NCBI GenBank assembly: GCA_000091205.1 | Contig: AP006499.2 | Length of the DNA stretch: 64,000 bases | Direction: 5' to 3' (one strand) | From: Cyanidioschyzon merolae | Taxonomy: Eukaryota | Part shown: positions 1-64,000 of the stretch, one piece after another | Layout of the letters: every line of letters starts with the position of its first letter | Position numbering within the stretch: position 1 is the first letter of the stretch | Program-made: the position numbers and the translations under genes | The notes under the pieces: model-generated | What the model was told of the DNA's origin: nothing | Database searches by the model: none | The model's input: only the letters and a program-made list of their open reading frames with translations

Positions 1-843
1 GCTTGGTTCATCACTCGGTACATGCTCTTCAACGGTACTTCAGGCTCCTCCGATGCCCTTTACCGTATCCGCTCCCGGTACCGTACCGTGGAGTCATGGA
101 CGAGTGCGGCTGCGGGTTTCTCCGGGCGATGCCCCTGGTGAGTACGCTGCTCGCTGGTTACGCAAGAGTACGCTCTTCCATTCGATCAAGCATTTGCAGA
201 TAGAAGAATCATCCATGATGGAACAAATCCGGGAAGGAAATACAGGTTTGGAGAACACCTCAAGAACGTTTGATCTGCGTACGCGCCCAACGAGCAACAA
301 ATAGACGCGTTTCTGTCTCTCTCGAAGGGAATCAATCATGGGACGTCAAGAGGTCAGTGAACTTTCGGATTCCGCTCTTGAAGAATTCGTGAAAAGATAA
401 TGACGAGAGTTTATCGTCGTCGATCCAAGGGCGCGAATCACGGCATCCACAAGATGCCGTGAAACCAAACATTGAAAACTTGAAGCATGCGTAGCTTGAG
501 CATGCTACACGTCAGAAAAGGAGAAGCGTGGATACTTGTATGGATGGATTGGATAAGAATAGCGAAAATGTTCTGAACGATTGTTAGAGAACGTCGCGAA
601 TGATCTTCATGTCAGGTGTCGTTACGAATTCTAGCGGCAACAACTCGGAGCCACCCCGAAACGACTCTCGATCATCCTGAAACAATTTCGAGTCCCTTAA
701 CCTTCATTGCTGCACTTCGGATACTTTTGTTGTCCAACAAAAGAGTTCGGAAACAAACCATCGAAATGCAAGCACAGAACGAGCAGTCCAGGATTCCAGT
801 TTATGCGGACTCTGGTACACCAGACGACGAACAGACCCAAACG

Positions 844-3800
844 CTATGCCGCGTGATGCGTCTGCGTGAGAAAAGCGCCCATTCGACTCCAACTCGCGTA
901 CTTTGGCCAAAAACGCCTCCCGTGTCTTTTGCTCTTACGATGTTTCGAGGCACCGCTTGTTGCATCGTCTGGCGATGCTGTACCAGCCACGGGGGGTTCC
1001 AGTGACGAGCCCGTCTCTCGTTGGTGCACATTCGGGCCAGTTGCTGTGGCCTTGGTGGGCGCTGGTGACGTATCCGCTGTTCCCAGCGCGGACGAAAGCG
1101 TCTCCAGATGAACTGTCTCAGAGGATGCGTCGACACATGCAAAACGCATCATCTGACGTAACACGCGTGCACACAACACACTCAGCGTCTTGGAGGTAGC
1201 GATAGACCCCGACGATGACGAGCGCTCGCGACTAGCTCCCAGGAGAAGCTCCAGCAACGCCACTACCGTCGGAGCGATCCGCTGCAGCCGCTCCACATCC
1301 CCATGCATGCCGGCGAACTGCACGAGTTGCTCAAGCAGCTGAACGGCAGCAGTCTGGGCATCCGCGATCGATGCCTGCAGGTTTCGCATCGAAAAACAAA
1401 AAGGACCGCTCTCCTCGGCGTACGTCTGCATACGCTGCACCCAGTGGCTGCTCCAGCGGGCTCGTAAATACCACAACGCTGCGAAGACGCATGCGTCCAG
1501 ATAGTCCTGGGTGAAAGCGGCTTCTTCTGGACCGTGTACCGCGGTGAGCGCTGTAGCGATTGCCGTACTCACCGGGGCACTGAGCGCTCGAAAAACAGAC
1601 TGTGCATCAGTGCCAATGCCGCGGAAACCTGCCACCAGTTCGTTTCGGGCATGCTGCTCGAGCACAGCCAACACTAAGCGCAATGTTTCCAGGGCATAGA
1701 CGATGCGATCGATATCGGGACGGGTTATAAACTCCTGGTGATCGTTCAGGATCGGGTACGACTCACACAGCAGCAGGCCGAGTAGCGGCCCCAGGACCAG
1801 TTCAGGTGCCAGACGCACGGCGCTGCGTACGAAACGTTCAGCTTCAATCCGGCTCGCCGAGTTTTCACTGCGCAGCGCATCCAGAGCCAGAAAGAGACAA
1901 TTACTGGAAAGCGACTGGGCTAGCCTGAGTTCCCGTGCGAGGCAGAACGCTTGGCGAAAGATAGCCAAATGCTCGACAGGCGAGCCCCATTCACCTTTCA
2001 GGGCAGCGGCGATGTAAGCCTGACACTCCGTCGGATAGAATTCCTGTAGCGAGTACCAGAGCAGTGCTGCCTGACGTCCATACGGAAGCAGCGACGGATG
2101 CAGGAACAGCCAGCACTGCGGAATGAGAAGATCACGAAACTTCTCGATAGGCACAGACGCAAGCAAGTCCACGGATGCGGTGCACTGTTGAGAGGCGCTA
2201 TCCAGCAAGTCTAGGTAATGATCCAGGCCGAGCAACATAAGCGGGAGCGTTCGGCAAACCGCCAGCTGCACAGCATCCTCAAGTGCACTTGCCACCCGCG
2301 TCTGCAGTAGCACGACGGTATCGGCAGTATCATTCACCGTCATTTCCGAGGACGAGGTAGCCCGCGCCCCATTCGGTGCAGCGGAGACGCCAGCGCTCAC
2401 GTCAGAGCAGGCATCCTCGCCCTCGGCGAAAGCGCAGATGCTCAAGGCAAGCTGGACAAGCTCAGCAATGAGGTCACAGCCAGCACGCGCATCCTCGACG
2501 AGCCACGGCTCGCAAGCGAAACGATACGAGCGTAAGCGTTCGAGGCAGAAGCTGGCAGCTCCTTCGGGCAGATCCCCGTGTGTAAGGCGGTTTCGCTCCA
2601 GCCAGGGTCGCCAGATGCGTTTTTCTACTGTTTCCAAGAGGCGCAGCGCTTGCGTAAAGATGGATAACTTGGTCGCGGGATCAGAGTCACGGAGTGCTAT
2701 CCGAATGGCAGAGACAACTCTGGCTAGCACTGTAAAGTGATGCCGCCACTCCAGTGCAGGCAGCTGCGTTTCGGGGCAGCACGGGCCCTGCAGGCGAGCG
2801 CACAAGATCACTGCGTACCGACAGGTATCGAGCACCTGTCCCAGCATGGACAATGATGGTAGCCCCGCGTACGCTACCACAAAAAGGAGACATTCAAAGA
2901 GCACCCGCAGCGACCTGGGTGGTTCCAGTTGACTCTCCATTTGGTGAAGCTGGTGGTGAAGCATTCCCCAGACCTGATCCGGTCCGAGCAGCTGCAGTGC
3001 TTCCCGCAGAGAATGCTCCACGGCCGACCACATCTTGGCCAGTGCGGGTAGCGCAGCTGTCAAACCAGGGGCCTCAGCTGGCCGCAGTTCGCTTCGTGGC
3101 GCTCCTCCAGGCGGCAAACATCCATGGTGCGGCTCCCGCAACAGCCTCTGGATCGATGGATCCATCTCGATCGGTGCGAATGCCTCTGGTGCTTGCGTCA
3201 GCGGCAACGTCGACGACGACGACGACTGCTGCTGCTGCTGCTGCAGTAGCACCAATCGACCGAGTCGCCAGGTGGTGCTCACGAGAATCCGCTCCAGATG
3301 TTCGCGGAGGCACTGGCGCTGAGCGAGCTTGCGTAAGACTTGCGCGAGTGTCAGCGCAGCATCTGCTATCCAGAGCGGATCCTGGGTAAACGCTGCCGCA
3401 GACACCAGTGATGCCGTTTCACTCGCGCCGTCTGCTAGTGCATCTGAGGCAGCCTTTTTGGGCGCATGAGGACACGCACCTGTTGCAGCTGTTACCGCTG
3501 GCGTGGCGAGACTGACCGCTTTGGTACCCGTGAACACGCTCTGTTCGATGCCCCATGCCCCGATATCCTGCAGAATCTCCTCTACAACCGCTTGGAAAAG
3601 ATGTTCCGCTGGCTGATCTTCCATCCAGGCATAGAGACGCTTTCGCAGGGATGCATCCTCGCGGAGGACGACCAACAACGCCTGGGCTAGAAGCGTTTTC
3701 GATTCCACTTCTGTAAAGAGGATTGCAGTCTCCCTTACGCGCAGCAAGGGAATGTGCTCGAGGCGCACTGGTTGCAGCTTTTCGACCGGCTGGTGCTCCA

Positions 3801-5376
3801 TCGGAACGAATCCGATCGTTTGCAGCATCAGATCTAGGGCTTGGCGAACGACCAGGGCGCTCCCGTCCATTAGAGCCCGCTCTAGTGCTGCAGTAACCAG
3901 CCCCGTGTTACCGAACAACGCAGCCCGGCTGACCGGTGTGACTCCGTCTGGTGTCGACGGAGTGCGGGCCTCGTCGTCGAGTTTCAAAAGATACTGCATC
4001 GTCACAAGCCGGAGACGCGACGCAAGCGACGACTCAGCATGGTGCGTTTGGTCCAAGTCGGCTTGTTGCAGTGCCCGAAATGAAATGAGATTTGCGGTGC
4101 TGACACCCTCTCGCTTTGGTGCAATCCATCGAGCGCTTCGTACTTTTGGGCGAGCGCGTACCGCTCGAGGGCCCCTTGGAGAAGCAGTACGCATCGCCAG
4201 CGATCGATCTGTAGGTGTGGCACTTGCTAACGCTGCGGGCATCCATTCGGATACCATCCAACCATTAAAATCCATGCAGAGCATTGCCCGCCACAATGCT
4301 TCCGCGAAGAACGCATCATCACTGAGGTTCTGTCGAACTTGGGCAAGCAGGTCGCTCGCTTGCACGTCGGAAAGGTCTGTGCTGGAGGCGGCTGGAACCT
4401 CGTCCAGCGCTGGTAGCAGCCCCTGCACCAAACCAGCGATTACAGGCCGCAGTGGGCTCCAGTTGCCAGCAGATGTGTCAAGACGAGCAGGGTCGAATGT
4501 AGCATGCCCTGCAGTGGGTTGCTGGTCGACCGCTATCCAGCTGGTCGTGCGTTTCGGTTCCAGTTCAACGAGGGTGCCCTCTGCGCTCGAGAGCGATTGC
4601 GAGGCACCTTCGAAATTGGATGCTTCCCGCACAGCAGCAGCAGACGACAGGCTCGGCAGAGGATGTTCTCCGGTTGGCACATCGAGCGTGCTGTCGAGGA
4701 GTTTGGCATCTTCAGAGACTGCCGCATGCCTTGATGGAGAAGCACCAGGCCCAGGCAACACGGAAGCAGCTGCTCGCGGCTGCTGAGTGTCGGAACGTGA
4801 CCTCGTGCGGTCGTTTGGCACCGTCCAGCCCGGTGCGACGTCCGACATTGAAGCATCTGGACTCGTTCCTTGCCATGGAGCAGCGGAGACCAAGGTCGAC
4901 TGTGGCTGACTCGCAGGCAGCAGGTGCTCTGCGCGCAGCACGACGATATAGCGACGGTAGATGTCTAGAAGCTTTGGTCGGACCGCCGTCGAGCAGTAGC
5001 TCATGAGCGGAAACAAGCCCACAGCATAGATGCTTAGATCTCTTGCCAGTCTCCTGGCTCCGATTCGCTGAAAGATCAGCTCATAGACCTCCAGCGCTTT
5101 GAGGTGCAAGCCCGCAGGAAAGCCCCCGTACAAGCAGTGTGCAAGCCACTTGGAAAGCGCGTACTTTTCCGGGATGAAGGCGTGCTGCGCGTGTCGATTG
5201 AGGCAACGTCTTACTTCACCCAGTTGCGAGGCATAGTCTGCCCAGTCGCTGGCCTTTTCGAAACGGAGTAGCACCGCGGAAAGCTCCGCACGGAACGCTC
5301 GGTACTTGACCGCCTGTAGTGCAGGCGGTGCGTCATCCTCTGCATCGTACACGGCAGGGTCATACTCTTCAGCCAT
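844..5376 (-). CDS. DOP1: Dopey/DOP1-family protein (1510 aa, single exon)
   Basis: The ATG at 5376 was verified. The N-terminal ~150 aa align closely to the Dopey N-terminal domain, with motifs such as FEKASDWADYASQLGEV and LHLKALEVYELIFQRIGARRLARDLSIYAVGLFPLMSYCSTAVRPKLLDIYRRY that match the human DOPEY consensus. A long helical C-terminal region follows, and the ORF has no internal stops. It contains a (GAC)5(GCT)7 tract at 3212-3245 that encodes A7V5. Confidence 0.8.
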   Translation of the reverse strand: MAEEYDPAVYDAEDDAPPALQAVKYRAFRAELSAVLLRFEKASDWADYASQLGEVRRCLNRHAQHAFIPEKYALSKWLAHCLYGGFPAGLHLKALEVYELIFQRIGARRLARDLSIYAVGLFPLMSYCSTAVRPKLLDIYRRYIVVLRAEHLLPASQPQSTLVSAAPWQGTSPDASMSDVAPGWTVPNDRTRSRSDTQQPRAAASVLPGPGASPSRHAAVSEDAKLLDSTLDVPTGEHPLPSLSSAAAVREASNFEGASQSLSSAEGTLVELEPKRTTSWIAVDQQPTAGHATFDPARLDTSAGNWSPLRPVIAGLVQGLLPALDEVPAASSTDLSDVQASDLLAQVRQNLSDDAFFAEALWRAMLCMDFNGWMVSEWMPAALASATPTDRSLAMRTASPRGPRAVRARPKVRSARWIAPKREGVSTANLISFRALQQADLDQTHHAESSLASRLRLVTMQYLLKLDDEARTPSTPDGVTPVSRAALFGNTGLVTAALERALMDGSALVVRQALDLMLQTIGFVPMEHQPVEKLQPVRLEHIPLLRVRETAILFTEVESKTLLAQALLVVLREDASLRKRLYAWMEDQPAEHLFQAVVEEILQDIGAWGIEQSVFTGTKAVSLATPAVTAATGACPHAPKKAASDALADGASETASLVSAAAFTQDPLWIADAALTLAQVLRKLAQRQCLREHLERILVSTTWRLGRLVLLQQQQQQSSSSSTLPLTQAPEAFAPIEMDPSIQRLLREPHHGCLPPGGAPRSELRPAEAPGLTAALPALAKMWSAVEHSLREALQLLGPDQVWGMLHHQLHQMESQLEPPRSLRVLFECLLFVVAYAGLPSLSMLGQVLDTCRYAVILCARLQGPCCPETQLPALEWRHHFTVLARVVSAIRIALRDSDPATKLSIFTQALRLLETVEKRIWRPWLERNRLTHGDLPEGAASFCLERLRSYRFACEPWLVEDARAGCDLIAELVQLALSICAFAEGEDACSDVSAGVSAAPNGARATSSSEMTVNDTADTVVLLQTRVASALEDAVQLAVCRTLPLMLLGLDHYLDLLDSASQQCTASVDLLASVPIEKFRDLLIPQCWLFLHPSLLPYGRQAALLWYSLQEFYPTECQAYIAAALKGEWGSPVEHLAIFRQAFCLARELRLAQSLSSNCLFLALDALRSENSASRIEAERFVRSAVRLAPELVLGPLLGLLLCESYPILNDHQEFITRPDIDRIVYALETLRLVLAVLEQHARNELVAGFRGIGTDAQSVFRALSAPVSTAIATALTAVHGPEEAAFTQDYLDACVFAALWYLRARWSSHWVQRMQTYAEESGPFCFSMRNLQASIADAQTAAVQLLEQLVQFAGMHGDVERLQRIAPTVVALLELLLGASRERSSSSGSIATSKTLSVLCARVLRQMMRFACVDASSETVHLETLSSALGTADTSPAPTKATATGPNVHQRETGSSLEPPVAGTASPDDATSGASKHRKSKRHGRRFWPKYASWSRMGAFLTQTHHAA

Positions 5377-7285
5377 AAAATAGTACTTGAAAGGTGTCTA
5401 CGACCAGAATATGCAACTTGACCTAAGGATGTCGGCACTGAACGCTTTTTGCGTCTTCCAGGACGGCACCTGTCTCGTCGGTGACAGTGCAGCGGGTAAC
5501 GGCCTTGCGCCCGCTGGCTGGCATTATGTTTCGCAGAACGCTCGAGGTCTGGTTTGCCTCGTGTGTCGTCGCGGTCGGAAACTGGCGAAACTGCTATTCT
5601 AGATAGACGCTGGCGTTGCATGACGTTCAAGCGGTGCGTTTAACTCGATAACCAGTGCACCAATGGAGCCTGCAAGCCAGGGTGCGTGTTGGAGCTCAAC
5701 GTCGATCAGGGTATACGTTCGTTTCCGGGTGCACTGGTATGTGTACTAGAGGCGTTATTCCGAGACGGGAAGTTGCCGATTATGTGGGGTAACCGTTTTG
5801 CTCGATACAATTTCTTCTGACTCCCGTTGATTCCTCTGCGTCGGACGCGTTTCCGGTACGGTTCGGACGAGGAAAGCTACTGCTCTCCCGGAGCGCTGCG
5901 AGAAAGCGAAGGCGCCTTGTTCGAGTACCTGCTTCGTATCCGCGTTTTCGTGAACAGGGCGCTTATTCTTCAGTGGTCAGAGTGCACTGGGCTGGAGCGT
6001 GCCCGCACCAGGCGACACAACGCAACTAGCACTACCGCAGGCGCGTACGAGCCTGCGAAGTAGGCGAGCACCTTGCGGAAGGTTAGGCGGGAAACAGAGG
6101 AACGCGTCCCATCGAGTCTAGTTTTGGTATGGACCACAGAGGACGCTATATTCTGTGCAGAAAGCATTTGCGTACGAAAATGTTCATTTTGTGGTGTAGG
6201 ACTGACGAATCCACCACGACTGTACTGGACATGCGCATCCAGCGGATTCCCGTCCGTGAGATTTGGGCTTCTGCATCGATGGATACGCGTTTCATTTCAC
6301 AAAGTACAGAGACCTTCCAGGGATGTGAGGCTCGTTGAAACTAGCGATCGTTTGGGCGCTGAGCCTGCCACCAACGCAGTTCGGAGATACGATGGCCTTT
6401 TCGCACCCTGTGGGACGTCGGCTTGGAACGTACCAAGGTGTGAACCCGCGTTTCTGCTCTGCAATAGAGCACTCGCTGCGAATCATTCATGCCGTCGCTG
6501 TCCTGGGAAGCTACAAAGCTGCAGCGCATGGAACCTGCTCGACGCTGGCCTCGTTGCGTTCTGGAAGCTGCAGTACCGATGCGACACTGTGGCAGAGAGG
6601 AATGTGGACACAGCACTACTGATGATGAGCTGCAAGCATGACGATCGCTATCATCATCGTCATCGTCCATATGCGCGATTACCTTCGAATCGGTACTTGT
6701 TGGTGCGCCTTGCAATGGAGAAGCACAAGGCGCATTTACACAAAGAGTTTGACGCGATGTTCATCGAAAGGAAGACACATTTACCTGCTAAGCGTTTTAC
6801 AACGGGGTTGTGGCGACAAGGGTTGCGCGTCTCTCACGAGAAAGTGCCGTAGCAGGTGAGCCCGCTGTAGCAGCCGTCATCGAGTCCGCTAGACAAGCGG
6901 CTCAACACAAACGTCCCAGAATATTCGAATAACGCTTGCTGGGAGATATTTTGCGAGCCTGGTGTCATCCGTCACTGCCAGACCATGCGAACCACCTCCA
7001 CGGAAGCATTCGTAGACGGATCGAAATGGTGCTGACGCTGCCTCGCGTCGCCTCAAGGCACAAGGTAATCTCGAGCCTTAACGTCCCACAGCTGTGCCAG
7101 CAAGCGCGTCAAAGAGACCCAGTCCTGACCCAAGAGATGTGATGCTGTCTCTGTTCCTGGCTGCGCAGTTGGGCGCATCGCTCGATCATTTCCGCCACGT
7201 GATAGCAAATCGTCCTCCATAACGACAGCTGGGAAATGGTTCCTTTTTAGGCACGCAGGCACACCGCTTGGTACCATCCGCTCGC

Positions 7286-8512
7286 TCAGTGCTCGACGTG
7301 AGCGCTCCCATGATGTATTGTGCACACAGCGCTTTCTGCGCTCGCCGGTGGACGCCAAGACTTGGCCATGATCCAGCGATAGACCCGAGTGGGTATCCAG
7401 ACAGCCACTGCCATCACAATGTGATCCATGATCCATGGAAACCCGTAATGGTCGCCCCTGCGTAAGAGTGCCCATATAATATGATCTGCTGCTGCATCTG
7501 GCGAGAGACAGCACGGTTTCCAGTGCCGCTGATGGGCGATCGCAGGCGTGTCTACGAAACCTGGACAAACTGTGACTAATCGTACCCTGTGATCGCCAGC
7601 GATCCGAAGCTCCATGCGGAGGCTCTCTGTGAGGTAATTGAGCGCGGCCTTGGTTGCCCCGTAGAGCGCTCCACCGGGTAACGCCCGATACGCTGCCAGC
7701 GATGACACGACAACCACATCTAGGTTCTCGACAAGTGCAGAGGACTCGTTGGGTGCCGATGCAATGATGTCCTTTGTGGATGCTTGTTGATCGCTCGGAC
7801 GACACGAGGCGGGAATTTTCGTTTGAAGGAGGTCTCGAAAGGCATCTACGATCTTGAGTCGGGCTCGATGCTCGGGGATACCACTGCTACTCGGACTGGG
7901 CTTCGATTTCCGGGCACGAGATCGGGTTCTGTTGACGTCTACGCTGCAGTTGTGTCCTGATGCTTTGGTCGGTTCGTTCGGGGCAGAGAGCAGCTCCCGA
8001 AGAAGCCGATGAAGGATACGCGCTGGTGCCCACAGGTTGGTCTCGAGTACTTCCCGCAGCGTGTCGAGGCTCGTGTCCACAAAGAGACATCCATTCTGGT
8101 TCACGCCGGCGTTCAGAATAACAACGGAAACACCGAGTTGAAGAACACGCTGCAGGACGTGGTCCAGCTCGTTGCCACTTGCCCGCAAGTTCACTGGTTC
8201 GATGACCACAGCCGGTTTGTCCATTTCCCGGGTGTCCGTCGATGCGGTTGCTTTACCCGCGAGTGCCTCTGATACCTGGGCAGCGAGCGACTCTAGCAAC
8301 TCGACGCGTCGTGCACTGACGACGACCCGAGCCCCGTAAAAGACAGCGAGTCGAAAGGCTAGCGCCCTCCCGATCCCAGACGAAGCACCAGTGACCCAAA
8401 CGACTCGTCCTCTTAGGCTCGCTCGACGTGCCCGCAGGTCGTAGTGAACGCTAACTCGCCATAGAACCCAACAAAACGCAAAGATCGCGACGAGTGTCCA
8501 GATGAGCGTCAT
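7286..8512 (-). CDS. Short-chain dehydrogenase/reductase (SDR) with N-terminal TM helix and internal low-complexity insert
   Basis: The TGASSGIG Rossmann motif (WVTGASSGIGRALAF) and the catalytic YxxxK (YGATKAALNYL) are both present. The N-terminus is hydrophobic. The ORF-track start at 8578 is GTG, so the first ATG at 8512 (MTLIWTLVAIF...) was used. Confidence 0.75.
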   Translation of the reverse strand: MTLIWTLVAIFAFCWVLWRVSVHYDLRARRASLRGRVVWVTGASSGIGRALAFRLAVFYGARVVVSARRVELLESLAAQVSEALAGKATASTDTREMDKPAVVIEPVNLRASGNELDHVLQRVLQLGVSVVILNAGVNQNGCLFVDTSLDTLREVLETNLWAPARILHRLLRELLSAPNEPTKASGHNCSVDVNRTRSRARKSKPSPSSSGIPEHRARLKIVDAFRDLLQTKIPASCRPSDQQASTKDIIASAPNESSALVENLDVVVVSSLAAYRALPGGALYGATKAALNYLTESLRMELRIAGDHRVRLVTVCPGFVDTPAIAHQRHWKPCCLSPDAAADHIIWALLRRGDHYGFPWIMDHIVMAVAVWIPTRVYRWIMAKSWRPPASAESAVCTIHHGSAHVEH

Positions 8513-10979
8513 CGCCGCCAACGTCGTTACCCGACGAAACAGTGGGAGCGCGAAACAGCCGAAACTGTGGAGCAGCACGCGAGCTCGTAGAAACAGCTTC
8601 TCCCACCGACTACCGGTATCCGAGACACTGCAAGCCGTTCCGCGGGCGTAGCAAGCCGGTACCCATACCTAGTCGCTGCAACAACTGAAGCTGCTCGCTC
8701 TGATACCAGATCCAGCAAAGGGATGACGTGTTGCACTGGGATGCCTCAAGCGCCCTATTCCCGACGCGGGTATCCATGCACCGGGGCTTGCTGCTGGAGC
8801 AAAAAGTCGTTTACAGACTATCATATCATAGAAGGCTCCAAAGAGAGCACCATCTCGCTTTATGATCTTTGACGGCAGTGAAGCTTTGCAACCAGCGGGG
8901 TGCAGTCCGCTCCGATTTGATGATTTTTTGCTGGTGGACAGAAAGTGTGAACCTCTTGCGCACTTGAGTATGGTCTCCTCGCGTTACATAGGCAGCCCGG
9001 TGTGAAACATGAGGTCCTGAACGGGCTCCCAAGCACTGTCACACTCGCCAATGGACACACTCGGCTTCCGAGGTACCGCGCATGCCTCACACTGGGCGAC
9101 ATCGAAACGTCGCCGAAAACGAACCCCTCGAGGAACGGTTTTTGGTACTCGCCCCAGAGTCGATGCATCCAGCTGGGCGTGCCGGGAGGCGCAACTGCAG
9201 CCGCAACCGCCAACGTCTATTGGAGGTCATCCTGAACCCGTTCACGGGAATCCACTGGACCATGCAAGGCCCGCGAGATGAAGCAGGTTCGGTGTATAAA
9301 CTGCGCGGTTCTAGGCGTTGAGGAGCGCTCGCGCCCAGTACCCAGGCACCCGAATGATTTTCCAACCTTCTACTCGGGCCTGTCACGAGCCCCGATGAAA
9401 TCTACGGTAAACTGGATGAATTGATGGCATCCTACGGCTGATGGCATTCGAGCCATAGCTCCATGTGGCCTTGGCGTCTCCGAGTCCGGGACTCGTAGAC
9501 GTGCCTCAGGGCGCTCTTTAGATGCGAATGATAGAAAGCATGTGCTTGCGCGTACACCTGTCGAGAACGGTCCTTTTCGGTTCGTGACTCTCGTTCAATA
9601 AAGGCCGCCGAATAAGAAGCGACATGCAAGCAGCCTCGTGCTCAACAGAGTTTCGGCCGCTGCTACAGCTACTGCTGCTGCTGCACCACGCGAACTTTGA
9701 GCATCGGTGTTTCGTGCACTACTGACGATGCTCTGCGTCTTCACTGCATAAGCCTTAACGACACTATCCATGCTGCTGTTTGAGCTAGGCCCCAGCATCT
9801 CCAAACACGAGCAGATGGGTAGGGGCGTCAAGCACACGTGCACAGCACACTCTCTCTCGAACGTAATTTCCAATGAGATGCCGCCCTTGGTGCTTTAAAC
9901 GAATGCTGCCACATTCCATTTTAAGAGTTATCGACTTGTCTTTCCCATTCGTCCCTCGCAGTGGTAGGATCGATGATGCATCTGACCACTTGATTTGATC
10001 GGAGATTCCAGAGGATCGTGGACAGCAGGCAGCGCGGCTCTCGGAATGCCTGTACGGATATAGTTCAAAGAATTCCATCAAGCCGAGCGAGGGGTAAACG
10101 AGGACCCATCGAGTGAGAGGGACCAAAGGCCGGTGAAAAAGAAACAGAAACTGACCACTAAATACCCATGACCCGATGACATTTTCCCCGCGTCTGTGGA
10201 AAGCGTTGCAAAGGGCGAAGTTTTCCGTTTTTTCGAAGGTTTACCGCCTAGGTGCAAGTTCCTGCGAGCTGAACGAGTCCACTGAGCAGTTGCTCTGTGC
10301 GGCTCGGCAGTGGCGAGGCCGTAGCAACACGTCCACAAAGCATTTATTCTAGGACTAGAAGTGGGTAGCGTTCATCCACGTGTCGTCATGGTCGCAGCGG
10401 TTTCCGAGTCTATCGCTTTGTGCTGCCGCATGTTGTAGGTCTGTCTGCAGAGCTTGCCGGCTCCCAGAATGATAATTAGCCGTGATTCCGTGTCAGGCGT
10501 AGGATTCTGCGAGCCGACGCCCTCAGCGGTGTGGCAGAGCCATTCTGTCTCCATGCAGCATCCGTACCAGCGGTATAAGCACCAGTGCGGGTACTCACAA
10601 TAATCACTCGGCGCATAGTAGAACGTACAAAATGACCCGTATATCCGAAAGAGAGTTTCCGTCATGGAACTTAAAGATAGCATGTATCATGATGGACGCT
10701 TTCCCGAATGCCATGATTCATCGCGCAACCTCAGATCCCTGCTCAGTGGACGAATTTTTTGTCATCGAAAAAAGGATTCGCAGATGCCGCTACGAGTTGC
10801 AGCCATTGCCAAGTACAGCCTCGAAAGGCATTGTGCAACTGAACCTAACAGCAGCTTCAGGACGTGTCTTTCTTAAAGACGAACGCTTCGGAATCCAGCA
10901 CGATTTTCGAACCCCATAACGCGTCTGCTTTCTGGGGTTATTAGGAGCTTGCGTTCGCCAGGTTGCGGTGCGTTTCGAC

Positions 10980-12548
10980 ATGCGTGCTGCACTCGCTTTC
11001 CGAGCGCCGTGTCGGGGACTTGTCGTTCCGTCCTGGGAAGCAACTCGAGGTCGGTGTTTGATTTCGCCACGAAAGTGCCCGTTATCGTTGAGTCGTCGAA
11101 GTGTGGCAGGTTTGGTGAGAACGACTCGCCGTCGGGGTCTGTACGGCTGCACGACGCCCGTGGCACAGTCTCGGGACGGTGCCACTGCACCGACGAGCGC
11201 TCCGGTCTACCCCGGAGTGGACGGCAAACCGAATGTCATTCAAGTCCTGGAATCGAGAGGCCTCATTGACGCGGTGACCTCTACTGATGTGTACGCGGTC
11301 TGTGCCCGACCGGTAGCAGTGTACGTCGGCTTCGATCCGACGGCGGACTCGCTCCACATAGGTAACCTCCTGGGTCTACTGGTTCTGCGTTGGTTCCAAA
11401 AACTGGGGCATCGCCCTGTGGCTATCATTGGCGGTGCAACTGCCCGTATCGGTGACCCGTCAGGCAAGAGCGTTGAACGACCGCTCCTTGCTGCGAGTGT
11501 CATTGAAGAGAATGCCGCACGAATCGCTGAAAACCTGCGGCAAGTGCTGGATTTCAGCGGGGATTCTAGTTCAACGACGGAGCCGCTGGTTCTCAACAAT
11601 TACGACTGGCTTGGCAACATGAGATTACTCGACTTTTTGCGTGACGTAGGGAAGCTCGCGCGAGTCGGGACAATGCTGAGCAAGGAATCCGTTCGTCTTC
11701 GGATGCAGAGCGAAGAGGGTCTCTCATTCACCGAGTTTACGTACCAGCTGCTGCAGGGATACGATTTTGCGTATCTCTATAAAAATCACCAAGTCCTGCT
11801 GCAGGCAGGGGGCTCGGACCAATGGGGCAACATTGTGGCTGGACTCGAGCTCACTCGTAAACTTTACGGGGGCACTGTGCATGGTCTGACGTTTCCACTC
11901 CTTACCAGCAAGGATGGCAAAAAGTTGGGAAAGACAGAGAAGGGCGCTGTATGGCTTTCGCCACAGCGCCTGAGCCCGTACGAATTCTACCAATATCTTG
12001 TCAAAGTAGCAGATGATGATGTTTGCAATTATCTGCGGAAGCTCACATTCCTGCCTCTGGAACAAATCGACGCCCTCGAAAACGACATGCGAAACTCGGA
12101 ACGGAGCGGCTACCAAGCAAATACAGCCCAGAAACTCTTGGCTATGGAAGTCACTCGCATAGTTCACGGCGACAAAGGCGTCGAGACGGCATTAGCTGCC
12201 ACCGCGGTCGCTGCACCCGGGCACGTACCCGGCGGTGAACACACCAACGGTAGCACGCGCTTACGAGCTGATGTGTTAGAAGCGGTCTCCAGCAGTCTAC
12301 CGGGTGCGACGCTTCCCCGCACTGCGCTCGTCGGTGTGCCACTGGTCGATGTTATGGTTCGAGCGGGTCTCCAGAAGAGTAAGGGAGAGGCGCGGCGCCT
12401 CATTGCGAACGGTGGTGCCTACGTCAATGACGAAAAAGTGTCCGACAGTGGGAGAACCATCGAAGCAACAGATTTAATTGAGGGACGACTGCTTCTGCTA
12501 GCGGCTGGCAAGAAAAACAAGATGCTCGTTCGGGTGAGCGATACCTAG
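10980..12548 (+). CDS. Tyrosyl-tRNA synthetase, bacterial/organellar type, with Arg/Ser-rich N-terminal presequence
   Basis: It carries the class I HIGH motif (HIGNLLGLLVLRWFQKLGHRPVAIIGGATARIGDPSGKS) and a KMSKS-like KKLGKT. The C-terminal S4-like domain (LLLLAAGKKNKMLV) is typical of bacterial TyrRS. The listed start at 10968 is GTG, so the ATG at 10980 was used. Confidence 0.85.
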   Translation: MRAALAFRAPCRGLVVPSWEATRGRCLISPRKCPLSLSRRSVAGLVRTTRRRGLYGCTTPVAQSRDGATAPTSAPVYPGVDGKPNVIQVLESRGLIDAVTSTDVYAVCARPVAVYVGFDPTADSLHIGNLLGLLVLRWFQKLGHRPVAIIGGATARIGDPSGKSVERPLLAASVIEENAARIAENLRQVLDFSGDSSSTTEPLVLNNYDWLGNMRLLDFLRDVGKLARVGTMLSKESVRLRMQSEEGLSFTEFTYQLLQGYDFAYLYKNHQVLLQAGGSDQWGNIVAGLELTRKLYGGTVHGLTFPLLTSKDGKKLGKTEKGAVWLSPQRLSPYEFYQYLVKVADDDVCNYLRKLTFLPLEQIDALENDMRNSERSGYQANTAQKLLAMEVTRIVHGDKGVETALAATAVAAPGHVPGGEHTNGSTRLRADVLEAVSSSLPGATLPRTALVGVPLVDVMVRAGLQKSKGEARRLIANGGAYVNDEKVSDSGRTIEATDLIEGRLLLLAAGKKNKMLVRVSDT

Positions 12549-15086
12549 AATCCCGACATCCATTCGCCGAGGTAAACGCTTACGGATGATATGCGAACGA
12601 CCTTGGGAGTCCAGAGGCGACCACTCTTAGTGTATCACTTTGCTCCGTGCGCTTGCAAGGCTGAGAGCTCCTCGCAGAGGCTTCGATGCGTTGCGTGATC
12701 GTCCCGCACTGGAACTCCGTCGACGTTGTTGTATAGGCGGGTTTTTTGTGGGTGTATGTTCACGGGTGCGGGTACCTCGTTCCGCTGACTCGGCGGCAGT
12801 CTGCGGTGATTTTCGTTCGAGAGCGTGCCAGAGCGTTCCGCCGGGTGCATCTCTGGTGCAGGACAGCTCATTGAGCGAGCGGCCCATACATGATTCTATG
12901 GTGCGAAGAGCGCCCCACGTCCGACGCTGTAACCTTCGTGCCGCCTCAGCGACTGTTGACGAACGGTGCGCTGGAGCCACAGACGCGCTGACCATGCGGC
13001 AAGGCACTGCGTAGTCGTTGCAACGGAGGTTTCCTCAGACGCAACCACTAGCGACGGAAACGGGACACCACTTCACTCGCCCGTATGAAAGGTTACGGAA
13101 GCGATAGCGCGTGTAGAGCGGATGCGCCCTGTGCCCAACGGATACCACATAACCAGTGCGAGGACGCATGCGGAAACGTCGCTCCAGACACACGGGGTCT
13201 GGCTGGGGCTCGTGGAACACTGCAACTTGTCGTCAGCTGCTGGGTCTCAGTTGTGGTCGACACCCGTGTCAGTGGAAAGTGGAACGGATCCACTTTACTG
13301 ACTCTGGCGAACACCATAACGCTTGAGTATTCGCCATTGGTATCAACAGAAGCCCTTGCGGGCGTTTGCTTACACTGTTTCCTTTGCTTCTCTCTTATTT
13401 CGGCTTTTCAATACGGGGGTCTCTCCTTTCGCTCCAGCTCCATTGCTAACAGTGGCTGAATATAGGTGGCAGCATTCAAGTCCCGATGATGCTGCCTCCA
13501 ACTGGTGTCGATGCGTTTCATACACAGGTGGATGCCACGATCTGTGCTTCGTTCGCTGTTCGCGTCTTCCTTGTACACAGCCTCGAAGAGTCGCTTCGCA
13601 ATGGTGACATTCGATAATGGCGAGGACTTTCCAGGTGTGCACCACACCTTCCTCTCTGAGGGCCTGCATGTGGCGCATAGGGGCTTGTTTCAGCGCTCTG
13701 TTACCGGCAGTTGACGGGCTCAGAAGGCTGCTGGCGAGATCCTCCTCCAGTTCCGTGCCCAGTTCGGTATCGGACGATCACGGGTTTGTTCTGGGCAATC
13801 CATGCATTGGTCTATGACTCTGTCCGCTATACGCACAAGCGCATGCTGTTGCATAGCATTGGTTATCATTCGCTTCCTTGCATGTTCTTCGTTTTCTGAG
13901 TACGCTTTCCGCAAAATATTCCGATGAACGTACCGGGGATCGAAATCTCTTACCGACTTGTGGGCGTAGCGTCGAGGGGTTCCTTCCGTTTTCGGCAATG
14001 GGGCCAAGGCTTGTGATACGCCCTGTTGCGTCGCGCGCTTGCTGGCCCTTGCTGTCATTTTTCTCGTTTCTGAAGACGAAGATGACAGGCGTGCGAGCAG
14101 CATGGATATCGGTAGCTGCCTGTCGAAGTACCGAAGACTCATTGGTAAAGCGTGTCTTCGGTTGCCACGGGGCCTCGTATACTCTCGTTCGGCTCGCGCG
14201 GAAGAACCGGCATAGATGATCGCTCTCCTCGGATGCATACCGTTGCAAATCGCACTGGGGAGCATGTTCACGAAACCGCGCCTCTCCATCACCTGTTGCT
14301 CCTGCGCGTATGCCCCTTTCCGGGAGGAGGTACGTTGGCGCTCTGAGCTGGCGGTAAAGCGTATAGGACTTTCGAGGATGATAACGCTTGGCTTTCTTCC
14401 AGTCGTTTGAGAGTTCCCTGAAATGCTCGCGCGTAAGCTGCGTAGATCGTTTCGTGAACTCGATATCAAGAACCAGCCCCTCATGTTCTCCGCCGCTCTT
14501 CTCGCTCTCCATCGGACGCCTCTGTGCCGCCGTTTCAAGGACGCGCGCATCTATAACGAAGCGAAAAACAGAAAGATTGAAAACTTGAAGAAAGCGTGAT
14601 TCGATCATGATTCAGGTATGGAAAGAGGGAGAAAGGAAGCCTGTACATATGAATTGGATACAGACGTTGTGTATCGTTTCTAGAAAACCGTTTTTCATTC
14701 GTGTCGCGACTCATCTGCATTCCTTTTCGGTATTTGCATTCCAGCGGCAGCACGTCGAAACAGACACGCCGCACCGACGATCGACGATCCGGAAGCAACG
14801 TATGGAACGGATATCCCTTCATGCCGCACTTGGAATGCCCATGCACTGCATCTCAAAAACTTGCGGAAAATTTGAACATAGGGACAAAGCGAGTTGTTCC
14901 GTTTTCCATCCTATTCTGGCGTGGGACTAGCGCAGTTTCCAGAGTCGGTAGCGTCCACTGCCCAGAAGTGCTGCTCTGCCTAGACTGCAATTCATCAGCT
15001 GCGACCCATATTTCAGAGCACAATCCCTGACGGATGCTCGAATAAATACTTTATACGATTGGATATGGTACTCGAGGATACTCGTA

Positions 15087-16841
15087 TCAGCTCGCTCTAG
15101 GGCGTGGCGTAAAAAACTTTCGGATGCCCTGTGGCTCGGCAGATATTCGCGAGTTCACTGAGGTTGCTTCTCTCGGAGCGGGTTCCCTCGCTGGTGTTCC
15201 AGAGGGCGTCTGATGAAGGGTAGACGTCTTCGTTCGGGGGATTCTCGGTGCAGGCAGACGCTCTGTGCTCGCAGGCGCGATCCAGGCTCGTTTTTCCTTG
15301 GTGTCGTTGGCAGGAGCTTGCTCTGGTGCGGCGGCATGACCTTGTCTTGAAGCGTCTGCCAAGCGAACAAGGATTTCCCCGTCAGGCGTGATGGTCTCTT
15401 CTAAAATCTTACCAGCAGCAACGCTCGCTCTCGAATGTTTCTCATTCGAGTGCACGGTTCCCTGCTCGGGGTGTCGACACGTTCCCCGGGATGGGACCAG
15501 CGCGCTCCTCTCGGTCTCGGAGAGCAGGTCATTGGCTCCAGGCGCTTCACAAGTTTGCACAGAAGCAAACTCAGATGCCAGCAGCTTTGGGTCAGTGACG
15601 GATGCATTCGCTGGAGTGTCTAATGCCGGGAAGCACGCCTCAGGCGCTTGGCGATTCCAAGTCGATCTCTCGGCGTTTTGTCCAGAAAGGCATGCCTCCT
15701 CGCATGGTCTGCTCTCGCGAGCATCTGGCCTAACGGGATGTTGTTCGTCTTCGTCGTCACTTGTAACCAGGCGTCGACGAGATCGTCGTGGACTGGCCGG
15801 CATCAGCGGCAGCGTCTCGGTCGTTGAATATCGACGCTGATCTTGCATTCCCGAAGCGCTGTCTCGACCTTGTTCTAAGCTCATCCTATCCGGTGAGGTA
15901 GGGGCACATTCTTCGCTCATTGGCTCTGTATGTCCGGGAACGTCATGTCGACAAGTGCCCGGGTGCTTTGCTTTGCCCGACGCTATGCGCTGAGATGTCG
16001 TTGCAACGATCGTCGCTGTTCGTTCCATTGGTGTTGCTCGCTGATTCTCTATGAAAAGATCCTGCGTCGTCGCGTCTGCTTTGGTACCCTTCACCACTGT
16101 TCTCGAAGCGACGCTAGCAACATCCAATGCCGAAGCGCCCGACGCAGTCGATGCACCTTTGAGGTCAGCGGGAAAGGCCCCCGTTGAGGCGCCAGGGCGC
16201 AGACGTTTTGTTTCAGGTTCTGCAACCATGCCCTCACTGGATCCGTTTCCGTTTAGACTGGAACCAACACAGACTCCGTCTGGAGAGCGTACAGCAGGTG
16301 CGCGCACAACCTCTTGTTCTTCGGTGAGGAAGCGGTACAGTGCTGTTTGGCTGCTATTGGAGGCACTACCTTTCTCGTTAGCAGCGGAAACACCAGACGG
16401 CGCAGCGTTCCGGTGCGGCTCATCAGCCTTCAACGTTTGCCCTAAGAGCAAGGCATTGGATTTAGACTTGCGCCCAGAGGCCTCAGTGAGCGCGTTCACC
16501 CCAGCACCCGCCACAACCGCGGGCAGCTCTGCTTCCGTTATCACGACACCCGGCCGCAGTACACCGTACAGACGATCCCCTGGACCGTTGTACCCGCAGT
16601 GCACCCGAAACCGGAAGCACCGTCGACTCGGGTTATCGGCATCAGCTTGTGGTTCAACAGTTGCAAACACCAGCCGCTCCGATGGTAGTTCGCGAGCATA
16701 GGCCTCGAGTGCTTGTGCGGCCTGCTGTTCGTTCAGATCGAGCGTTCCTGCGACTTGTCGAATTGTTAGTAAACCTGTTGCAGACACATCTTCGTGTAGC
16801 ATACCATCAAGCGCACTTGCAGTTGACAAGATTTCATCCAT
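15087..16841 (-). CDS. Candidate DNA polymerase delta subunit 3 (POLD3/Cdc27/Pol32-like)
   Basis: The N-terminal ~45 aa (HEDVSATGLLTIRQVAGTLDLNEQQAAQALEAYAREL) align to the POLD3 winged-helix N-terminus (DEFVTDQNKIVTYKWLSYTLGVHVNQAKQMLYDY). The middle of the protein is long, disordered and rich in S/A/P/K. The extreme C-terminus has a PIP-like QGIRKFF. The ATG at 16841 was verified. Confidence 0.5.
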   Translation of the reverse strand: MDEILSTASALDGMLHEDVSATGLLTIRQVAGTLDLNEQQAAQALEAYARELPSERLVFATVEPQADADNPSRRCFRFRVHCGYNGPGDRLYGVLRPGVVITEAELPAVVAGAGVNALTEASGRKSKSNALLLGQTLKADEPHRNAAPSGVSAANEKGSASNSSQTALYRFLTEEQEVVRAPAVRSPDGVCVGSSLNGNGSSEGMVAEPETKRLRPGASTGAFPADLKGASTASGASALDVASVASRTVVKGTKADATTQDLFIENQRATPMERTATIVATTSQRIASGKAKHPGTCRHDVPGHTEPMSEECAPTSPDRMSLEQGRDSASGMQDQRRYSTTETLPLMPASPRRSRRRLVTSDDEDEQHPVRPDARESRPCEEACLSGQNAERSTWNRQAPEACFPALDTPANASVTDPKLLASEFASVQTCEAPGANDLLSETERSALVPSRGTCRHPEQGTVHSNEKHSRASVAAGKILEETITPDGEILVRLADASRQGHAAAPEQAPANDTKEKRAWIAPASTERLPAPRIPRTKTSTLHQTPSGTPAREPAPREATSVNSRISAEPQGIRKFFTPRPRAS

Positions 16842-16951
16842 GCTGCAGATCTGGACGCCTCCTCTTCGAGGACACTGCCAACCTGGCTCTCGCGGGAAAC
16901 GCGTACGAGCGCTCGCGCCACTGCCACTGGGGTGCTGCGGCCGCTCCAGGC

Positions 16952-18454
16952 ATGCCGCTCGAACCAGTGGGTCACTTTCGATACTTTATAGCCTTTGGTT
17001 CAAACGAGGGTGCCCGCTTGCGAACCATCACAAGTGCTCTACGGAGCTTGTGTGCCATTGGAGAGATAGACGCGACCTCGAACCTATACGAGACTGAGCC
17101 GCTCTATGAGGCATCCCAGCCGGTGTTCCTGAACGGTGTTGTGGCGCTGCAAACAGATCGTGAACCGTTTGAACTTCTTTCAGAACTCCAGCGCATCGAA
17201 AAAGACCATGGTCGAGAGCGCTCGACTGATACGGAAAAGCGCTTCGGGCCTCGCACCCTCGACCTGGACGTGCTGCTTGCGGAGCGGTGGCAACCGAACG
17301 GCTTCCGCGGGTTACCGCCAGTCACCTCGTCGCGTTTAACGATACCGCACCCGAGAATAAAAGAGCGCTCATTTGTTTTGCGGCCATTGAAGGATCTGGG
17401 TATAAGCGTTAGGGACGCGAGACCACTACCTGGTCGAGTGCAGCAGGTGTTGGTGACAGCCAACGAGATGGTGTTGCCGGTGCGACGCTGTGCAGCCGGG
17501 ATGCCGCACGTGATGGGCATCCTCAACGTCACACCGGATAGCTTCAGTGACGGTCACCCAGACAACTTGTCGATGGAGAAAGCGCTGCGTACTGCGGAGC
17601 GCCTGGTGCGACACGGAGCCCGTTTGTTGGATGTTGGTGGACAGAGCACGCGTCCGGGTGCTGTTCGCATCTCGCCTGCTGAGGAGGCGGCTCGTATTTT
17701 GCCGGTTCTCAAGGCACTGCGGGCGCGATTCCCTGCTCAAAAAGGTATCTGGATATCGGTGGACACATTTTATGCCTCAGTTGCGAAGCTAGCGATTGAG
17801 CACGGTGCTGACTGCATCAACGATGTAAGCAGCGGCCGGCTGGATCCGGGAATGTTGCCTTTCCTGGCCGAGGCTCATGTTCCAGCCATATTCATGCACA
17901 TGCGAGGCAACCCGCAAACCATGATGGATCATGCTAACTATCCGGAGGGTGAAGTTGTTGATGTGGTTGCTTCCGAGTTAGCGGAGCGACTTGATGCAGC
18001 TCAGCGAGCAGGCATCTACCGGTTTAACCTTATTGCCGATCCGGGTCTGGGCTTTGCGAAGCACAGCAACCATAATATAGCGCTGTTGAGAGGCTTGGAA
18101 AGATTTCGTGAGCTTCTGAGTCGAGGCCGAGGTGAGTGGCCCATGCTTTTAGGCGTCTCCCGGAAGCGATTTCTGGAGCAGTTCGCGGCTCGTTCGGCAA
18201 CATTGCCCGATGCCGCCGCAACCACATCAGGGAAAGAGGCGCAAAAAGACAACTCCGTGCCGCTGGACGCCGCAGCTCGCGACTTTGCCACGGCTGGGGC
18301 TGTTACCTGGGCCGCCCTGCACGATGTCGATATCGTGCGCGTCCATGAACCTGCCGTCTGCGACGCTGCGCGCTGTTTTCTGTACTTGCAACGAGATGCG
18401 GCTTCCCGCAGTGCAGCCGCTTCCACAGAAAATGAAACGTGTGCTCCGTACTGA
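16952..18454 (+). CDS. Bifunctional 6-hydroxymethyl-7,8-dihydropterin pyrophosphokinase / dihydropteroate synthase (HPPK-DHPS)
   Basis: The HPPK domain (FGSNEG...GPRTLDLDVLL...IPHPR) is followed by a pterin-binding DHPS domain (MGILNVTPDSFSDG ... GADCINDVSSG ... ADPGLGFAK). The start was set at the ATG at 16952, just before the HPPK core. An upstream ATG at 16682 would add an Arg-rich extension, but that extension would overlap the PolD3-like CDS in antisense. Confidence 0.88.
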   Translation: MPLEPVGHFRYFIAFGSNEGARLRTITSALRSLCAIGEIDATSNLYETEPLYEASQPVFLNGVVALQTDREPFELLSELQRIEKDHGRERSTDTEKRFGPRTLDLDVLLAERWQPNGFRGLPPVTSSRLTIPHPRIKERSFVLRPLKDLGISVRDARPLPGRVQQVLVTANEMVLPVRRCAAGMPHVMGILNVTPDSFSDGHPDNLSMEKALRTAERLVRHGARLLDVGGQSTRPGAVRISPAEEAARILPVLKALRARFPAQKGIWISVDTFYASVAKLAIEHGADCINDVSSGRLDPGMLPFLAEAHVPAIFMHMRGNPQTMMDHANYPEGEVVDVVASELAERLDAAQRAGIYRFNLIADPGLGFAKHSNHNIALLRGLERFRELLSRGRGEWPMLLGVSRKRFLEQFAARSATLPDAAATTSGKEAQKDNSVPLDAAARDFATAGAVTWAALHDVDIVRVHEPAVCDAARCFLYLQRDAASRSAAASTENETCAPY

Positions 18455-19197
18455 GCGCCCTGTATGAAAAGATTACAGAGGATGCAAGCCGGCGAAAAAC
18501 GGCACCCGTTCCGAATCAAGTAAGCTTCCTGGCAGACGAGGCTCCTGCAGCTGTTGCAAGGCGCCGTGGAGCTCCCGATTCTCGTGCCCAGTGCCGCACG
18601 TGGCATCCTCCGGGCAAACTTCTATGTTCTTATCAAACGAAATGCATGGGAGGATGCTTGAAGAGCGCCGAATCTCAGAGCACCGGCGTTGCCTCTGCAC
18701 GAATATGAAAAATGCGTGTTGGCACGTGTACCAGAGGTAGCGTTGCGAGACCAAAGTCCGTTTGTATCTCGCTTGAACCTGTTCACCACGAGTTTCTCGG
18801 CATCGAGAAACTTCCAAGAGTACGATAGACGACAACCACTGGCGCGGAAACATGCTGAAACGCAGTCACCACAAACGGCATGGTGCCAGTGCGTCGGCGG
18901 CATCAGTCGGCACAACCCAATCCCTGACGCTAAGTCGCAGTAAGCGGCGTTGTTAGATTGCTCACCTCTTCAAAGTTGCTTGTGGAGCAAAACCGGTTCG
19001 AGAAGCGTTCTCGTACGCGCCTCGGGGCACGCGTGCATCGATGTATAGATCTTTGGAAACCCACCGTGCTACTGCGGTGCACGGAAACGCAGAGGATACC
19101 GAGAAGCTTCCCGCCCTGGACCATGGGCGAAACGCTGGCGCGAAGGGCGAATGCCCCCAACGTCTACGCTCTTCCGATCAATGGTGATGAATCACAT

Positions 19198-20841
19198 TTA
19201 GCACTGAGCTTCGTGTTCAAAGTATGGCTGGTCCTCGTGTGGCATTCGAGGACTTACTGCCGAGCTGAAGTAGTAGAAGCCAGGATAGTCGGCGAGATTA
19301 GAGCACCGCTCCGTGTAGAGATCGGCGAAGAAGCTGACCTGGTGCGCGAAGAGCGTCGTTCGATGTGCCGATCGAAACAAACCACCAAAGTGCGGATTAA
19401 AAGCATCCTCAATGGACTCTCGGACCTTTTGGAGCTCAGCCTGCAGGATTCCTTCTTCATCGGGTCGTTGGCGAGCGGAGGCATCCAAGCCCCGAAACAT
19501 CTCCGCTCGCAAAAACTCCAAAGCGCCCAGTCGGTCGAGAAGCCCTCGCGCTCGAGCCAGAGCACCGATCTCTGCACTGAGTTCGGGGACAACCAGCAAC
19601 GTACGCCAGTGATGCGTCTTCCGCGCGACCAAGACGTCTGCGTAGATGTGGTCACCGACGTAGAGAACAGTGCTTCCTCGAGAGATTCCTGCGAGCTCGT
19701 GAAAGGCGCTAATGGATCCACCTTTGAAGACTCTACCCCGCAGCGGCCGAGCACTCAGTTGGTCAGTGCGCACCTCGTATAACATGGACCTTCCGCTTTT
19801 GGTGTCGATTTCCCGCAGAGCTGTACCCGAACGAAAGAAGAGCGGCTTTTGAGCCCCCACGATGCAAAAGTCGAACGCTTCTCGCCAGCCGGCGTTGGGT
19901 TCCGCCCCGTTCGCAAACCGCCCTAGTATGAACCTGAGCACTGCATCCGTGTACCAGTATTCGGAATTCGTGAGCAGGAACAGCTGTTTCCCGGCATGTC
20001 TAAGCAAACGCAACATTCGATGGATAGCATCATCGTTTGGTAGATAGTCTGCGAGCCGGGCAAGGGTCTCGTTTTTCAGGATGCCGTGGTCGTGGATTCG
20101 ATCCGCTGCAGCTCGAACATCCTGCCATAAGTTGAAAAAGCTCAGGCGGCCGTGGTCACCATCACCGAAACGAGCACCTTCTGCAGATTCCTCTGCGGAC
20201 TGATCGAAGTACTCCACGAGATCAGCGTACAGGTTGGCGATCGGCAGATGGTACAGCGTGTCCATGCTCTGGAACTCCTCCCCGACCTGAGCAGAAGCGA
20301 TGTTTCCCGCTGGATAGGCAGCATCGACTTGTTCCGCGGTTAAGCGTCGGCGACCGTGAACGGCGCGCAGAATGACACCGTAAGCATCGCACTTGACAAA
20401 GTTTCCACGAAGAGCATCCACCAAAAGACCCCGAATGAGAAAACCCTCGTCAAAACGCCATTCCAAGATGCACTCTGGGTAACAAAACTGCTCGACCAGT
20501 TCGCGACATATAAGGTTGTACTGGAGCTGATCAAATGCAGGTCGCAGGTACGCTGCGAGCGTATAGTCCATATCGAAGCCGATGTGTGTAATGTGGTCCA
20601 AGTTCACGTCGCGGTTTGAGTAGACGCGTTGCGCTGCTGCGCGGCGAAACTTGCGAACGGCACCCTGTGCCTTCCAGGAACGAATATCGTCCGCTGTAAT
20701 GACCCGCACGAGATCTGACGCACGCTCTCCTCCAGCCAAGTGGTTCAGAACGCTTTTGGGGCTCATAGGGCTCCGCGTTGCACCACCACCAGGTAAGGTT
20801 GCTCTCGACGTTTCGTCTGAGGGTTCCCCCGACGCTGACAT
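19198..20841 (-). CDS. HAD-superfamily cytosolic 5'-nucleotidase (cN-II / NT5C2 / NT5DC-like)
   Basis: HAD motif I DMDYTL lies in the same context as NT5C2 (ITHIGFDMDYTLAAY). The ORF encodes 547 aa in a single exon, and the ATG at 20841 was verified. Confidence 0.8.
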   Translation of the reverse strand: MSASGEPSDETSRATLPGGGATRSPMSPKSVLNHLAGGERASDLVRVITADDIRSWKAQGAVRKFRRAAAQRVYSNRDVNLDHITHIGFDMDYTLAAYLRPAFDQLQYNLICRELVEQFCYPECILEWRFDEGFLIRGLLVDALRGNFVKCDAYGVILRAVHGRRRLTAEQVDAAYPAGNIASAQVGEEFQSMDTLYHLPIANLYADLVEYFDQSAEESAEGARFGDGDHGRLSFFNLWQDVRAAADRIHDHGILKNETLARLADYLPNDDAIHRMLRLLRHAGKQLFLLTNSEYWYTDAVLRFILGRFANGAEPNAGWREAFDFCIVGAQKPLFFRSGTALREIDTKSGRSMLYEVRTDQLSARPLRGRVFKGGSISAFHELAGISRGSTVLYVGDHIYADVLVARKTHHWRTLLVVPELSAEIGALARARGLLDRLGALEFLRAEMFRGLDASARQRPDEEGILQAELQKVRESIEDAFNPHFGGLFRSAHRTTLFAHQVSFFADLYTERCSNLADYPGFYYFSSAVSPRMPHEDQPYFEHEAQC

Positions 20842-21054
20842 GTTTCAGGCTTGCTCGTGTGACCTGCTGGTGCACACCTAGCGTCGCGTTAACTCGTCCC
20901 TATGAGAGAAGCGCAAACAAACACTCAAAATTGAGACACGAAGCGACAGGGTGCCAGAAAGCTACGGAACACACCGCGGTTCGTGGAGCGTATCTCCGGG
21001 CGCGCTCGGGCGACACGCGGGGATACGCGACGGTCGTGCAAAATGAATATCCAC

Positions 21055-22420
21055 TCACAGACGCCTCGGGGTCTTTCTTTTTTTGACCAGCCCCCTGCTA
21101 TCGGTATCAGCTTCTCCTTGTAAACCTTGAGCCTGAGAGGTATTCCAATAAAGTTCGATGTCGTCAGCTCCTCAGGTCTCGTCTGCAGCACCGCACATTG
21201 TCTGATATTGATAGCAGCGTTAAAGTACTGCTGTACGAACTCCGCGCGCTTCGTACCGCTGCTTGATCTCACCGTGGCGGGGGTTCCTCGAACTCGTGCC
21301 TTTTGTTCCATTTGGCGCTTTGTCGGCTCTCTGTACTTCCGATCGGCGAAGCGCTCCGCTGGCTTAGCTCCGTTTGGACCGTTTGGAGAGGGCACCCCAG
21401 CTCATCCCTTAATTTTCTAAAATGAATACACTTGTTTATGCCGCTAGGTGAAGACCTTCCTGGAGCGAGAAGGACTTGGGGAAGAAAGACGACATATGTC
21501 TCCGTGGAACCATGTGGTAAACGCTTCAGTGCTTCGCCCGCTGGTGCCATCATTACGTTGCAAGATAGAAATTACTCTTTCGATCGGGTTGAGCCATGGA
21601 GGATACGTAGTAATGAAAAGCAGCTCTACTCCCCGGTAGAATCGGCAAAAACTCGATGGTTAGGGGAATGGTCAATGGCCATGTTCTGTAATTGAAGGTC
21701 GTCACCAGATGTCATGGGAAACGACTTCAGTGCTTCGAAGAAGTCGGGGCTGTTGTACGAGCCTTCGCTACGAGCGAAACGGATGCCGCCAAATGAATCC
21801 ATTGTAGCTAGAACAGATGATGATGTTGTCGTTGTCTTCAAGTTCGATTGCACATACAACGTGCTCCCTTTTCTGCGAGTACCCATATACGCTCCCGAGG
21901 TTGCGTCCGAAGGAAATCTCATCGACTGAAAAAACAAACCGATATCCTTTGCCTCAAAGTAATCGCGACGTTCCAGGAACGCTGTCGATTCGATTTCGTT
22001 GCCAGAGAGCCGTGACTGAAATCCGACTTGTTTACGAACTGTATCCCAGTGAATTCAGGGTCACACGAAGCAGCTGTTCAGAAACAGAGATGGCCATTGC
22101 GGCTGCAAGCTTCCCTTTTGCCGTCCGTAAGGTGCTCAACGGGTCGTTTTGTACCATGGACCGCAAGCAGTCTTTGAGCATATCGGTTTCCGGCACCGAG
22201 CGCATGTACTTCTTCGTCTCAGTGTTACTCAACCATCAGCGTCCCGTTGTATACTTGACCTCAATGCGGAATGCAGTCCTCCATGCACTGTTCAGTCAAG
22301 AATCTAGGTCGTCCACGATTTATACGGATACATTGCATCGTGATTTCGACTTTCTCCTACACACTGCCAAAAAAAGCATTCGATTACACGCAGCTGGAAT
22401 GGAACAAAACTGAGCTGAAG
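21055..22420. repeat. Dispersed repeat, copy A (~1.35 kb), homologous to 44820-46140 at ~70-75% nt identity, same orientation
   Basis: The two copies share long collinear blocks. Examples are ttccttgtaaacc...tctgatattgat(a/g)gcagc, gcgaagcgctccgctg(g/c)ctta, ggagcgagaaggacttg and catcgactga(a/g)aa. Only fragmented ORFs remain on both strands. Confidence 0.8.
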
Positions 22421-23213
22421 TTTTTGTAACGACGCCAGTACTTCATTGGAACGCTGACAAAAAAGCATTCTTCCTTTGGTCAGAACGGTACTTGTGGTGC
22501 GGGTGTACGGGCATCACCCGCTATTTTAGGTTGCATGCTTTCGCTCAAAAATAAACGCTATACCAGGAAAAGCAACACATATGACCAGCCTTGCATCGTC
22601 AGAAACGCTCGCAACAGACATTTTGCGTGTGTCGGGCGCCTCGTTTGATACGCACCGTTGACTCGAACTCGAGCCTGCTCTTGATGATTGCCTTTGACAC
22701 GAAGTCCCGAGTGTCCCAGTGATGGGCAAGGTGCGTAGAAACGGTGCACGCTCCGTCTAGGCGAGTAGATGCTCGTGCGTAGTCACGGCATTGCAGACCG
22801 GATGTCGTTGAGCAGGTTCCTCTCAGGACCGAGAACGACACGCCTGCTTGGCGGAAAATGCTTTCACAGACTGTTGACGATGTCACAGCGGAATCCAGCT
22901 CCGACCGATATAGATACATGATCGCTCCTAGAACGGGAGCAGAGGCATGAACCGAGACTGCTCGTGATCTCGTTCTGTTTTCAAGTGCGTGCCACCCCGT
23001 TCGCCCGAGGTTTCCTATCTCCATCTCGCTGCCTAACTTGCTGCAGTTGGCGACCTCGTCCCACTATCTATTATCATGAGACCTCTACCTATCATCCAAG
23101 CGGTATTCCCATTTCTCCATGAGAGCGTCGCCTTTAGCGGACAGCGTCGCCATGAACGATTGTTCCAGAATTACTTGCGTCCTCTTTACGATTGCATATC
23201 CATGTTCATCAGG

Positions 23214-23248
23214 CACCACCACCACCACCACCACCACCACCACCACCA
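23214..23248. repeat. (CAC)~12 microsatellite
   Basis: The array reads caccaccacc...accata. It lies ~15 bp outside the 3' end of the minus-strand gene 23264-24382. Confidence 0.95.
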
Positions 23249-23263
23249 TAATACAGAGCGCGC

Positions 23264-24382
23264 TCAACGTTTGGATCCCGTGTCGGTTGTTTTGGCGGTT
23301 CGGACAGCTCCTTTCGATCCAGTACCTACGATGCTGCGCATCATTTGGTGGTGCTCGATCAACCACTCGTTAGAATGCTCCGCGGCTGCAGCTGTTTCTC
23401 CAGACCTGCTCCTTGCGTCATTCCGCGGCGGTAGTCTGGACCTTCGCATTTTCTGCATTTGTTGCTTCAGCACTTGAATAACCTTGCGATTCAGCGGCGT
23501 ATCGACGCTAATCAGGATTGCAACCAGCATGACTACTGTGCTTGCGACGACGGCGAGGATTGTGAACAGCAAACGATACTCCCGCCCGGATTCGGCTGGG
23601 GTTATTTCAACAACGCCATCCAGCACTTTGATGCTATACCCGAGCATCGAGTTGCGATCCAGGAAAGCCGCAATCGATCCCTCCGGTTGCGTGGACACCA
23701 GTGAGGCGAGCTGCTCTGGGCGGAACCCCAGTTCGATTAAGAGCTCCCGATTTTTCCACTGTCGTTCGAGGAAAACCGTCAAGCGGAGGATGCAAGGTCC
23801 GGGCGGGAATGCAGCATGCACGGCCAGTGGATAGACGAAGGAGAGCTCTTGTCCTCGGGTTAGCGTTCGATTCACCAGCAAGAACGACATGTTTTGGAGA
23901 TGCGCTGACGGGTTTTGTATCGCGTGCAACGCGCCGATAGCACCAACAACCAGATAGGGTTCATGTTCCGTCACATTATCCGCACTATTTCGAGCGTCTT
24001 CAGCGTCCTGGTGTGCCACGGTTACAAGGACGTACTTCGAATCGCCCGCGGCAAGCTTCACGGCGGTTTCTGCTTCGTGTCCAGCCTTGGCGGTCGAATT
24101 GTGTTCCGCACCGCCAACGAACGCGTAAGCGTATTCTATATCTTCCGGAGCGTCAGGCGGGTCCGTAAGAGGGTGCACCTTGGAGATCAGGTGCCGCCGA
24201 ACGAACTTGTCGAAGACACTGAGCACCTCAAGCGCGGTGCTCTCCGAGCTGTCGTCACTTGCTTTTTCGTCACCTCTCACGGATTTCGAGCCCAAAACGA
24301 GCAGACACCGGGTTGAAACCAGTAGCGTACATAGTACGACGGCAAGGAAAACAGTCTTCCCTCCGGATGATACCCTCATCAT
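23264..24382 (-). CDS. Predicted type I membrane protein (signal peptide + single C-terminal TM), unknown function
   Basis: The N-terminus MMRVSSGGKTVFLAVVLCTLLVSTRCLLVLG has a signal-peptide character. A ~270 aa ectodomain contains NxS/T sites, then a TM helix (LLFTILAVVASTVVMLVAILISV) and a basic tail. The ATG at 24382 was verified. No family match was recognised. Confidence 0.45.
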   Translation of the reverse strand: MMRVSSGGKTVFLAVVLCTLLVSTRCLLVLGSKSVRGDEKASDDSSESTALEVLSVFDKFVRRHLISKVHPLTDPPDAPEDIEYAYAFVGGAEHNSTAKAGHEAETAVKLAAGDSKYVLVTVAHQDAEDARNSADNVTEHEPYLVVGAIGALHAIQNPSAHLQNMSFLLVNRTLTRGQELSFVYPLAVHAAFPPGPCILRLTVFLERQWKNRELLIELGFRPEQLASLVSTQPEGSIAAFLDRNSMLGYSIKVLDGVVEITPAESGREYRLLFTILAVVASTVVMLVAILISVDTPLNRKVIQVLKQQMQKMRRSRLPPRNDARSRSGETAAAAEHSNEWLIEHHQMMRSIVGTGSKGAVRTAKTTDTGSKR

Positions 24383-24949
24383 ACAGTGTTTTCTTTAGGG
24401 TCCTTCAAACCGCACGGGGAGAAACGAAGCATTCGATGCGATCGGGCGGCCGGTGGCGGGACGTCGCTCCGATGCTCCTCGTCACCGCTGCGTCACCGTT
24501 CGCTCCGCTGAACGCAAACTTTGAGGCGAAGATCAGACACTGCTGTCTTCCTTGAATCGGTTTCGCTGCATAGCCGCGTATCCGAAGCTGCTGGAAACGG
24601 TGCGTGCAAGCTTCGCGCTTTGAAGCTGTGCTCCCGGGAAGGACAGGGGCCCTCAAGCGTTCTTGAGAGACGAGGTTCTCCGTCCGAGCCACAGGGGCTC
24701 GCACTTGAACGGAGTCTTCCGCTGTCACGGTCTCGTAGGGTTTCAACCGGGCCGCAGTTGCTGCTGTGGCTCTAAGGTGAACGAAGCGATCAGCTGGCAC
24801 GTTATCATACTCGTTCGTTTGCGCTGCTCTTGCTGTTTCTCAACGACTCTGGAGACCCTGACGTCTGAGGCGTCCCGAAAGCGTTTCGAGTGCGCCCCAG
24901 TGGACGCAGCGTGCACGTGCGTGCTGCACTTGACTAGCCAAGTGTGCCT

Positions 24950-25381
24950 ATGGCGGACCTGGTTCGAGAGCGCCTCGCTCCGGTGTCAACCTACCGAGAT
25001 CGTCAGTACGTTGGCACATATGAACAGCGCGAGGAACAGCTGCTGAAAACGCAAACAGTATACGTGGGAAACTTGTCCGTTTACACGACGGAGGAACAGA
25101 TATATCAAGTTTTTGGCATGGCTGGTGAGGTCAAGCGTGTGGTCATGGGTCTCGATCGTTTCAAGCTGACACCATGTGGGTTCTGTTTTGTGGAATTCAT
25201 GTCCCGAGAGGGCGCTGAATACGCCGTAGAGTTGCTGAATCGCAGCACGCTGGATGACCAGATCATCAAAGTGGACTTTGACGTCGGCTTTCAAGAGGGC
25301 CGCCAATGGGGTCGCGGCATAAGCGGCGGCCAGCGGGCTCAGGATCGGCAGGAAAAACGCGTCGCGCGCAAGTACCGATGA
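24950..25381 (+). CDS. NCBP2: Nuclear cap-binding protein subunit 2 (CBP20), RRM protein
   Basis: The RRM carries the CBP20-specific motifs YVGNLSVYTTEEQIYQVF and TPCGFCFVEF, and a C-terminal RG-rich tail follows. The listed start at 24944 is GTG, so the ATG at 24950 was used. Confidence 0.9.
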   Translation: MADLVRERLAPVSTYRDRQYVGTYEQREEQLLKTQTVYVGNLSVYTTEEQIYQVFGMAGEVKRVVMGLDRFKLTPCGFCFVEFMSREGAEYAVELLNRSTLDDQIIKVDFDVGFQEGRQWGRGISGGQRAQDRQEKRVARKYR

Positions 25382-27347
25382 AAGAATCGCTTTGGATACG
25401 CGTCGCCCGCGAAAAGCCAAGCCAAGCGAAGCGAAGCCAACGCAGTCTTTCCATGAGACCTTCAGATCAAGAATCGCTGTGCGCCCGGAGCAGGGCGGTC
25501 ACATGGTGTCGTTCGATATCGGGTAGCGAATGGGAGAGGCCTTTTGTGCGCTCCCTACCATAGATCGACTTGTTCTATGCGGCGTCGTGAAGTGAACTGC
25601 CTCTGTTCAAGCAACTGCAGTGCTTGGCATAGATGTCTGTAGGAGAAAAGGCTTTTTGGTAATGGCGATGGTCCCCAGGGGCATCCCTTCTGCATGTTGT
25701 GTGAATCCGCAGTGTCAAGGCGTTGAAACGCGACGCACGATGCCATGGTGCGCAGCCGCAGTGCTGCGGTTACACAGCGAGCTCATTCCGGTACCATGGA
25801 TCGATTAGGATGTGGATGCTGCGCACGGCGACCCGCATCGGATGCGTCGACAGGGGAACAGGTCGTATGCGGGTGACTTCGACCTAAGAATGGGCGATGA
25901 TCCCGTAGCCACAGTTCACGCGCATGGTGACCAGGAGGCATCGAGCTGTGGCTCCAGGTACGCTTCCCGGTGTCTCTACACAGCATCTCTGGTCCCGCAA
26001 GATTTTATCGATGGAGGCTTGTCGAGCATTTTCCATGGATGTGCGTTTCGCTCTTAACAATATTGTCATGGCGCTTGGAGCCAAAGCAAAGAACTACAAA
26101 GCGCATCAGCATGAACGATGCGATTGTCTAAACTCTGCGCAAAGTAGACCGAAAGGCATCTCGTGCCGATGCTTTCTCACGGAGTCGCATGGACGACGTT
26201 GTTCTTGATCCATCATGGATTGCAGATGCACTGTATGTAAGGCTGCTACCCATGCTCGTCTAGGAAAATGATGCGATCGACGCGCACGGCGTCAGTACGC
26301 ATCCAGCAGAAGATCTGCACCGGACTGCAATAGGAACCGATCGCAAAACACGCTCTTCGGTTATGAAGGTTTTCCGGTTCGCTGTTCTCGTTGATCCGGA
26401 AACCTTGCGCGCCTTGCCTGTCGTTCCGGTAAAAGTCCGGGGTCGTACCAGACACCTTCGTTCCGAGGTGTGTTTCGGCCGCAGATTGCCTGCGAGTTCA
26501 ACATGAAACCGCCACCGAAGCCAACAACACCCACATCGCGATCTCAGCTCCATCGCAAGCACCCGTCTATGCCTCAGATCCCTCCAGTACTGCGTCTCGA
26601 TAAGCGGGATCCTTCAACCCATTTTCGAGCATCAATGCCGTCATTCCGATGTGTACAGAGCGCTATGCGACGCAAATGCGTGCATTCGCTACACGTGTCC
26701 ACCGGCCGCGCACGCATCTCCAAAAAGTGGACCAGTACCCACTGGAGGCTGCACTGCAACATCGGATTGGGTATTCGATACCCACATCCACAAGCTAAGT
26801 GTTGATCTGTTTTTTCTTCACCCGATGTATCGAGCCAACGCCTGTCCACCAGATTCCATCGAGCGCCAGAATACTGCCCAGTGCCACATAAAGCGCCTTC
26901 TGCACATCCACGACTAGAGACATCCGCTTCCCGATGACTCAGTTCCTCTCTTCTGTGAAGAAATCGGCATGTGATTCCATACATCCTTCAACGCATGCGT
27001 TCCACAACGATGAGCGTCCATTGAGGATGCGATCCTCAGGTAGCACCGTAGCCGCGATGCCGCCGTGACGCCAAGCGCGCCGGTGCCAAAGGGCCATCGG
27101 ATCGATGATCTCCAGGTTAAAAACTACGCAACAAGGTACTCGGAAGTACGTCGAACGACGGCTACTTTCAGTACGATCGATATCGAGTGCAACATCGGGG
27201 ATTCCCGGTCCAAAGCAACCCGCTGATCCACGAAGCAAAAATCGGATTTTTGACGTCAATTTTCCGGGATCGTCGATGGCGCACAGCAATGCGCCGCAAC
27301 GCCGCCTCGCGCACGGATGCCATGATGATGCGTGCAAGGACGACGTC

Positions 27348-27372
27348 GCTGCTGCTGCTGCTGCTGCTGCTG
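27348..27372. repeat. (GCT)8 microsatellite in RPN2 leader
   Basis: The tract reads gctgctgctg..., immediately upstream of the homology-supported RPN2 start codon. Confidence 0.9.
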
Positions 27373-27383
27373 AACCGGTGCTC

Positions 27384-27935
27384 ATGCAGACGCTTCGGGC
27401 GACTCCGCTACTCTCGCAACTTGGCGAGAGCGACGCTGAGCTCCAACAGCATGCTATCAAAGAGCTTTTACAGATCGTTGATGATTGCTGGCCCGAGATC
27501 GCGTCGCTGTTACCGCGAATCGAGGAACTCTACGAGGATCAGGGCTGGGACGAGGCCTCGCGCCAGCACTCAGCACTGCTCGCGGCAAAGGTATTGTTTC
27601 ATCTGGGTGAGATAGATGAAGCGCTAATGTATGCTATGATGGCTGGAGACTTGTTTGTTGGGGACGATTCGAGTGAGTTTTCGCGAGTGCTGCGTGCACG
27701 TTGTCTGGACAAGTACGTGGCGCGGCGACAGCTCGACGGTGAGTCTGAAAACGCCTCTACCACCACCACCACCACCACCACCACAGAGGCGTATGCGGAA
27801 GATTTGGCGCCTAACGTCCTGGAAGCAGTCGTTAACCAAAGCATCTGGGCTTGCGTCGATGCTGGTGAATATAATGAAGCGCTGGGGATCGCCCTGGAAG
27901 CGCTACGTCTCGACGCCGTCAGTGCCGTACTCGGG

Positions 27936-27968
<33 letters not shown>

Positions 27969-30680
27969 ACTCAGAGCGCTGTTTCGAGTCTACTCGAATA
28001 CGCAATCGTATGCTGTCAGGAGCTCATATCGAAGCGCTGGCGCCGCGAAAAGATTCTGAGACATCTCGTGGAATGGCAAAACTCTCAACCAGAGGATCAA
28101 AGAGACGAGATGATTCTCTGTCGATGCCTGATGCTATTGCGGGATGCTAGCGGCGTGACGCAGATTCTACAGCGACAGTTACGCGAGCGAAAAGAGTCTC
28201 TGGCGTATCAGATAGCATTTGACCTCTGGGACCACGATGATCGGGCGCTTGTAGCACAGGTCCGGAACGACATCGTGGCTGCCATCGAGTCAAGAGATGC
28301 AGTGGCTGCCGCTGATCTCTCACGAACGAATGAGCACGCGATCCTTTTGAGCATTCTGAATGGCCGCATGCCTTCAGAACTCTATCTGGATTTTATGCGG
28401 CGTCGGAACTGCTTCGACAAGCGACTTTTGAAATCGTTGCTGCATCGGCTGGTAGCGCCACCATCACTAGCGCAGTCCGCGATCCTGTTCGCGTATGGGC
28501 TTGGTTTTGCAGGCACAGCGGATGACACGTTTCTCAGGGAGAATGTCGAGTGGCTCATGCGCACTGCAAACTGGACAAAGTTTTCCGCAACGGCGACGCT
28601 CGGCGTGGCGCACATTCGCAATGCCGATCAAGCGTTCGCGCTGCTTGCTCCGTACCTGTCGTCGTCGCATCAGGGGTCCATGGGCAGCTCTGCGTACTCG
28701 GAGGGAGGCGCGCTCTATGCGCTCGGACTCATTGCCGCGAGTGGTGTTGAGGCGCACAAGGTCGCCGAGTTTCGACGTTACTTGTTGGAGGCACTGCGCA
28801 ACGCTGGAACGAATGAAGTAATTCAGCACGGTGCGTGTTTAGCTCTCGGTTTGTGCGCGCTTGCTGACGGAGAACGTGAGACCAACAATGTGAGTCCGTC
28901 AGAGAGCGAATCTTTCCAGGAGCTGCGCAATGTACTTTACATGGATTCGGCTTTGGCAGGTGAAGCGGCAGCCTTGGGCATGGGTATGGCACTCGTCGGT
29001 ACCGGGGACGCGGGAGCGATCGAACAGATGCTCGAGTACGCTCGCGAGACGCAGCATCAGAAAATTATCCGTGGCTTGGCAATCGGTCTTGCCCTGGTGG
29101 TCTACGGCTGCGAGGAAGAGGCGGAACCCCTGATCCACCAGATGCTTGCCTCGGAGGACGGCACCATCCGATATGGAGCCGTCTTTGCTATTGGTCTAGC
29201 ATACTGCGGTTCCGGGAACAATGCGGCAACGAAACGCCTATTGCATGCTGCAGTCAGCGACGTTAACGACGATGTGCGTCGCGCAGCAGTCTTGAATTTG
29301 GGTTTTATCTTCGCTCGTGATAGAGATCAGCTGCCCCAGGTCGTCAGCTTGTTGGCTGAATCCTACAACCCACACGTACGGTACGGAGCGGCGATGGCGC
29401 TCGCCATCGGATGTGCATGCTCTGGGAACCAGGACGCTGCAAAGATTCTCCAAAAGCTGAGCAACGACACGGTTGATTTCGTGAGACAGGGCGCACTCAT
29501 CGCACTGGCGATGCTCTATCAGCACCACAACCAAACTCGCAGCGCGGCGTCAGCTGCACTTCGAAAACGACTAGATACCATAGCGAAAGATAAGCACGAG
29601 GAAATTTTGACGAAGTTCGGCGCGGTGCTTGCGATGGGCATTAGCGATTCAGGCGGACGCAATGCCGAAATAGCCCTGCTTTCCCGACTAACACAGAGTC
29701 TGAGGCCGACCGCAGTGGCGGGCATGGCGCTTTTCATGCAATACTGGTACTGGTATCCCATGGTGCCATTTCTGACCCTATCGCTGCGTCCAGCGGCTTG
29801 TGTTTTTGTGAATCAAGGCATGCAACTGATGCGCCTCAAACTCCAAGTTGAGGGAGATGACGAGCGCCTCGCGCAATTCACCTACGCGCCGATGTTCGAA
29901 GAGGACGACAACAAAATCGAGCGAAAACGGGAGAAAATGGTGCTCTCGGTGACGGCCAAGGCCGATCGCCTCAAGCGAATCCATCCAACATCACAGCAGC
30001 GAAACGACCAGGAAAGCGAGCACGGAACGCGGAAACCCGCCAAATCAAACGCCGCTGCACCGACGAGAGCCCCAGAACAGATGGATGTGATTGCGAACGA
30101 CGTCGTCGAGGAGCCAAAAATGGTCACTGAGCAGACCGCCGGAGATGCCTCTCGAGATCACCACCCGGAGGCGAAAGCGCATACGCCGAAAGCAACGAAT
30201 GCGCTGGCGCTTGCGGCCGTGTCGCTCCTGGAGAATCCCGCGCGGGTGCTGACGGCTCACGAGGGCTGGGTGTCGCTCGACGGTGACGATGCGCTTCGTT
30301 GGCGTCCTCTGCGACGCGGTGCTGGTATTGTTCTCGTGGAACGAGAGCCAGTACGTGATTCTGCATACCCTGATGCGCCCGACGGCGTTGTAGAACGCTT
30401 GCCGCCGCTCGCACCGCCCGTCGCACTGGCGAACGGTGCTCGTGGACGTGACGTATCAGGAGGTAGCGGCGCTGATGCTGGCGTCTCTGGCATTCCCGAA
30501 CATCCTGTTTACGATGATGAGGATCGGGAACCTGCAACACCTGAACCATTTGAATATACAAGCAATACGGCGTCCGCAGAACAAGGCAGTAACCAGAAGC
30601 ATCCTCCATCGCCGCCGAAATCTCCATCGACACACAAGAAAAACGACGATGACGACAAGGACGACGCTGCTGCAGTCTAG
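27384..30680 (+). CDS. RPN2: 26S proteasome regulatory subunit RPN2 (PSMD1)
   Basis: The N-terminus MQTLRATPLLSQLGESDAELQQHAIKELLQIVDDCWPEI aligns residue-for-residue with the human PSMD1 start [38 protein letters not shown]. PC repeats are present, as are the conserved C-terminal ENPARV and PEPFEY motifs. The upstream in-frame ATG at 27105 adds 93 aa with no homology. There are internal (CAC)n encoding T8 at 27759-27784 and (GCT)n encoding A12 at 27938-27968. Confidence 0.9.
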
Positions 30681-31816
30681 CATTGCGGTTCGTTTGAGAC
30701 GTGAACGATGGACCCGTAAATGAACTTGTGCAATGTCCCGGGTTCGTCCAGGAGCATCTCTGAATCGACACTAGCAATCGGGGAAGCAAATGTCGTATCC
30801 CTCGAGAATGTCTGGAGCGTTCAAATGGTACCAGCTGTATTGTGGAAAGGCGTGTGCTTCAATGAGCGTCGGTGTTGTTGGGCTATATCAAATCCGTAGC
30901 ATCCCTGCCTATGGTGCTCCCATGTGTCGGAACGTAACATGACGATTCCAAATTCATGCCGTCCTTGGTTCCGGTACTCGTCGAGGTCGGCATGATACCA
31001 GGGGTCTCACAGATCGCCATCTCGACGCCAATGCACATACAGAAGCCACGAAGAAAGCGTATGTATCGTGCAGCAGCAGCGGCAGCAGCAGCGGCAGCAG
31101 CATAAGAAAAAGCATCCACGCCGAACACCCGAAGGCCAACACGCGCCTCGCTGCCCAGCAAAACAACGATACCCTGCGTACAGCCAAGGTCCATGTTCGG
31201 ATTCCGCAGCGCAGTGACTCGTCGCACAGCGATCCGAATGGAACCGAAGCGAAGCGTCACCACTTCAAGGACGCGAACTAGACCCTAAACCTCGCCCGAC
31301 TTGGATGGAATCGCCCATGTCTCGCGCGCACTCGAGGCGTGTGCACTCACCTGAGACCGTGCACAGCCTAGTGAAGCGCCCAGTGATACCGATCGATGCA
31401 GGTGTGCTCTCGGTTCCTTGACATCCACAGATGAGCTGTCGCACAGAGACGTTGCTCGGATGGACGGCTGACGCAGGTGTGCAGTTCTTGGTAAAGGCCC
31501 GCGAGCAGAAACTGAACGCAAAGAACGCTTCTCCTGCAGTTCAATCGTTTCGCAGTGGCGATCACTGGTTTGCATGAATGGTGCAGAGCAGCGTCGCCAG
31601 GATCATCACCATCCGGGTTGACGAGCGCTCGTGCAGTGGAGAAGCTACTGCACATACCTGCTGCGTCCATCGTGTTTGAATCCTGTAAAAGCAGAGCTAA
31701 TGAAAACACACGGAGATGAAAAAGCATCGCTGCGATCCCAACAACTGCAACCGATTCGACTTGAGCATGTGCGCCACGGAAAGCACGGCACCCTCGATAA
31801 CACGAAGAAAGACTCG

Positions 31817-31833
31817 TACACACACACACACAC
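31817..31833. repeat. (CA)8 dinucleotide tract
   Basis: The tract reads cacacacacacacac. It lies ~20 bp outside the stop of the CAX gene. Confidence 0.9.
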
Positions 31834-31852
31834 GAGCTCTGTTGCCAGTTGA

Positions 31853-33529
31853 TCAGCTCGTAAAGTAATAGCACACGCAAATGATGAAATAAACCGCAAG
31901 AAGCTCAATACCCTCGAGCCAGTTGCTCGTGCTGTCCCGCATCGCGTTCGCCAGCACCACCGTCGAAGCGATCAGGGCAAAGCCCCCAAACAACGGGATC
32001 TCGAGCGTCAGCGGAATACCAAGTAGCCAGGCAACCAGAACCAGCGCGGGAAACACCAGCAGACCAACCTGTACAGCTGACCCGACCGCTATCCGAACAG
32101 CAAGATCCATCTTGTTCTGCATCGCCATGGAGACTGCGCCCAGGTGCTCCGCAATGTTCCCCACCAGCGGTAAAAGGATGAAAGATACGAACGGCGGCGG
32201 GAGCGACAAAGCTGCAGCAGCCTGCTCGAGTGAACCCACCAGAGCATCCGTACAGAATGAAATCAAAAGCGTACAGAGCAGCAAGAGTACGATATTCGCC
32301 CACAGGCTCAGGTCGGGAACCTCGGTCAGCGTAGCTTGCTCCGCCGTACACGGCTGCGGACGGGTCGAACGAGCAGCTTGCCCGGCTGGGTTCCCGGCAC
32401 CGACTTGCGCATCCGCAGCGTTGTTGTTCTGCAGCGAACGCATCCGTCTCACATCGGCATCTCCGTACCTGGTGTTCGCATACGCGTCATCGGGGAACGA
32501 GCTCGTGTCCATGGATTGACCCCGTTCCATTTCATGCAGCACACCTGCCGATACCGAGATCATATCAGATTCATCGCATTGCGTACCTGCACTGCACTCG
32601 AGGCGTTGAGCATCGACACCATCGCCAGCGCCAGCATCACGCCGCTCCAGCGCCTGCTCCGCACCCAAAAAGCCTAGCGCTGATGCAGAGGCGCTCAGCG
32701 GCGATGATCGCGAGCCGGGTGCTTCCACGGCCTCGGCGTGCGTTACGAGCTCAAACACGAGATACGCCACATACAACGCTAAAAGTAAAACAGATGTGCA
32801 GCGTGAAACATAAACATCCCTGGAGCTTGCGTTGTTGACGATGCTGGTCGCATTCGAGGCCGTTTCGTTGGCAACGGCCTGTCGCCGGTGCGCGTCAACC
32901 GCTTGCCGGAAAACGCTCGGGAAGAGAATGCCAATGGTTGTAATATGCAAAATGCTCATATTGGTATCGCTGAAGGTTGGTGCAAAGGTCTGCTCTCGAA
33001 AGTGAAGTCCTCCGACAAGAAAACAAAACCCGGTGACGAAGAGTTCGTTGCCGATAATCGAGCCCAGCATCGTGGCCTTCAGCACATCCGTCAGCCGATG
33101 CCGCAGCGCCGATACGGCAAAGATGAACTCGACGGCGTTCCCAAAGGTAGCGTTCAGAAGCGCACCCAAAGCTGCTGTAGAATACCAGGAAATATGTTCG
33201 GTAAAACGACCAAGAAGGATACCCAGCGGGAAAATTCCGAAAAAGTTGCTCCAGAATATGAAGCTTGGACTGAGGTTCAGCCGCGAACCCGCGAGCCCCG
33301 GCGGTACCAGCAACAGCAGCACGTTTACGCGATATCGCATCCAGGAGTACGGAAAGAAACGCTGCGGCAAGCTCGTGGTCTTGGGTGCGAGACGCTGGTG
33401 AGGCTCCCGCCGAATCGTCCAGTGCTCGGGCAGAAGCTCCAGGTGCCCGGACGCGTGACGCCCAAACCCGCTACCCCCTGAGGACGCTGCAACCAAAGGA
33501 GACCATTCATCGTGCGTAGCCTCGTCCAT
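31853..33529 (-). CDS. Ca2+(cation)/H+ exchanger, CAX/VCX1 family
   Basis: There are two alpha-repeat signatures, GNAVEFIFAVSAL and GNIAEHLGAVSMA, and multiple TM segments. The ORF extends to 34027, but that extension runs through a (TG)n tract and overlaps the eIF3j CDS. The start was therefore set at the verified ATG at 33529 (MDEATHDEW...). Confidence 0.8.
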   Translation of the reverse strand: MDEATHDEWSPLVAASSGGSGFGRHASGHLELLPEHWTIRREPHQRLAPKTTSLPQRFFPYSWMRYRVNVLLLLVPPGLAGSRLNLSPSFIFWSNFFGIFPLGILLGRFTEHISWYSTAALGALLNATFGNAVEFIFAVSALRHRLTDVLKATMLGSIIGNELFVTGFCFLVGGLHFREQTFAPTFSDTNMSILHITTIGILFPSVFRQAVDAHRRQAVANETASNATSIVNNASSRDVYVSRCTSVLLLALYVAYLVFELVTHAEAVEAPGSRSSPLSASASALGFLGAEQALERRDAGAGDGVDAQRLECSAGTQCDESDMISVSAGVLHEMERGQSMDTSSFPDDAYANTRYGDADVRRMRSLQNNNAADAQVGAGNPAGQAARSTRPQPCTAEQATLTEVPDLSLWANIVLLLLCTLLISFCTDALVGSLEQAAAALSLPPPFVSFILLPLVGNIAEHLGAVSMAMQNKMDLAVRIAVGSAVQVGLLVFPALVLVAWLLGIPLTLEIPLFGGFALIASTVVLANAMRDSTSNWLEGIELLAVYFIICVCYYFTS

Positions 33530-33778
33530 ATGCTGTACCTGGACGTTTGTTTTCGACAGCCTGTGAGCAGCGTCTACACAGCGCAACACGACTTGCTTAC
33601 ATGCGGCTGACAACGAACGTTGTCGAAATAGTCGTTGTGTGTCGGACGGACGGCAGCAGCGAGCAGGGCGACGACTCCGGTGCTCGGCGCTGGCATTGCC
33701 TGTACCCTCTGTAGAGCGAAAGGTGGCGTTTCGTAGGGTGCTGGAGAAGGCTGTTTCGGGCAGACAGTTGTTTATACG

Positions 33779-33805
33779 TGTGTGTGTGTGCGTGCGTGTG
33801 TGTGC
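33779..33805. repeat. (TG)n/(GTGC) tract between divergent CAX and eIF3j genes
   Basis: The tract reads gtgtgtgtgtgtgcgtgcgtgtgtgtgtgc. It ends 3 bp before the eIF3j ATG. Confidence 0.9.
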
Positions 33806-33808
33806 ATC

Positions 33809-34660
33809 ATGCAGCAATCCTCTAGCGTTCCAGTTGCAGACTCCTGGGAAGACGACGAGGTGGAGTTCGATCTCCAAGCTGGTGCCGCGATCGACAGTCG
33901 CACCCGACAACAACAACAGCAGGAGCAACTGGAACAGGCACGAAAAGCTGCAGCGGCGAAGCGATCCGACCCGGACTTTGATCCCACGCTCGTCGCAAAA
34001 CTCGCTGAGCGCAAACACAAGGAACAAGAGCAGTTAGAGAGGCAGCGCATTCTGCAGGCCGAGCTTGACGCGTTGCCCGAAACCGCTCGCAAGCTCCGAC
34101 TGCAAAAGTTAACTGAAGAAGCGGACCTCCAGTACGCCAGCGAGTGGCTTGGAGGATGCACCTCCAGCGCTTCGGCGACTGCGTCCGCCACACCGGTGGA
34201 TAGTTTCTCGCTGGACAGCACCCAGCCGCGCACAAAGGCAGACTTCGAGCGCTTCGCACAGGCGCTGGTAGACCGGCTCTGTACGCTGCGGCGCGGTGCA
34301 AAGACTCCCAGGTCGTACATTTTGTTTCTCAAGGACGTTCTCCATGGACTTTTCGTCACCAGTGATGTTCTAAGTCTGGCCGAGGTTTGTGAGCTGGCTG
34401 ACTACGTGCACGAGACCCTGAAAAGCGAGCGCGAACTACGTGAACGAAGCGGTGTCGCTTCAGGTGCTGGTGGCGGAGCTGGTAGCGCTGCAGCTGGCGC
34501 AAGCACAGCGAGCCATACCGCGCATAGTAGAGGTGCCAGAAAAGCCTCCATCAGGGTGGAGCGCGGGGATGATTTTGAGGCATTTGCCGTCAGAGGTTCC
34601 CGGCACGGAGCGAGCGCTATCGCGGAACGCTTACCAGACGATGAAGAGGATTTCATGTGA
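33809..34660 (+). CDS. EIF3J: Eukaryotic translation initiation factor 3 subunit J (eIF3j/HCR1)
   Basis: It has the acidic N-terminal SWEDDEVEF. The central KLRLQKLTEEADLQYASEWLG matches human KLRLKKLQEESDLELAKETFG, and TKADFERFAQAL matches SRDDFTEFGKLL. The C-terminus has the conserved DDEEDFM. The track start at 33782 is GTG inside the (TG)n tract, so the ATG at 33809 was used. Confidence 0.72.
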   Translation: MQQSSSVPVADSWEDDEVEFDLQAGAAIDSRTRQQQQQEQLEQARKAAAAKRSDPDFDPTLVAKLAERKHKEQEQLERQRILQAELDALPETARKLRLQKLTEEADLQYASEWLGGCTSSASATASATPVDSFSLDSTQPRTKADFERFAQALVDRLCTLRRGAKTPRSYILFLKDVLHGLFVTSDVLSLAEVCELADYVHETLKSERELRERSGVASGAGGGAGSAAAGASTASHTAHSRGARKASIRVERGDDFEAFAVRGSRHGASAIAERLPDDEEDFM

Positions 34661-34707
34661 ACAGGTTCGTCGGGCTATCATTGGCGTACGGAGCAGCAGG
34701 ACGCAAC

Positions 34708-34732
34708 CACACACACACACACACATACACAC
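34708..34732. repeat. (AC)n dinucleotide tract
   Basis: The tract reads cacacacacacacacatacacac. It lies ~50 bp downstream of the eIF3j stop. Confidence 0.9.
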
Positions 34733-34817
34733 CGAACGCTTTCCAGTTGACATGACTCGAACTTGATCACCAATGCAATTGTGGATGTTCGTGTGTGCAA
34801 CGCAGCATCGTTGTGAC

Positions 34818-34818
<1 letters not shown>

Positions 34819-34852
<34 letters not shown>
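34819..34852. repeat. (GAT)11 microsatellite
   Basis: The tract reads gatgatgat... in the intergenic region between eIF3j and the primase 3' end. Confidence 0.95.
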
Positions 34853-35263
34853 CAGTACGCACCGGTATCAACTGCTGGTAGTGGATGTCGCTGGTTAACG
34901 CCATCTCCTTGGATCAGAGTAGTAGTCGTTAGGTAGCTGCAGCATCCGAGTGCTTCCCGTGCGCAGCTTTTGGTGGCGGTGCTTGCACCCCAGTTCCCAG
35001 GTATACGCCGATACCCGTGCACCGAGCACGCGCTCCCAGTCATGTCAGGTATCGGTACAGCTGCATGTTCGCAGTGGCGCTCGCAACGCTGCACGTGCAC
35101 AGGAACACTTCAAAGGGCATCGATGACGCGCACTGCTGCCTGCGTAAAGCTTCATTTAGGGATCTCGTTTCTCGTCGTCGCAATGTTGTATTCGCGGCAG
35201 TTACTGGTCGTGCTATCTATCCGAACGGGTGCGGAGCCTTGGTTTGTGCCTCGCGCCTTTGCA

Positions 35264-38200
35264 CTACCAGGATTGCTTCAATCGTTCCATTTCCGCCTCG
35301 ATGGTGTGTATCTCAGCGAGGTACGCTTCACAGCGGCGCCAAATGGCCGTGTCGGTCAATCCTGGCAGCTCCAGAGACGTAGAGCATCTTGTGGGTTGCC
35401 CGATGTTTTGAGGCGCGCCCCCGCTCGGCGCTGGAACAGATGCCGACGATGCGTCCAGCGTTTCGGGACTCGTGGAATCAGATAACGCGACTTGGGCTTC
35501 GAGCGATTCTATGGCATCATTCCACGCCTGCCAGGTGAGTGCGAGGCGAACCTTGCATCGCAGATACCGCAACCAGGCTATCTGCGCGAAGAATGTCGCG
35601 TCCATTCGGTGCCGCTCCAGATGAAGCACCAGCGAAAGCGCAAGGTCGTGATTCTGCAACCAAGGCCGCTGCCGCTCTGTCAACGCTGCATTCTCCTGAA
35701 GCCGTGCATTGGCTTCATGGACGGTTCCCGCTCCCATGTCCAAGGGCAACGCCTGCTCTGGACGACACACCCGGAGGACACCGATCGAACGAATCGTTCT
35801 GGTAATGATCCGAGCTGTACGGCTCGCAAATGAATCGCTATCTGCAAATGCAGGTTTTGTACGCATACATGGGGGCTTCGCGAGCGACACCTGCGCACCG
35901 GGTCCAAGCGACTTGGATGTACCGTTCAGCATCGGGTTTGCGCTGGACGACGAGGCGGGCGTCTCGGTGCTGTTCGCGGCGGCGTTCGGGTCAGCTTCGT
36001 CTTTGTGAACACCACGACCAGATGCAGTGATGTCTCCCGTGGATAACCCGTTGCCTAGCGGACTCGCAGCAGAACTTGCGCTGCCGTTCAAGCGCCAAGC
36101 CGGATTCGATCCCGCTGATGCCGTTCGCTCTGGGGCGGCTGCGGGCGTTGCTGACGGAGCGCGTCGCGGGGTCAACGTTGCAGAGCTGTCGCCATCGATC
36201 GGTCCGAATACCTCTTTCGGAATGCGATATGCATCTAACGGGTACTGGTGGCCTTGCTGCCTGTCCAGCGGATGGCGATGACGGTGATCCTCAACCGGTG
36301 CGTCGGTAGCATCGAGATCGCATTCCTCGATAATGCCCCGATCGATGAGCGCATCCGTCACCGCAACGATATCGTCCATGGGAAATACGGAACCGTTCGA
36401 CTCGCTTCTGCCGGTGCGGTCGGTCGAGAGACCCAATAAAAACGCAATCGCTCGTCGTATCGTTGGCACTGTGATGAGCATCAGCAGCGGGATCGACTCT
36501 TCCTGCAGCCGTTGACGCCAAGACTCGCGCTGTGCCGCTGTGGCACAGACAACGATCCGAAGGAGTTTGATTTCTGCCCAAATCCAAGGCGGGTAATCAC
36601 CATACGGTGGGGGGATGTAGCTGGCGGGTACCGCTGGCGCCGTACCCCGCCAAGCGGGCGAGATATTGGTCCCGTCACGAGCTTGCAGCTTGTAATAGGG
36701 CGCCCCGGTACCCATCGCTGGAGTCGCTGTTGACTGCACCAACGCGCCATTCACTTGCGTATCTGCGTTGTGATGAGGCACGTGAACAGGTCGCTGTTGA
36801 ACACGCCTCTTGATTTCCGCAACCAGCTCCCGATAGGGATCTTCAAGATGGTGGAACGGCACGAATAGCCCCGCAATCCGTTGTGCAACTTGCACAGTGA
36901 CTGCATGGTATTCCTTGGACTTGAGCTGCGCCATTCGAATGCAGTTTGCGATATCTTCAAGGCAAGCGTTGAGTGCCGGGCTCCGACACCAAAACAGGCG
37001 TGTCACGTCCTCCTCGGCTTTGATGCACTGTCGCGACGCTTCGACCGCGCTCACATAGGTGTCGAGTCTGCTGGTGATCTCGTGCCTCCACCAGACTTGA
37101 GCTTGCGTTACGACTTGGCGCAGATACGCTTCGCTGCCGTATGCTTGAATGTATTCATCGGCGTCTTTGACGTGAGACGGTAGCTGCGCGACACAGAGAT
37201 GCAAACCAAAACGTTCCCCATATCGTTGATATTTGTCAAGAAACATCCCAATCGTTCGTTTGGTGGCCCGGCTGCCCGCCTCGTCCTGGTCGAGCTGCAG
37301 AATGAGCCGTGGACGCAGTCTCTTGGATGAGCGCAAGGCGTGTTCGTTTTCTATCAAGCGCACGAGTTCTACGAGCATCTCGCATTGCGCGGATGTAACA
37401 CTTGTTCCAAGCGATGCGACGGCGAACCAGATACCCTCCTGGTGCAGACGGAGCACGTCGAGGTAGCCCTCGACGAGCACTACGCAGGGTCCAAAAGCAT
37501 CGGCAAGACGCCAGTCGTCCGCAAACTCCTCAGGAAAGCGAACTCTTCTCAGCGTCTCCGACATGCCGAAGAGAATCCGAGCCTTTTGAAAGACCGGTGT
37601 TTCCGGCGTATTCACATACTTGGGCCCAGTGAACGCCTCCTCCTGGGTAGGTGCTGTGACTGCCCTGAGCTGAACCTTAGTGAGGTAGCTATCCGCGTCT
37701 CGCATCGCCGTGGACCCCGACGCAGTGCTGAACATCGACGAAGCCGTTCCTACCATGGATATCGAAGGTCCGGGCAAAGAAGCAGCGCCATGACCATGGC
37801 TTCCGGAGGACCCGTTCTCCGCTGGCGGTAGCACCAGAACCGCTTCCGCTGGGTCAGGTTCCCTGGACTCAAGGCGACGGCCCCCGAATCCAACGACTCT
37901 ACCCTCTGCATCCAGGATGGGGATCATAATACGATCGCGGAAGACGTCGTAGAGGCCCTGCGAAGGCGTCCTGATCCCGAGCTTCTCCTTGTCTTGTGGC
38001 AGTGGTCGCACCTTGGCCAGACCTGCCAGAACAAGATCCTCTCCGGTAACTGCAAGCTCCGTCTGCTCATACAACATATAATCTACAAGCTCACGCCATC
38101 CAGCTGGTGCGTAACCGATACGGAAGGTGTCAATGGTGCGAGGTGAAAACCCTCGTCTCTCACAGAGGTACCGGAAGAGCCGTCGGGCCTCCGGAGAAAG

Positions 38201-38902
38201 ATGCTCTGGCCTACTTTGCAGATCCTTCAGCTGACGTCGGAAAAACTTCAGTGCGAGACTGTTCATATGCAGTACTTTCTGCTGAACTGCCGACTGCATG
38301 GAAAGCTCCTTGGGTGCGATCGCGTCAACGCCAGCGTTCACGAACGGTACGTGCTGCACAGCATCTTTTGCGTGACGTGTTTCTGACGCTTGGAGCGGAC
38401 TTGTTGATACGATCTCCTTGTTATCCTTGACATAGCTCAAGAGCGTTTTCGCAGCGGCGTGAAAGTCAGTTTTGTGTATGTTCATGAGGAAGCGGATCGC
38501 ATCCCCACTGGCACCGCAACCGAAACAGTGAAAGTACCCGCGCTCGTCGTCCACTAACATGCTCGCAGTCCGCTCGTCGTGAAACGGGCAAAGACACATA
38601 TAGCGGTTGGGTCCGCTTGGTCGTGAAGACCGCACGTGCGGCTGCACCAAGTCGAAGAGGCTGACTCGCTTTTTCGCCTGTTGCACGGACTCGCGGTCAA
38701 TTCTACTGCAGGCTACCAGTGCACGCCGAAAGCCCCCGCGTCCACCCCTCCGAAGTCGCGCGGAAACGGAAAGACCGTGCTGAGCTTTGGTGGTCGCGAT
38801 GAGGCGTTCGCAGACGCTCTGCGGGGCAAACGCTGGTGCCTGCAACGGCACACCGTTTCGCGGGTAGGAACGGCGTTTCCCCAAAGTCGCTCCGTCTGAC
38901 AT
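35264..38902 (-). CDS. dnaG: Bacterial DnaG-type DNA primase (zinc-binding + RNA-polymerase core + Toprim), nuclear-encoded, 1212 aa with long C-terminal extension
   Basis: The CHC2 zinc-binding domain CLCPFHDERTASMLVDDERGYFHCFGCGASGDAIRFLM resembles E. coli DnaG CCPFHNEKTPSF...YHCFGCGAHGNAIDFLM. The primase core contains FRDRIMIPILDAEGRVVGFGGRRL and GPKYVNTPETPVFQKARILFG. The Toprim domain contains VVLVEGYLDVLRLHQEGIWFAVASLGTS and LQLDQDEAGSRATKR. An N-terminal ~90 aa Arg-rich leader is present. The ATG at 38902 was verified. Confidence 0.85.
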   Translation of the reverse strand: MSDGATLGKRRSYPRNGVPLQAPAFAPQSVCERLIATTKAQHGLSVSARLRRGGRGGFRRALVACSRIDRESVQQAKKRVSLFDLVQPHVRSSRPSGPNRYMCLCPFHDERTASMLVDDERGYFHCFGCGASGDAIRFLMNIHKTDFHAAAKTLLSYVKDNKEIVSTSPLQASETRHAKDAVQHVPFVNAGVDAIAPKELSMQSAVQQKVLHMNSLALKFFRRQLKDLQSRPEHLSPEARRLFRYLCERRGFSPRTIDTFRIGYAPAGWRELVDYMLYEQTELAVTGEDLVLAGLAKVRPLPQDKEKLGIRTPSQGLYDVFRDRIMIPILDAEGRVVGFGGRRLESREPDPAEAVLVLPPAENGSSGSHGHGAASLPGPSISMVGTASSMFSTASGSTAMRDADSYLTKVQLRAVTAPTQEEAFTGPKYVNTPETPVFQKARILFGMSETLRRVRFPEEFADDWRLADAFGPCVVLVEGYLDVLRLHQEGIWFAVASLGTSVTSAQCEMLVELVRLIENEHALRSSKRLRPRLILQLDQDEAGSRATKRTIGMFLDKYQRYGERFGLHLCVAQLPSHVKDADEYIQAYGSEAYLRQVVTQAQVWWRHEITSRLDTYVSAVEASRQCIKAEEDVTRLFWCRSPALNACLEDIANCIRMAQLKSKEYHAVTVQVAQRIAGLFVPFHHLEDPYRELVAEIKRRVQQRPVHVPHHNADTQVNGALVQSTATPAMGTGAPYYKLQARDGTNISPAWRGTAPAVPASYIPPPYGDYPPWIWAEIKLLRIVVCATAAQRESWRQRLQEESIPLLMLITVPTIRRAIAFLLGLSTDRTGRSESNGSVFPMDDIVAVTDALIDRGIIEECDLDATDAPVEDHRHRHPLDRQQGHQYPLDAYRIPKEVFGPIDGDSSATLTPRRAPSATPAAAPERTASAGSNPAWRLNGSASSAASPLGNGLSTGDITASGRGVHKDEADPNAAANSTETPASSSSANPMLNGTSKSLGPGAQVSLAKPPCMRTKPAFADSDSFASRTARIITRTIRSIGVLRVCRPEQALPLDMGAGTVHEANARLQENAALTERQRPWLQNHDLALSLVLHLERHRMDATFFAQIAWLRYLRCKVRLALTWQAWNDAIESLEAQVALSDSTSPETLDASSASVPAPSGGAPQNIGQPTRCSTSLELPGLTDTAIWRRCEAYLAEIHTIEAEMERLKQSW

Positions 38903-40135
38903 GTGGAAAAGCAGCCCCGGCAGCTTTTCGTTATCGGTATATGTTCGGAGGAGCGATCATGCACACAGAAGAGCTGGTTACCTCAACTCGGGCGTTGAAG
39001 GTTTTGCAAAAACGACGCTTGACCCGTGTTGCTCTGGGGCCGCAGCGGCACGGCGAGGCGCACAAACGCGTGGGCATATGTAGGTTAGTCCATAAATGTG
39101 CAGATTGTTCTAGATAGGACCAGGGCATTCGACACAGACTGGAATCGATACCTCGGACTCGGGGATCCTCCTGTGGTGTGGCAATGGCGCTCGGCAACTT
39201 TGTGAAGCAGCCACCCGTCCAGTCCAGATTAGACCAGTTCCGAGAACCCTGCAACAAGGCAGTACTTGGGGTATCAGGATTTGTTCAAGCGATCACAGGA
39301 GGTGCCGATTCTAGCCCGTGCTTGCTTGCGTGCTTGCTACTGCATTGAATGCTGGACGGATTGGAGAGGGCGGTACGACGCCTCGTCGGACGTTACCTCA
39401 ATACGCAAGACTTTGTTATCCAGCGGCCTTACGGATGCTTAGACCGTCGCGGATGCCGTCCGGTGACAGAGCGGCAATGCTGCAGGCTAAGGCTCAATCG
39501 TGAGCCTGCAGCTCAGGATTCGCCGCTCTGGATCGACGTGAACGCTGCACCACGTCCGAACATGTCGCGCAATATGATTCGTGATCGTAAGACGCTGCAC
39601 GCTCTCATACTGCCCATTGGGCATGGTAGCGATCGCCTCCAACGGTCAATACAGCTGGCAGCCGTCCGATATCACCGCTCACTAGCAGCGCTAGATTCGA
39701 CAATACCGCAAGTCATGGCAAGGTCGATGACTCTGCGAAAGCACATTCCCCCACAACAGAAGAGAACCGAATAGAGGGCAAAAGGCGCATCCTCCGATTG
39801 ACTGTAGCAGGGGGAAATTCCCGTCTTGTTGCAGTGATGCGTCACTGCGTCTTTCGAAAGGCCGCTGCTGTACTTGACGATATCATCGCTGCTGGGTTCG
39901 CATACGGAGGCGCTGCACCAGACCGGCCCCGACGCAGCAGCGTTTAAAGTGAGCGTTCGCTTGTGGGTATACGTGCTTTAGGGTGTGCCAGAGACGGAAC
40001 GAAAGCGTTCACGAAAGACTGCGAAAGAGACACCGCATTTGCACCAACTGGGCCGTGGTGTCGAGTCTCTTCAGCAGGGTGCAGGCACACGAGCGTTGCT
40101 GGCGTTTTCAGGCCAGTCTCTCCTGTGATCGTGGT

Positions 40136-40777
40136 ATGAATGCGAGTGACTCTCCGCCAAGTGAAGCTAGCGACTCAAACTTGTTTCAGAGAGCCTGGAG
40201 AAATACACTAGCATACGCAGTTCGAAGCCTCTGGGGCATACCGTGCTTCCGTTGGCGTTTACACGACTTTAGCTCCGAGACGGAAGCTATTCGCAAACCG
40301 CTTGCTTCAGGTGTCCCTGTCTTGTACGTGTTGTCCGTCCGAGGTTGTCGGTATTGTGAGTTTACGCGCCGACTTTTTGAGCGTGCCGTCAACATGCCAG
40401 TGTTACCGATAGAGAGTCAGCATGCCGAGAGTAGTCGTGTCTGGCTCATCGGCGACGCGTTGCACGTCGTATGGGTCGACTGTGGTCGCAGTGAAGCCGC
40501 AGAGAGGTTCTGCGAGTCCCGCAGCCCGCGAACGATACCCCTGGTGGAACTTGCACTACCGCGGTCTCCCGATGGATCGATACCCGCTGAGGGATTCTCC
40601 ACAGTCGAGTTCTCTCGCGATACCTGGGACTGGAGCGTCATCGGGTTGCGGGCGTTTCTGCGCGCATGCGGAGTTCTACCGCCGCCAGGCCTGCCGCCTT
40701 GGCTCTATGAACGGTGGCGCCAGAGTCGGCGACTCGAGCAAACTGGCCAAATGGATGCACATCATCATATCGAGTAA
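40136..40777 (+). CDS. Possible thioredoxin-fold / glutaredoxin-like CxxC protein
   Basis: VLYVLSVRGCRYCEFTRRLFE resembles a glutaredoxin-like CxxC site in beta-alpha context. The ORF-track start at 39983 is GTG, and the first ATG is at 40136. The homology is weak. Confidence 0.3.
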   Translation: MNASDSPPSEASDSNLFQRAWRNTLAYAVRSLWGIPCFRWRLHDFSSETEAIRKPLASGVPVLYVLSVRGCRYCEFTRRLFERAVNMPVLPIESQHAESSRVWLIGDALHVVWVDCGRSEAAERFCESRSPRTIPLVELALPRSPDGSIPAEGFSTVEFSRDTWDWSVIGLRAFLRACGVLPPPGLPPWLYERWRQSRRLEQTGQMDAHHHIE

Positions 40778-41757
40778 TCGCCATCGAACTCGCTCACAGT
40801 CCGATGGCATAGCTTCGACGATATGCGTCAGCGTCTCGCGGATGCATTACTGCAACCGGTATTCAAGGAACAGACATCATTTTCTGGACGGTTGCATCCC
40901 CGCACTGTTTTTCGCGTTGCAGCTCTGGTGTCAGGAACTGAAGCTTGATAGAGCTACAGGCGCTCGAGTAGAACGTGTACCTCGGGTGCGCGTTGCGGCG
41001 CTGGAAGCGCGCCCTCTGGTCCACGTAGGTCAGGAGCACGCCGTGCGGATGCGTTGCATCAGCACCACGCAGCCTAGCTGTCTATGCAAGGTGCCGCTAA
41101 TGCGTTCTTCGCTCGAGGCGGCTCGTGCAAAAACGCTCCACAGGCTTCTATGAAGGGCCTGCTCGTCCCTGACGCACTGCCGCTGAGACCGATGCAACAG
41201 TGTTTCGGGCCCATTGCGCAAGCCACCGTCATTCGACTCTGTTGCAGCAAGGGACCGGTGTTCCCGCTGGCGAACCAGATTACGGACATGTGTTTCGTGC
41301 CCTATGCACGCTATCTGTTCTAAACGGGCAAAGAACCGTGGCCGTGTACGCTCGTGTTTGGTCAGGTCCTGCCACAATCCGGAGCTGGGCGGATACACCA
41401 GACCACCTGGCGTCTCCGTGCAAACCCCGATTCTTGGTGAAGCGGTTGTGTTCCCCTGTGCAGCGTTTCATGACCAGGAGCACGCCAACAGGTTCAACAC
41501 CAATCCAGCGGGAACAGGGACTAGGACGAAGCCCCACACAGGTTTTTGCCCCGTTATGGGATCAGAAAATCTACCCAAAAAGAAACCCTGGACTGCGGGC
41601 ATGCTGCTCAGTCAGCGGGGTAGACAACTCAAAGGATCACGTGTTGCTTTCGACATGCCCGCGTCACCGGATCCTGGTGGCCACCGAGCAAGCCCTGCAC
41701 TGGTACCTCCTCGTCTCCATAGAGAAGCGCAACATCCATCGGTATTAAAGTCGAGTA

Positions 41758-42100
41758 ACCTGTGAGAAACCTGAATCTATATACATCCATCAGTAATCAA
41801 GTCGGATACCCTGTGAGAAACCTGAATCTATATACATCCATCAGTAATCAAGTCGGATACCCTGTGAGAAACCTGAATCTATATACATCCATCAGTAATC
41901 AAGTCGGATACCCTGTGAGAAACCTGAATCTATATACATCCATCAGTAATCAAGTCGGGTACCCTGTGAGAGACCTGAATCTATATACATCCATCAGTAA
42001 TCAAGTCGGATACCCTGTGAGAAACCTGAATCTATATACATCCATCAGTAATCAAGTCGGATACCCTGTGAGAGACCTGAATCTATATACATCTATTGAA
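41758..42100. repeat. 51-bp tandem repeat, ~6.5 copies, each with a TATATACAT core
   Basis: The unit ccctgtgagaaacctgaatctatatacatccatcagtaatcaagtcggata repeats nearly perfectly, with minor variants gagaaacc/gagagacc and cggata/cgggta. The array ends ~25 bp before the first ATG (42124) of the downstream + strand gene. It appears in the ORF track as the artefactual ORF 41762-42133. Confidence 0.95.
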
Positions 42101-42207
42101 CACTTGTCAACAATCGAACCGGAATGCGCGTAGCCCTACGCTACACCACTGAGGCGCACAGACATTTCACGAACATTGTGGTGCGGTGCAGGCGACTCGA
42201 GTACGCT

Positions 42208-43227
42208 ATGGCAGCGACGGGAATCGTTCGTGTTCTTGTAACGCGCCAAATTCAGGAGGAAGCGCTTGAATATGTACGGAAGCAAGTTCCGAACGTCGAG
42301 CTTCAGGTGCACCCGGACGAACACCAGTCACCAGCGCGTTCGGAGCTTGAAGCGTGGCTGGAGCGCGGCGTGGACGGCCTCGTCTGCGTGATCGGAGACG
42401 TTATCGATGAGGCTCTGCTGACACACGACACGCAGGGTCGTTTACGTGTCGTGTCTACCATGTCTGTTGGGTATAACCACATCGACGTGGAGTCGTGTCG
42501 GCAACGAGGTATCGCTGTGGGGCATACACCAGACGTGCTCACGGAAACGACGGCGGACTTGGCTGTAGGTCTGGCGATCGCGACAGCACGGCGTTTCCGA
42601 GAAGCGCTTCAGGCCGTTGAACAGCCTGGTGGCTGGAAATCTTCCTGGTCGCCAACGTGGATGTGCGGAACCGATGTGCACGGGGCGACTGTGGGCATCA
42701 TAGGTCTGGGGCGCATCGGCGTCGCCGTTGCGCGGCGGTTGCACCACGGCTTCGGCTGCCGCATCCTATATCATGGTACTAGGGAGAAACCTGTGGTTGC
42801 AGCTGAGATTGGGCAGGCGCGTTTTTGTGCCGACCTGGGCGAGCTGCTCGCTGAGTCTGACTTTGTGATCCCACTCTGCCCGCTGACGCAAAAGACCCGT
42901 AACCTCATCAACGCTAGCAGTTTACGGCTCATGAAAAAATCCGCCTTTTTGATTAACGTTTCACGAGGTGAGATTGTCGACCAAGACGCCGTCTGTGACG
43001 CGCTAGAAGCCGAGGCGCTGGCTGGATACGGTACCGATGTAACGGTTCCAGAACCGATTCCCACTGATCACCGCTTGCTCAAGACCAGGGGTGTAACTGT
43101 GCTTCCACATATCGGCAGCGCTACCCTGCAGACTCGCTTGGCGATGGCTCGTCTCTGTGTCGAGAATCTGGTGGCCGGTGTCAAAGGAGACCCCTTGCCG
43201 CACCCCGTGCCGCTGCATGCCGAATAG
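42208..43227 (+). CDS. D-isomer-specific 2-hydroxyacid dehydrogenase (glyoxylate/hydroxypyruvate reductase-like)
   Basis: The NAD-binding site is GATVGIIGLGRIGVAVARRL. The catalytic-domain layout fits, and the C-terminus reads HIGSATLQTRLAMARLCVENLVAGVKGDPLP. The start was set at ATG 42208 (MAATGIVRVLVTRQ, a typical GRHPR N-terminus). An alternative ATG at 42124 would add a 28-aa Arg-rich extension. Confidence 0.85.
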   Translation: MAATGIVRVLVTRQIQEEALEYVRKQVPNVELQVHPDEHQSPARSELEAWLERGVDGLVCVIGDVIDEALLTHDTQGRLRVVSTMSVGYNHIDVESCRQRGIAVGHTPDVLTETTADLAVGLAIATARRFREALQAVEQPGGWKSSWSPTWMCGTDVHGATVGIIGLGRIGVAVARRLHHGFGCRILYHGTREKPVVAAEIGQARFCADLGELLAESDFVIPLCPLTQKTRNLINASSLRLMKKSAFLINVSRGEIVDQDAVCDALEAEALAGYGTDVTVPEPIPTDHRLLKTRGVTVLPHIGSATLQTRLAMARLCVENLVAGVKGDPLPHPVPLHAE

Positions 43228-43692
43228 TTTTTTCTCCGCTTGAGTGCGCAGCGAGCGATGCGCCAGTTACAAGAACAATCTCGACTGCGCTGCTGCTGCT
43301 GCTGCTTCTGGGACAAGGGGTAAGCATCCGGTGCGTTATTCGTTGCACCGCAGTCACAAATGACAAAGCGGCACGCACCGAGCAGGCACCAGCATTGCCT
43401 CTGGACGCGCAGCGAACGCGGCATTGCGGTACTGCCGTTTGACGCGGCAAGTGCTGGGATACAACATGCGCCAAAAAGCGCCGACGCGACCCCAAACGAA
43501 AGCGCGGATGCCTAGGCGAAACGACGATTGTCAATACTGTTTCTCTATCCCTTGTCGAACTGCGGCATGAAGTTTACGTTGTTATCTTGTGGCTGCCGTT
43601 TTCTGTAACGCTTTCACAAAGCGATACCGACGAGAGCGCCGGCTCGCAGGCTCAAAGCAGCCCCTATGAACAACGCAGCTTACGAGAGCGTG

Positions 43693-44154
43693 TCAGTAGG
43701 GATAGCGGTACGTCGAACCGCCCTCGCTTCCGCTAGTGCCGCCCATCCCAGAATCGTGTCCGTCGCCTGCCTTGTTTGTACGTCGAGTGCCTTTGAGTTC
43801 TTTTTTCTGTTCCTGTATAACCTTCCGCAGCTCTGAGCAGAGGTTTCGCGCTTCTAAAAGATGCTTCCTAGCCCGCTTGCCTGCAGCTTGATTACCTTTC
43901 TCAAAAAATTTACTCGCCTCACGCTCTATTGAGCCAAGTGCCTGACGGAGCGCTTGTAGCTTTTCCATGTGAGCTGCTCCAGAATCGCGCTTAGGCTCGA
44001 AGCGTTCGTCCACGGCGATCGTTGAGGCTTCTCGAAAAGCGTGCCCCCAACAGCGACGGCGTATGCAGCGTGCCCGCCAGGCGCAGACTGGAGATGGCGG
44101 GAAATTCGCCCTGGGCGCGGCGTGCGCGCGCACGCTCGCACCAACCGTATCCAT
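43693..44154 (-). CDS. Small basic protein with Hc1 (bacterial histone H1-like)-type motif; boundaries uncertain
   Basis: ASKFFEKGNQAAGKRARKHLLEARNLCSELRKV resembles the Chlamydia HctA/Hc1 N-terminal helix LLKAEKGNKAAAQRVRTESIKLEKIAKVYRK. A Gly/Ser-rich C-terminal tail follows. Both the ATG at 44154 and the ATG at 43968 (MEKLQ...) are possible starts. The upstream 62 aa are Arg-rich and could be a presequence. Confidence 0.3.
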   Translation of the reverse strand: MDTVGASVRAHAAPRANFPPSPVCAWRARCIRRRCWGHAFREASTIAVDERFEPKRDSGAAHMEKLQALRQALGSIEREASKFFEKGNQAAGKRARKHLLEARNLCSELRKVIQEQKKELKGTRRTNKAGDGHDSGMGGTSGSEGGSTYRYPY

Positions 44155-44819
44155 TCGATTTTCTCTGCCTGACAGGGGTGTTTACGTGGACGATAGATCC
44201 TAGACTGCAGAACGGATATTGGCATTCGGTAAGAAGTCTTTCATGATACATGCTATGTGCAGCTTCCATGATCAATGCTTCCTCACGGATGTACGGGTTG
44301 TTTTGTACGGTCTATTATGCGCCGAGTGCCGGTCGAGCGTAGCAGCAGAAGCGCGTATTCCGCTATTTTTGTGATGCAGCTTGGATACAGAACAGTTTTG
44401 CGATACTGCTGAGGGCGTCGGCGCGAGGTATGGTTCATTCAGGACGGAATCCGGACTGTTCATTAATCTGGGAGTTTGCAATGCGGGCATACGCATAAAC
44501 TGCCTCTGGCAGCGCGAGGCGACATGCACGAAGCCAACTGCGACCAGAGCGACGTCCAGAAGCAGCCTACACGCTCCGAATTCCAGCACGAACCGCGTTG
44601 TGGACCAGCAGCTGAGGTCTCTTCACAGCGCTAGGCACTGGGGCGAGCATGAAGCACCAGCCCGGCAGACTCGCCTTCTGCCGAGAAGGAAAACTTTCGA
44701 CAATACGGAAAACTTTTCCCCCTTTCGCCGCTTACCGTAGAGGCGGAAGCGATCGTTTTCTCGTCGCTCTTTAGTGGCTAGTTTCGGTTCATGCTATCCA
44801 CGTTAAAGTGATACCCGCT

Positions 44820-46140
44820 CCAAGACGCCTCCCAGCCTTTTTCTACACGCCGCCTGCGCTCGGCTTCAGTTTTTCCTTGTAAACCTCAAACCTGAAAGGT
44901 TGCCCCATGAAGTTGGATCGTCTCAGCTCCTTAGATCTCGTCTTCTGCACCACACATTTTCTGATATTGATGGCAGCACTGGAGTCTCGGTTCACGAACT
45001 CCATGCGTTCCGTGCCTCTAATTGACCTTACTAGTGCAGGGACTCCTCGAGCTCGTGCCCTATGTACCATTTGCTGCTTTGGCAGCGCTCCGTACTTTTC
45101 TATCGCCGAAGCGCTCCGCTGCCTTATCCCCAGGTCGACCTTCTGAAGAGTGCGTTCCAGCTCATCCCCTGATTTTTTGAAAACGAACGCACTTGTTTAT
45201 TCCATTCGGGGAGGACCTGCCTGGAGCGAGAAGGACTTGCGCAAGAAAGACGACATGTGCCTCGGTGTCACCGTGTGCTGAACGCTTCAGCCATTCTCCC
45301 AGTCGAGCCATCACTACATTTCACGATAGAAATCACGCATTGGATGCAGTTGAACTATGAAGTGTACGGAGGATTCAAAAGCAGCTCTACCCTGATAGAA
45401 TCGGCAAAATTCGAAAGCAACTGGAATGGTGGATTGCTTCAGTGTCCAATAGAGTAACGTCGCCAGGCGTCGGGGAAATTGTCTCTAAAATTTCAGCGAA
45501 CTGGGTGCTGGTGTATGAGTCTTCTCGACAAGCGAAACTGAGGCCGTAAACTGAATCCACTAGGGCTGGAACAGATGATGGTGTCGTCGTCCGCTTCGCG
45601 ATCGATAGCACATGCAACGGGGTCCATCTTCTCGAATACCCATATATGCTCCAATCGTTTCATCCGAAGGAAGCCTCATCGACTGAGAAAAGAAACTGAA
45701 GTTCCTATTCTTCGTACTAGACGCGACGTTCCCGGAATTCCGTTGTTGCGATTTCGGGGGAAGATTGCCGTGCATGAAACCAGACTCTTTTTTCGCGACC
45801 GCGTCCCAGCGACTTTTTTCCAGGACCACACGAACCAGCTGTTGAGGAATGGAGACGTCCATGGTCGCTACGATCGTCGCTTTTTGTTCCCATATGGTAA
45901 TCAACAGATCGTTTTCTACCAGGGACTGGAAGCACGCTCTTACACTATCTGTATCTTGCGTGGAGCGCAAATTCTTGTCTCGTTCAGGGTTCCAGAACCA
46001 TTTTGTAACCATCGCATGACTGACCTGACGAGGAATGCACTCCTCGTTGCACTGTCCAGTAAAGAATACATCCTACAACCAACTCATCTTCGATCTATAC
46101 AGTACATTGCATCGTGAATTTGATCTCCTGCCATACACCA
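44820..46140. repeat. Dispersed repeat, copy B, homologous to 21055-22420; minus strand carries a RuvC-III-like D..AAINI motif
   Basis: See copy A. The minus-strand ORF 44843-45070 encodes EFVNRDSSAAINIRK. Its copy-A counterpart at 20925-21395 encodes EFVQQYFNAAINIRQ. No intact long ORF remains. Confidence 0.8.
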
Positions 46141-47894
46141 CAGAGGAAGTCGACCAAAATTGGATTGAAAGACTGTGATCCGACACGCAATCTAGTCCTG
46201 TATATCCAGACTGATGACGAGAACGAGCCCCGTCTGGATACGCCAAGTCTTCTTGTAGCAAGGTTCTAGTTATGACCTATTCAGATGAAAGCAGGACGCC
46301 TCGCCTGATCCAGAGCGCAGTGCGCGCTAATGACACTTGTTGGTTGTCGCGATCGGCAAGCGGCACCAGCTATCGCTGGTATTCGCGAGCACTGCCCATG
46401 TGTTTGAGCTGGCGAGGAGATGCTGGGCTCGGACGTACTGGTACCCCGAAGCGAACAACAGTTGGAACCCGATCGAGCACCATCTTTTGCACCAGTGCCC
46501 TAACAGGTACAAGGTCGAGTCTCAGATGCGTCTACCGTGAACGCACAAGTCGCAGACCGTGCTTATCTACGCGAACTCAGATCCTGCAGCACGAAATAGC
46601 TGGTATCGCGTCAATTTCAATCGAGTGTGCATACCCTAGCTCAAACTCTGATGCAGGCTGCTTGTCAAACAAATGCATCAATGAGACTCGCGCGACGAAG
46701 CGCTCGTCATGCGGCTAGAGGGCGCTGCCAAGACCTGCGTTGCCGATGACGCAACCGCGACGATCGAAGGTCACCAAAAACTCGCGCTGCCTCGCTCCGA
46801 CTGACAAGCTGCCGCTTCGCACGAATCTCGTCGACAGCATCATCTCCTCGAACATTCCATACATTCGCTACGTTCGGTGCAAAGCTCGGAAAGAGCGCAT
46901 CCCCCGACACGGAGCTCGTGCGCGAACAGCCGAGGCCATGTACCAGACGACGCCAGTCGATACTGGGACCGGAGCACAACGCGCTAGATGTGCGCTCCAA
47001 CGTGTCCATGTGCACGTTTCTCTTCATGATGCCAATCGAGGCTGAGCATCCGAGCGGATTTCAGGTTTACAAAGAGCAGACGCACCGATTCATATCGACG
47101 TGCATCGAAGAATGCGCTGTGCACCAGACAAACGAGAAAAAGTCCGACGCGCCCAAAGAAGCATCCACAGAATACCGGTTGACCGGAAAAACGCGCGTCT
47201 TGGGGCATATCGCCAGGAGACCATCGGTTGTTTCTGTTATCCAGAGCCGCTGAAACCGCAGATCGCAAATCAAAGGCCGTAGTTTTTCAGGCGGCTGACC
47301 GCAGCGTCGCCTGATCCCGTGTTTCCCAGCACAGGGCACGCAGCATGCGATATAGCGGGAACGAAGGGATGTTTTCGCAGGCTTTCAGTAACTCGTGTGC
47401 CCTGTCTAGCGAATCTCAGACAAATCGGGGAATGTGCTTCATGGAATAGTACAAGCACCAGGCGAAACGGCAGTAATCGGGAATATCCTACGCTTCCGAC
47501 TGAGCGTAGCCCTATTGAATCGAAAACACAGGTGGAGCGTTTCGCTTGGCGTCGCAGTGCAGCGCCCGTTTCATGCAAGAACGTCAGTGTCGGGACGGCT
47601 CGTACTCGTCCTAATAGGACACGTACTCGTCCTGGAGAAAGCTCAGGAATGCACCTGGTATCTCGATATAGAGAAGTTTCGTCTGTGGTTACGGGGAAAC
47701 CGCATCATGAAATCGGAATCAACGGAAAACCTCATAGCTGGTTTCAGGTTCCGATATGCCCGAAACGCCGCGTTTGTCGTATGCCCCGAAGAGCGAGCAG
47801 CAACAGATGCATACAGTTACCGCACGGACTAGAGCGAAAGCTCGATCACCGTCGATTGCACGCTGCATGCGACTACCTCTATGACGACTACCAT

Positions 47895-47929
<35 letters not shown>
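47895..47929. repeat. (TAC)4(TGC)8 compound microsatellite
   Basis: The tract reads tactactactactgctgctgctgctgctgctgctg. It lies ~25 bp beyond the MLH1 stop. Confidence 0.95.
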
Positions 47930-47952
47930 TAGGGACTCCTGATCCGCAATGT

Positions 47953-50424
47953 TCAGCAGCGTTCAAAGATGCGATAGAGCCGTTCCGTTCGCGCAACCAC
48001 CGTGAGCGTACCATCCCGCCCCCAAACCGCCGGCGCATGAAAGCGTTCATGATCGCGAACAAGGATTAAAACGCGTTCGGCTGCTCCAGCTATGGCAGCT
48101 AGATCCTCGGTAGAGTGCTTTTCCATCGTGAACGCTTCTAGGTAACTCTCTGTATACAGAAGCGCCAGTGCCCGAATAACCTGCCGTATTCGAGTCTGGC
48201 GATCCGCTTCGTGCCGATAACGCACTAAGCGATCACCGAAAAGCGTCAAGCTCGAGGCTCGTGGATGAACCGCCACCGAACAATCTACCCATGGAAGGCT
48301 GTGCAGATACAGGTGGAGAGCCTGCGGCCTCGCCGACCAGCAGCTGAGACGCGTTGGACCTTCCCCGAGTTCACTCATGTGCCCTATTTCAGGACATAAC
48401 GGCTCAAGACAGAGATGAATCCCGCAGTAGAAAGCGAGCTCCAATGCATATGAGTACCAACTGGAAAGAAACTCGCCGTTTGCGTCCACACTCGGGCGAT
48501 TCGAGACATCGAGCTCTACGACCCAAGGAGATTGGAGCCGGACGATAGGCGTTGCTGCGGGTTGCGGCTCCAAAGCACCTACAAGCTGCTGATAATAGAG
48601 TTCCTCCAGTATCCGTGACAAATCGACCGCAACAAGCGCAGTACCGAACTGAATCAAACAGCAACGATCGTCAACAGCACCAACAAAGACGTGCTCGCGA
48701 AAGACCTCGGCAATCGCATGCGAATACCCATCGACACATTCCCTGTGGAGCGCTTCTGCGATGCGCTCTCGCGTTGTCGTCGCTTCTAACTGGAGGCAGC
48801 GGGACAGCGTGCTATCCCCGTTGTGCCCTGCTGAGCGTGCGGGCGTTGTCAATACGCGTACCCGTCCTTGTATGACCCCAGTAACGCTCTGCCATTGCTC
48901 CAGCCTGGTAGATTGAGCATCGACTCGAATTCGCTGCGACGGCGGCAGTGTACACGTAGATGATCGCTGACTAAATAGACGCTGCTTGTGCTCTGTACAA
49001 AGCTGTTCCCAGCAGTCTGCAGCGTCCAGTTGCCTTGATCCGCCATCCTGGGCGTTCGCGCAAGCGACAACTTTCCCGGTACCTGCGTCGTTCGGTGGAC
49101 CCGCCATCGCTTCAGCAGCACGCTTGCGAGTGCTCCCGATGAGTGCTTCCCGCAACGACTCGAGGCTGACAGTGGCTCGGGCGGCCTCTGCGTCCGAGTC
49201 CCGTGGCAGCAACGCAGCTGTGCCAGAGCCGGCACGTACCCGAGGCGCCTGCACCGCGAAACTCCGTTGCGCGCCACTACTGATGAGTTGTTGCTCTAAC
49301 GCCTGCACGATATTGGAAAAGGCAATTTGCTCATCGAGAAAACGAACTTCTTTCTTTGCCGGATGCACATTCACATCAAGAATTTCAGGGGGCACCTTCA
49401 GCTCCAGATAGCAAAACGGGTGATGCGGACCTTTCAAGTAGTACCTGGCGTACAGTTGCTCGATGGCTCTCCGGAGAGTACGACACTCGACGAGGCGCCC
49501 ATTCACAAAATAGATATGCAATGGTTTCGTCTGACTCGCTCCAAGCAGACTGAAATACGCGCGCTCAAGCAAGATTTCTGCCTCCTGGACGGTACCCGCA
49601 ACTGCGTGCTGCACTCGGTGAAGCACCCGGCATCCGAGTGTTCCCAACGAGGATGCCACCTTCTGTCCAAATATAGCTCGAATGTTATCCAAGTGGCTAG
49701 CATGGACAAACGTATGAAGGTCGTCGGTTTCCGCTTCCGTCGCTCGCAGAGCGCAAGTCTCGCGCTTCCGACAGCACATCGCTATTCGCCCGGAATGATA
49801 GAGTGCATAACGGGATACGATACTAAGCATCTGACGGTATTCTTCAGCGTGCGTGCGAAGAAAACTCTCATATCTAGCGGGCATGGAGCGGAACATATCC
49901 GTCACCAGGATGGTGGTACCCGGTGTCCGGGCTGCGGCCTGCACCCCAGGAGCCACCAGTTTCCCCTGCCGATAGCTCGCTCTCCAGCCGTGCTCTTCAT
50001 GATGCGTCCGGGAAACTATGCAAAGTTCGCTGATGTGTGATATGGAGGCGAGCGCCTCACCCCGAAAGCCACAGGTGGCGACCTTGGCGAGATCCTCCAC
50101 TGAACGCAACTTGCTCGTGGTGTGGCGTTCGCATAGCAACCGGGCGTCCTGCACTCGGATTCCACACCCGTTGTCGACAACCTCAAGACGAACGATCCCG
50201 CCACGAATTATCGACACGCTTATACGTGTCGAACCGGCGTCGATGGCGTTCTCTAAGAGCTCTTTTAGCGCTGCCGAGGGACGGGCGACCACCTCTCCAG
50301 CTGCCATGCGACTGACGACTTCTGGTCCAAGCGGCAAAATCCGCCGCGGCAGCTTCTCCTCGTCATTTGTTTGTTGGTCAACCTCCGAAGGAACCGCTGC
50401 ATTAACGTCGGAGTTTATTTCCAT
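47953..50424 (-). CDS. MLH1: DNA mismatch repair protein MLH1
   Basis: The GHKL ATPase motifs are present (LKELLENAIDAGSTRISV, VVDNGCGI and GFRGEALASISHISEL). The C-terminus ends in the MLH1-specific FERC. The start was set at ATG 50424 (MEINSDV...), because the longer ORF-track N-terminus has no homology. Confidence 0.9.
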   Translation of the reverse strand: MEINSDVNAAVPSEVDQQTNDEEKLPRRILPLGPEVVSRMAAGEVVARPSAALKELLENAIDAGSTRISVSIIRGGIVRLEVVDNGCGIRVQDARLLCERHTTSKLRSVEDLAKVATCGFRGEALASISHISELCIVSRTHHEEHGWRASYRQGKLVAPGVQAAARTPGTTILVTDMFRSMPARYESFLRTHAEEYRQMLSIVSRYALYHSGRIAMCCRKRETCALRATEAETDDLHTFVHASHLDNIRAIFGQKVASSLGTLGCRVLHRVQHAVAGTVQEAEILLERAYFSLLGASQTKPLHIYFVNGRLVECRTLRRAIEQLYARYYLKGPHHPFCYLELKVPPEILDVNVHPAKKEVRFLDEQIAFSNIVQALEQQLISSGAQRSFAVQAPRVRAGSGTAALLPRDSDAEAARATVSLESLREALIGSTRKRAAEAMAGPPNDAGTGKVVACANAQDGGSRQLDAADCWEQLCTEHKQRLFSQRSSTCTLPPSQRIRVDAQSTRLEQWQSVTGVIQGRVRVLTTPARSAGHNGDSTLSRCLQLEATTTRERIAEALHRECVDGYSHAIAEVFREHVFVGAVDDRCCLIQFGTALVAVDLSRILEELYYQQLVGALEPQPAATPIVRLQSPWVVELDVSNRPSVDANGEFLSSWYSYALELAFYCGIHLCLEPLCPEIGHMSELGEGPTRLSCWSARPQALHLYLHSLPWVDCSVAVHPRASSLTLFGDRLVRYRHEADRQTRIRQVIRALALLYTESYLEAFTMEKHSTEDLAAIAGAAERVLILVRDHERFHAPAVWGRDGTLTVVARTERLYRIFERC

Positions 50425-50694
50425 GCAGTGAAAGCCATATCGTCGAGTGCGTACGCAAGTTGGGACGCGCTCAACGCTCCCGCGCACCACTGCCAGTGGC
50501 AGACGTCTACCGGCATATTGTGCTCACTCCGGGAAGGCGCGCTTTTTTCCTGGCGACTTGTCATTTACACGAACCCAGGGGAACTCGATTGAGCGCTTGT
50601 TCACTGAATTGGGAGAACTTTCCGGGAACTCGCCCTGGAACCGTGTCGCTTCTCAGGAACAAACTCAGTACCGCATGGTCTAGGTCGTTCGACT

Positions 50695-51864
50695 ATGCTC
50701 GTGGGTATCATCGGACGCAGGTGTGCCGGAAAGAAAACGGTACACAGTTTACTTGTCGAGCGTTTTGGCTTTCTTCCAGCGTACCTGGAACCAGCTGAAA
50801 TCGAAGCGAATCCTCAAGTACGACAGCAACCAGTCTCGCTGGTTTCTGGACAGCCTGCTTGCAACGATGAGCCGCTAGCAGCCCTGACACTGGAGGCACC
50901 GAGCGACTGCTGGCGATCGGATAGGTTTTACGTCCTGCCACCAGGATTGAGCACGAAGCAGGCCAGGGCGCTGAGGAAACGGCCGTACTTTCTCCTCCTA
51001 GCTGTAGACGCTCCTGGACTTGTTCGTTTCCGGAGATGGCAGAGCCAATGCGCATCCGAAGGCACAAACTGCATAGCATCCGCTTCCCAGAGCAGTGTCC
51101 TGGAGTTCCTTCGGCTCGATGACGCCGATTACTTTGGACAAGCTGTGACGGATGCTGGCTGGGATGCTCGTTGCGAGCACGAGGCCGTGGCGGTACCACG
51201 CCCATCGCCAGACGACCCTGATGCACTGTGGCGGGCCTTTGAGCTGAGCGACGTCCGTGTCTATAACCCCACGGACAATCGTGAGCAGCTTGCCGCAGCG
51301 TTGCAGCGTTTGCAGCTTCAGAGACCTGATTGGCTTCGTCCCGCCTGGGATACCTATTTCATGCGCATTGCGGAGCTCGCCTCGATGCGAACGAACTGTA
51401 TGAAGCGGCGCGTAGGTGCGGTGATTGTGCGAGATCATCGCGTCATTGCCACGGGTTACAATGGTACACCGCGAGGTACACGGAACTGCAACGAAGGCGG
51501 CTGCCAGCGGTGTAATGGTGGAGCTCGAGCTGGCCACGCTCTTGACGTTTGTCTGTGTTTGCACGCCGAGGAGAACGCGATCATCGAGGCAGGACGGGAG
51601 CGGTGTGCAGGTTCCACGCTCTTCACCAACCTCTGTCCTTGTTTGGCGTGCACGAAGAAAATCGTACAAGCAGGCATCCGCGAGGTCGTCTACGGAGCCA
51701 CGTACGCTATGGATACGCGTTCTGCGCGCCTATTTGCTGAAGCAGGTGTCCGAATGCGGCACTATCCGTGCACCTTGTCCAGGGGAAGCAGCGCACCGTT
51801 CGAGGTAACCTCCGTATCTCCCGTTGTCAGCAACCATTCGACACAATTGCAGTCCAGCGGATAG
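50695..51864 (+). CDS. dCMP deaminase with N-terminal P-loop (kinase-like) domain
   Basis: The C-terminal CMP/dCMP deaminase zinc site comprises HAEENAIIEAG and CPCLACTKKIVQAGIREVVYG. The N-terminal ~150 aa carry Walker A GIIGRRCAGKKT and a Walker-B-like FLLLAVDAP. The ATG at 50695 was verified. Confidence 0.8.
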   Translation: MLVGIIGRRCAGKKTVHSLLVERFGFLPAYLEPAEIEANPQVRQQPVSLVSGQPACNDEPLAALTLEAPSDCWRSDRFYVLPPGLSTKQARALRKRPYFLLLAVDAPGLVRFRRWQSQCASEGTNCIASASQSSVLEFLRLDDADYFGQAVTDAGWDARCEHEAVAVPRPSPDDPDALWRAFELSDVRVYNPTDNREQLAAALQRLQLQRPDWLRPAWDTYFMRIAELASMRTNCMKRRVGAVIVRDHRVIATGYNGTPRGTRNCNEGGCQRCNGGARAGHALDVCLCLHAEENAIIEAGRERCAGSTLFTNLCPCLACTKKIVQAGIREVVYGATYAMDTRSARLFAEAGVRMRHYPCTLSRGSSAPFEVTSVSPVVSNHSTQLQSSG

Positions 51865-52868
51865 CGTACGCGACGTGACCTTGTTCTGGAGAGAGGTATT
51901 GGCTTCGGGATCCTGCACACCTGTTGGTTGACGTTTGCTGCCGAGCCGGCACCCGAAGGATACGCGAAGGAGGTCTCGGAGGTCTATGCCTCGTCGCATG
52001 CTGGAATACATCTCGAAGAGAGGCGTCTTGTGGTTTTGTTGCGAGGCAATAACATGCTGACACATCCGGAGCGAAACGCAGAGTCAACCTGCACGATCTG
52101 TCGAGTATGTATACCTGCTGAAGCGACCATGAGCAAACCAGCTATACGCCGTCGATGGTGCCGCCTGGCAACCTCAGTGCTTGGATGAGCGGCGTCGAGT
52201 TTCCGCAAGGAAGAGGGCTAGCGCGGCCAGCAGCTTCCAATGCTCTCGGCACTGTGGTGGGTCGCGCTTCCAGAGTGCACGATGGCTCAAGAGACGGGCA
52301 CCAACGATACGCAGGCCGCGTAGATTTCGAGTCCAGTTAATGGCCGTCTGCCGTACTTCTTTTGCTCTGAGACTGATGAAGCGATCCAGCGTCTTCAGGA
52401 AATGCGATTCACGTTGATAGCTAGAGAGCAGACTCGCCCGCAGTGCGTACGCTTCGATACGGATTGCAACGCTGCGGGTGTCGAGGGTGTCGTGATCGCA
52501 TCGTACGATGCGGCAATCGATTGACAGAGACAGCACGAGCTTTCGGTACCTCGAATGGCATCGACGGGAGAATCCGCTGCGATACCAGCTCCAAACGCGC
52601 AGTATGCGCGTCCTGTCCAGACCGGTAACAGGCTTCCTCGCAATCGACAGGTCCACAGGGCCGGAATGACGCTTCTCGGCGGTGCGGGCATCTTATTGTT
52701 GGAATAACCTCTCGAGGCGAGGTTTGACTCAAGCCAGCACATGTTCACGTATCCATCAAAAGCATGATCCAAACACGACGCTGGCTTCGTACCACTCTTT
52801 CACAAAAATAGGTTCGCTTTAGAACTTTAAGTTTAGGGGAAAAACGCGCCACTGCGTCATCCGATACT

Positions 52869-53651
52869 TCACTCGTCCTGATTATCCTCAGATGGAAGCT
52901 CTATGTCCTTCCCTGTTGTCGGACTAAGCAGAACACAACGACCGCCGGCTTCTTCGATCTTTCGCACCGCAGAAGATGAGAAGGCGTGCGCTTTCACTGT
53001 CAGGTTGCGCACCGTGATCTCTCCATCGCCGAGGATCTTGAACAACTTCAAATTCGTTCGATGAATGGCGCCGGTTTCAATCAGGACGTGCGGGGTTACC
53101 ACTGAGCCTTCCGCACAGGTATTCAGCGCTTTCACGTTCACTGGCTGATACTCAATGCGCCGGTGGCTTGGACCCGGAGGACGCCCACGGTACTTGGGGA
53201 TACGGCGATAGAGCGGCATCTGGCCACCCTCGAAGCCTGGCCGAATAGATCCACCGGAGCGCGACTTTTGCCCGCGCATACCGTATCCGCACGAGCCCCC
53301 TTGCCCTGCTGCAATACCCCGGCCCTTGCGTTTCTTCCGGTGCACACTGCCAGGTGCTGGAGCAAGGTTCCCCAACGTAAAGTTCTCGTTCGCTATTTCT
53401 TCCGGAATTTTGCCTTCTTTGTCCACAATTCGAATAGCTTGCAGCTCTCGTAGACCACTGTGCACGCTGTTGCCGGTAGCTACTCGTCGCGCGCTCGCCA
53501 GTCGCCACGACGACAGGAAGGGCGACGCACCAGCGTGCAGCATCGCTCGCCGGGTGCTTCCGACAGGACACCAGGCGGACTGAGTGCTCAGTGAGGCACG
53601 CAAGTGCTCTCCGCGACCACAAGACAGCCGAGGGAAAGTCAGGAACGCCAT
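52869..53651 (-). CDS. Organellar (bacterial-type) ribosomal protein uL15 with N-terminal presequence
   Basis: [49 protein letters not shown] matches bacterial L15 [44 protein letters not shown]. The ORF-track start at 53666 is GTG, so the ATG at 53651 was used. Confidence 0.8.
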   Translation of the reverse strand: [260 protein letters not shown]

Positions 53652-53930
53652 GGTTCCCCCGTGCACGCCACCCAGTCTGTTCTGTAGCCTCGAGCGCTGT
53701 GAACGCAGGCGTCAAAGTCGCTCCAGTACCGACGACGACGACGCTACTGCGCTATCGACAGTGTGCACCGGCCAGGGGCACGGCCGACGTCGTCGACGCA
53801 CCTTGCCATCTGGACATAATTGAATATTCATGAACATTTCTGAAAAAATAGACAAAGATCCATGCATGCCCCTATTCGCGCCCTGCGCACCGCAGCGCGT
53901 CGCCACTGCGACAGGGACAGCGTCACCGCG

Positions 53931-54172
53931 ATGCATCATGACCAATGGTGTCCTTGAATGTCCCTATTCTCGCCCGCGTGCTGCGCATCAGATGCACCAT
54001 GACCAATGGTGTCCTTGAATGTCCCTATTCTCGCCCGCGTGCTGCGCATCAGATGCATCATGACCAATGGTGTCCTTGAATGTCCCTATTCTCGCCCGCG
54101 TGCTGCGCATCAGATGCACCATGACCAATGATGTCCTTGAATGTCCCTATTCTCGCCCGCGTGCCGCGTCCG
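53931..54172. repeat. 61-bp tandem repeat x4 (plus a degenerate 5th copy from ~53860), each unit with a CCAAT core
   Basis: The unit catgaccaatggtgtccttgaatgtccctattctcgcccgcgtgctgcgcatcagatgca(c/t) starts at 53941 and again at 54002, 54063 and 54124. The array lies between the divergent uL15 (start 53651) and RPL4 (start 54291) genes. Confidence 0.95.
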
Positions 54173-54290
54173 TCGCCACCGGCATCCGCGCAAGGCGCTC
54201 GCGTTTCCCCCAAATGCATACTGCATCGTCTGCAAACGACGTTACAGCAGTGCTTCGTGTGCAGTGACAAGGGCCCGCGTTGCCGTAGCC

Positions 54291-55439
54291 ATGGCGTACG
54301 CATCGAGGCCGCTTGTTTCTGTGATATCGACAAAGACAGGTGAGTCTATTGGCGAGCAAGTCAAGTTGCCACAAGTGTTTCTGGCTCCGATTCGCCCGGA
54401 TGTGGTGCAGATCGTGCACACCGGCGTGGCGAAGAACGCCCGTCAGCCGTACGGTGTGAGCCGGATGGCCGGCGAGTGGGCCACTGCGCACTCCTGGGGA
54501 ACAGGTAGGGCAGTCTCCCGAGCGCCTCGTGTGCACGGAGGCGGTACGCATCGATCGGGTCAAGTGAGCGGTGCGAACTTTGCACGAGGGGCTCGCATGT
54601 TCGCTCCGACTCGTATCTGGCGACGTTGGCACGTCAAAGTCAGCCGCGGCCAGCGTCGCTATGCAGTCGCCTCGGCGCTGGCGGCCAGTGCCCTACCCGC
54701 CCTGGTCATGTCGCGTGGCCATCGCATCGACTCTGTCCCTGAACTGCCGCTGGTGCTGAGTGAGGACTCCGAGTCCCTGCGCCGTACCAAGGACGCCGTC
54801 GCTCTCCTGAAAGCGATTGGTGCATATGAGGATGTCGAGCACGCAGCGAAATCGAAGAATCAACGGGCCGGTCGCGGTAAAATGCGCAATAGGCGGTACA
54901 CTATGCGTCGGGGTCCTCTCATTATCTACGCGAATAGCGAGAAAGATCCCAAGTCGGGTGCACCAGACAACCTCAGTCGCGCTTTCCGTAATTTGCCTGG
55001 CGTCGAGTGCTGTCATGTGGAGCGCTTGAATCTCCTCCAGTTGGCACCAGGAGGTCATCTCGGCAGGTTCTGCATATTCACGAAGCAGGCCTTCGAGCGC
55101 CTTGATGAAATTTACGCCACCGGTAAGAGCGGCTTCAAGTTCCCTCGGGCAGTGATGACGCAGGCGGATCTCTCGCGTATCATCAACTCGGACGAGGTTC
55201 AGAGTGCGCTGCGTCCGATCCGACGGGTGCCGAGGTTGCCACGGTTGAAGCGCAACGCCTTGCGTAATCGCCGGATGATGCGCTTACTCAATCCTGCCTA
55301 TGATGCTTTCATACGCAAGATGAGCGAGCGTGTACCGGACGCATCACGGCGCTTGCCAGCGTCAGAGAGAGCTCGCGTCCGAGCGATTGGAAAGCGATAC
55401 ATTCGCCAGTTGCTGGACACAAATCCAACCGAAGTTTAA
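54291..55439 (+). CDS. RPL4: 60S ribosomal protein L4 (uL4, cytosolic)
   Basis: RPLVSVISTKTGESIGEQVKLPQVF...GVSRMAGEWATAHSWGTGRAVSRAPRVHGGGTHRSGQVSGANFARGARMFAPTRIWRRWH is typical of eukaryotic L4/L1e. The start was set at ATG 54291 (MAYASRPLVSV). The ORF-track start at 54141 lies inside the tandem repeat. Confidence 0.9.
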   Translation: MAYASRPLVSVISTKTGESIGEQVKLPQVFLAPIRPDVVQIVHTGVAKNARQPYGVSRMAGEWATAHSWGTGRAVSRAPRVHGGGTHRSGQVSGANFARGARMFAPTRIWRRWHVKVSRGQRRYAVASALAASALPALVMSRGHRIDSVPELPLVLSEDSESLRRTKDAVALLKAIGAYEDVEHAAKSKNQRAGRGKMRNRRYTMRRGPLIIYANSEKDPKSGAPDNLSRAFRNLPGVECCHVERLNLLQLAPGGHLGRFCIFTKQAFERLDEIYATGKSGFKFPRAVMTQADLSRIINSDEVQSALRPIRRVPRLPRLKRNALRNRRMMRLLNPAYDAFIRKMSERVPDASRRLPASERARVRAIGKRYIRQLLDTNPTEV

Positions 55440-55987
55440 AGTGATCAGTTGCTGCTATTCCGAGTTTGCCAACGTAGCTTGATCCAATCAGCCGACAGTT
55501 CGACAAGTGCGCTGGCACGGCGTCCGCGATACAAGTCGTGGTAGCGGGAACGCTGGGCGCGTCCGAACAATCGCTTACGACGCGCTTGTTCACTGCATCC
55601 GGCCTGAACTTGTCTAAAAAACGTATGACCTAGCAGGATAAGCGCCCGCTCATTTCGACACCATTGTTCGGTAGGATGCGCACCAGAAGTTATCGCCGGG
55701 TAGCGAGCAAGCATCCATCGGCGGCGTGCGGATCGAAACACCGGGGCGCACTACCCTGGCAGCGTCTCGGACTGCTGCTGATGCTGATGCGCCGCTGCTT
55801 GCCGCGTTTACAGCTGAGGCGATGAACATCACGAAATCGGGAGCCAAGTCGAGGGCTTGAATCCAACTTGATGTAGAATGCGCCCCGTCATCCGGTTGCG
55901 AACGCGGATCCTCGCTCAGAGCGTAAAGCCGCTCAGAGGCGCAACGTACGCAGGCATGCCTCCGTTCGTGCGTACCGGGGGAATGCT

Positions 55988-57877
55988 TCAGTTGCTCAGC
56001 TGGGGCGCTTGACAACGATCCCCCGTGGAATCACCACGTTCGACACTCGATTTGTCCATAGCTATGCGCAGCATTCGCACCGTCGCAGTAAAGTCGTTCG
56101 CCTCGGCCAAATCCAGGGCTGTTTTTCCGTCAAGGGTCTGCACCCAGGGCGAGGCTCCCGCAGCCAGCAGCAGCTCCACGAGATCCGCGCGATCATAGGC
56201 AGCTGCAAAATGTAACGCTGTCCAGCCCGCACGTTTTTCCTGTGCATCGATGCAGATCGGCTCTTGCGTGGGCGTCTCGAGCAGGACCCGCACGAGCTCC
56301 AGTTGTATCGCGTAGCGCTCCTCGACGCTGAGACTGTCTCGTGCCGCTCTGAGGAGCTCTTCGGCAGCTGCACGTTCATCAGCGTATCGTTCACGGGCTA
56401 TTCTTTTGCGATTTCGCAGCGCAGGCGTCGCCGACGGGCCACTCGCTGAGCTGAGACGATCGAGAAACGAGCCGACCCGCATGCGATCCTCGCGAGCGAC
56501 CGCAATATGTAGCGCTACAATGCCATCGTGCCGGGCAGTGTTCGGGTTGCAGCCCGGAGTTTCCAGCAGGATGCGAGCAACGGTTGCGTCTCGGTATTTC
56601 GCAGCGACCATGAGTGCTGTCCATCCGAGCTTGAATTCACCCGCGTTCAGCGGAGCATCCTTTGCGCGAGCCAGGAGCTCAATCACGCGTATGTCGGACG
56701 CATAACGAACAGCGGTGATCAGTGGGGTCCATCCCAATGCATCCTGCACCGTGGTCGGGTGACACACCGGTTCCGAGATCAAAATTTCGACACAGCGGGC
56801 TGCATCCGTTGAGTGGCGCACTGCCATCGACAAGGCAGTGCTCCCTTGATTCGTGGTCTTCTGCACCGAAGCCCGAAACTCGACAGCGATGACTCTGACT
56901 TCTGCGCTTGTTCGATAGCGCGCTGCGTACATGAGCGGTGTCCAGCCTTCCCGGTCGCTCTGGTCAACATCGGCGTGCGGCGCGCTCAGGAGCACCCGCA
57001 CAATCTCGGAAACATCGGGTAGTTCACTGTACCGCAAACAGTGATGGATCGCTGCCCAGCCGTTGCTGTCGACGGCATCCACGCGGGCGCCAGCGTCGAC
57101 AAGTACGCGCACTATAGGCGCATCACGGATCGAGGCTGCCAACATCAATGCCGTGGCCTCGTCTTCCGAGGTCCGTCGCTCTAGGTCTGCACCGGGCGCA
57201 GTCGCCAATAACTGCACAGTTTCTAAAACGTCATCGCACTCATTGCTTCCGGTTGCTAGCATGAGCGGCGTCCAGCCATCCGTTTTGCCATGATTCACGT
57301 CCGCGTGCCCTTCGTAGACGAGAATTCGACTGAACTCCACCGGGAGGTAGCGTGCTGCATGATGGAGCGCAGTCCACCCGGACGCATCCTGGCGATGGAT
57401 ATCGATGCCAGGCGTTTTGACCAAGAGACGAGTAATGCGGAGCGCCTCTTCACGATCCCGGTTGTGCCGCATCGCGCGTATGAGCGCAGTCCAGCCAGAA
57501 GCATCCGATTGTTGATTGACGTCTGCACCCGCTTCGAGCAGGAGGCGAACAACATTCACATCCCGGTATTCTGCCGCAAAACTTAGTGCAAAAAATCCCT
57601 GAGGTGTGGTGCGGCTCAGATCAATGCCTGGAGTGCGCACAAGTTCCCGAATAACTTCAAGGCTTTTGTTCTCGTAGATCGCGAGAATCAGGGCAGTCGC
57701 TCCCGACGCGTTCACCGGCTCGTTGACGTCAACACCGTTTCCCGTTGTTGTTAGGATTTTCCGGATTTGTCGCGGGTCATTCGCAAGGACAGCTTTTCCC
57801 AGAGGAGTGACATCACTCGTTTTCGTATCCTCCTGAGGTCGCTGCACTGGTTGCTCGCGCGACACAAAACAGCCCAT
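55988..57877 (-). CDS. Ankyrin-repeat protein (>=12 ANK repeats) with N-terminal MGC dual-acylation motif
   Basis: ANK repeats with GWT(A/P)L..A cores recur throughout, for example GWTALIRAMRHN, GWTPLMYAARY and GWTALHFAAAY. The N-terminus MGCFVS has Gly2 and Cys3. The ATG at 57877 was verified. Confidence 0.8.
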   Translation of the reverse strand: MGCFVSREQPVQRPQEDTKTSDVTPLGKAVLANDPRQIRKILTTTGNGVDVNEPVNASGATALILAIYENKSLEVIRELVRTPGIDLSRTTPQGFFALSFAAEYRDVNVVRLLLEAGADVNQQSDASGWTALIRAMRHNRDREEALRITRLLVKTPGIDIHRQDASGWTALHHAARYLPVEFSRILVYEGHADVNHGKTDGWTPLMLATGSNECDDVLETVQLLATAPGADLERRTSEDEATALMLAASIRDAPIVRVLVDAGARVDAVDSNGWAAIHHCLRYSELPDVSEIVRVLLSAPHADVDQSDREGWTPLMYAARYRTSAEVRVIAVEFRASVQKTTNQGSTALSMAVRHSTDAARCVEILISEPVCHPTTVQDALGWTPLITAVRYASDIRVIELLARAKDAPLNAGEFKLGWTALMVAAKYRDATVARILLETPGCNPNTARHDGIVALHIAVAREDRMRVGSFLDRLSSASGPSATPALRNRKRIARERYADERAAAEELLRAARDSLSVEERYAIQLELVRVLLETPTQEPICIDAQEKRAGWTALHFAAAYDRADLVELLLAAGASPWVQTLDGKTALDLAEANDFTATVRMLRIAMDKSSVERGDSTGDRCQAPQLSN

Positions 57878-59794
57878 GGAGCGCGCGGAGCTGCTGCTCG
57901 GCGTTCTGTGGCAGCGCTTTGAACCGCAACAAACCGATGGTGTTCAGAACGCGACCTGTCCTTTCCGCTTTTTCAAAAAAGAACCCGTAAGGTACCCGCA
58001 AACCTGCAAGCACGTCTAGCCGTGCCTCTCCCGTACGCTGTGCCAGGCGTCCAAAGCATCCAATCCTGGCGGGCGCAACCAGCGGCCGGGAGGCGTCGCC
58101 ATCGAACCCCAATGATGCCTGTCCAATTATGGACGATTTATTCAAATATTTTCAGGATGCGCTTCGCGCACTGAACGCGCCTCCTCTTGGATGCGGGCAG
58201 GCAAGCACACTAGCAGGCAAGTAAAAACACAGAGTTGTTTCGGCTCATGGATACAAAAGCGCATTCGTGGCATAGCATTGACAGGTAAGGATGTACGGGA
58301 CGCGTGTCGGATGGCAATGGAGCGCTGAACTGGCTGCCCTGTTCCGGCATGTCGATGTTTGAAACGTTATTTTGTAGATGGACAGCGTCGACATGCAGAG
58401 CGCAGCAATGACTGCATACGAACGCATGCGTATTTTGCGGATTCACGGTCGTGTATCCAGAGAGGCTCCTTCGAGACGCTGCTGCTGAAATCGGGTCCGT
58501 CATCGGAATCGAGATGATTTGCGACGCACTCGAACGATGCCGCGTAAAATGACGGACATCATGATTCAATGCATGTGCACAATTCGCCATGCTTCACATA
58601 AGCCAACGTGTAGCATGCTCCCATCATGCACGCTTCAAGCTTTCGATTTTTTCATTTGAAGGCAACTGGTTCGCGGAGCAATCGGTGGCGCCCGATTCAC
58701 GACTAATCAGATAGAACCTTGTCCGTCGACGATTTGTTCGCAAGTTCATGCAGAGATTTCCTGAAACTCCTCATGCCAAATCGTCGATTCGCCTCGAAAT
58801 ACAAATCCTCTCCTGTTTGTTGACATCCGCGAATCGCGATTCGACGGCAGCGGAATCGTTCTCGTACGGGAAAAGCTCCATGAGACTCCCGTCGCTCTTC
58901 TTCCCATGGGATCGAGTCTCGGTCTCGGACTTGCATCATCAAATGGATCGCATGTACTGGAGCCTGCGTCACCGCTGTGCACGAAGCGGTCGTCGACGGA
59001 TCGAGATTTCTCGACTTGGTCTCCAGCCTAGATTGTCCCACCGGTACATGTTTCATCATACACAGCATCGCGTTCCACCCATGCATTCTATCGAGTGGAA
59101 CAGCGTAAGCTTGCACGCACAGCGGACACAGTACGCGCCCAGTGTATCACCCAGAAGTAGCCTGTGATCGTCGTCCACGACAACGGGCGCGGAAACAAAT
59201 GAGAATATCTGGGAGAGCCCTCTGTACCCGTCATGCGCATGCAGCAAACGGCGAGGCAAGCGCTCACGTGCCACAGGGCTACTCTCGAACGAGCCGATTT
59301 GCTGGACACAGACGGGAACACAGCGCAGTGTCACCGCTGGGAAGCGCACACTGAGACTCGATGCAAACGACACGAGTATGGCACGCCAAGCTTTGACAGC
59401 AACTGCTGCTTCTGCATGGAAAGCGCTGACAACACCTGGACTCGTCGATATCGGGACGTTACAACTGCTGTCAACATCCTCCAACTGCTGATAACGAAGG
59501 TTTAGATATGGAACGGACCTGCATCTTCCAAGCTGGATCAGAGAGAGTGAGAGGAAAAGGAGCTTCTCTCAGATACAACACACCAAAGGCTGCTTTCGAT
59601 CAAAGGCGGAAGCTGCCAAAACGTTAGCGTCCACACCCGAGTTTCTGGAACCGTTCCGTTTTACGCTGACATGGATATAACGAAAGCAGCCGCTTCAATC
59701 ATAACGCTTTTCATGGAGATCTGAAGACCGGTTCGTTCTATCCCACATCACCCGCGCTCGACAAGAACACTCTCCCCGTCGATGCGTCGCAATC

Positions 59795-62125
59795 CTACAA
59801 TACGGCGTAATCGGCCATCACGACATTGTTCTGCGCGATGAGCATGGCGATCTCCTCGGACGATACGGTCTCCTTTTCGATCAAGAGTCGTGCGAGTTTG
59901 TCCAGAAGATGCCGATTCTTTGTCAGAATCGTTTTCGCTCGTTCATAAGCCCGATCCACGAGACGCCTCACCTCGGCATCAATAAGCGCACGCGTCGCTG
60001 CAGAGCTCGGCAGGGATCTCGAACCGAGATCGCGACCAAGAAACGGGTTTCCCGACGGCTGCTCAAGCGCTACCGGACCGAGCAGTTCCGACATACCGAA
60101 CTGTGTCACCATTCGGCGGGCGATATTGCTCACCTGCTGCAGATCATTGGCGGCACCCGTGGTGGCCTCCGACGGCCCGTAGATAATCTCCTCTGCGATG
60201 CGCCCGCCCAGAGCTACAGAGAGTTGGGACTCCAAGAACTGCCGCGTATACATACCAGACTCAGCGCGTACTTCATTCGGAGCGAAAAAGGTCACCCCAC
60301 CAGCACTGCCACGCGGTATGATGGTCACTTTGATGGGCTGGTCATAGCCGGGCGTCAGTGCGCCGACGAGCGCATGACCTGCCTCGTGGTAGGCGACAAG
60401 CTCTTTGCGACGCTCGGACATGACAGCGTCGCGTTTCGCGGGCCCCAGCAGTACCCTGTCGATGGCGTTATCGATATCTTCATTCGAGATTTCCTTCGAA
60501 TCCCGACGTGCGGCGAAGATCGCGGCCTCGTTCATGAGATTCTGGAGCGAGGCTCCGCTAAAGCCAGGCGTGCGGCGTGCCACCATTTCTAAGTCTACTC
60601 CTGCAGCCAGTGGCTTGTTCCGTGAGTGTACTTTGAGGATTTCGAGGCGACCCTTCAGATCCGGCAGGTCCACTGTAATACGTCGATCGAAGCGCCCGGG
60701 CCGCAGTAGCGCGGGATCCAGCACGTCACTGCGATTTGTCGCAGCCATCACAATAACGCCCGAGTTTCCTTCGAAGCCATCCATTTCGGTTAAAAGTTGG
60801 TTCAGGGTTTGCTCGCGCTCGTCATTGCCTCCGGCAATGCCAGCGCCACGTTGACGACCGACTGCATCTATTTCGTCGATGAAGACAATGCAGGGCGCAT
60901 TCTTCTTAGCCTGTGAAAAAAGGTCACGCACGCGAGATGCACCCACGCCAACAAACATCTCAACAAACTCCGATCCGGAAATGGAGAAGAACGGGACACC
61001 AGCCTCCCCGGCTACAGCTCGTGCGAGCAGCGTCTTGCCGGTTCCGGGCGGACCCTCGAGAATGACACCGCGCGGCACTTGCGCACCAACCTCCGTGAAG
61101 GCATCCGAATTCTTCAAGAAACTGACCACTTCCTGCAGCTCAAGTTTCGCACCGTCGCAGCCAGCCACATCATTAAACGTGATACCCGTCTTCGGAACCA
61201 TTTGCACTTTCGCCTGAGAACGGGTCAGTTCGAGCGGATTTCCCATACCCCCAGGACCAACCCCGCGACTGAAACGGCGCGATAGGAAGTACAGACCCCC
61301 GAACAGGAGCGCAGGGAAAATAAGCGAACGCAGAAAATCGCCGATTCCATTGTCTTGCTGTGCCGGCAGCACGATAATATCTACTTTGTGCTTGGTCAGC
61401 GTCGGCAAAAGATCTGGGTCATTCGGGAGCGCGTCCATTCGGAAACGATTCCCATCGGTATCGATAACGAGCGCACGCTGCATATCCGGAGAGAACGTCA
61501 CCTTCTCGATACGATCGTGTACAATCATGTCCCAGAATTCCGAGTACCGGACGTGCACATTGCGACTGTTCATTTCCTTGGCGCCGCGTGCACTGCCCGC
61601 TGGTACCGGAGCGGTGTCTCTTTCGCCTGTCGCAGGCGCCGTGCGGTTCGCGTCAACTTTAGTTGTCGTTGTTGTTGTCGTCGTCGTCATAGGCGCTGCT
61701 TGGACTGGCAGTGGGAAACCAGAGCCGCCCTCAAAGCCGTGGAGCACGATCATAGCCGCCAAGGTCGCTGCCGCAAAGCGCTGCAGCGTCCTTGACACTT
61801 TGCTACCCTTCAAGTCAGCTTCCGACGCGATGGCCAAGAACTCCTGGCGGTAACGCCCGAGATCCGCAGTGCCGTTCACCATGTTGTCACGCATTAGTTC
61901 CTGTGCGAGACGACCAATTCTTCCCAAAGAGGACGTCATCCATACCCCGTACCCACTCTGCAGTTTGTCCTTGCTGACAACACGGCTAGGGCCCTGACGC
62001 GCCCGCGTACCTGGAAACGGCGTCTCTACCAGACGCGAACGTGCAGGCTGGAGAGCACCCCCAGCACCACAGAAGCCGTGCTTCCCCGAGAGCGTCGCGG
62101 GAAAAAAGGCAAAGGCGCAAAACAT
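59795..62125 (-). CDS. ftsH: ATP-dependent zinc metalloprotease FtsH (AAA+ protease), likely organellar
   Basis: The AAA domain has Walker [23 protein letters not shown] and Walker B/SRH motifs. The protease domain has the zinc-binding [11 protein letters not shown]. The N-terminus is hydrophobic or transit-like and contains a T9 run encoded at 61663-61689. The ATG at 62125 was verified. Confidence 0.9.
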
Positions 62126-62427
62126 GTTATATTTGAATAGATGTAAACAGTGTACGAACGTTTCGCGTCCAAAGCGCTTTCACCGCACCAGAAAAACACC
62201 AACAACAACAACAAGTTCGCTGCCGATGGAATTCAACGATCAAGATACTTCGATGCACACGCGTCCTTTCACCAAGGTGATACGCGCAGCCAGCCGGGTC
62301 GACGCGATTGCGTGCGCGCTGGGGTGCATCGCGCAGGAACGCCTCGGGCAGCAGCGCCCCCGGATGCTGGCATCTGCGGTCGAGGCCGTCTGCGTGTGTG
62401 CGCGCGCGCACGCGCCATCTCGAGATC

Positions 62428-62471
62428 GGGGGAAATTGGGGGAAACTGGGGGAAATTGGGGGAATGGGGGG
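62428..62471. repeat. G-rich (GGGGGAAAYT)x4 + AATGGGGGG block, preceded by an alternating (GC/GT) tract at 62392-62416
   Basis: The block reads gggggaaattgggggaaactgggggaaattgggggaatgggggg. It lies ~300 bp upstream of the FtsH start codon. Confidence 0.9.
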
Positions 62472-63467
62472 CGACAATCCCAGGCAGCAGCAGCAGCAGC
62501 AGTATCTGCTGTGCCTGCGGTGCTGCCCGGGACTCGTCGAAACGGATCTTTGGGCAGGCAAGTGCTCACGGCGCGCGCGCGCTAACAGCGATGGAACCTC
62601 TGGGGCTAGACACACAGAATGGGAGCATCGAGGTGACGCATACAGGGGCACCAGAGCGCCGCTCCGGCTCTATTTGGCAACGGTAGCGATAGAGGCGTGG
62701 TATCGTGCAGCGGCAGGGCTGGCGTCAACGGCACGCTCGAGTCGACGTGGCACCCTGAGCACCGCTGGATCGCTCGAGACTGGATTCCGGGGAAGCGCAG
62801 GCTGCCTGGATTCGTGAAACGAGACAGCAGATATGGCGGAGCTGGGGTCTCCTCGCTTGTCAATAGTGGTGCTCGCGAATTTGGGGATAGCTTGCTTCGC
62901 AATGCAAACTATCGTACGGAAATCGAGTGGGAACGCGTCGTACGAGCGGTGACCAGGGCGGGGCGGCGAATGCGAAACGTGCATGCATGCGAATTCTACT
63001 GCGGTATGCGATCAACAAGTCTAACCCTAACTTTTGCGGAACTCATAGGTGCGACGAGGAACCATGCAAGAAACGCCAACGAAAGGTCACCTCGTGGCGA
63101 CCTGCTCCGATTTTGCGGTTTTCCACCGGCAGCGACAGCATTCTCAAACCGTACTGGCTACACCGGACGTTTGGAACAGCTCCGAGCCTTCTAACCGTAT
63201 CCAGGAGTTTGATCTTGACAAACAAAAATCCTGCTGTGCCTGAATTGGCTGGTGCGCAAGCGTCGCACTGTCTCGAAGCCTGCGGGATGAACCTGCGCAC
63301 ATACAAAGCCCCTGAGGGAGCTGTTTGGCAAACGCCCGTCTGCGATGACTGTAACATATGACAACAATGCGACGCTGCGGTTACAGGCGCGAGGCGACAT
63401 AACCGAATCCCCTGAAATGGCTTTTATGAAGATTCTCGTCTAGGATGACTGTAACCTGTGACGACTA

Positions 63468-63926
63468 TTAGGTTCTGTAGCTATTCGCGTCAGACGGCAT
63501 CACCACATGGGTGCCCTGACAATGATCACATATCCCCATACCGCTCCCGCCGCAGTGCGAACATGTCTTGCTGCTGTGTCCAAACCTTTTCACGCAGTGC
63601 GGACAGAGTACGAGACCACGACCATTGCAGGTTGTACAAGGCGTTCTGCGTGCTAGATCCGCACTTGTATACACGAGATGCGCAGAAGAGGGCGCACTTC
63701 GCTGGACAGGATGCGACAAGGCTAGGGACTCCACAGCGCCCCGCATGTATCCAGCGGCCGCATCCATCCGTTTGTCTACTGCGCTGGTCTGATCGCCAAA
63801 CCCGTTGTCGCGTCCAATGCGAGCACGCCTCTCGTAACTTGCGTTTGAAGGCTCGGTCAGCACTTGCCTCTCCGCGTGTTCGAGGAGCGCCCCGGCTGCG
63901 CGGGCTTGGAGCCAAATCGCTTGCAC
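63468..63926 (-). CDS. DnaJ-type zinc-finger (CxxCxGxG x4) domain protein, BSD2-like small protein; 5' boundary uncertain
   Basis: The C-terminus carries CTTCNGRG, CPHCVKRF, CSHCGGSG and CDHCQGTH. The ORF-track start at 63926 is GTG, and the first in-frame ATG is at 63767. The gene lies close to the window end. Confidence 0.4.
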   Translation of the reverse strand: MQAIWLQARAAGALLEHAERQVLTEPSNASYERRARIGRDNGFGDQTSAVDKRMDAAAGYMRGAVESLALSHPVQRSAPSSAHLVYTSADLARRTPCTTCNGRGLVLCPHCVKRFGHSSKTCSHCGGSGMGICDHCQGTHVVMPSDANSYRT

Positions 63927-64000
63927 CAGTTCATCGAGCGGCAGTGAATTCGCTTCTTTGCTAAGCGAACGCTGATGTTGCTGTTTGTTTATAGAGTCCG

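Follow-up and report, generated by a model that had tools for sequence, protein, structure and literature searches.

Two copies of a decayed repeat of about 1.4 kb lie in the window, by which we mean the whole stretch of 64,000 nucleotides of Cyanidioschyzon merolae DNA analysed here. These copies, A and B, form a direct repeat with approximately 75% identity. They were first delimited at about 21060-22400 and 44820-46140, and comparison with further paralogues, drawn from hot-spring metagenome contigs, lengthens the repeat ends slightly, to the limits given in Table 1. The family comprises at least 10 paralogues, and the pairwise identity of the copies is about 68-71%. The locus of copy A is 99.6% identical to one hot-spring metagenome locus (L005), and that of copy B is 99.4% identical to the metagenome loci L014-L016. 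The two window copies share one layout on the minus strand, in which the full-length span of a DD34E transposase is followed by a spacer (about 40 nt) and then by the final ~350 nt of Fanzor1 as known from the CMe-1A family. Fanzor1 proteins are TnpB-like, RNA-guided nucleases with a RuvC fold. Copies A and B are both decayed members of a Tc1/mariner-type transposon family bearing a Fanzor1 3′ remnant. The preliminary description of the locus had considered the whole a decayed Fanzor/TnpB-type transposon. It is indeed a decayed transposon, but of Fanzor1 no more than the final ~118 codons remain, and the rest is a DDE transposase.

One further mobile element is found next to copy B. This TE-N2_CMe-like element corresponds to the 5′-most 635 bp of CMe-1A and, in inverted orientation, directly borders copy B at its 3′ end. 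Beside copy A such a neighbour is absent, and the element is a separate insertion, outside the repeat common to both copies. As for the surroundings, three long open reading frames (ORFs) of the window are the same, residue for residue, as the C. merolae 10D proteins BAM82172.1, BAM82173.1 and BAM82165.1, which are encoded on a 1.23-Mb chromosome.

Table 1. Repeat copies, their modules and the neighbouring element in the window.
Feature	Position	Strand	Basis
Copy A of the ~1.4-kb repeat	21041..22420	-	comparison with further paralogues
Copy A Fanzor1 3′ remnant	21058..21405	-	blastn and tblastn vs CMe-1A/CMe-1
Copy A DDE_3 transposase pseudogene	21428..22333	-	frameshift-corrected Pfam match
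TE-N2_CMe-like element	44180..44790	+	blastn vs CMe-1A nt 13-633 (73% identity, E 8e-101)
Copy B of the ~1.4-kb repeat	44804..46176	-	blastn vs 10 paralogous loci; ends from multiple alignment
Copy B Fanzor1 (CMe-1) 3′ remnant	44823..45165	-	blastn and tblastn vs CMe-1A/CMe-1
Copy B RuvC-III motif R-D-S-S-A-A-I-N-I	44963..44989	-	aligns to NRDFNAAINI of CMe-1
Copy B spacer	45166..45196	-	consensus vs CMe-1A; alignment of all copies
Copy B DD34E DDE_3 transposase pseudogene	45197..46107	-	translations, Pfam, 10-copy consensus

About 1 kb of each copy encodes a DDE transposase of the DD34E Tc1/mariner/IS630 type, on the same (minus) strand as the Fanzor tail. Its traces are visible in the minus-strand translations, which contain FSVDE(I/A)SFG...YGYS in the copies, GDVTLLDTEAIHHS in copy B and YPPWLNPIERV in copy A. 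In copy B, the motifs are HTH1, HTH2 (IVATMDVSIPQQLVRVVLEKS), FSVDEASF with the first catalytic D and LLDTEAIHHS with the second; the catalytic E is lost (FNCIQ), and about five frameshifts as well as stop codons interrupt the frame. Copy A keeps FSVDEISF and YPPWLNPIE, has lost the second D and carries about two frameshifts and several stop codons. Its helix-turn-helix, which like that of copy B lies upstream of the AAINI peptide, reads LAAAMAISVSEQLLRVTLNSLGY.

Uncorrected minus-strand frames give a weak match to Pfam DDE_3 (E 0.0054), and stitched copy B remains below threshold (E 0.015). Copy A, corrected for frameshifts alone, reaches 31.1 bits (E 2.4e-7; gathering cut-off 28.6), and a majority consensus built over 10 copies, a transposase of about 305 amino acids, reaches 69 bits (E 5.3e-19). 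This consensus reads FSVDETSF ... LLLDNVAFHHS ... PPYAPWFNPIE; its second D is separated from the E by 34 residues. Its helix-turn-helix region matches HTH_Tnp_Tc3_2 (E 0.0039) and HTH_33 (E 0.012), both below the Pfam cut-off; PF01498 or PF13592 is carried by many of its full-length homologues. A word-indexed protein search with stitched copy A returned no match. With the consensus, 225 database homologues of about 295 amino acids were found (40-50% identity, spanning 97-99% of the consensus), and therefore the transposase stops before the AAINI tail. Over the DDE core, the consensus is also 28% identical (E 7e-14) to the Mariner-like transposase of PUl-1, an element from Pythium ultimum. Hand-made hybrid peptides of copies A and B were biased by eye toward known motifs and are not relied upon; the unbiased evidence is that of stitched copy A and the majority consensus.

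Downstream of the transposase, the minus-strand ORF at 44843..45070 in copy B encodes RMEFVNRDSSAAINIRKCVVQ, its translation opening with MVHRARARGVPALVRSIRGTERMEFVNRDSSAAINIRKCVVQ. At the homologous position, copy A encodes EFVQQYFNAAINIRQCAVL and KRAEFVQQYFNAAINIRQCAVL. The AAINI peptides reported earlier are confirmed at both copies. That is, the six-frame translation of the window contains AAINI twice, both times in copies A and B, where mononucleotide shuffles predict 0.02 occurrences, and RD..AA.NI once, where they predict 0.0. What weighs decisively against a chance origin of these peptides is homology to the published CMe-1 Fanzor1. The CMe-1A family of C. merolae (Bao & Jurka 2013, Mob DNA 4:12, PMC3627910) has a 3169-bp consensus whose ORF (906-3110) encodes a protein of 734 amino acids. 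By blastn, the tail of copy B aligns with CMe-1A nt 2737-3082 (45165→44823; 71.8% identity, E 6e-45), and that of copy A with nt 2737-3083 (21405→21058; 67.6% identity, E 1.5e-27). At the protein level (tblastn), residues ~609-730 of CMe-1 match copy B with 53% identity (E 9e-29) and copy A with E 4e-24. The motif sits toward the C-terminus of the nuclease and close to one edge of the element, as had been suggested. In copy B the remnant comprises the last ~118 Fanzor1 codons (protein residues 609-726), with one in-frame stop close to the end.

The tail consensus of 10 copies reads RMEFVNRDFNAAINIRRC, with NRDFNAAINI as its motif. Some metagenome loci matched the stitched query over the last ~100 residues alone, and in those loci a longer ORF, containing FVVGADPGNTNIITIA, VTIPIDEFRTSYT and RMEFVNRDFNAAINIRRC, ends in this tail. 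This longer ORF is the Fanzor1 'CMe-1' of family CMe-1A. Of the copies in the window, B retains the catalytic Asp in NRDSSAAINI, and this stretch aligns with the RuvC-III region of the Parasitella Fanzor1 (PDB 9cf0). In copy A, the motif has decayed to QQYFNAAINI (21204-21218) and the RuvC-III Asp is lost.

A link to Fanzor1 proteins of solved structure comes from a broad family profile. An exhaustive profile search collected 1469 relatives, and a broader profile (A4) was built from 57 of them, including two proteins of the CMe-1 family. Against the solved Fanzor1 structures, this 57-member profile matches those of Parasitella parasitica (9cf0, E 2.3e-20), Spizellomyces punctatus (8gkh, E 5.5e-12) and Guillardia theta (9cer, E 6e-6), in alignments that run across both VDEFRT (RuvC-II) and NRDxNAAxNI (RuvC-III). 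Among the profiles tried, only A4 reached these structures; with single CMe-1-type sequences or a narrow family profile, searches of Pfam and the PDB brought up neither TnpB nor Fanzor. RuvC-I (GxDPG), RuvC-II (VDEFRT) and RuvC-III (NRDxNAAxNI) are common to the source family of the tail, the solved Fanzor1 proteins and bacterial TnpB. Together, the homology to CMe-1 and the match of the family profile to solved Fanzor1 structures show that NRDSSAAINI of copy B is a genuine RuvC-III motif of a Fanzor1 (TnpB-like) nuclease, in agreement with the original reading of D-x-x-AAINI. That the consensus encodes a DDE transposase over most of the element had been put forward as an observation against this reading; it is what we find, and the motif assignment still stands because the element is a chimera.

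The preliminary description had looked to TnpB/OrfB models to recognise a copy of the repeat, and none of these Pfam models scores significantly with any copy, nor with CMe-1 in its intact form. The best TnpB-type result (PF07282, E 0.94) was obtained with a hand-made A/B hybrid peptide and covers the last 11 profile positions only. In the zinc-finger stretch, relatives read RGLLWCxST, in contrast to RGLLALVSTT in CMe-1, which is without two of the four cysteines; the CMe-1 consensus has two of four, copy A one and copy B none. An AlphaFold2 model computed from a shallow family alignment had a pLDDT of 38 and was unusable.

Intact CMe-1 carries GADPGNTN (RuvC-I) and VDEFRTSY (RuvC-II), and the homology in the window starts at nt 2737, just past RuvC-II. 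RuvC-I, RuvC-II and the first ~610 Fanzor codons are absent from the window, and no other part of CMe-1 is present. The remnants in the window hold RuvC-III alone and cannot be nucleases.

CMe-1A was described from the same genome as a family of about 150 copies, ~80% identical to their consensus, with no terminal inverted repeats (TIRs), no listed transposase and an unknown classification (PMC3627910). The window tails (~350 nt) are homologous to its nt 2737-3088, including the RuvC-III motif NRDFNAAINI, and show similar decay (~70-80% identity to the consensus). In contrast, the window copies have neither the 5′ TE-N2_CMe region nor Fanzor codons 1-610, end differently from CMe-1A at the 3′ side, and have a DDE transposase gene instead. 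Colinearity with CMe-1A over the 3169-bp consensus fails, since the repeat represents nt 868-895 and 2737-3088 only.

The shorter of these two segments is the spacer. In copy B it reads AAGTGCGTTCGTTTTCAAAAAAT, follows the transposase stop codon and matches CMe-1A nt 868-895, which is the 5′UTR immediately upstream of the Fanzor1 ATG (nt 906). The family consensus shows the same arrangement: the transposase stop, then AAAGTGCGTTCATTTTCAAAAAA, then a jump to CMe-1A nt 2737. Consensus nt 1005-1032 are identical to CMe-1A nt 868-895 at 26 of 28 positions. In the alignment of all copies, this one junction is common to every copy except L030/L031. This sister copy has undergone a different deletion, independent of that in the other copies: it retains CMe-1A nt 875-1011 (E 2e-14), a segment that runs from the spacer through the ATG and some 35 codons, and resumes at nt ~2841.

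Intact versions of the same arrangement exist in other organisms. For all six transposase homologues that were looked up, a full-length CMe-1-like Fanzor1 lies 30-225 nt downstream on the same strand (30-45% identity, E 1e-77 or better). The spacing is 30-43 nt in L039, L040, L042 and L043. The contig of L036 (3384 bp) is flanked by 34-nt TIRs, and that of L042 is giant-virus-like in appearance. These metagenomic relatives (L036-L043) share the layout of PUl-1/PUl-2 from Pythium ultimum and PGv-1 from Phaeocystis globosa virus, which were described as composite Mariner–Fanzor1 transposons (Bao & Jurka 2013, PMC3627910). Order and strand are also those of the window copies: an IS630/mariner-like DDE transposase, then Fanzor1. 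The window copies differ in being internal-deletion pseudogenes with only the C-terminal ~118 Fanzor codons left. At their ends, a search for TIRs gave nothing convincing, nor could TIRs or duplicated TA target sites be shown with confidence for the family in C. merolae. The consensus ends do have a short TGTT(C/T)CA-type motif in common, and it also occurs within the TIRs of L036 and L043. From C. merolae itself, no intact transposase with a full-length Fanzor1 was recovered; we infer the composite ancestor from the two deletion derivatives and the relatives in other organisms.

Three observations (a spacer that matches the Fanzor 5′UTR, the start codon retained in L030/L031 and the intact pairs elsewhere) argue that the 1.4-kb repeat arose by internal deletion from a composite mariner–Fanzor1 transposon, its copies being dead relics of cut-and-paste transposition. 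We regard this origin as probable. The ancestor, a composite of the PUl-1 and PGv-1 type, would have had TIRs and, on one strand, a DD34E Tc1/mariner/IS630-type transposase of ~300 amino acids, a spacer of ~40 nt and a Fanzor1 of ~734 amino acids. An internal deletion from about 10 nt before the Fanzor start codon to codon ~610 (CMe-1A nt ~896-2736) would then have taken RuvC-I and RuvC-II along. Left over would be the transposase, the spacer, the last ~118 Fanzor codons with RuvC-III (RDxNAAINI) and a short 3′ terminus. Because the transposase was still encoded, this derivative could be amplified to at least 10 copies, presumably mobilised by that transposase, and the copies would later have decayed neutrally through frameshifts and stop codons. 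This order of events is the one we consider most plausible, and the remnant probably has no present function.

Seen this way, the 1.4-kb family is the missing link from CMe-1A to a lineage of DD34E mariner-like transposases, because it keeps the Fanzor 5′UTR, because L030/L031 keeps the start codon and because the two genes are regularly paired elsewhere. The repeat is a fossil made up of element types that were known before, and its Fanzor family has already been published from this genome. The chimeric family and what it implies for the origin of CMe-1A are absent from Bao & Jurka (2013) and its supplements, and would be a small addition to the annotation. In practical terms, it helps the annotation of C. 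merolae repeats and provides one more case of Fanzor1 as a passenger in Tc1/mariner elements.

A different history would be capture. That is, a stand-alone mariner-like element may have acquired the 3′ part of the CMe-1A Fanzor by recombination or template switching, the two never having formed one composite in this genome. One point for it is L034, which combines the family junction with a CMe-1A-type 3′ end; recombination among elements therefore also occurred, and for this reason capture is kept as a minor rival. In addition, the last ~55 nt of the 1.4-kb family (its 3′ terminus) are unlike CMe-1A, the two families diverging beyond CMe-1A nt ~3090. On the other hand, the segment from the stop codon to the junction is the Fanzor 5′UTR, in the right order and with the spacing of intact composites, and in L030/L031 the run from the transposase through the spacer and the Fanzor ATG into the N-terminal codons is unbroken. 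Moreover, both modules have diverged to a similar extent from the composite elements elsewhere (~45% identity for the transposase, ~40-45% for Fanzor). Capture is for these reasons unlikely.

As another reading, the 3′ segment may have been kept because it encodes or overlaps an ωRNA scaffold, or a cis-acting end for mobility or Fanzor-guided homing, with CMe-1A acting in trans. Where Fanzor1 loci have been characterised, the 3′ inverted repeat gives rise to the ωRNA, which can extend into the C-terminal codons (Saito et al. 2023, PMC10432273), and both independent deletion derivatives retain the 3′ end of the Fanzor gene. Against this, an internal deletion in a cut-and-paste element must spare both ends, and retention of the 3′ end is therefore expected without selection. 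The copies are also pseudogenes now, diverging at neutral-looking rates. An adjacent ωRNA-like structure, which had been proposed as something to look for, was not found by Rfam searches or folding. Rfam has no match, and the folding energy of the 3′ ~200 nt is not below that of dinucleotide shuffles (z-scores of +0.95 and +0.67 for the window copies and +0.51 for the family consensus); the corresponding value for the CMe-1A consensus 3′ end is -2.0. Dead copies cannot reveal covariation. A role of this kind for the 3′ segment seems very improbable.

Given the frameshifts and stops, the loss of the Asp in copy A and the missing RuvC-I and RuvC-II, no sign of a present function is visible in the copies. 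A wider version of the idea concerns CMe-1A: this family itself may derive from a Tc1/mariner composite whose retained 3′ segment is possibly ωRNA-coding or a cis-acting end. We hold this combined claim to be unlikely. If it were true, transposase-only derivatives would remain targets of Fanzor1 provided in trans, a natural instance of a DDE transposon and an RNA-guided nuclease with one end in common.

The idea that all of the repeat goes back to a Fanzor/TnpB gene in decay, with a degenerate RuvC-II upstream and RuvC-III at its end, is refuted and has next to no probability left: the RuvC-III motif is real, but upstream of the junction (45165 in copy B, 21405 in copy A) neither DNA nor protein resembles CMe-1, the region is a Pfam-significant DDE_3 transposase with the full-length homologues counted above, and the supposed RuvC-II fragments QQLVRVVLEKS of copy B and VTLNSL of copy A, which do occur on the minus strand as reported, belong to HTH2 of that transposase. 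A further candidate, VVFLPQVLLAPGRSS as a homologue of the Fanzor segment 'VVAYGAGRW', was likewise rejected; it has no support at the DNA level and is the transposase C-terminus in another frame. Finally, the preliminary description had rightly noticed that similar peptides are conserved on the opposite strand. Copies A and B are pseudogenes that are decaying neutrally, and this explains the conservation, which is one of DNA and extends across all frames.

The Fanzor1 proteins related to CMe-1, the protein of the published C. merolae repeat family CMe-1A, carry PF26935 (DUF8286) in precomputed annotation (database protein P0001 and others, together with the downstream ORFs of L039 and L040, two metagenome loci with transposase–Fanzor1 pairs from other organisms), and our own search of CMe-1-like Fanzor1 proteins against a local Pfam copy found no PF26935 match. 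DUF8286 therefore appears to be a Fanzor1 domain family so far unrecognised as such. The CMe-1 Fanzor1 ORF varies from copy to copy in how many units it has of an acidic tandem repeat of ~25 aa (..VVDA.KHEEKKEA....QKVQDN..), as seen in proteins P0002, P0005, P0007 and P0011 and in metagenome locus L022 (2150-2400). This repeat, located immediately ahead of RuvC-I, expands inside the coding region.

A TE-N2 neighbour (TE-N2_CMe being the 5' part of CMe-1A) was found in three of the ~11 copies of the 1.4-kb family, namely those of metagenome loci L008 and L018 and copy B in the window. In the L008 paralogue (L008/L009, ~3975 onward) TE-N2-type sequence interrupts the Fanzor tail, in L018 (~2042-2690) it adjoins the 5' region of the paralogue, and the 3' end of copy B lies tail-to-tail with one TE-N2_CMe-like element across a gap of ~15-30 nt. 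Such neighbours could reflect either an insertion preference or the clustering of TEs.

Metagenome locus L021 has two Fanzor 3' tails in inverted orientation (1937-2263, minus; 2472-2797, plus) spaced by ~200 nt, perhaps a foldback structure or else a head-to-head pair of truncated elements. In the hybrid copy of L034 (2443-2990), the family junction between spacer and tail is preceded by the final ~130 nt of the transposase and followed by the Fanzor tail, but the 3' terminus is of the CMe-1A type, with a T-rich run after the hairpin GCCGCCA...TGGCGGC.

In L042 (ENA ERZ27292626, a 25-kb contig), genes typical of giant viruses (GIY-YIG nuclease, collar/Gp10-like, eIF4E, NAD-dependent DNA ligase and methyltransferase) surround a transposase–Fanzor1 pair, a setting that fits viral spread of transposase–Fanzor1 composites.

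Repeats and TE-N2_CMe-like elements in the window
Feature	Position	Strand	Description
TE-N2_CMe-like element	10138-10767	-	~73% identity to CMe-1A consensus, 5' 635 bp
Tandem repeat	41681-42147		period 51 nt, ~9 units, ~95% identical
TE-N2_CMe-like element	44180-44790	+	~73% identity to CMe-1A consensus, 5' 635 bp
Tandem repeat	53869-54168		period 61 nt, ~4-5 units, 98% identical

The 51-nt-period repeat lies just upstream of an ORF (42124-43227), and the 61-nt-period repeat overlaps the start of another (54141-55439).

Follow-up and report, generated by a model that had tools for sequence, protein, structure and literature searches.

The dCMP deaminase of Cyanidioschyzon merolae has a P-loop kinase-fold N-terminal domain that appears to have kept its nucleotide donor half and lost its acceptor half

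Background

Some of the described systems closest to the protein analysed here are bacterial. DcdV (V. cholerae VC0175) combines an N-terminal P-loop kinase domain with a C-terminal deoxycytidylate deaminase domain, and the authors of the DcdV study already noted this architecture in eukaryotes. The anti-phage dCTP deaminase (E. coli AW1.7; NCBIfam NF041025, PADLOC dCTPase), reported in a preprint, has the same two domains, both of which are required. P-loop mutants of the bacterial DcdV and dCTP deaminase lose function, so in these enzymes the kinase-like domain matters to the deaminase. A kinase-like N-terminal domain is also present in S. pombe Tad2, where it is inactive as a kinase and yet the deaminase fails without it (PMC8217354). 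No study of the N-terminal domain of a eukaryotic dCMP deaminase was found in the searchable literature.

The window analysed here is a stretch of 64,000 nucleotides of C. merolae DNA (contig AP006499.2). The original prediction, made from its letters, described one of its open reading frames as an unusual enzyme, a dCMP deaminase fused to a small nucleotide kinase-like domain, in which dCMP formation or phosphorylation would be coupled to deamination and dUMP channelled into thymidylate synthesis.

The gene and its genomic context

The open reading frame lies at 50695..51864 on the + strand, as predicted, and is a complete coding sequence of 389 aa plus stop. In a homology search its product was 100% identical to the annotated protein 'dCMP deaminase [Cyanidioschyzon merolae strain 10D]' (P0001), which identifies the window as red-algal nuclear DNA. 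An in-frame TGA is located 31 codons upstream of the ATG, and this ATG is the first start codon after the TGA. The gene lies on a nuclear chromosome, and its neighbours encode a homologue of MLH1, a ribosomal protein L15 of bacterial type and RPL4. Such housekeeping surroundings are ordinary for a eukaryotic gene, and neither a defence island nor a mobile-element context was seen among these neighbours.

The protein comprises two domains, a P-loop N-domain (residues 1-207) and a zinc dCMP deaminase domain (residues 215-358). The AlphaFold (AF2) model of the full-length protein is confident (pLDDT 82.7, pTM 0.79), and is weak at residues 55-69 and in the C-terminal tail (residues 359-389; 51769..51861, + strand), which is unconserved, has pLDDT <50 at residues 362-389 and is unaligned among homologues. 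The fusion of the two domains is genuine, as had been proposed. Translation from an internal methionine near the deaminase domain was considered and ruled out: M223, the next Met of the protein, lies inside the deaminase core, after R215-P-x-W-D-x-Y-F, and a start at this codon would cut off these invariant core residues.

The deaminase domain

Judged by its sequence, which carries every mark of the dCMP deaminase/ComE clade, the C-terminal domain (51337..51768, + strand) is a complete zinc dCMP deaminase. It scores 86.9 bits against Pfam PF00383 (cut-off 25), and the closest solved structures by PDB sequence search and Foldseek are dCMP deaminases from S. mutans, cyanophage S-TIM5, human and T4 (PDB 2hvv, E 3.7e-23; Foldseek 5c2o, E 2.4e-14, TMt 0.82, with 2hvw and 2w4l also matched). 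The catalytic HAE motif (H290, E292; 51562..51570, + strand) and the zinc-binding PCxxC motif (P315-C316-L-A-C319; 51637..51651, + strand) are invariant in 118 homologues. In the same alignment C235, N256-G-T-P259, N294-A295 and Y337 are invariant or, in the case of P259, nearly so, and the five cysteines of a Cys-rich insert before HAE (C265, C270, C273, C286 and C288) are likewise invariant or nearly so.

The described signature of the clade consists of a Cys between helix 1 and strand 1, a Cys/His-rich insert that precedes HxE, an NxxP with which strand 2 ends, an NA that follows HxE and a Tyr between strand 4 and helix 4 (PMC3239186). With secondary-structure elements placed from the AF2 model, the C. 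merolae protein matches this signature in full.

The N-terminal domain

The N-domain (50695..51315, + strand) is a real P-loop kinase-fold domain, and its nearest classes, the adenylate-kinase-related, dephospho-CoA kinase and cytidylate kinase classes, are those that the original prediction had named. With the C. merolae N-domain as the sole query, Pfam, NCBIfam and PADLOC returned no significant match, and family-level and profile-profile methods were required to detect its homology. At the family level, Pfam AAA_18 matches 18 and CoaE 11 of 22 family N-domains, and NCBIfam PRK08356 matches 15 of the 22. A search of a viral fold library returned generic kinases only, plus one 328-aa protein.

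The Walker A motif that had been read from the sequence is present (GIIGRRCAGKKT, residues 4-15), with the P-loop GRRCAGKKT at residues 7-15 (50713..50739, + strand) and the GxxxxGK consensus formed by G7-RRCA-G12-K13. It is conserved among the 118 homologues at G7 (114/118), G12 (117/118), K13 (114/118, with three more having R) and S/T15 (94/118); a Ser or Thr directly after the Walker A lysine is found in just 38/118. The hydrophobic stretch FLLLAVDAP (residues 99-107) had been noted as a hydrophobic-D motif ~90 aa after the Walker A; we take it to be a strand-4 'D-x-P' motif ahead of the lid helix, as in adenylate-kinase/CoaE-like proteins, rather than a Walker B motif. Strand 4 and the lid helix together form RPYFLLLAVDAPGLVRFRR (residues 96-114; 50980..51036, + strand), a segment common to the prokaryotic homologues described below. 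Both lid arginines, whose retention had been singled out as a test of the kinase assignment, are present and conserved (R111 in 118/118, R114 in 116/118), and kinase fold, Walker A and lid arginines thus occur together in the C. merolae protein. Further conserved positions are W73 (117/118), R96 (115/118), P97 (117/118), D/E105 (116/118), P107 (118/118) and F138 (116/118). The last strand of the kinase domain, SDVRVYN (residues 185-191; 51247..51267, + strand), ends in N191, which is found in 118/118 and corresponds to N167 of the prokaryotic alignment A6, also invariant in the prokaryotic homologues.

Distribution of the fusion in eukaryotes and prokaryotes

More than 100 fungal proteins, from all major fungal groups, align to the C. 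merolae protein over ~92% of the query with 36-45% identity. Other Cyanidiophyceae, Rhodelphis limneticus and the glaucophyte Cyanophora paradoxa have homologues of the same coverage, and the Cyanophora and Rhodelphis members were confirmed by source accession. The C. merolae protein is of the Dcd1-type long form: it is collinear with the fungal proteins end to end and has W73, R96-P97, D/E105-A-P107, R111, F138 and N191. An exhaustive search of representative clusters with an N-domain profile gave 2997 matches, 981 of them at E<=1e-10. The best 150 of these 2997 matches were all strong (E <= 1.5e-27) and several were eukaryotic homologues already found, so that this set informs on close relatives only.

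When prokaryotes were scanned with one genome for each species, six loci (L003-L008) matched residues 1-355/369 of the C. merolae protein at 32-37% identity. They come from two complete Bryobacterales chromosomes, another acidobacterium, a myxobacterium (Myxococcales), a Methanosarcinales archaeon and an Anstonellaceae archaeon, and encode proteins of 329-340 aa. Their N-domains match PRK08356 end to end, and an hhalign comparison of the eukaryotic and prokaryotic N-domains gave 99.8% probability and E 2.6e-29 over 169 columns. Residues 1-~240 of the prokaryotic proteins, which take in all of the N-domain and the beginning of the deaminase, match NF041025 positions 2-268 of 437, and a second stretch matches as well; the total of ~150 bits is under the 400-bit cut-off of that family. 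The genes lie outside obvious defence islands, and their neighbours encode NucS, an acyltransferase, a diphthamide synthase, an FKBP, QueF and SAICAR synthetase. A tblastn search of plasmids with the C. merolae protein gave matches confined to the deaminase domain (residues 211-375) and no DcdV-like sequence; two of these 'deaminase' matches were ~150-aa proteins.

The expectation that orthologues would share the fusion was thus borne out in fungi, Cyanidiophyceae, Rhodelphis and Cyanophora, and it extends to the six prokaryotic loci. The idea of an unusual enzyme did not hold: the gene is an already annotated C. merolae dCMP deaminase, a member of a known family and an orthologue of yeast Dcd1, its architecture is known from publications on DcdV and on the anti-phage dCTP deaminases, and the kinase-deaminase fusion is neither rare nor new.

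The acceptor-binding segment

In alignment A6 the prokaryotic homologues share an invariant segment, located between strands 2 and 3 and at the end of strand 3 (Y-S-L-S-D32, with S29-L-S-D32, followed by R47, G-N55-x-L-R58 and D-S84-I-R86-x-P). By its position and chemistry, this segment would be the phosphate-acceptor (NMP-binding) half of adenylate-kinase-like enzymes. All eukaryotic members are without these residues and have a stretch of varying length and composition instead. The C. merolae protein thus has no recognisable acceptor-binding segment of a functional P-loop kinase; a variable insert, predicted to be disordered, replaces it (residues 32-70; 50788..50904, + strand). This insert cannot be aligned among eukaryotes and is of low confidence in the AF2 model, with pLDDT <50 at residues 53-69 and a mean of ~54-65 over residues 31-50. 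In the hhalign comparison the position of the prokaryotic D-S-I-R is occupied by L-P-P-G-L in C. merolae. The P-loop, R111, R114, F138 and N191 are common to the eukaryotic and prokaryotic groups. The eukaryotic N-domains therefore appear to have kept the donor half of the ancestral site and lost the acceptor half, and survival of the ancestral kinase reaction in eukaryotes is unlikely.

Loss of the P-loop in budding yeasts

The dCMP deaminase Dcd1 of S. cerevisiae is a characterised enzyme. The protein (YHR144C, 312 aa; P0130) is 39% identical to the C. merolae protein end to end and shares with it the two-domain layout, the invariant deaminase motifs, R96-P97, D-A-P, R111 and F138. The C. 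merolae protein has a longer disordered insert at residues 32-70 and a C-terminal tail of ~30 aa, and it has both the Walker A lysine and R114, which Dcd1 and its close relatives lack (GTKFCGCED at the P-loop position of Dcd1). GxxxxGK is absent from 104 of the 120 proteins that lie closest to S. cerevisiae Dcd1, a set that comes mostly from Saccharomyces and related budding yeasts (GTKFCGCED and GTKYSGVER are examples of what replaces it), and most of these 104 also lack R114 while the N-domain itself is kept. Among 120 diverse homologues the motif is absent from nine, of which three have a K-to-R substitution and most of the others a truncated or extended N-terminus.

This comparison shows that the P-loop can be dispensed with in a working enzyme of the Saccharomycetaceae, a conclusion that applies to that family and not to C. 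merolae. Since the N-domain is kept in yeasts that have no P-loop, it would have a role there that is independent of nucleotide binding, and this role is probably structural.

Function of the N-terminal domain

The C. merolae gene product would carry out the housekeeping conversion of dCMP to dUMP for thymidylate synthesis, as a protein of the 'long' type that fungi (yeast Dcd1), Cyanidiophyceae, Rhodelphis and the glaucophyte Cyanophora have in common. Its N-domain would descend from a small adenylate-kinase/CoaE/UPF0200-like nucleotide kinase that had been fused to the deaminase already in prokaryotes. The eukaryotic domain would retain the donor (NTP-binding) half, consisting of the P-loop, the two lid arginines and a base-contacting Asn, and would have lost the acceptor-binding half. 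Retention of the one and loss of the other make an NTP-binding accessory module the most likely explanation, and we consider it probable that the N-domain is a regulatory and structural module of kinase origin, attached to a normal dCMP deaminase, which it would support or regulate and to whose structure it would add. Nucleotide binding by the N-domain, like its regulatory or structural role and its lack of kinase activity, we infer from the pattern of conserved and lost motifs; NTP binding appears to be under selection in most lineages, C. merolae included. The originally proposed channelling, in which a kinase domain would form dCMP for the deaminase, finds no support in this pattern, with the acceptor segment absent from all eukaryotic members and the Walker A lysine absent from budding yeasts. 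A supply of dCMP to the deaminase by kinase activity of the N-domain is thus improbable.

The alternative that survives best is an active bifunctional enzyme, in which the N-domain is a working phosphotransferase or NTPase, for example a deoxycytidine/dCMP kinase or, as has been proposed for DcdV-type enzymes that accept dCTP as well as dCMP, an activity that binds dCTP or dCDP and processes it to dUMP. In a broad sense this is the channelling of the original prediction. Strong purifying selection, as seen on the Walker A lysine and on the two lid arginines, would also fit such an activity, and these residues and N191 are almost invariant outside the Saccharomycetaceae. The prokaryotic homologues have a complete kinase-like site, the bacterial DcdV and dCTP deaminase need their P-loop and act on dCTP and dCMP, and AF2 predicts a fixed two-domain unit (pTM 0.79). 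Against these points, D32, R47, R58 and R86 of alignment A6 are missing in all eukaryotes, the corresponding segment of C. merolae is variable and of low confidence with L-P-P-G-L in place of D-S-I-R, and the Walker lysine is directly followed by Ser or Thr in only 38/118 homologues and is lacking in budding-yeast Dcd1. Phosphorylation of dCMP would, moreover, compete with its deamination and not feed it. Loss of the ancestral site leaves room for a new acceptor, bound perhaps where the two domains meet or by the deaminase domain itself; on balance a bifunctional enzyme seems unlikely.

A further proposal, to which we give somewhat less credence, is that the strictly conserved eukaryotic donor site might be used catalytically, in a capture of dCTP or dCDP followed by removal or transfer of phosphates that would let the enzyme take dUMP straight from the dCTP pool, or as a second nucleotide sensor, through gating of the deaminase by ATP or a dNTP. 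If this were so, it would explain the source of dCMP in organisms such as fungi, which to our knowledge have no deoxycytidine kinase, and in mechanism the housekeeping enzyme of eukaryotes would then be a close relative of the bacterial anti-phage dCTP deaminases. Animals and plants use a short-form dCMP deaminase, and for this reason a fungal-specific nucleotide pocket on an enzyme of the dNTP pool, if required, could be of practical interest.

It is improbable that the N-domain is purely a pseudokinase scaffold, binding no nucleotide and serving only the folding, stability or oligomerisation of the deaminase. The N-domain of S. pombe Tad2 is a precedent for such a role, and in Saccharomycetaceae the domain has outlived the P-loop lysine and R114, which indicates a role that does not depend on the P-loop. 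Outside the Saccharomycetaceae, however, few positions of the N-domain are as well conserved as G7, G12, K13, R111 and R114, and such constancy across fungi, red algae, Rhodelphis and Cyanophora would be difficult to account for if no ligand were bound.

A eukaryotic counterpart of the anti-phage dCTP deaminase, depleting dCTP against viruses instead of serving thymidylate synthesis, is very improbable. The C. merolae protein has the same domain architecture as the bacterial enzymes and is collinear with both the PADLOC dCTPase profile (E 2e-35) and NF041025, and other individual eukaryotic members are collinear with the PADLOC profile too, the alignment of Cryptococcus P0040 spanning residues 2-327. 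The NF041025 score of the C. merolae protein is, however, 99 bits, far under the 400-bit equivalog cut-off. The algal enzyme is orthologous to yeast Dcd1, which has a housekeeping role, its conservation pattern across fungi is that of a core enzyme, its gene lies between MLH1 and ribosomal protein genes, and its nearest prokaryotic homologues are found among housekeeping genes (NucS, SAICAR synthetase, QueF, diphthamide synthase). The reading as a defence system was rejected on score, orthology and context.

A gene-model artefact, in which two separate genes or a wrong start codon give the appearance of a fusion, is a general possibility to which the lack of any Pfam domain in the C. merolae N-terminus alone might lend some colour, and it has a negligible probability in view of the single uninterrupted reading frame with its upstream stop, the collinear architecture in >100 eukaryotic proteins and six prokaryotic loci, the position of the first internal Met within the deaminase core and the confident full-length AF2 model.

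Comparison with known systems

The short-form dCMP deaminases (S. mutans 2HVW/5C2O, human DCTD 2W4L, phage T4 1VQ2) have the same catalytic fold and motifs as the C. merolae deaminase domain, with 30-41% identity, but their chains of 144-193 aa are without the N-terminal kinase-like domain. Of these, the bacterial ComEB/S. mutans type is the nearer to the C. merolae domain (E 3.7e-23), and human DCTD is more distant (E 5.5e-16). Stand-alone P-loop kinases (SSO1041/UPF0200 AdkA-like 3LW7, PRK08356, CoaE) are single-domain proteins with a complete acceptor-binding subdomain, and unlike these small kinases the C. merolae N-domain has by itself no significant match in Pfam or NCBIfam. The N-domain of S. 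pombe Tad2 (7EEY) belongs to a different kinase subfamily, being uridine-cytidine-kinase-like, and is attached to a tRNA adenosine deaminase; its likeness to the C. merolae N-domain is one of analogy and not orthology.

The prokaryotic kinase-deaminases of ~335 aa resemble the C. merolae protein in their length class, full-length homology and housekeeping neighbourhoods, but they keep SLSD, R47, GN-LR and DSIR, which are replaced in every eukaryote. In this comparative picture the fusion is older than the eukaryotes, the eukaryotes would have kept only the NTP-donor half, and one yeast lineage would then have lost the donor half as well. What remains of interest is the role of the conserved donor site in the eukaryotic enzymes and their evolutionary link to the prokaryotic kinase-deaminases and the phage-defence dCTP deaminases.

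DcdV and the anti-phage dCTP deaminase share their two-domain architecture with the C. merolae protein, which is shorter than these bacterial proteins of 532-576 aa. The latter are defence-associated and act on dCTP and dCMP, and DcdV is restrained by a small RNA (DifV); the C. merolae protein differs from the DcdV type in its housekeeping context and in having no acceptor-site segment. The ancestry that it shares with the anti-phage dCTP deaminases places one module in both housekeeping and immunity.

Affinity of the deaminase domain

In sequence, the deaminase domain (window 51337-51768) of the 389-aa long-form dCMP deaminase gene (50695-51864, plus strand) resembles the bacterial ComEB/S. 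mutans type (E 3.7e-23; 99 bits with TIGR02571) more closely than it does human DCTD (E 5.5e-16), which suggests that the animal short form is not an orthologue of the eukaryotic long form.

Conservation of the kinase-like domain

The Walker A lysine has been lost in budding yeasts near S. cerevisiae (Saccharomycetaceae Dcd1 orthologues, P0121-P0220, aligned to window 50713-50739), where the motif is replaced by GTKFCGCED, GTKYSGVER and the like, and the lid arginine R114 is mostly gone from the same proteins; the N-terminal P-loop kinase-like domain itself is retained despite the loss of the lysine. GxxxxGK was absent from 104 of 120 proteins near S. cerevisiae Dcd1, versus 9 of 120 from other lineages. 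SGK is retained in Ogataea, Kuraishia and Australozyma.

Among viral structures, the one that best matched the model of this domain was BFVD entry G8DGT5 (E 1.8e-5, 20% identity), an unnamed viral protein of 328 aa, which is roughly as long as a long-form dCMP deaminase.

Gene neighbourhood

Neighbours of the gene are an MLH1 mismatch-repair homologue (47953-50490, minus strand), a bacterial-type ribosomal protein L15 (52869-53666, minus strand) and a cytosolic ribosomal protein L4 (54141-55439, plus strand). The Pfam domain of the L15 protein begins only at residue 175, so that a long extension precedes it at the N-terminus, which may serve in organelle targeting. Just past the MLH1 ORF, on its 3' side, lies a simple-sequence tract (about 47881-47950), which translates as TTTITTTTAAAAAAA on the plus strand and AAAAAAAVVVVMVVV on the minus strand.

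Prokaryotic kinase-deaminases

Kinase-deaminase proteins of ~335 aa are encoded in bacteria (Bryobacterales, other Acidobacteria, Myxococcales) and archaea (Methanosarcinales, Anstonellaceae), the genes lying at L003 2501-3523, L004 2501-3502, L006 2495-3514, L007 1244-2248 and L008 2501-3502, with L005 in the same group of bacterial and archaeal loci. Throughout this group the acceptor-site motif set (SLSD, R47, GN-LR, DSIR) is intact and the gene neighbourhoods are housekeeping. The anti-phage dCTP deaminase model scored these proteins at ~150 bits, under the cut-off of that model. They appear to form an uncharacterised class of housekeeping enzymes that stands between the short dCMP deaminases and the DcdV-type defence enzymes.

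What the first reader, a model, noticed from the sequence alone, without database searches (positions are those of the whole stretch)
53651..54291. Bidirectional ribosomal-protein promoter containing a 61-bp x4 tandem array of CCAAT-box units
The divergent start codons of organellar uL15 (53651, minus) and cytosolic RPL4 (54291, plus) are 640 bp apart. Most of that interval is a near-perfect 61-bp tandem repeat. Every unit contains gaCCAATgg, a consensus NF-Y/CCAAT box, and a short palindrome-like gcgcatcagatgca segment. The ORF caller extended RPL4 into the array. Such a multimerised CCAAT element looks like a natural enhancer array coordinating two ribosomal genes.
Basis: seen in the sequence. 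Interest (0 to 1): 0.5.

Follow-up and report, generated by a model that had tools for sequence, protein, structure and literature searches.

The report
Copy-variable 61-bp repeat between ribosomal genes
A 61-bp stretch between two back-to-back ribosomal-protein genes of a hot-spring red alga is repeated one to five times depending on the strain: a real but ordinary promoter minisatellite, with nothing so far showing that its CCAAT motifs act as an enhancer.

Summary
The array is real: 53930-54168, period 61, 3.9 copies, 97% identity. It sits between the divergent start codons of an organellar-type uL15 (53651, minus) and cytosolic RPL4 (54291, plus). The genome is from a Cyanidioschyzon-like red alga. 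The array covers 37% of the interval, not most of it.

Public assemblies of the same species (about 99.4% identical) carry 0.9, 1.9, 2.9, 3.9 or 4.9 copies. Ten more contigs break at the array. Three sister lineages keep the gene pair but have no repeat. A 25-mer of the unit was found only at this locus.

RNA-derived chimeric contigs place mRNA 5' ends at 53706-53734 and 53829-53833 for uL15, and at 54272-54276 for RPL4. The array therefore lies upstream of both main start sites. One RNA-series contig does read into its last units.

CCAAT is not enriched in this window's intergenic DNA. It is present in one of three orthologous promoters. Its fourfold presence reflects one sequence copied four times.

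Best reading: a young, lineage-specific promoter VNTR made by serial tandem duplication. Copy-number-dependent regulation is possible but unshown.

The parts
52869..53651 (-). Organellar-type (bacterial-like) uL15 gene, 260 aa, with a long N-terminal extension
   Evidence: ORF. Pfam Ribosomal_L27A, E=1.3e-16. Best named homologues are '50S ribosomal protein L15' of red algae and red-plastid lineages.
53706..53734 (-). Proximal cluster of inferred uL15 mRNA 5' ends (5' UTR about 55-83 nt)
   Evidence: RNA-derived contigs L024, L023, L021 and L025 switch to foreign or self-derived sequence at window 53706, 53720, 53722 and 53734. The L023 partner is 18S rRNA (Rfam SSU_rRNA_eukarya, E=2.5e-9).
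53829..53833 (-). Distal inferred uL15 mRNA 5' ends (5' UTR about 178-182 nt), inside the AT-rich core
   Evidence: Contigs L022 and L026 come from two samples and end cleanly at 53829 and 53833.
53816..53855 (.). AT-rich core of the intergenic region; on the minus strand it carries a TATA-like CTATTTTTT about 25-30 nt upstream of the distal uL15 5' end
   Evidence: Most AT-rich 40-mer of the interval. Equivalent cores sit at -182, -192 and -186 from the RPL4 ATG in L011, L013 and L012. Sequence read.
53858..53905 (+). Older, diverged duplicate (about 79% identity) of the 3' part of the unit plus its right flank (54133-54179)
   Evidence: Local alignment score 42; 0 of 1000 shuffles reach it. 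Also family D1.
53930..54168 (+). 61-bp tandem array, 3.9 copies (three full units plus a 56-nt last unit); a minisatellite/VNTR
   Evidence: Copy number is 0.9-4.9 in other assemblies of the species.
53942..53946 (+). CCAAT pentamer of unit 1. The same pentamer recurs at 54003-54007, 54064-54068 and 54125-54129.
   Evidence: These are -349, -288, -227 and -166 from the RPL4 ATG.
53985..53995 (.). Perfect 11-nt palindrome GCATCAGATGC created at each unit junction (also 54046-54056 and 54107-54117)
   Evidence: It is absent from the one-copy allele L004.
54141..54290 (+). Spurious 50-codon N-terminal extension of the RPL4 ORF that starts in the last unit
   Evidence: ORF 54141-55439. Orthologues start at MAYASRP. 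The inferred mRNA 5' end lies downstream of 54141.
54272..54276 (+). Inferred main RPL4 mRNA 5' end (5' UTR about 15-19 nt)
   Evidence: L009 fuses unrelated AT-rich sequence at window 54272. L010 and L044 fuse at 54276.
54291..55439 (+). Cytosolic RPL4 (uL4) gene, 382 aa, no intron
   Evidence: Pfam Ribosomal_L4 and Ribos_L4_asso_C. 88% identical to the Cyanidiococcus yangmingshanensis protein.

Best explanation
The feature is a young, lineage-specific, copy-number-variable 61-bp minisatellite. It lies in the spacer between the start sites of a conserved divergent gene pair (organellar uL15 and cytosolic RPL4) in a Cyanidioschyzon-type red alga.

It most likely arose by replication slippage or unequal recombination in a stretch that had already been duplicated once. 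The older duplication has a period of about 92 nt. The duplicated segment happened to contain one CCAAT pentamer, so every unit carries one.

Each extra unit adds 61 bp. That moves the AT-rich core and the uL15 start sites further from the RPL4 start site. Strains tolerate anything from about 1 to 5 units. A dose effect of the copied motif on transcription is possible but is not needed to explain the data.

Shown: the array, its position, its variability, its absence from sister lineages and its restriction to this locus.
Inferred: the transcript ends, the duplication mechanism and the selective neutrality.
For: Array and significance.

Species context:
- RPL4 is 88% identical to Cyanidiococcus.
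- The block MLH1, dCMP deaminase, uL15, RPL4, ankyrin protein and FtsH is syntenic in L011, L012 and L013.

Copy number in resolved genomic contigs:
- 0.9 copies: L004 and L027.
- 1.9 copies: L001, L007, L015, L016.
- 2.9 copies: L008.
- 3.9 copies: the window, L003, L005, L006.
- 4.9 copies: L002.
- Copy number tracks flanking SNP haplotypes.
- Arrays of 56 or 117 nt are shorter than a read, so assembly collapse cannot create them.
- Ten further contigs (L020, L028-L036) stop inside the array.

Lineage and locus specificity:
- There is no tandem repeat in the orthologous intergenic regions.
- The AT-rich core is 182-192 nt from the RPL4 ATG in all three sister lineages. Here it is 292 nt away in the one-copy allele and 475 nt away in the window.
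- The older diverged duplicate flanks the array.
- A 25-mer of the unit occurs in the metagenome collection only on three contigs, all of them this locus.
- There is no other copy in the window.

Position relative to transcripts: the array starts 97 nt beyond the distal uL15 5' end and stops 104 nt before the RPL4 5' end.

Motif statistics: CCAAT is not enriched in intergenic DNA.

Other evidence: a second minisatellite (51 bp x 7.1) ends 31 bp upstream of an unrelated gene in the same window. Such arrays are therefore not a ribosomal-gene speciality.
Against: - The array sits almost centrally between the two start-site clusters, where upstream activating elements would be.
- The CCAAT has flanks that fit the NF-Y consensus.
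- Cyanidiococcus has CACCAATGG at -114 from its RPL4 ATG.
- A published table lists an NF-YA for C. merolae. A regulatory contribution of the unit is therefore plausible, and neutrality is not demonstrated.
- Copy numbers of 3.9 and 4.9 in short-read assemblies could be misestimates.
- The transcript ends come from chimeric contigs whose library type I could not check.
- One RNA-series contig (L046) begins 78 nt inside the array.
Confidence: 0.6

Rival explanations
1. Functional promoter VNTR. Each unit supplies one binding site, a CCAAT box for NF-Y and/or the junction palindrome. Unit number would then tune transcription of RPL4, uL15 or both.
For: - The array lies between both start-site clusters.
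- The flanks of the pentamer fit the NF-Y consensus (sequence; consensus from my own knowledge).
- CACCAATGG sits at -114 in Cyanidiococcus.
- One NF-YA is listed for C. merolae.
- Promoter VNTRs that change expression are documented elsewhere (abstracts of PMC5438627 and PMC8024321, listed).
Against: - Copy number is unconstrained, from 1 to 5.
- There is no array in sister lineages, and no CCAAT near RPL4 in L012 or L013.
- CCAAT is not enriched in the window's intergenic DNA.
- The nearest CCAAT is about 147 nt from the inferred RPL4 start, further than the classical -60 to -100.
- The junction palindrome contains an E-box-like CAGATG, but the same table lists no bHLH factor in C. merolae.
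- Similarity between the unit and the Cyanidiococcus promoter is marginal; 12 of 300 shuffles reach it.
Confidence: 0.25
2. The array is transcribed and acts in RNA. It could be a long 5' UTR of RPL4, a coding N-terminal extension (the 432-aa ORF), or a cluster of small RNAs. On the minus strand each unit starts with TGATGC and ends with CTGA, which loosely resembles C and D boxes.
For: - An ORF runs from 54141 into RPL4.
- L046, from the RNA-type sample series, starts at 54091 inside the array.
- The C/D-like hexamers can be read.
Against: - In two samples (three assemblies) the RPL4 contig switches to foreign sequence at -15 or -19. Genuine upstream coverage there was therefore lower than that of rare chimeric reads.
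- Orthologous RPL4 proteins start at MAYASRP.
- Rfam finds nothing in the window at gathering thresholds.
- The putative C box lacks its final A, and the flanks form no convincing terminal stem.
- The D-like and C-like boxes overlap between neighbouring units.
Confidence: 0.06
3. Assembly artefact: the array, or its variation, is not real.
For: Tandem repeats are often collapsed or broken in short-read assemblies. Ten contigs break at the array.
Against: - The array is present in the window with unit-specific substitutions (T/C at unit position 7; G to A in the last unit).
- It is present in more than ten independent assemblies.
- The one- and two-copy alleles are shorter than a read, so reads must span both flanks.
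- Copy number follows flanking haplotype.
Confidence: 0.03

Closest known systems
Promoter minisatellites / VNTRs. Examples: unstable tandem repeats in yeast promoters, human MNS16A at TERT, MAOA-uVNTR, INS-VNTR.
   Same: - Head-to-tail units of tens of bp lie in the upstream region of a gene.
- Copy number is polymorphic between individuals or strains.
- Each unit carries a potential transcription-factor site.
   Different: - No effect on expression has been measured here.
- The array serves, or merely separates, two divergent genes.
- The host is a red alga with a very compact, repeat-poor genome.
- The yeast and MAOA/INS examples are cited from my own knowledge. MNS16A and the general expression effect come from abstracts listed.
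NF-Y (HAP2/3/5) CCAAT-box promoters
   Same: - A CCAAT pentamer with purines before it and G/G after it.
- It lies upstream of a TATA-less housekeeping-type gene.
- An NF-YA gene is reported in the species.
   Different: - The distance to the inferred start site (at least 147 nt for RPL4) is larger than the classical -60 to -100.
- The motif is not enriched in the window.
- It is conserved in only one of three sister promoters.
- Binding is untested.
Bidirectional promoters of head-to-head gene pairs
   Same: - Divergent genes have inferred start sites 439 bp apart (256 bp in the one-copy allele).
- The arrangement is conserved across four Cyanidiales lineages.
   Different: - The pair is conserved as part of a larger syntenic block, so conservation says little about shared regulation.
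- The two start sites appear to have their own core regions: the AT-rich core for uL15, and a GC-rich segment next to RPL4.
- Co-expression is untested.
Multimerised viral or cellular enhancers (e.g. SV40 72-bp repeats)
   Same: Near-identical tandem copies of a segment that contains factor-binding motifs, placed upstream of the start sites.
   Different: No evidence of activity. Copy number is not maintained. Comparison from my own knowledge only.

Membership tests
Promoter minisatellite / VNTR | Head-to-tail repeats with a unit of about 10-100 bp | tested here: met
   Period 61, 3.9 copies, 97% identity. Shuffles gave 0 matches.
Promoter minisatellite / VNTR | Copy number differs between individuals or strains | tested here: met
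   0.9, 1.9, 2.9, 3.9 and 4.9 copies in contigs about 99.4% identical to the window. Caveat: these are short-read assemblies. The one- and two-copy alleles cannot arise from collapse.
Promoter minisatellite / VNTR | Lies upstream of the transcription start, not in the transcript | tested here: inconclusive
   Main 5' ends inferred at 53706-53833 (uL15) and 54272-54276 (RPL4), from chimeric RNA-derived contigs. However, L046 reads 78 nt into the array, and library types could not be verified.
Promoter minisatellite / VNTR | Copy number changes expression of the adjacent gene | not testable with these tools
   Needs expression data per allele, or reporter assays.
NF-Y / CCAAT-box promoter element | CCAAT pentamer with consensus flanks (RR-CCAAT-SR) | tested here: met
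   tGA-CCAAT-GG in three units and tGA-CCAAT-GA in the fourth. The consensus is recalled from my own knowledge.
NF-Y / CCAAT-box promoter element | More frequent in promoters than chance allows | tested here: not met
   1.44 per kb observed in the window's intergenic DNA against 1.76 per kb expected from base composition. This is one 64-kb window only, not the whole genome.
NF-Y / CCAAT-box promoter element | Conserved in orthologous promoters | tested here: inconclusive
   CCAAT at -114 in Cyanidiococcus L011. None near RPL4 in L013 or L012. Unit versus L011 similarity is marginal.
NF-Y / CCAAT-box promoter element | Typical position -60 to -100 from the start site | tested here: not met
   The nearest CCAAT is about 147 nt from the inferred RPL4 5' end and about 109 nt from the distal uL15 5' end. 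The start sites are inferred.
NF-Y / CCAAT-box promoter element | The organism encodes NF-YA, NF-YB and NF-YC, and the complex binds the site | not tested
   Literature only. The TAPscan table lists CCAAT_HAP2 = 1, HAP3 = 0 and HAP5 = 3 for C. merolae (PMC8304369, supplementary file 21). Binding cannot be tested here.
Bidirectional promoter | Head-to-head genes with start sites less than 1 kb apart | tested here: met
   The ATGs are 640 bp apart. The inferred 5' ends are 439 bp apart.
Bidirectional promoter | Shared regulation or co-expression of the two genes | not testable with these tools
   No expression data. The arrangement is conserved in L011, L012 and L013, but within a larger syntenic block.
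C/D box snoRNA cluster | C box RUGAUGA and D box CUGA brought together by a terminal stem; match to a known family | tested here: not met
   The minus strand has TGATGC (imperfect) and CTGA, which overlap between units, and no convincing terminal stem (sequence). Rfam gathering search gave 0 hits. Red-algal snoRNAs are poorly represented in Rfam, so this is weak negative evidence.

The most novel reading that the evidence does not exclude
The array is a natural expression dial. Strains of this hot-spring alga carry 1 to 5 copies of a CCAAT-bearing unit between a cytosolic and an organellar ribosomal-protein gene. Unit number would measurably change the output or balance of the two genes. That would give a fast-mutating, selectable control over ribosome-component supply in an organism with very few transcription factors.
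Probability: 0.15. Interest if true: 0.45.

Novelty: new member of a known kind. Interest (0 to 1): 0.25.

Why it matters
If the unit number affects transcription, this would be a simple natural allelic series (1 to 5 units) for studying promoter architecture. The organism allows homologous-recombination knock-ins and has only about 120 transcription-associated proteins.

As it stands, the practical value is modest:
- A ready strain-typing marker for Cyanidioschyzon populations.
- A correction of a propagated mis-annotation: the 432-aa 'RPL4' in public protein collections begins inside the repeat.
- Approximate start sites for four genes, recovered from chimeric metatranscriptome contigs.

Tried and rejected
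- **Rfam on the whole window.** No hits at gathering thresholds. L009, L010 and L023 searched whole at E <= 0.01 also gave nothing. Only a 100-nt query recovered the 18S piece of L023.
- **tRNA scan.** None found.
- **snoRNA-cluster idea for the minus strand.** Rejected as unsupported (imperfect, overlapping boxes, no terminal stem), though not formally excluded.
- **Four-species MAFFT alignment of the intergenic regions.** Too divergent to use, 47% column identity. Pairwise local alignments gave only marginal unit-to-orthologue similarity.
- **Exact-sequence look-ups.** The window's own uL15 and its 2-hydroxyacid dehydrogenase were not on record. uL15 was reached through its 99% relative P0121. 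The second array could not be genotyped.
- **Pfam on the foreign ORF fused to RPL4 in L010.** Nothing found, so the partner organism is unidentified. It is AT-rich, and I guessed a co-occurring Galdieria or an organelle transcript.
- **Paper searches.** Searches for minisatellites or NF-Y together with Cyanidioschyzon returned nothing specific. Only a supplementary TAPscan table was useful.
- **Bacterial promoter/terminator scanner.** Not used, because the genome is eukaryotic.
- **Dispersed-repeat or transposon origin.** Rejected.
Full report
**What is there**

Reading 53400-54600 and running Tandem Repeats Finder confirm a 61-bp tandem array at 53930-54168, with 3.9 copies, 97% matches and score 450. 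The consensus unit matches three full copies with at most one mismatch, and shuffled sequence gave 0 matches.

- An ORF on the minus strand ends at an ATG at 53651. It matches Pfam Ribosomal_L27A, the uL15 family.
- An ORF on the plus strand matches Ribosomal_L4 plus the eukaryote-type C-terminal domain.
- The mechanical ORF for RPL4 starts at 54141, inside the last unit. Orthologues start with MAYASRP, which corresponds to 54291.

Three details of the observation are wrong:
- The array covers 239 of about 640 bp, not most of the interval.
- The fourth unit reads gaCCAATga, not gaCCAATgg.
- The palindrome (exactly GCATCAGATGC) exists only at the three unit-to-unit junctions.

**Whose genome**

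- G+C is 52-59% across the window.
- Genes are intron-free and closely packed on both strands.
- The best named RPL4 relative is Cyanidiococcus yangmingshanensis, at 88% identity.
- The Cyanidiococcus assembly GCA_026122185.1 has the same gene order: MLH1, dCMP deaminase, uL15, RPL4, an ankyrin protein and FtsH.
- Two more distant lineages share this order: L013 (RPL4 84% identical) and L012 (69% identical).

I infer that the window comes from a Cyanidioschyzon merolae-type red alga.

**Related sequences: the array is variable and lineage-specific**

An exact-protein look-up of RPL4 returned many environmental contigs about 99.4% identical to the window. I counted units between conserved flanks, treating loci fetched twice from one contig as one.

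| Copies | Contigs |
|---|---|
| 0.9 | L004, L027 |
| 1.9 | L001, L007, L015, L016 |
| 2.9 | L008 |
| 3.9 | window, L003, L005, L006 |
| 4.9 | L002 |

- Copy number follows the flanking SNP haplotype.
- Ten further contigs simply stop inside the array: L020 and L028-L036.
- Short-read assemblers can misjudge long arrays. Arrays of 56 and 117 nt are shorter than a read, however, and need real molecules that join both flanks. At least the low-copy alleles are therefore genuine.
- The window's own array has unit-specific substitutions.

The three sister lineages keep the divergent gene pair but have no tandem repeat there.

A 25-mer of the unit occurs in the metagenome collection on only three contigs, all of them this locus. 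One of those samples holds a 161-kb contig of the organism. The window holds no other copy. The unit is therefore not a dispersed element.

**History of the spacer**

In all three sister lineages the most AT-rich 40-mer of the intergenic region lies 182-192 nt upstream of the RPL4 ATG. In this lineage it lies 292 nt upstream in the one-copy allele and 475 nt upstream in the window.

The extra 100 nt of the one-copy allele are explained by an older duplication. Positions 53858-53905 are a copy, about 79% identical, of 54133-54179 (0 of 1000 shuffles reach the score). That gives a period of about 92 nt in the one-copy allele. The 61-bp amplification is a second, recent round at 97-100% identity. 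The stretch is evidently prone to tandem duplication.

A second minisatellite in the window (51 bp x 7.1, 41732-42093) ends 31 bp before the ATG of an unrelated dehydrogenase gene. Promoter-proximal arrays are thus not a ribosomal-gene speciality here.

**Where transcription starts (inferred)**

A look-up of a 99%-identical uL15 (P0121) returned six contigs of 3.1-3.4 kb. Each covers only the convergent pair uL15 and dCMP deaminase.
- Four of them switch to something else upstream of uL15. L023 switches to sequence that Rfam identifies as eukaryotic 18S rRNA (E=2.5e-9). L021, L024 and L025 switch to pieces of the uL15 coding region itself.
- The four junctions are at 53720, 53722, 53706 and 53734 respectively.
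- Two others, L022 and L026, end cleanly at 53829 and 53833.

RPL4-plus-ankyrin contigs behave the same way. L009 fuses unrelated AT-rich sequence at 54272, and L010 fuses at 54276. L044 carries the same junction as L010 and is probably the same data assembled independently.

An rRNA-to-mRNA fusion can only come from RNA. I read these contigs as metatranscriptome assemblies. In such assemblies rare chimeric reads extend a contig only where genuine coverage stops, which is at the mRNA 5' end.

On that reading:
- The uL15 5' UTRs are about 55-83 nt, with a longer form of about 180 nt.
- The RPL4 5' UTR is 15-19 nt.
- The array begins 97 nt beyond the distal uL15 end and stops 104 nt before the RPL4 end.

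Caveats:
- I could not check the library types.
- One contig of the same sample series (L046) starts at 54091, 78 nt inside the array. By arithmetic it ends where L010 ends. Low-level transcription, or contaminating DNA, across the last units therefore cannot be excluded.

**Is the CCAAT meaningful?**

The flanks (tGA-CCAAT-GG) fit the NF-Y consensus as I recall it. A published TAPscan table lists one NF-YA (CCAAT_HAP2), no HAP3, three HAP5 and no bHLH for C. merolae (PMC8304369, supplementary file 21). Cyanidiococcus has CACCAATGG at -114 from its RPL4 ATG.

Against significance:
- CCAAT/ATTGG occurs 1.44 times per kb in the window's intergenic DNA against 1.76 expected from composition. A 61-bp unit contains one by chance about 10% of the time.
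- The four copies are one observation copied.
- L013 and L012 have none near RPL4.
- Similarity between the unit and the Cyanidiococcus promoter is marginal; 12 of 300 shuffles reach it.
- The nearest CCAAT is about 147 nt from the inferred RPL4 start.
- The junction palindrome does not exist in the one-copy allele. Its E-box-like core has no obvious bHLH partner in this species.

**Verdict**

The placement in a shared upstream region is supported.

The 'enhancer array coordinating two ribosomal genes' is not supported by conservation, by copy-number constancy or by motif statistics. It remains untested functionally.

The best description is a young, locus-specific promoter VNTR produced by serial tandem duplication (confidence about 0.6). 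A dose-dependent regulatory role is the main rival (about 0.25). This is a new member of a well-known kind. It is useful as a strain marker and as a ready-made allelic series, but it is not surprising.

Noticed in passing
window 41732-42093: A second minisatellite, 51 bp x 7.1 copies at 96% identity. It ends 31 bp upstream of the ATG (42124) of a D-2-hydroxyacid dehydrogenase gene. It has no CCAAT. The window's protein is not on record, so copy-number variation could not be checked.
   Followed up: partly
window 54141-55439; protein P0001: Public collections hold a 432-aa 'large subunit ribosomal protein L4e' (14 member sequences). Its first 50 residues are translated from the tandem repeat and the 5' flank. 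This is an annotation error propagated by ORF callers.
   Followed up: yes
L009 1-458; L010 1-359 (same sequence in L044); L021, L023, L024, L025 5' ends: Environmental RNA-type contigs are chimeras joined exactly at mRNA 5' ends. The partners are 18S rRNA, pieces of the same mRNA, or unrelated AT-rich sequence. One AT-rich partner carries an open 123-codon frame with no Pfam match. These chimeras are useful as accidental start-site markers. The AT-rich partner organism was not identified.
   Followed up: partly
window about 58024-58039 and 58768-58876: RNA-type contigs end at 58024-58039. That is 147-162 nt upstream of the ankyrin gene ATG (57877, minus) and is probably its start site. Seven genomic contigs from different samples all stop at 58768-58876. 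One gene caller placed an odd 17-residue gene across 58625-59715. No repeat is visible there, and the cause is unknown.
   Followed up: no
window 43693-44154 (-): A 153-aa ORF matches Pfam Hc1, the chlamydial histone H1-like protein (E=1e-14). This is an unexpected, bacterial-type DNA-binding domain in a eukaryotic nuclear genome. It may be an organelle nucleoid protein.
   Followed up: no
window 35264-38902 (-): A 1212-aa protein carries a bacterial DnaG-type primase zinc ribbon, catalytic core and Toprim domains. It is presumably an organelle replication enzyme.
   Followed up: no
window 50361-50523: The RNA-type contigs that carry uL15 also give the far ends of the dCMP-deaminase transcript. 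These lie about 172-187 nt upstream of its ATG at 50695. One contig reaches 50361, past the MLH1 ATG at 50424. The two divergent transcripts may therefore overlap.
   Followed up: no
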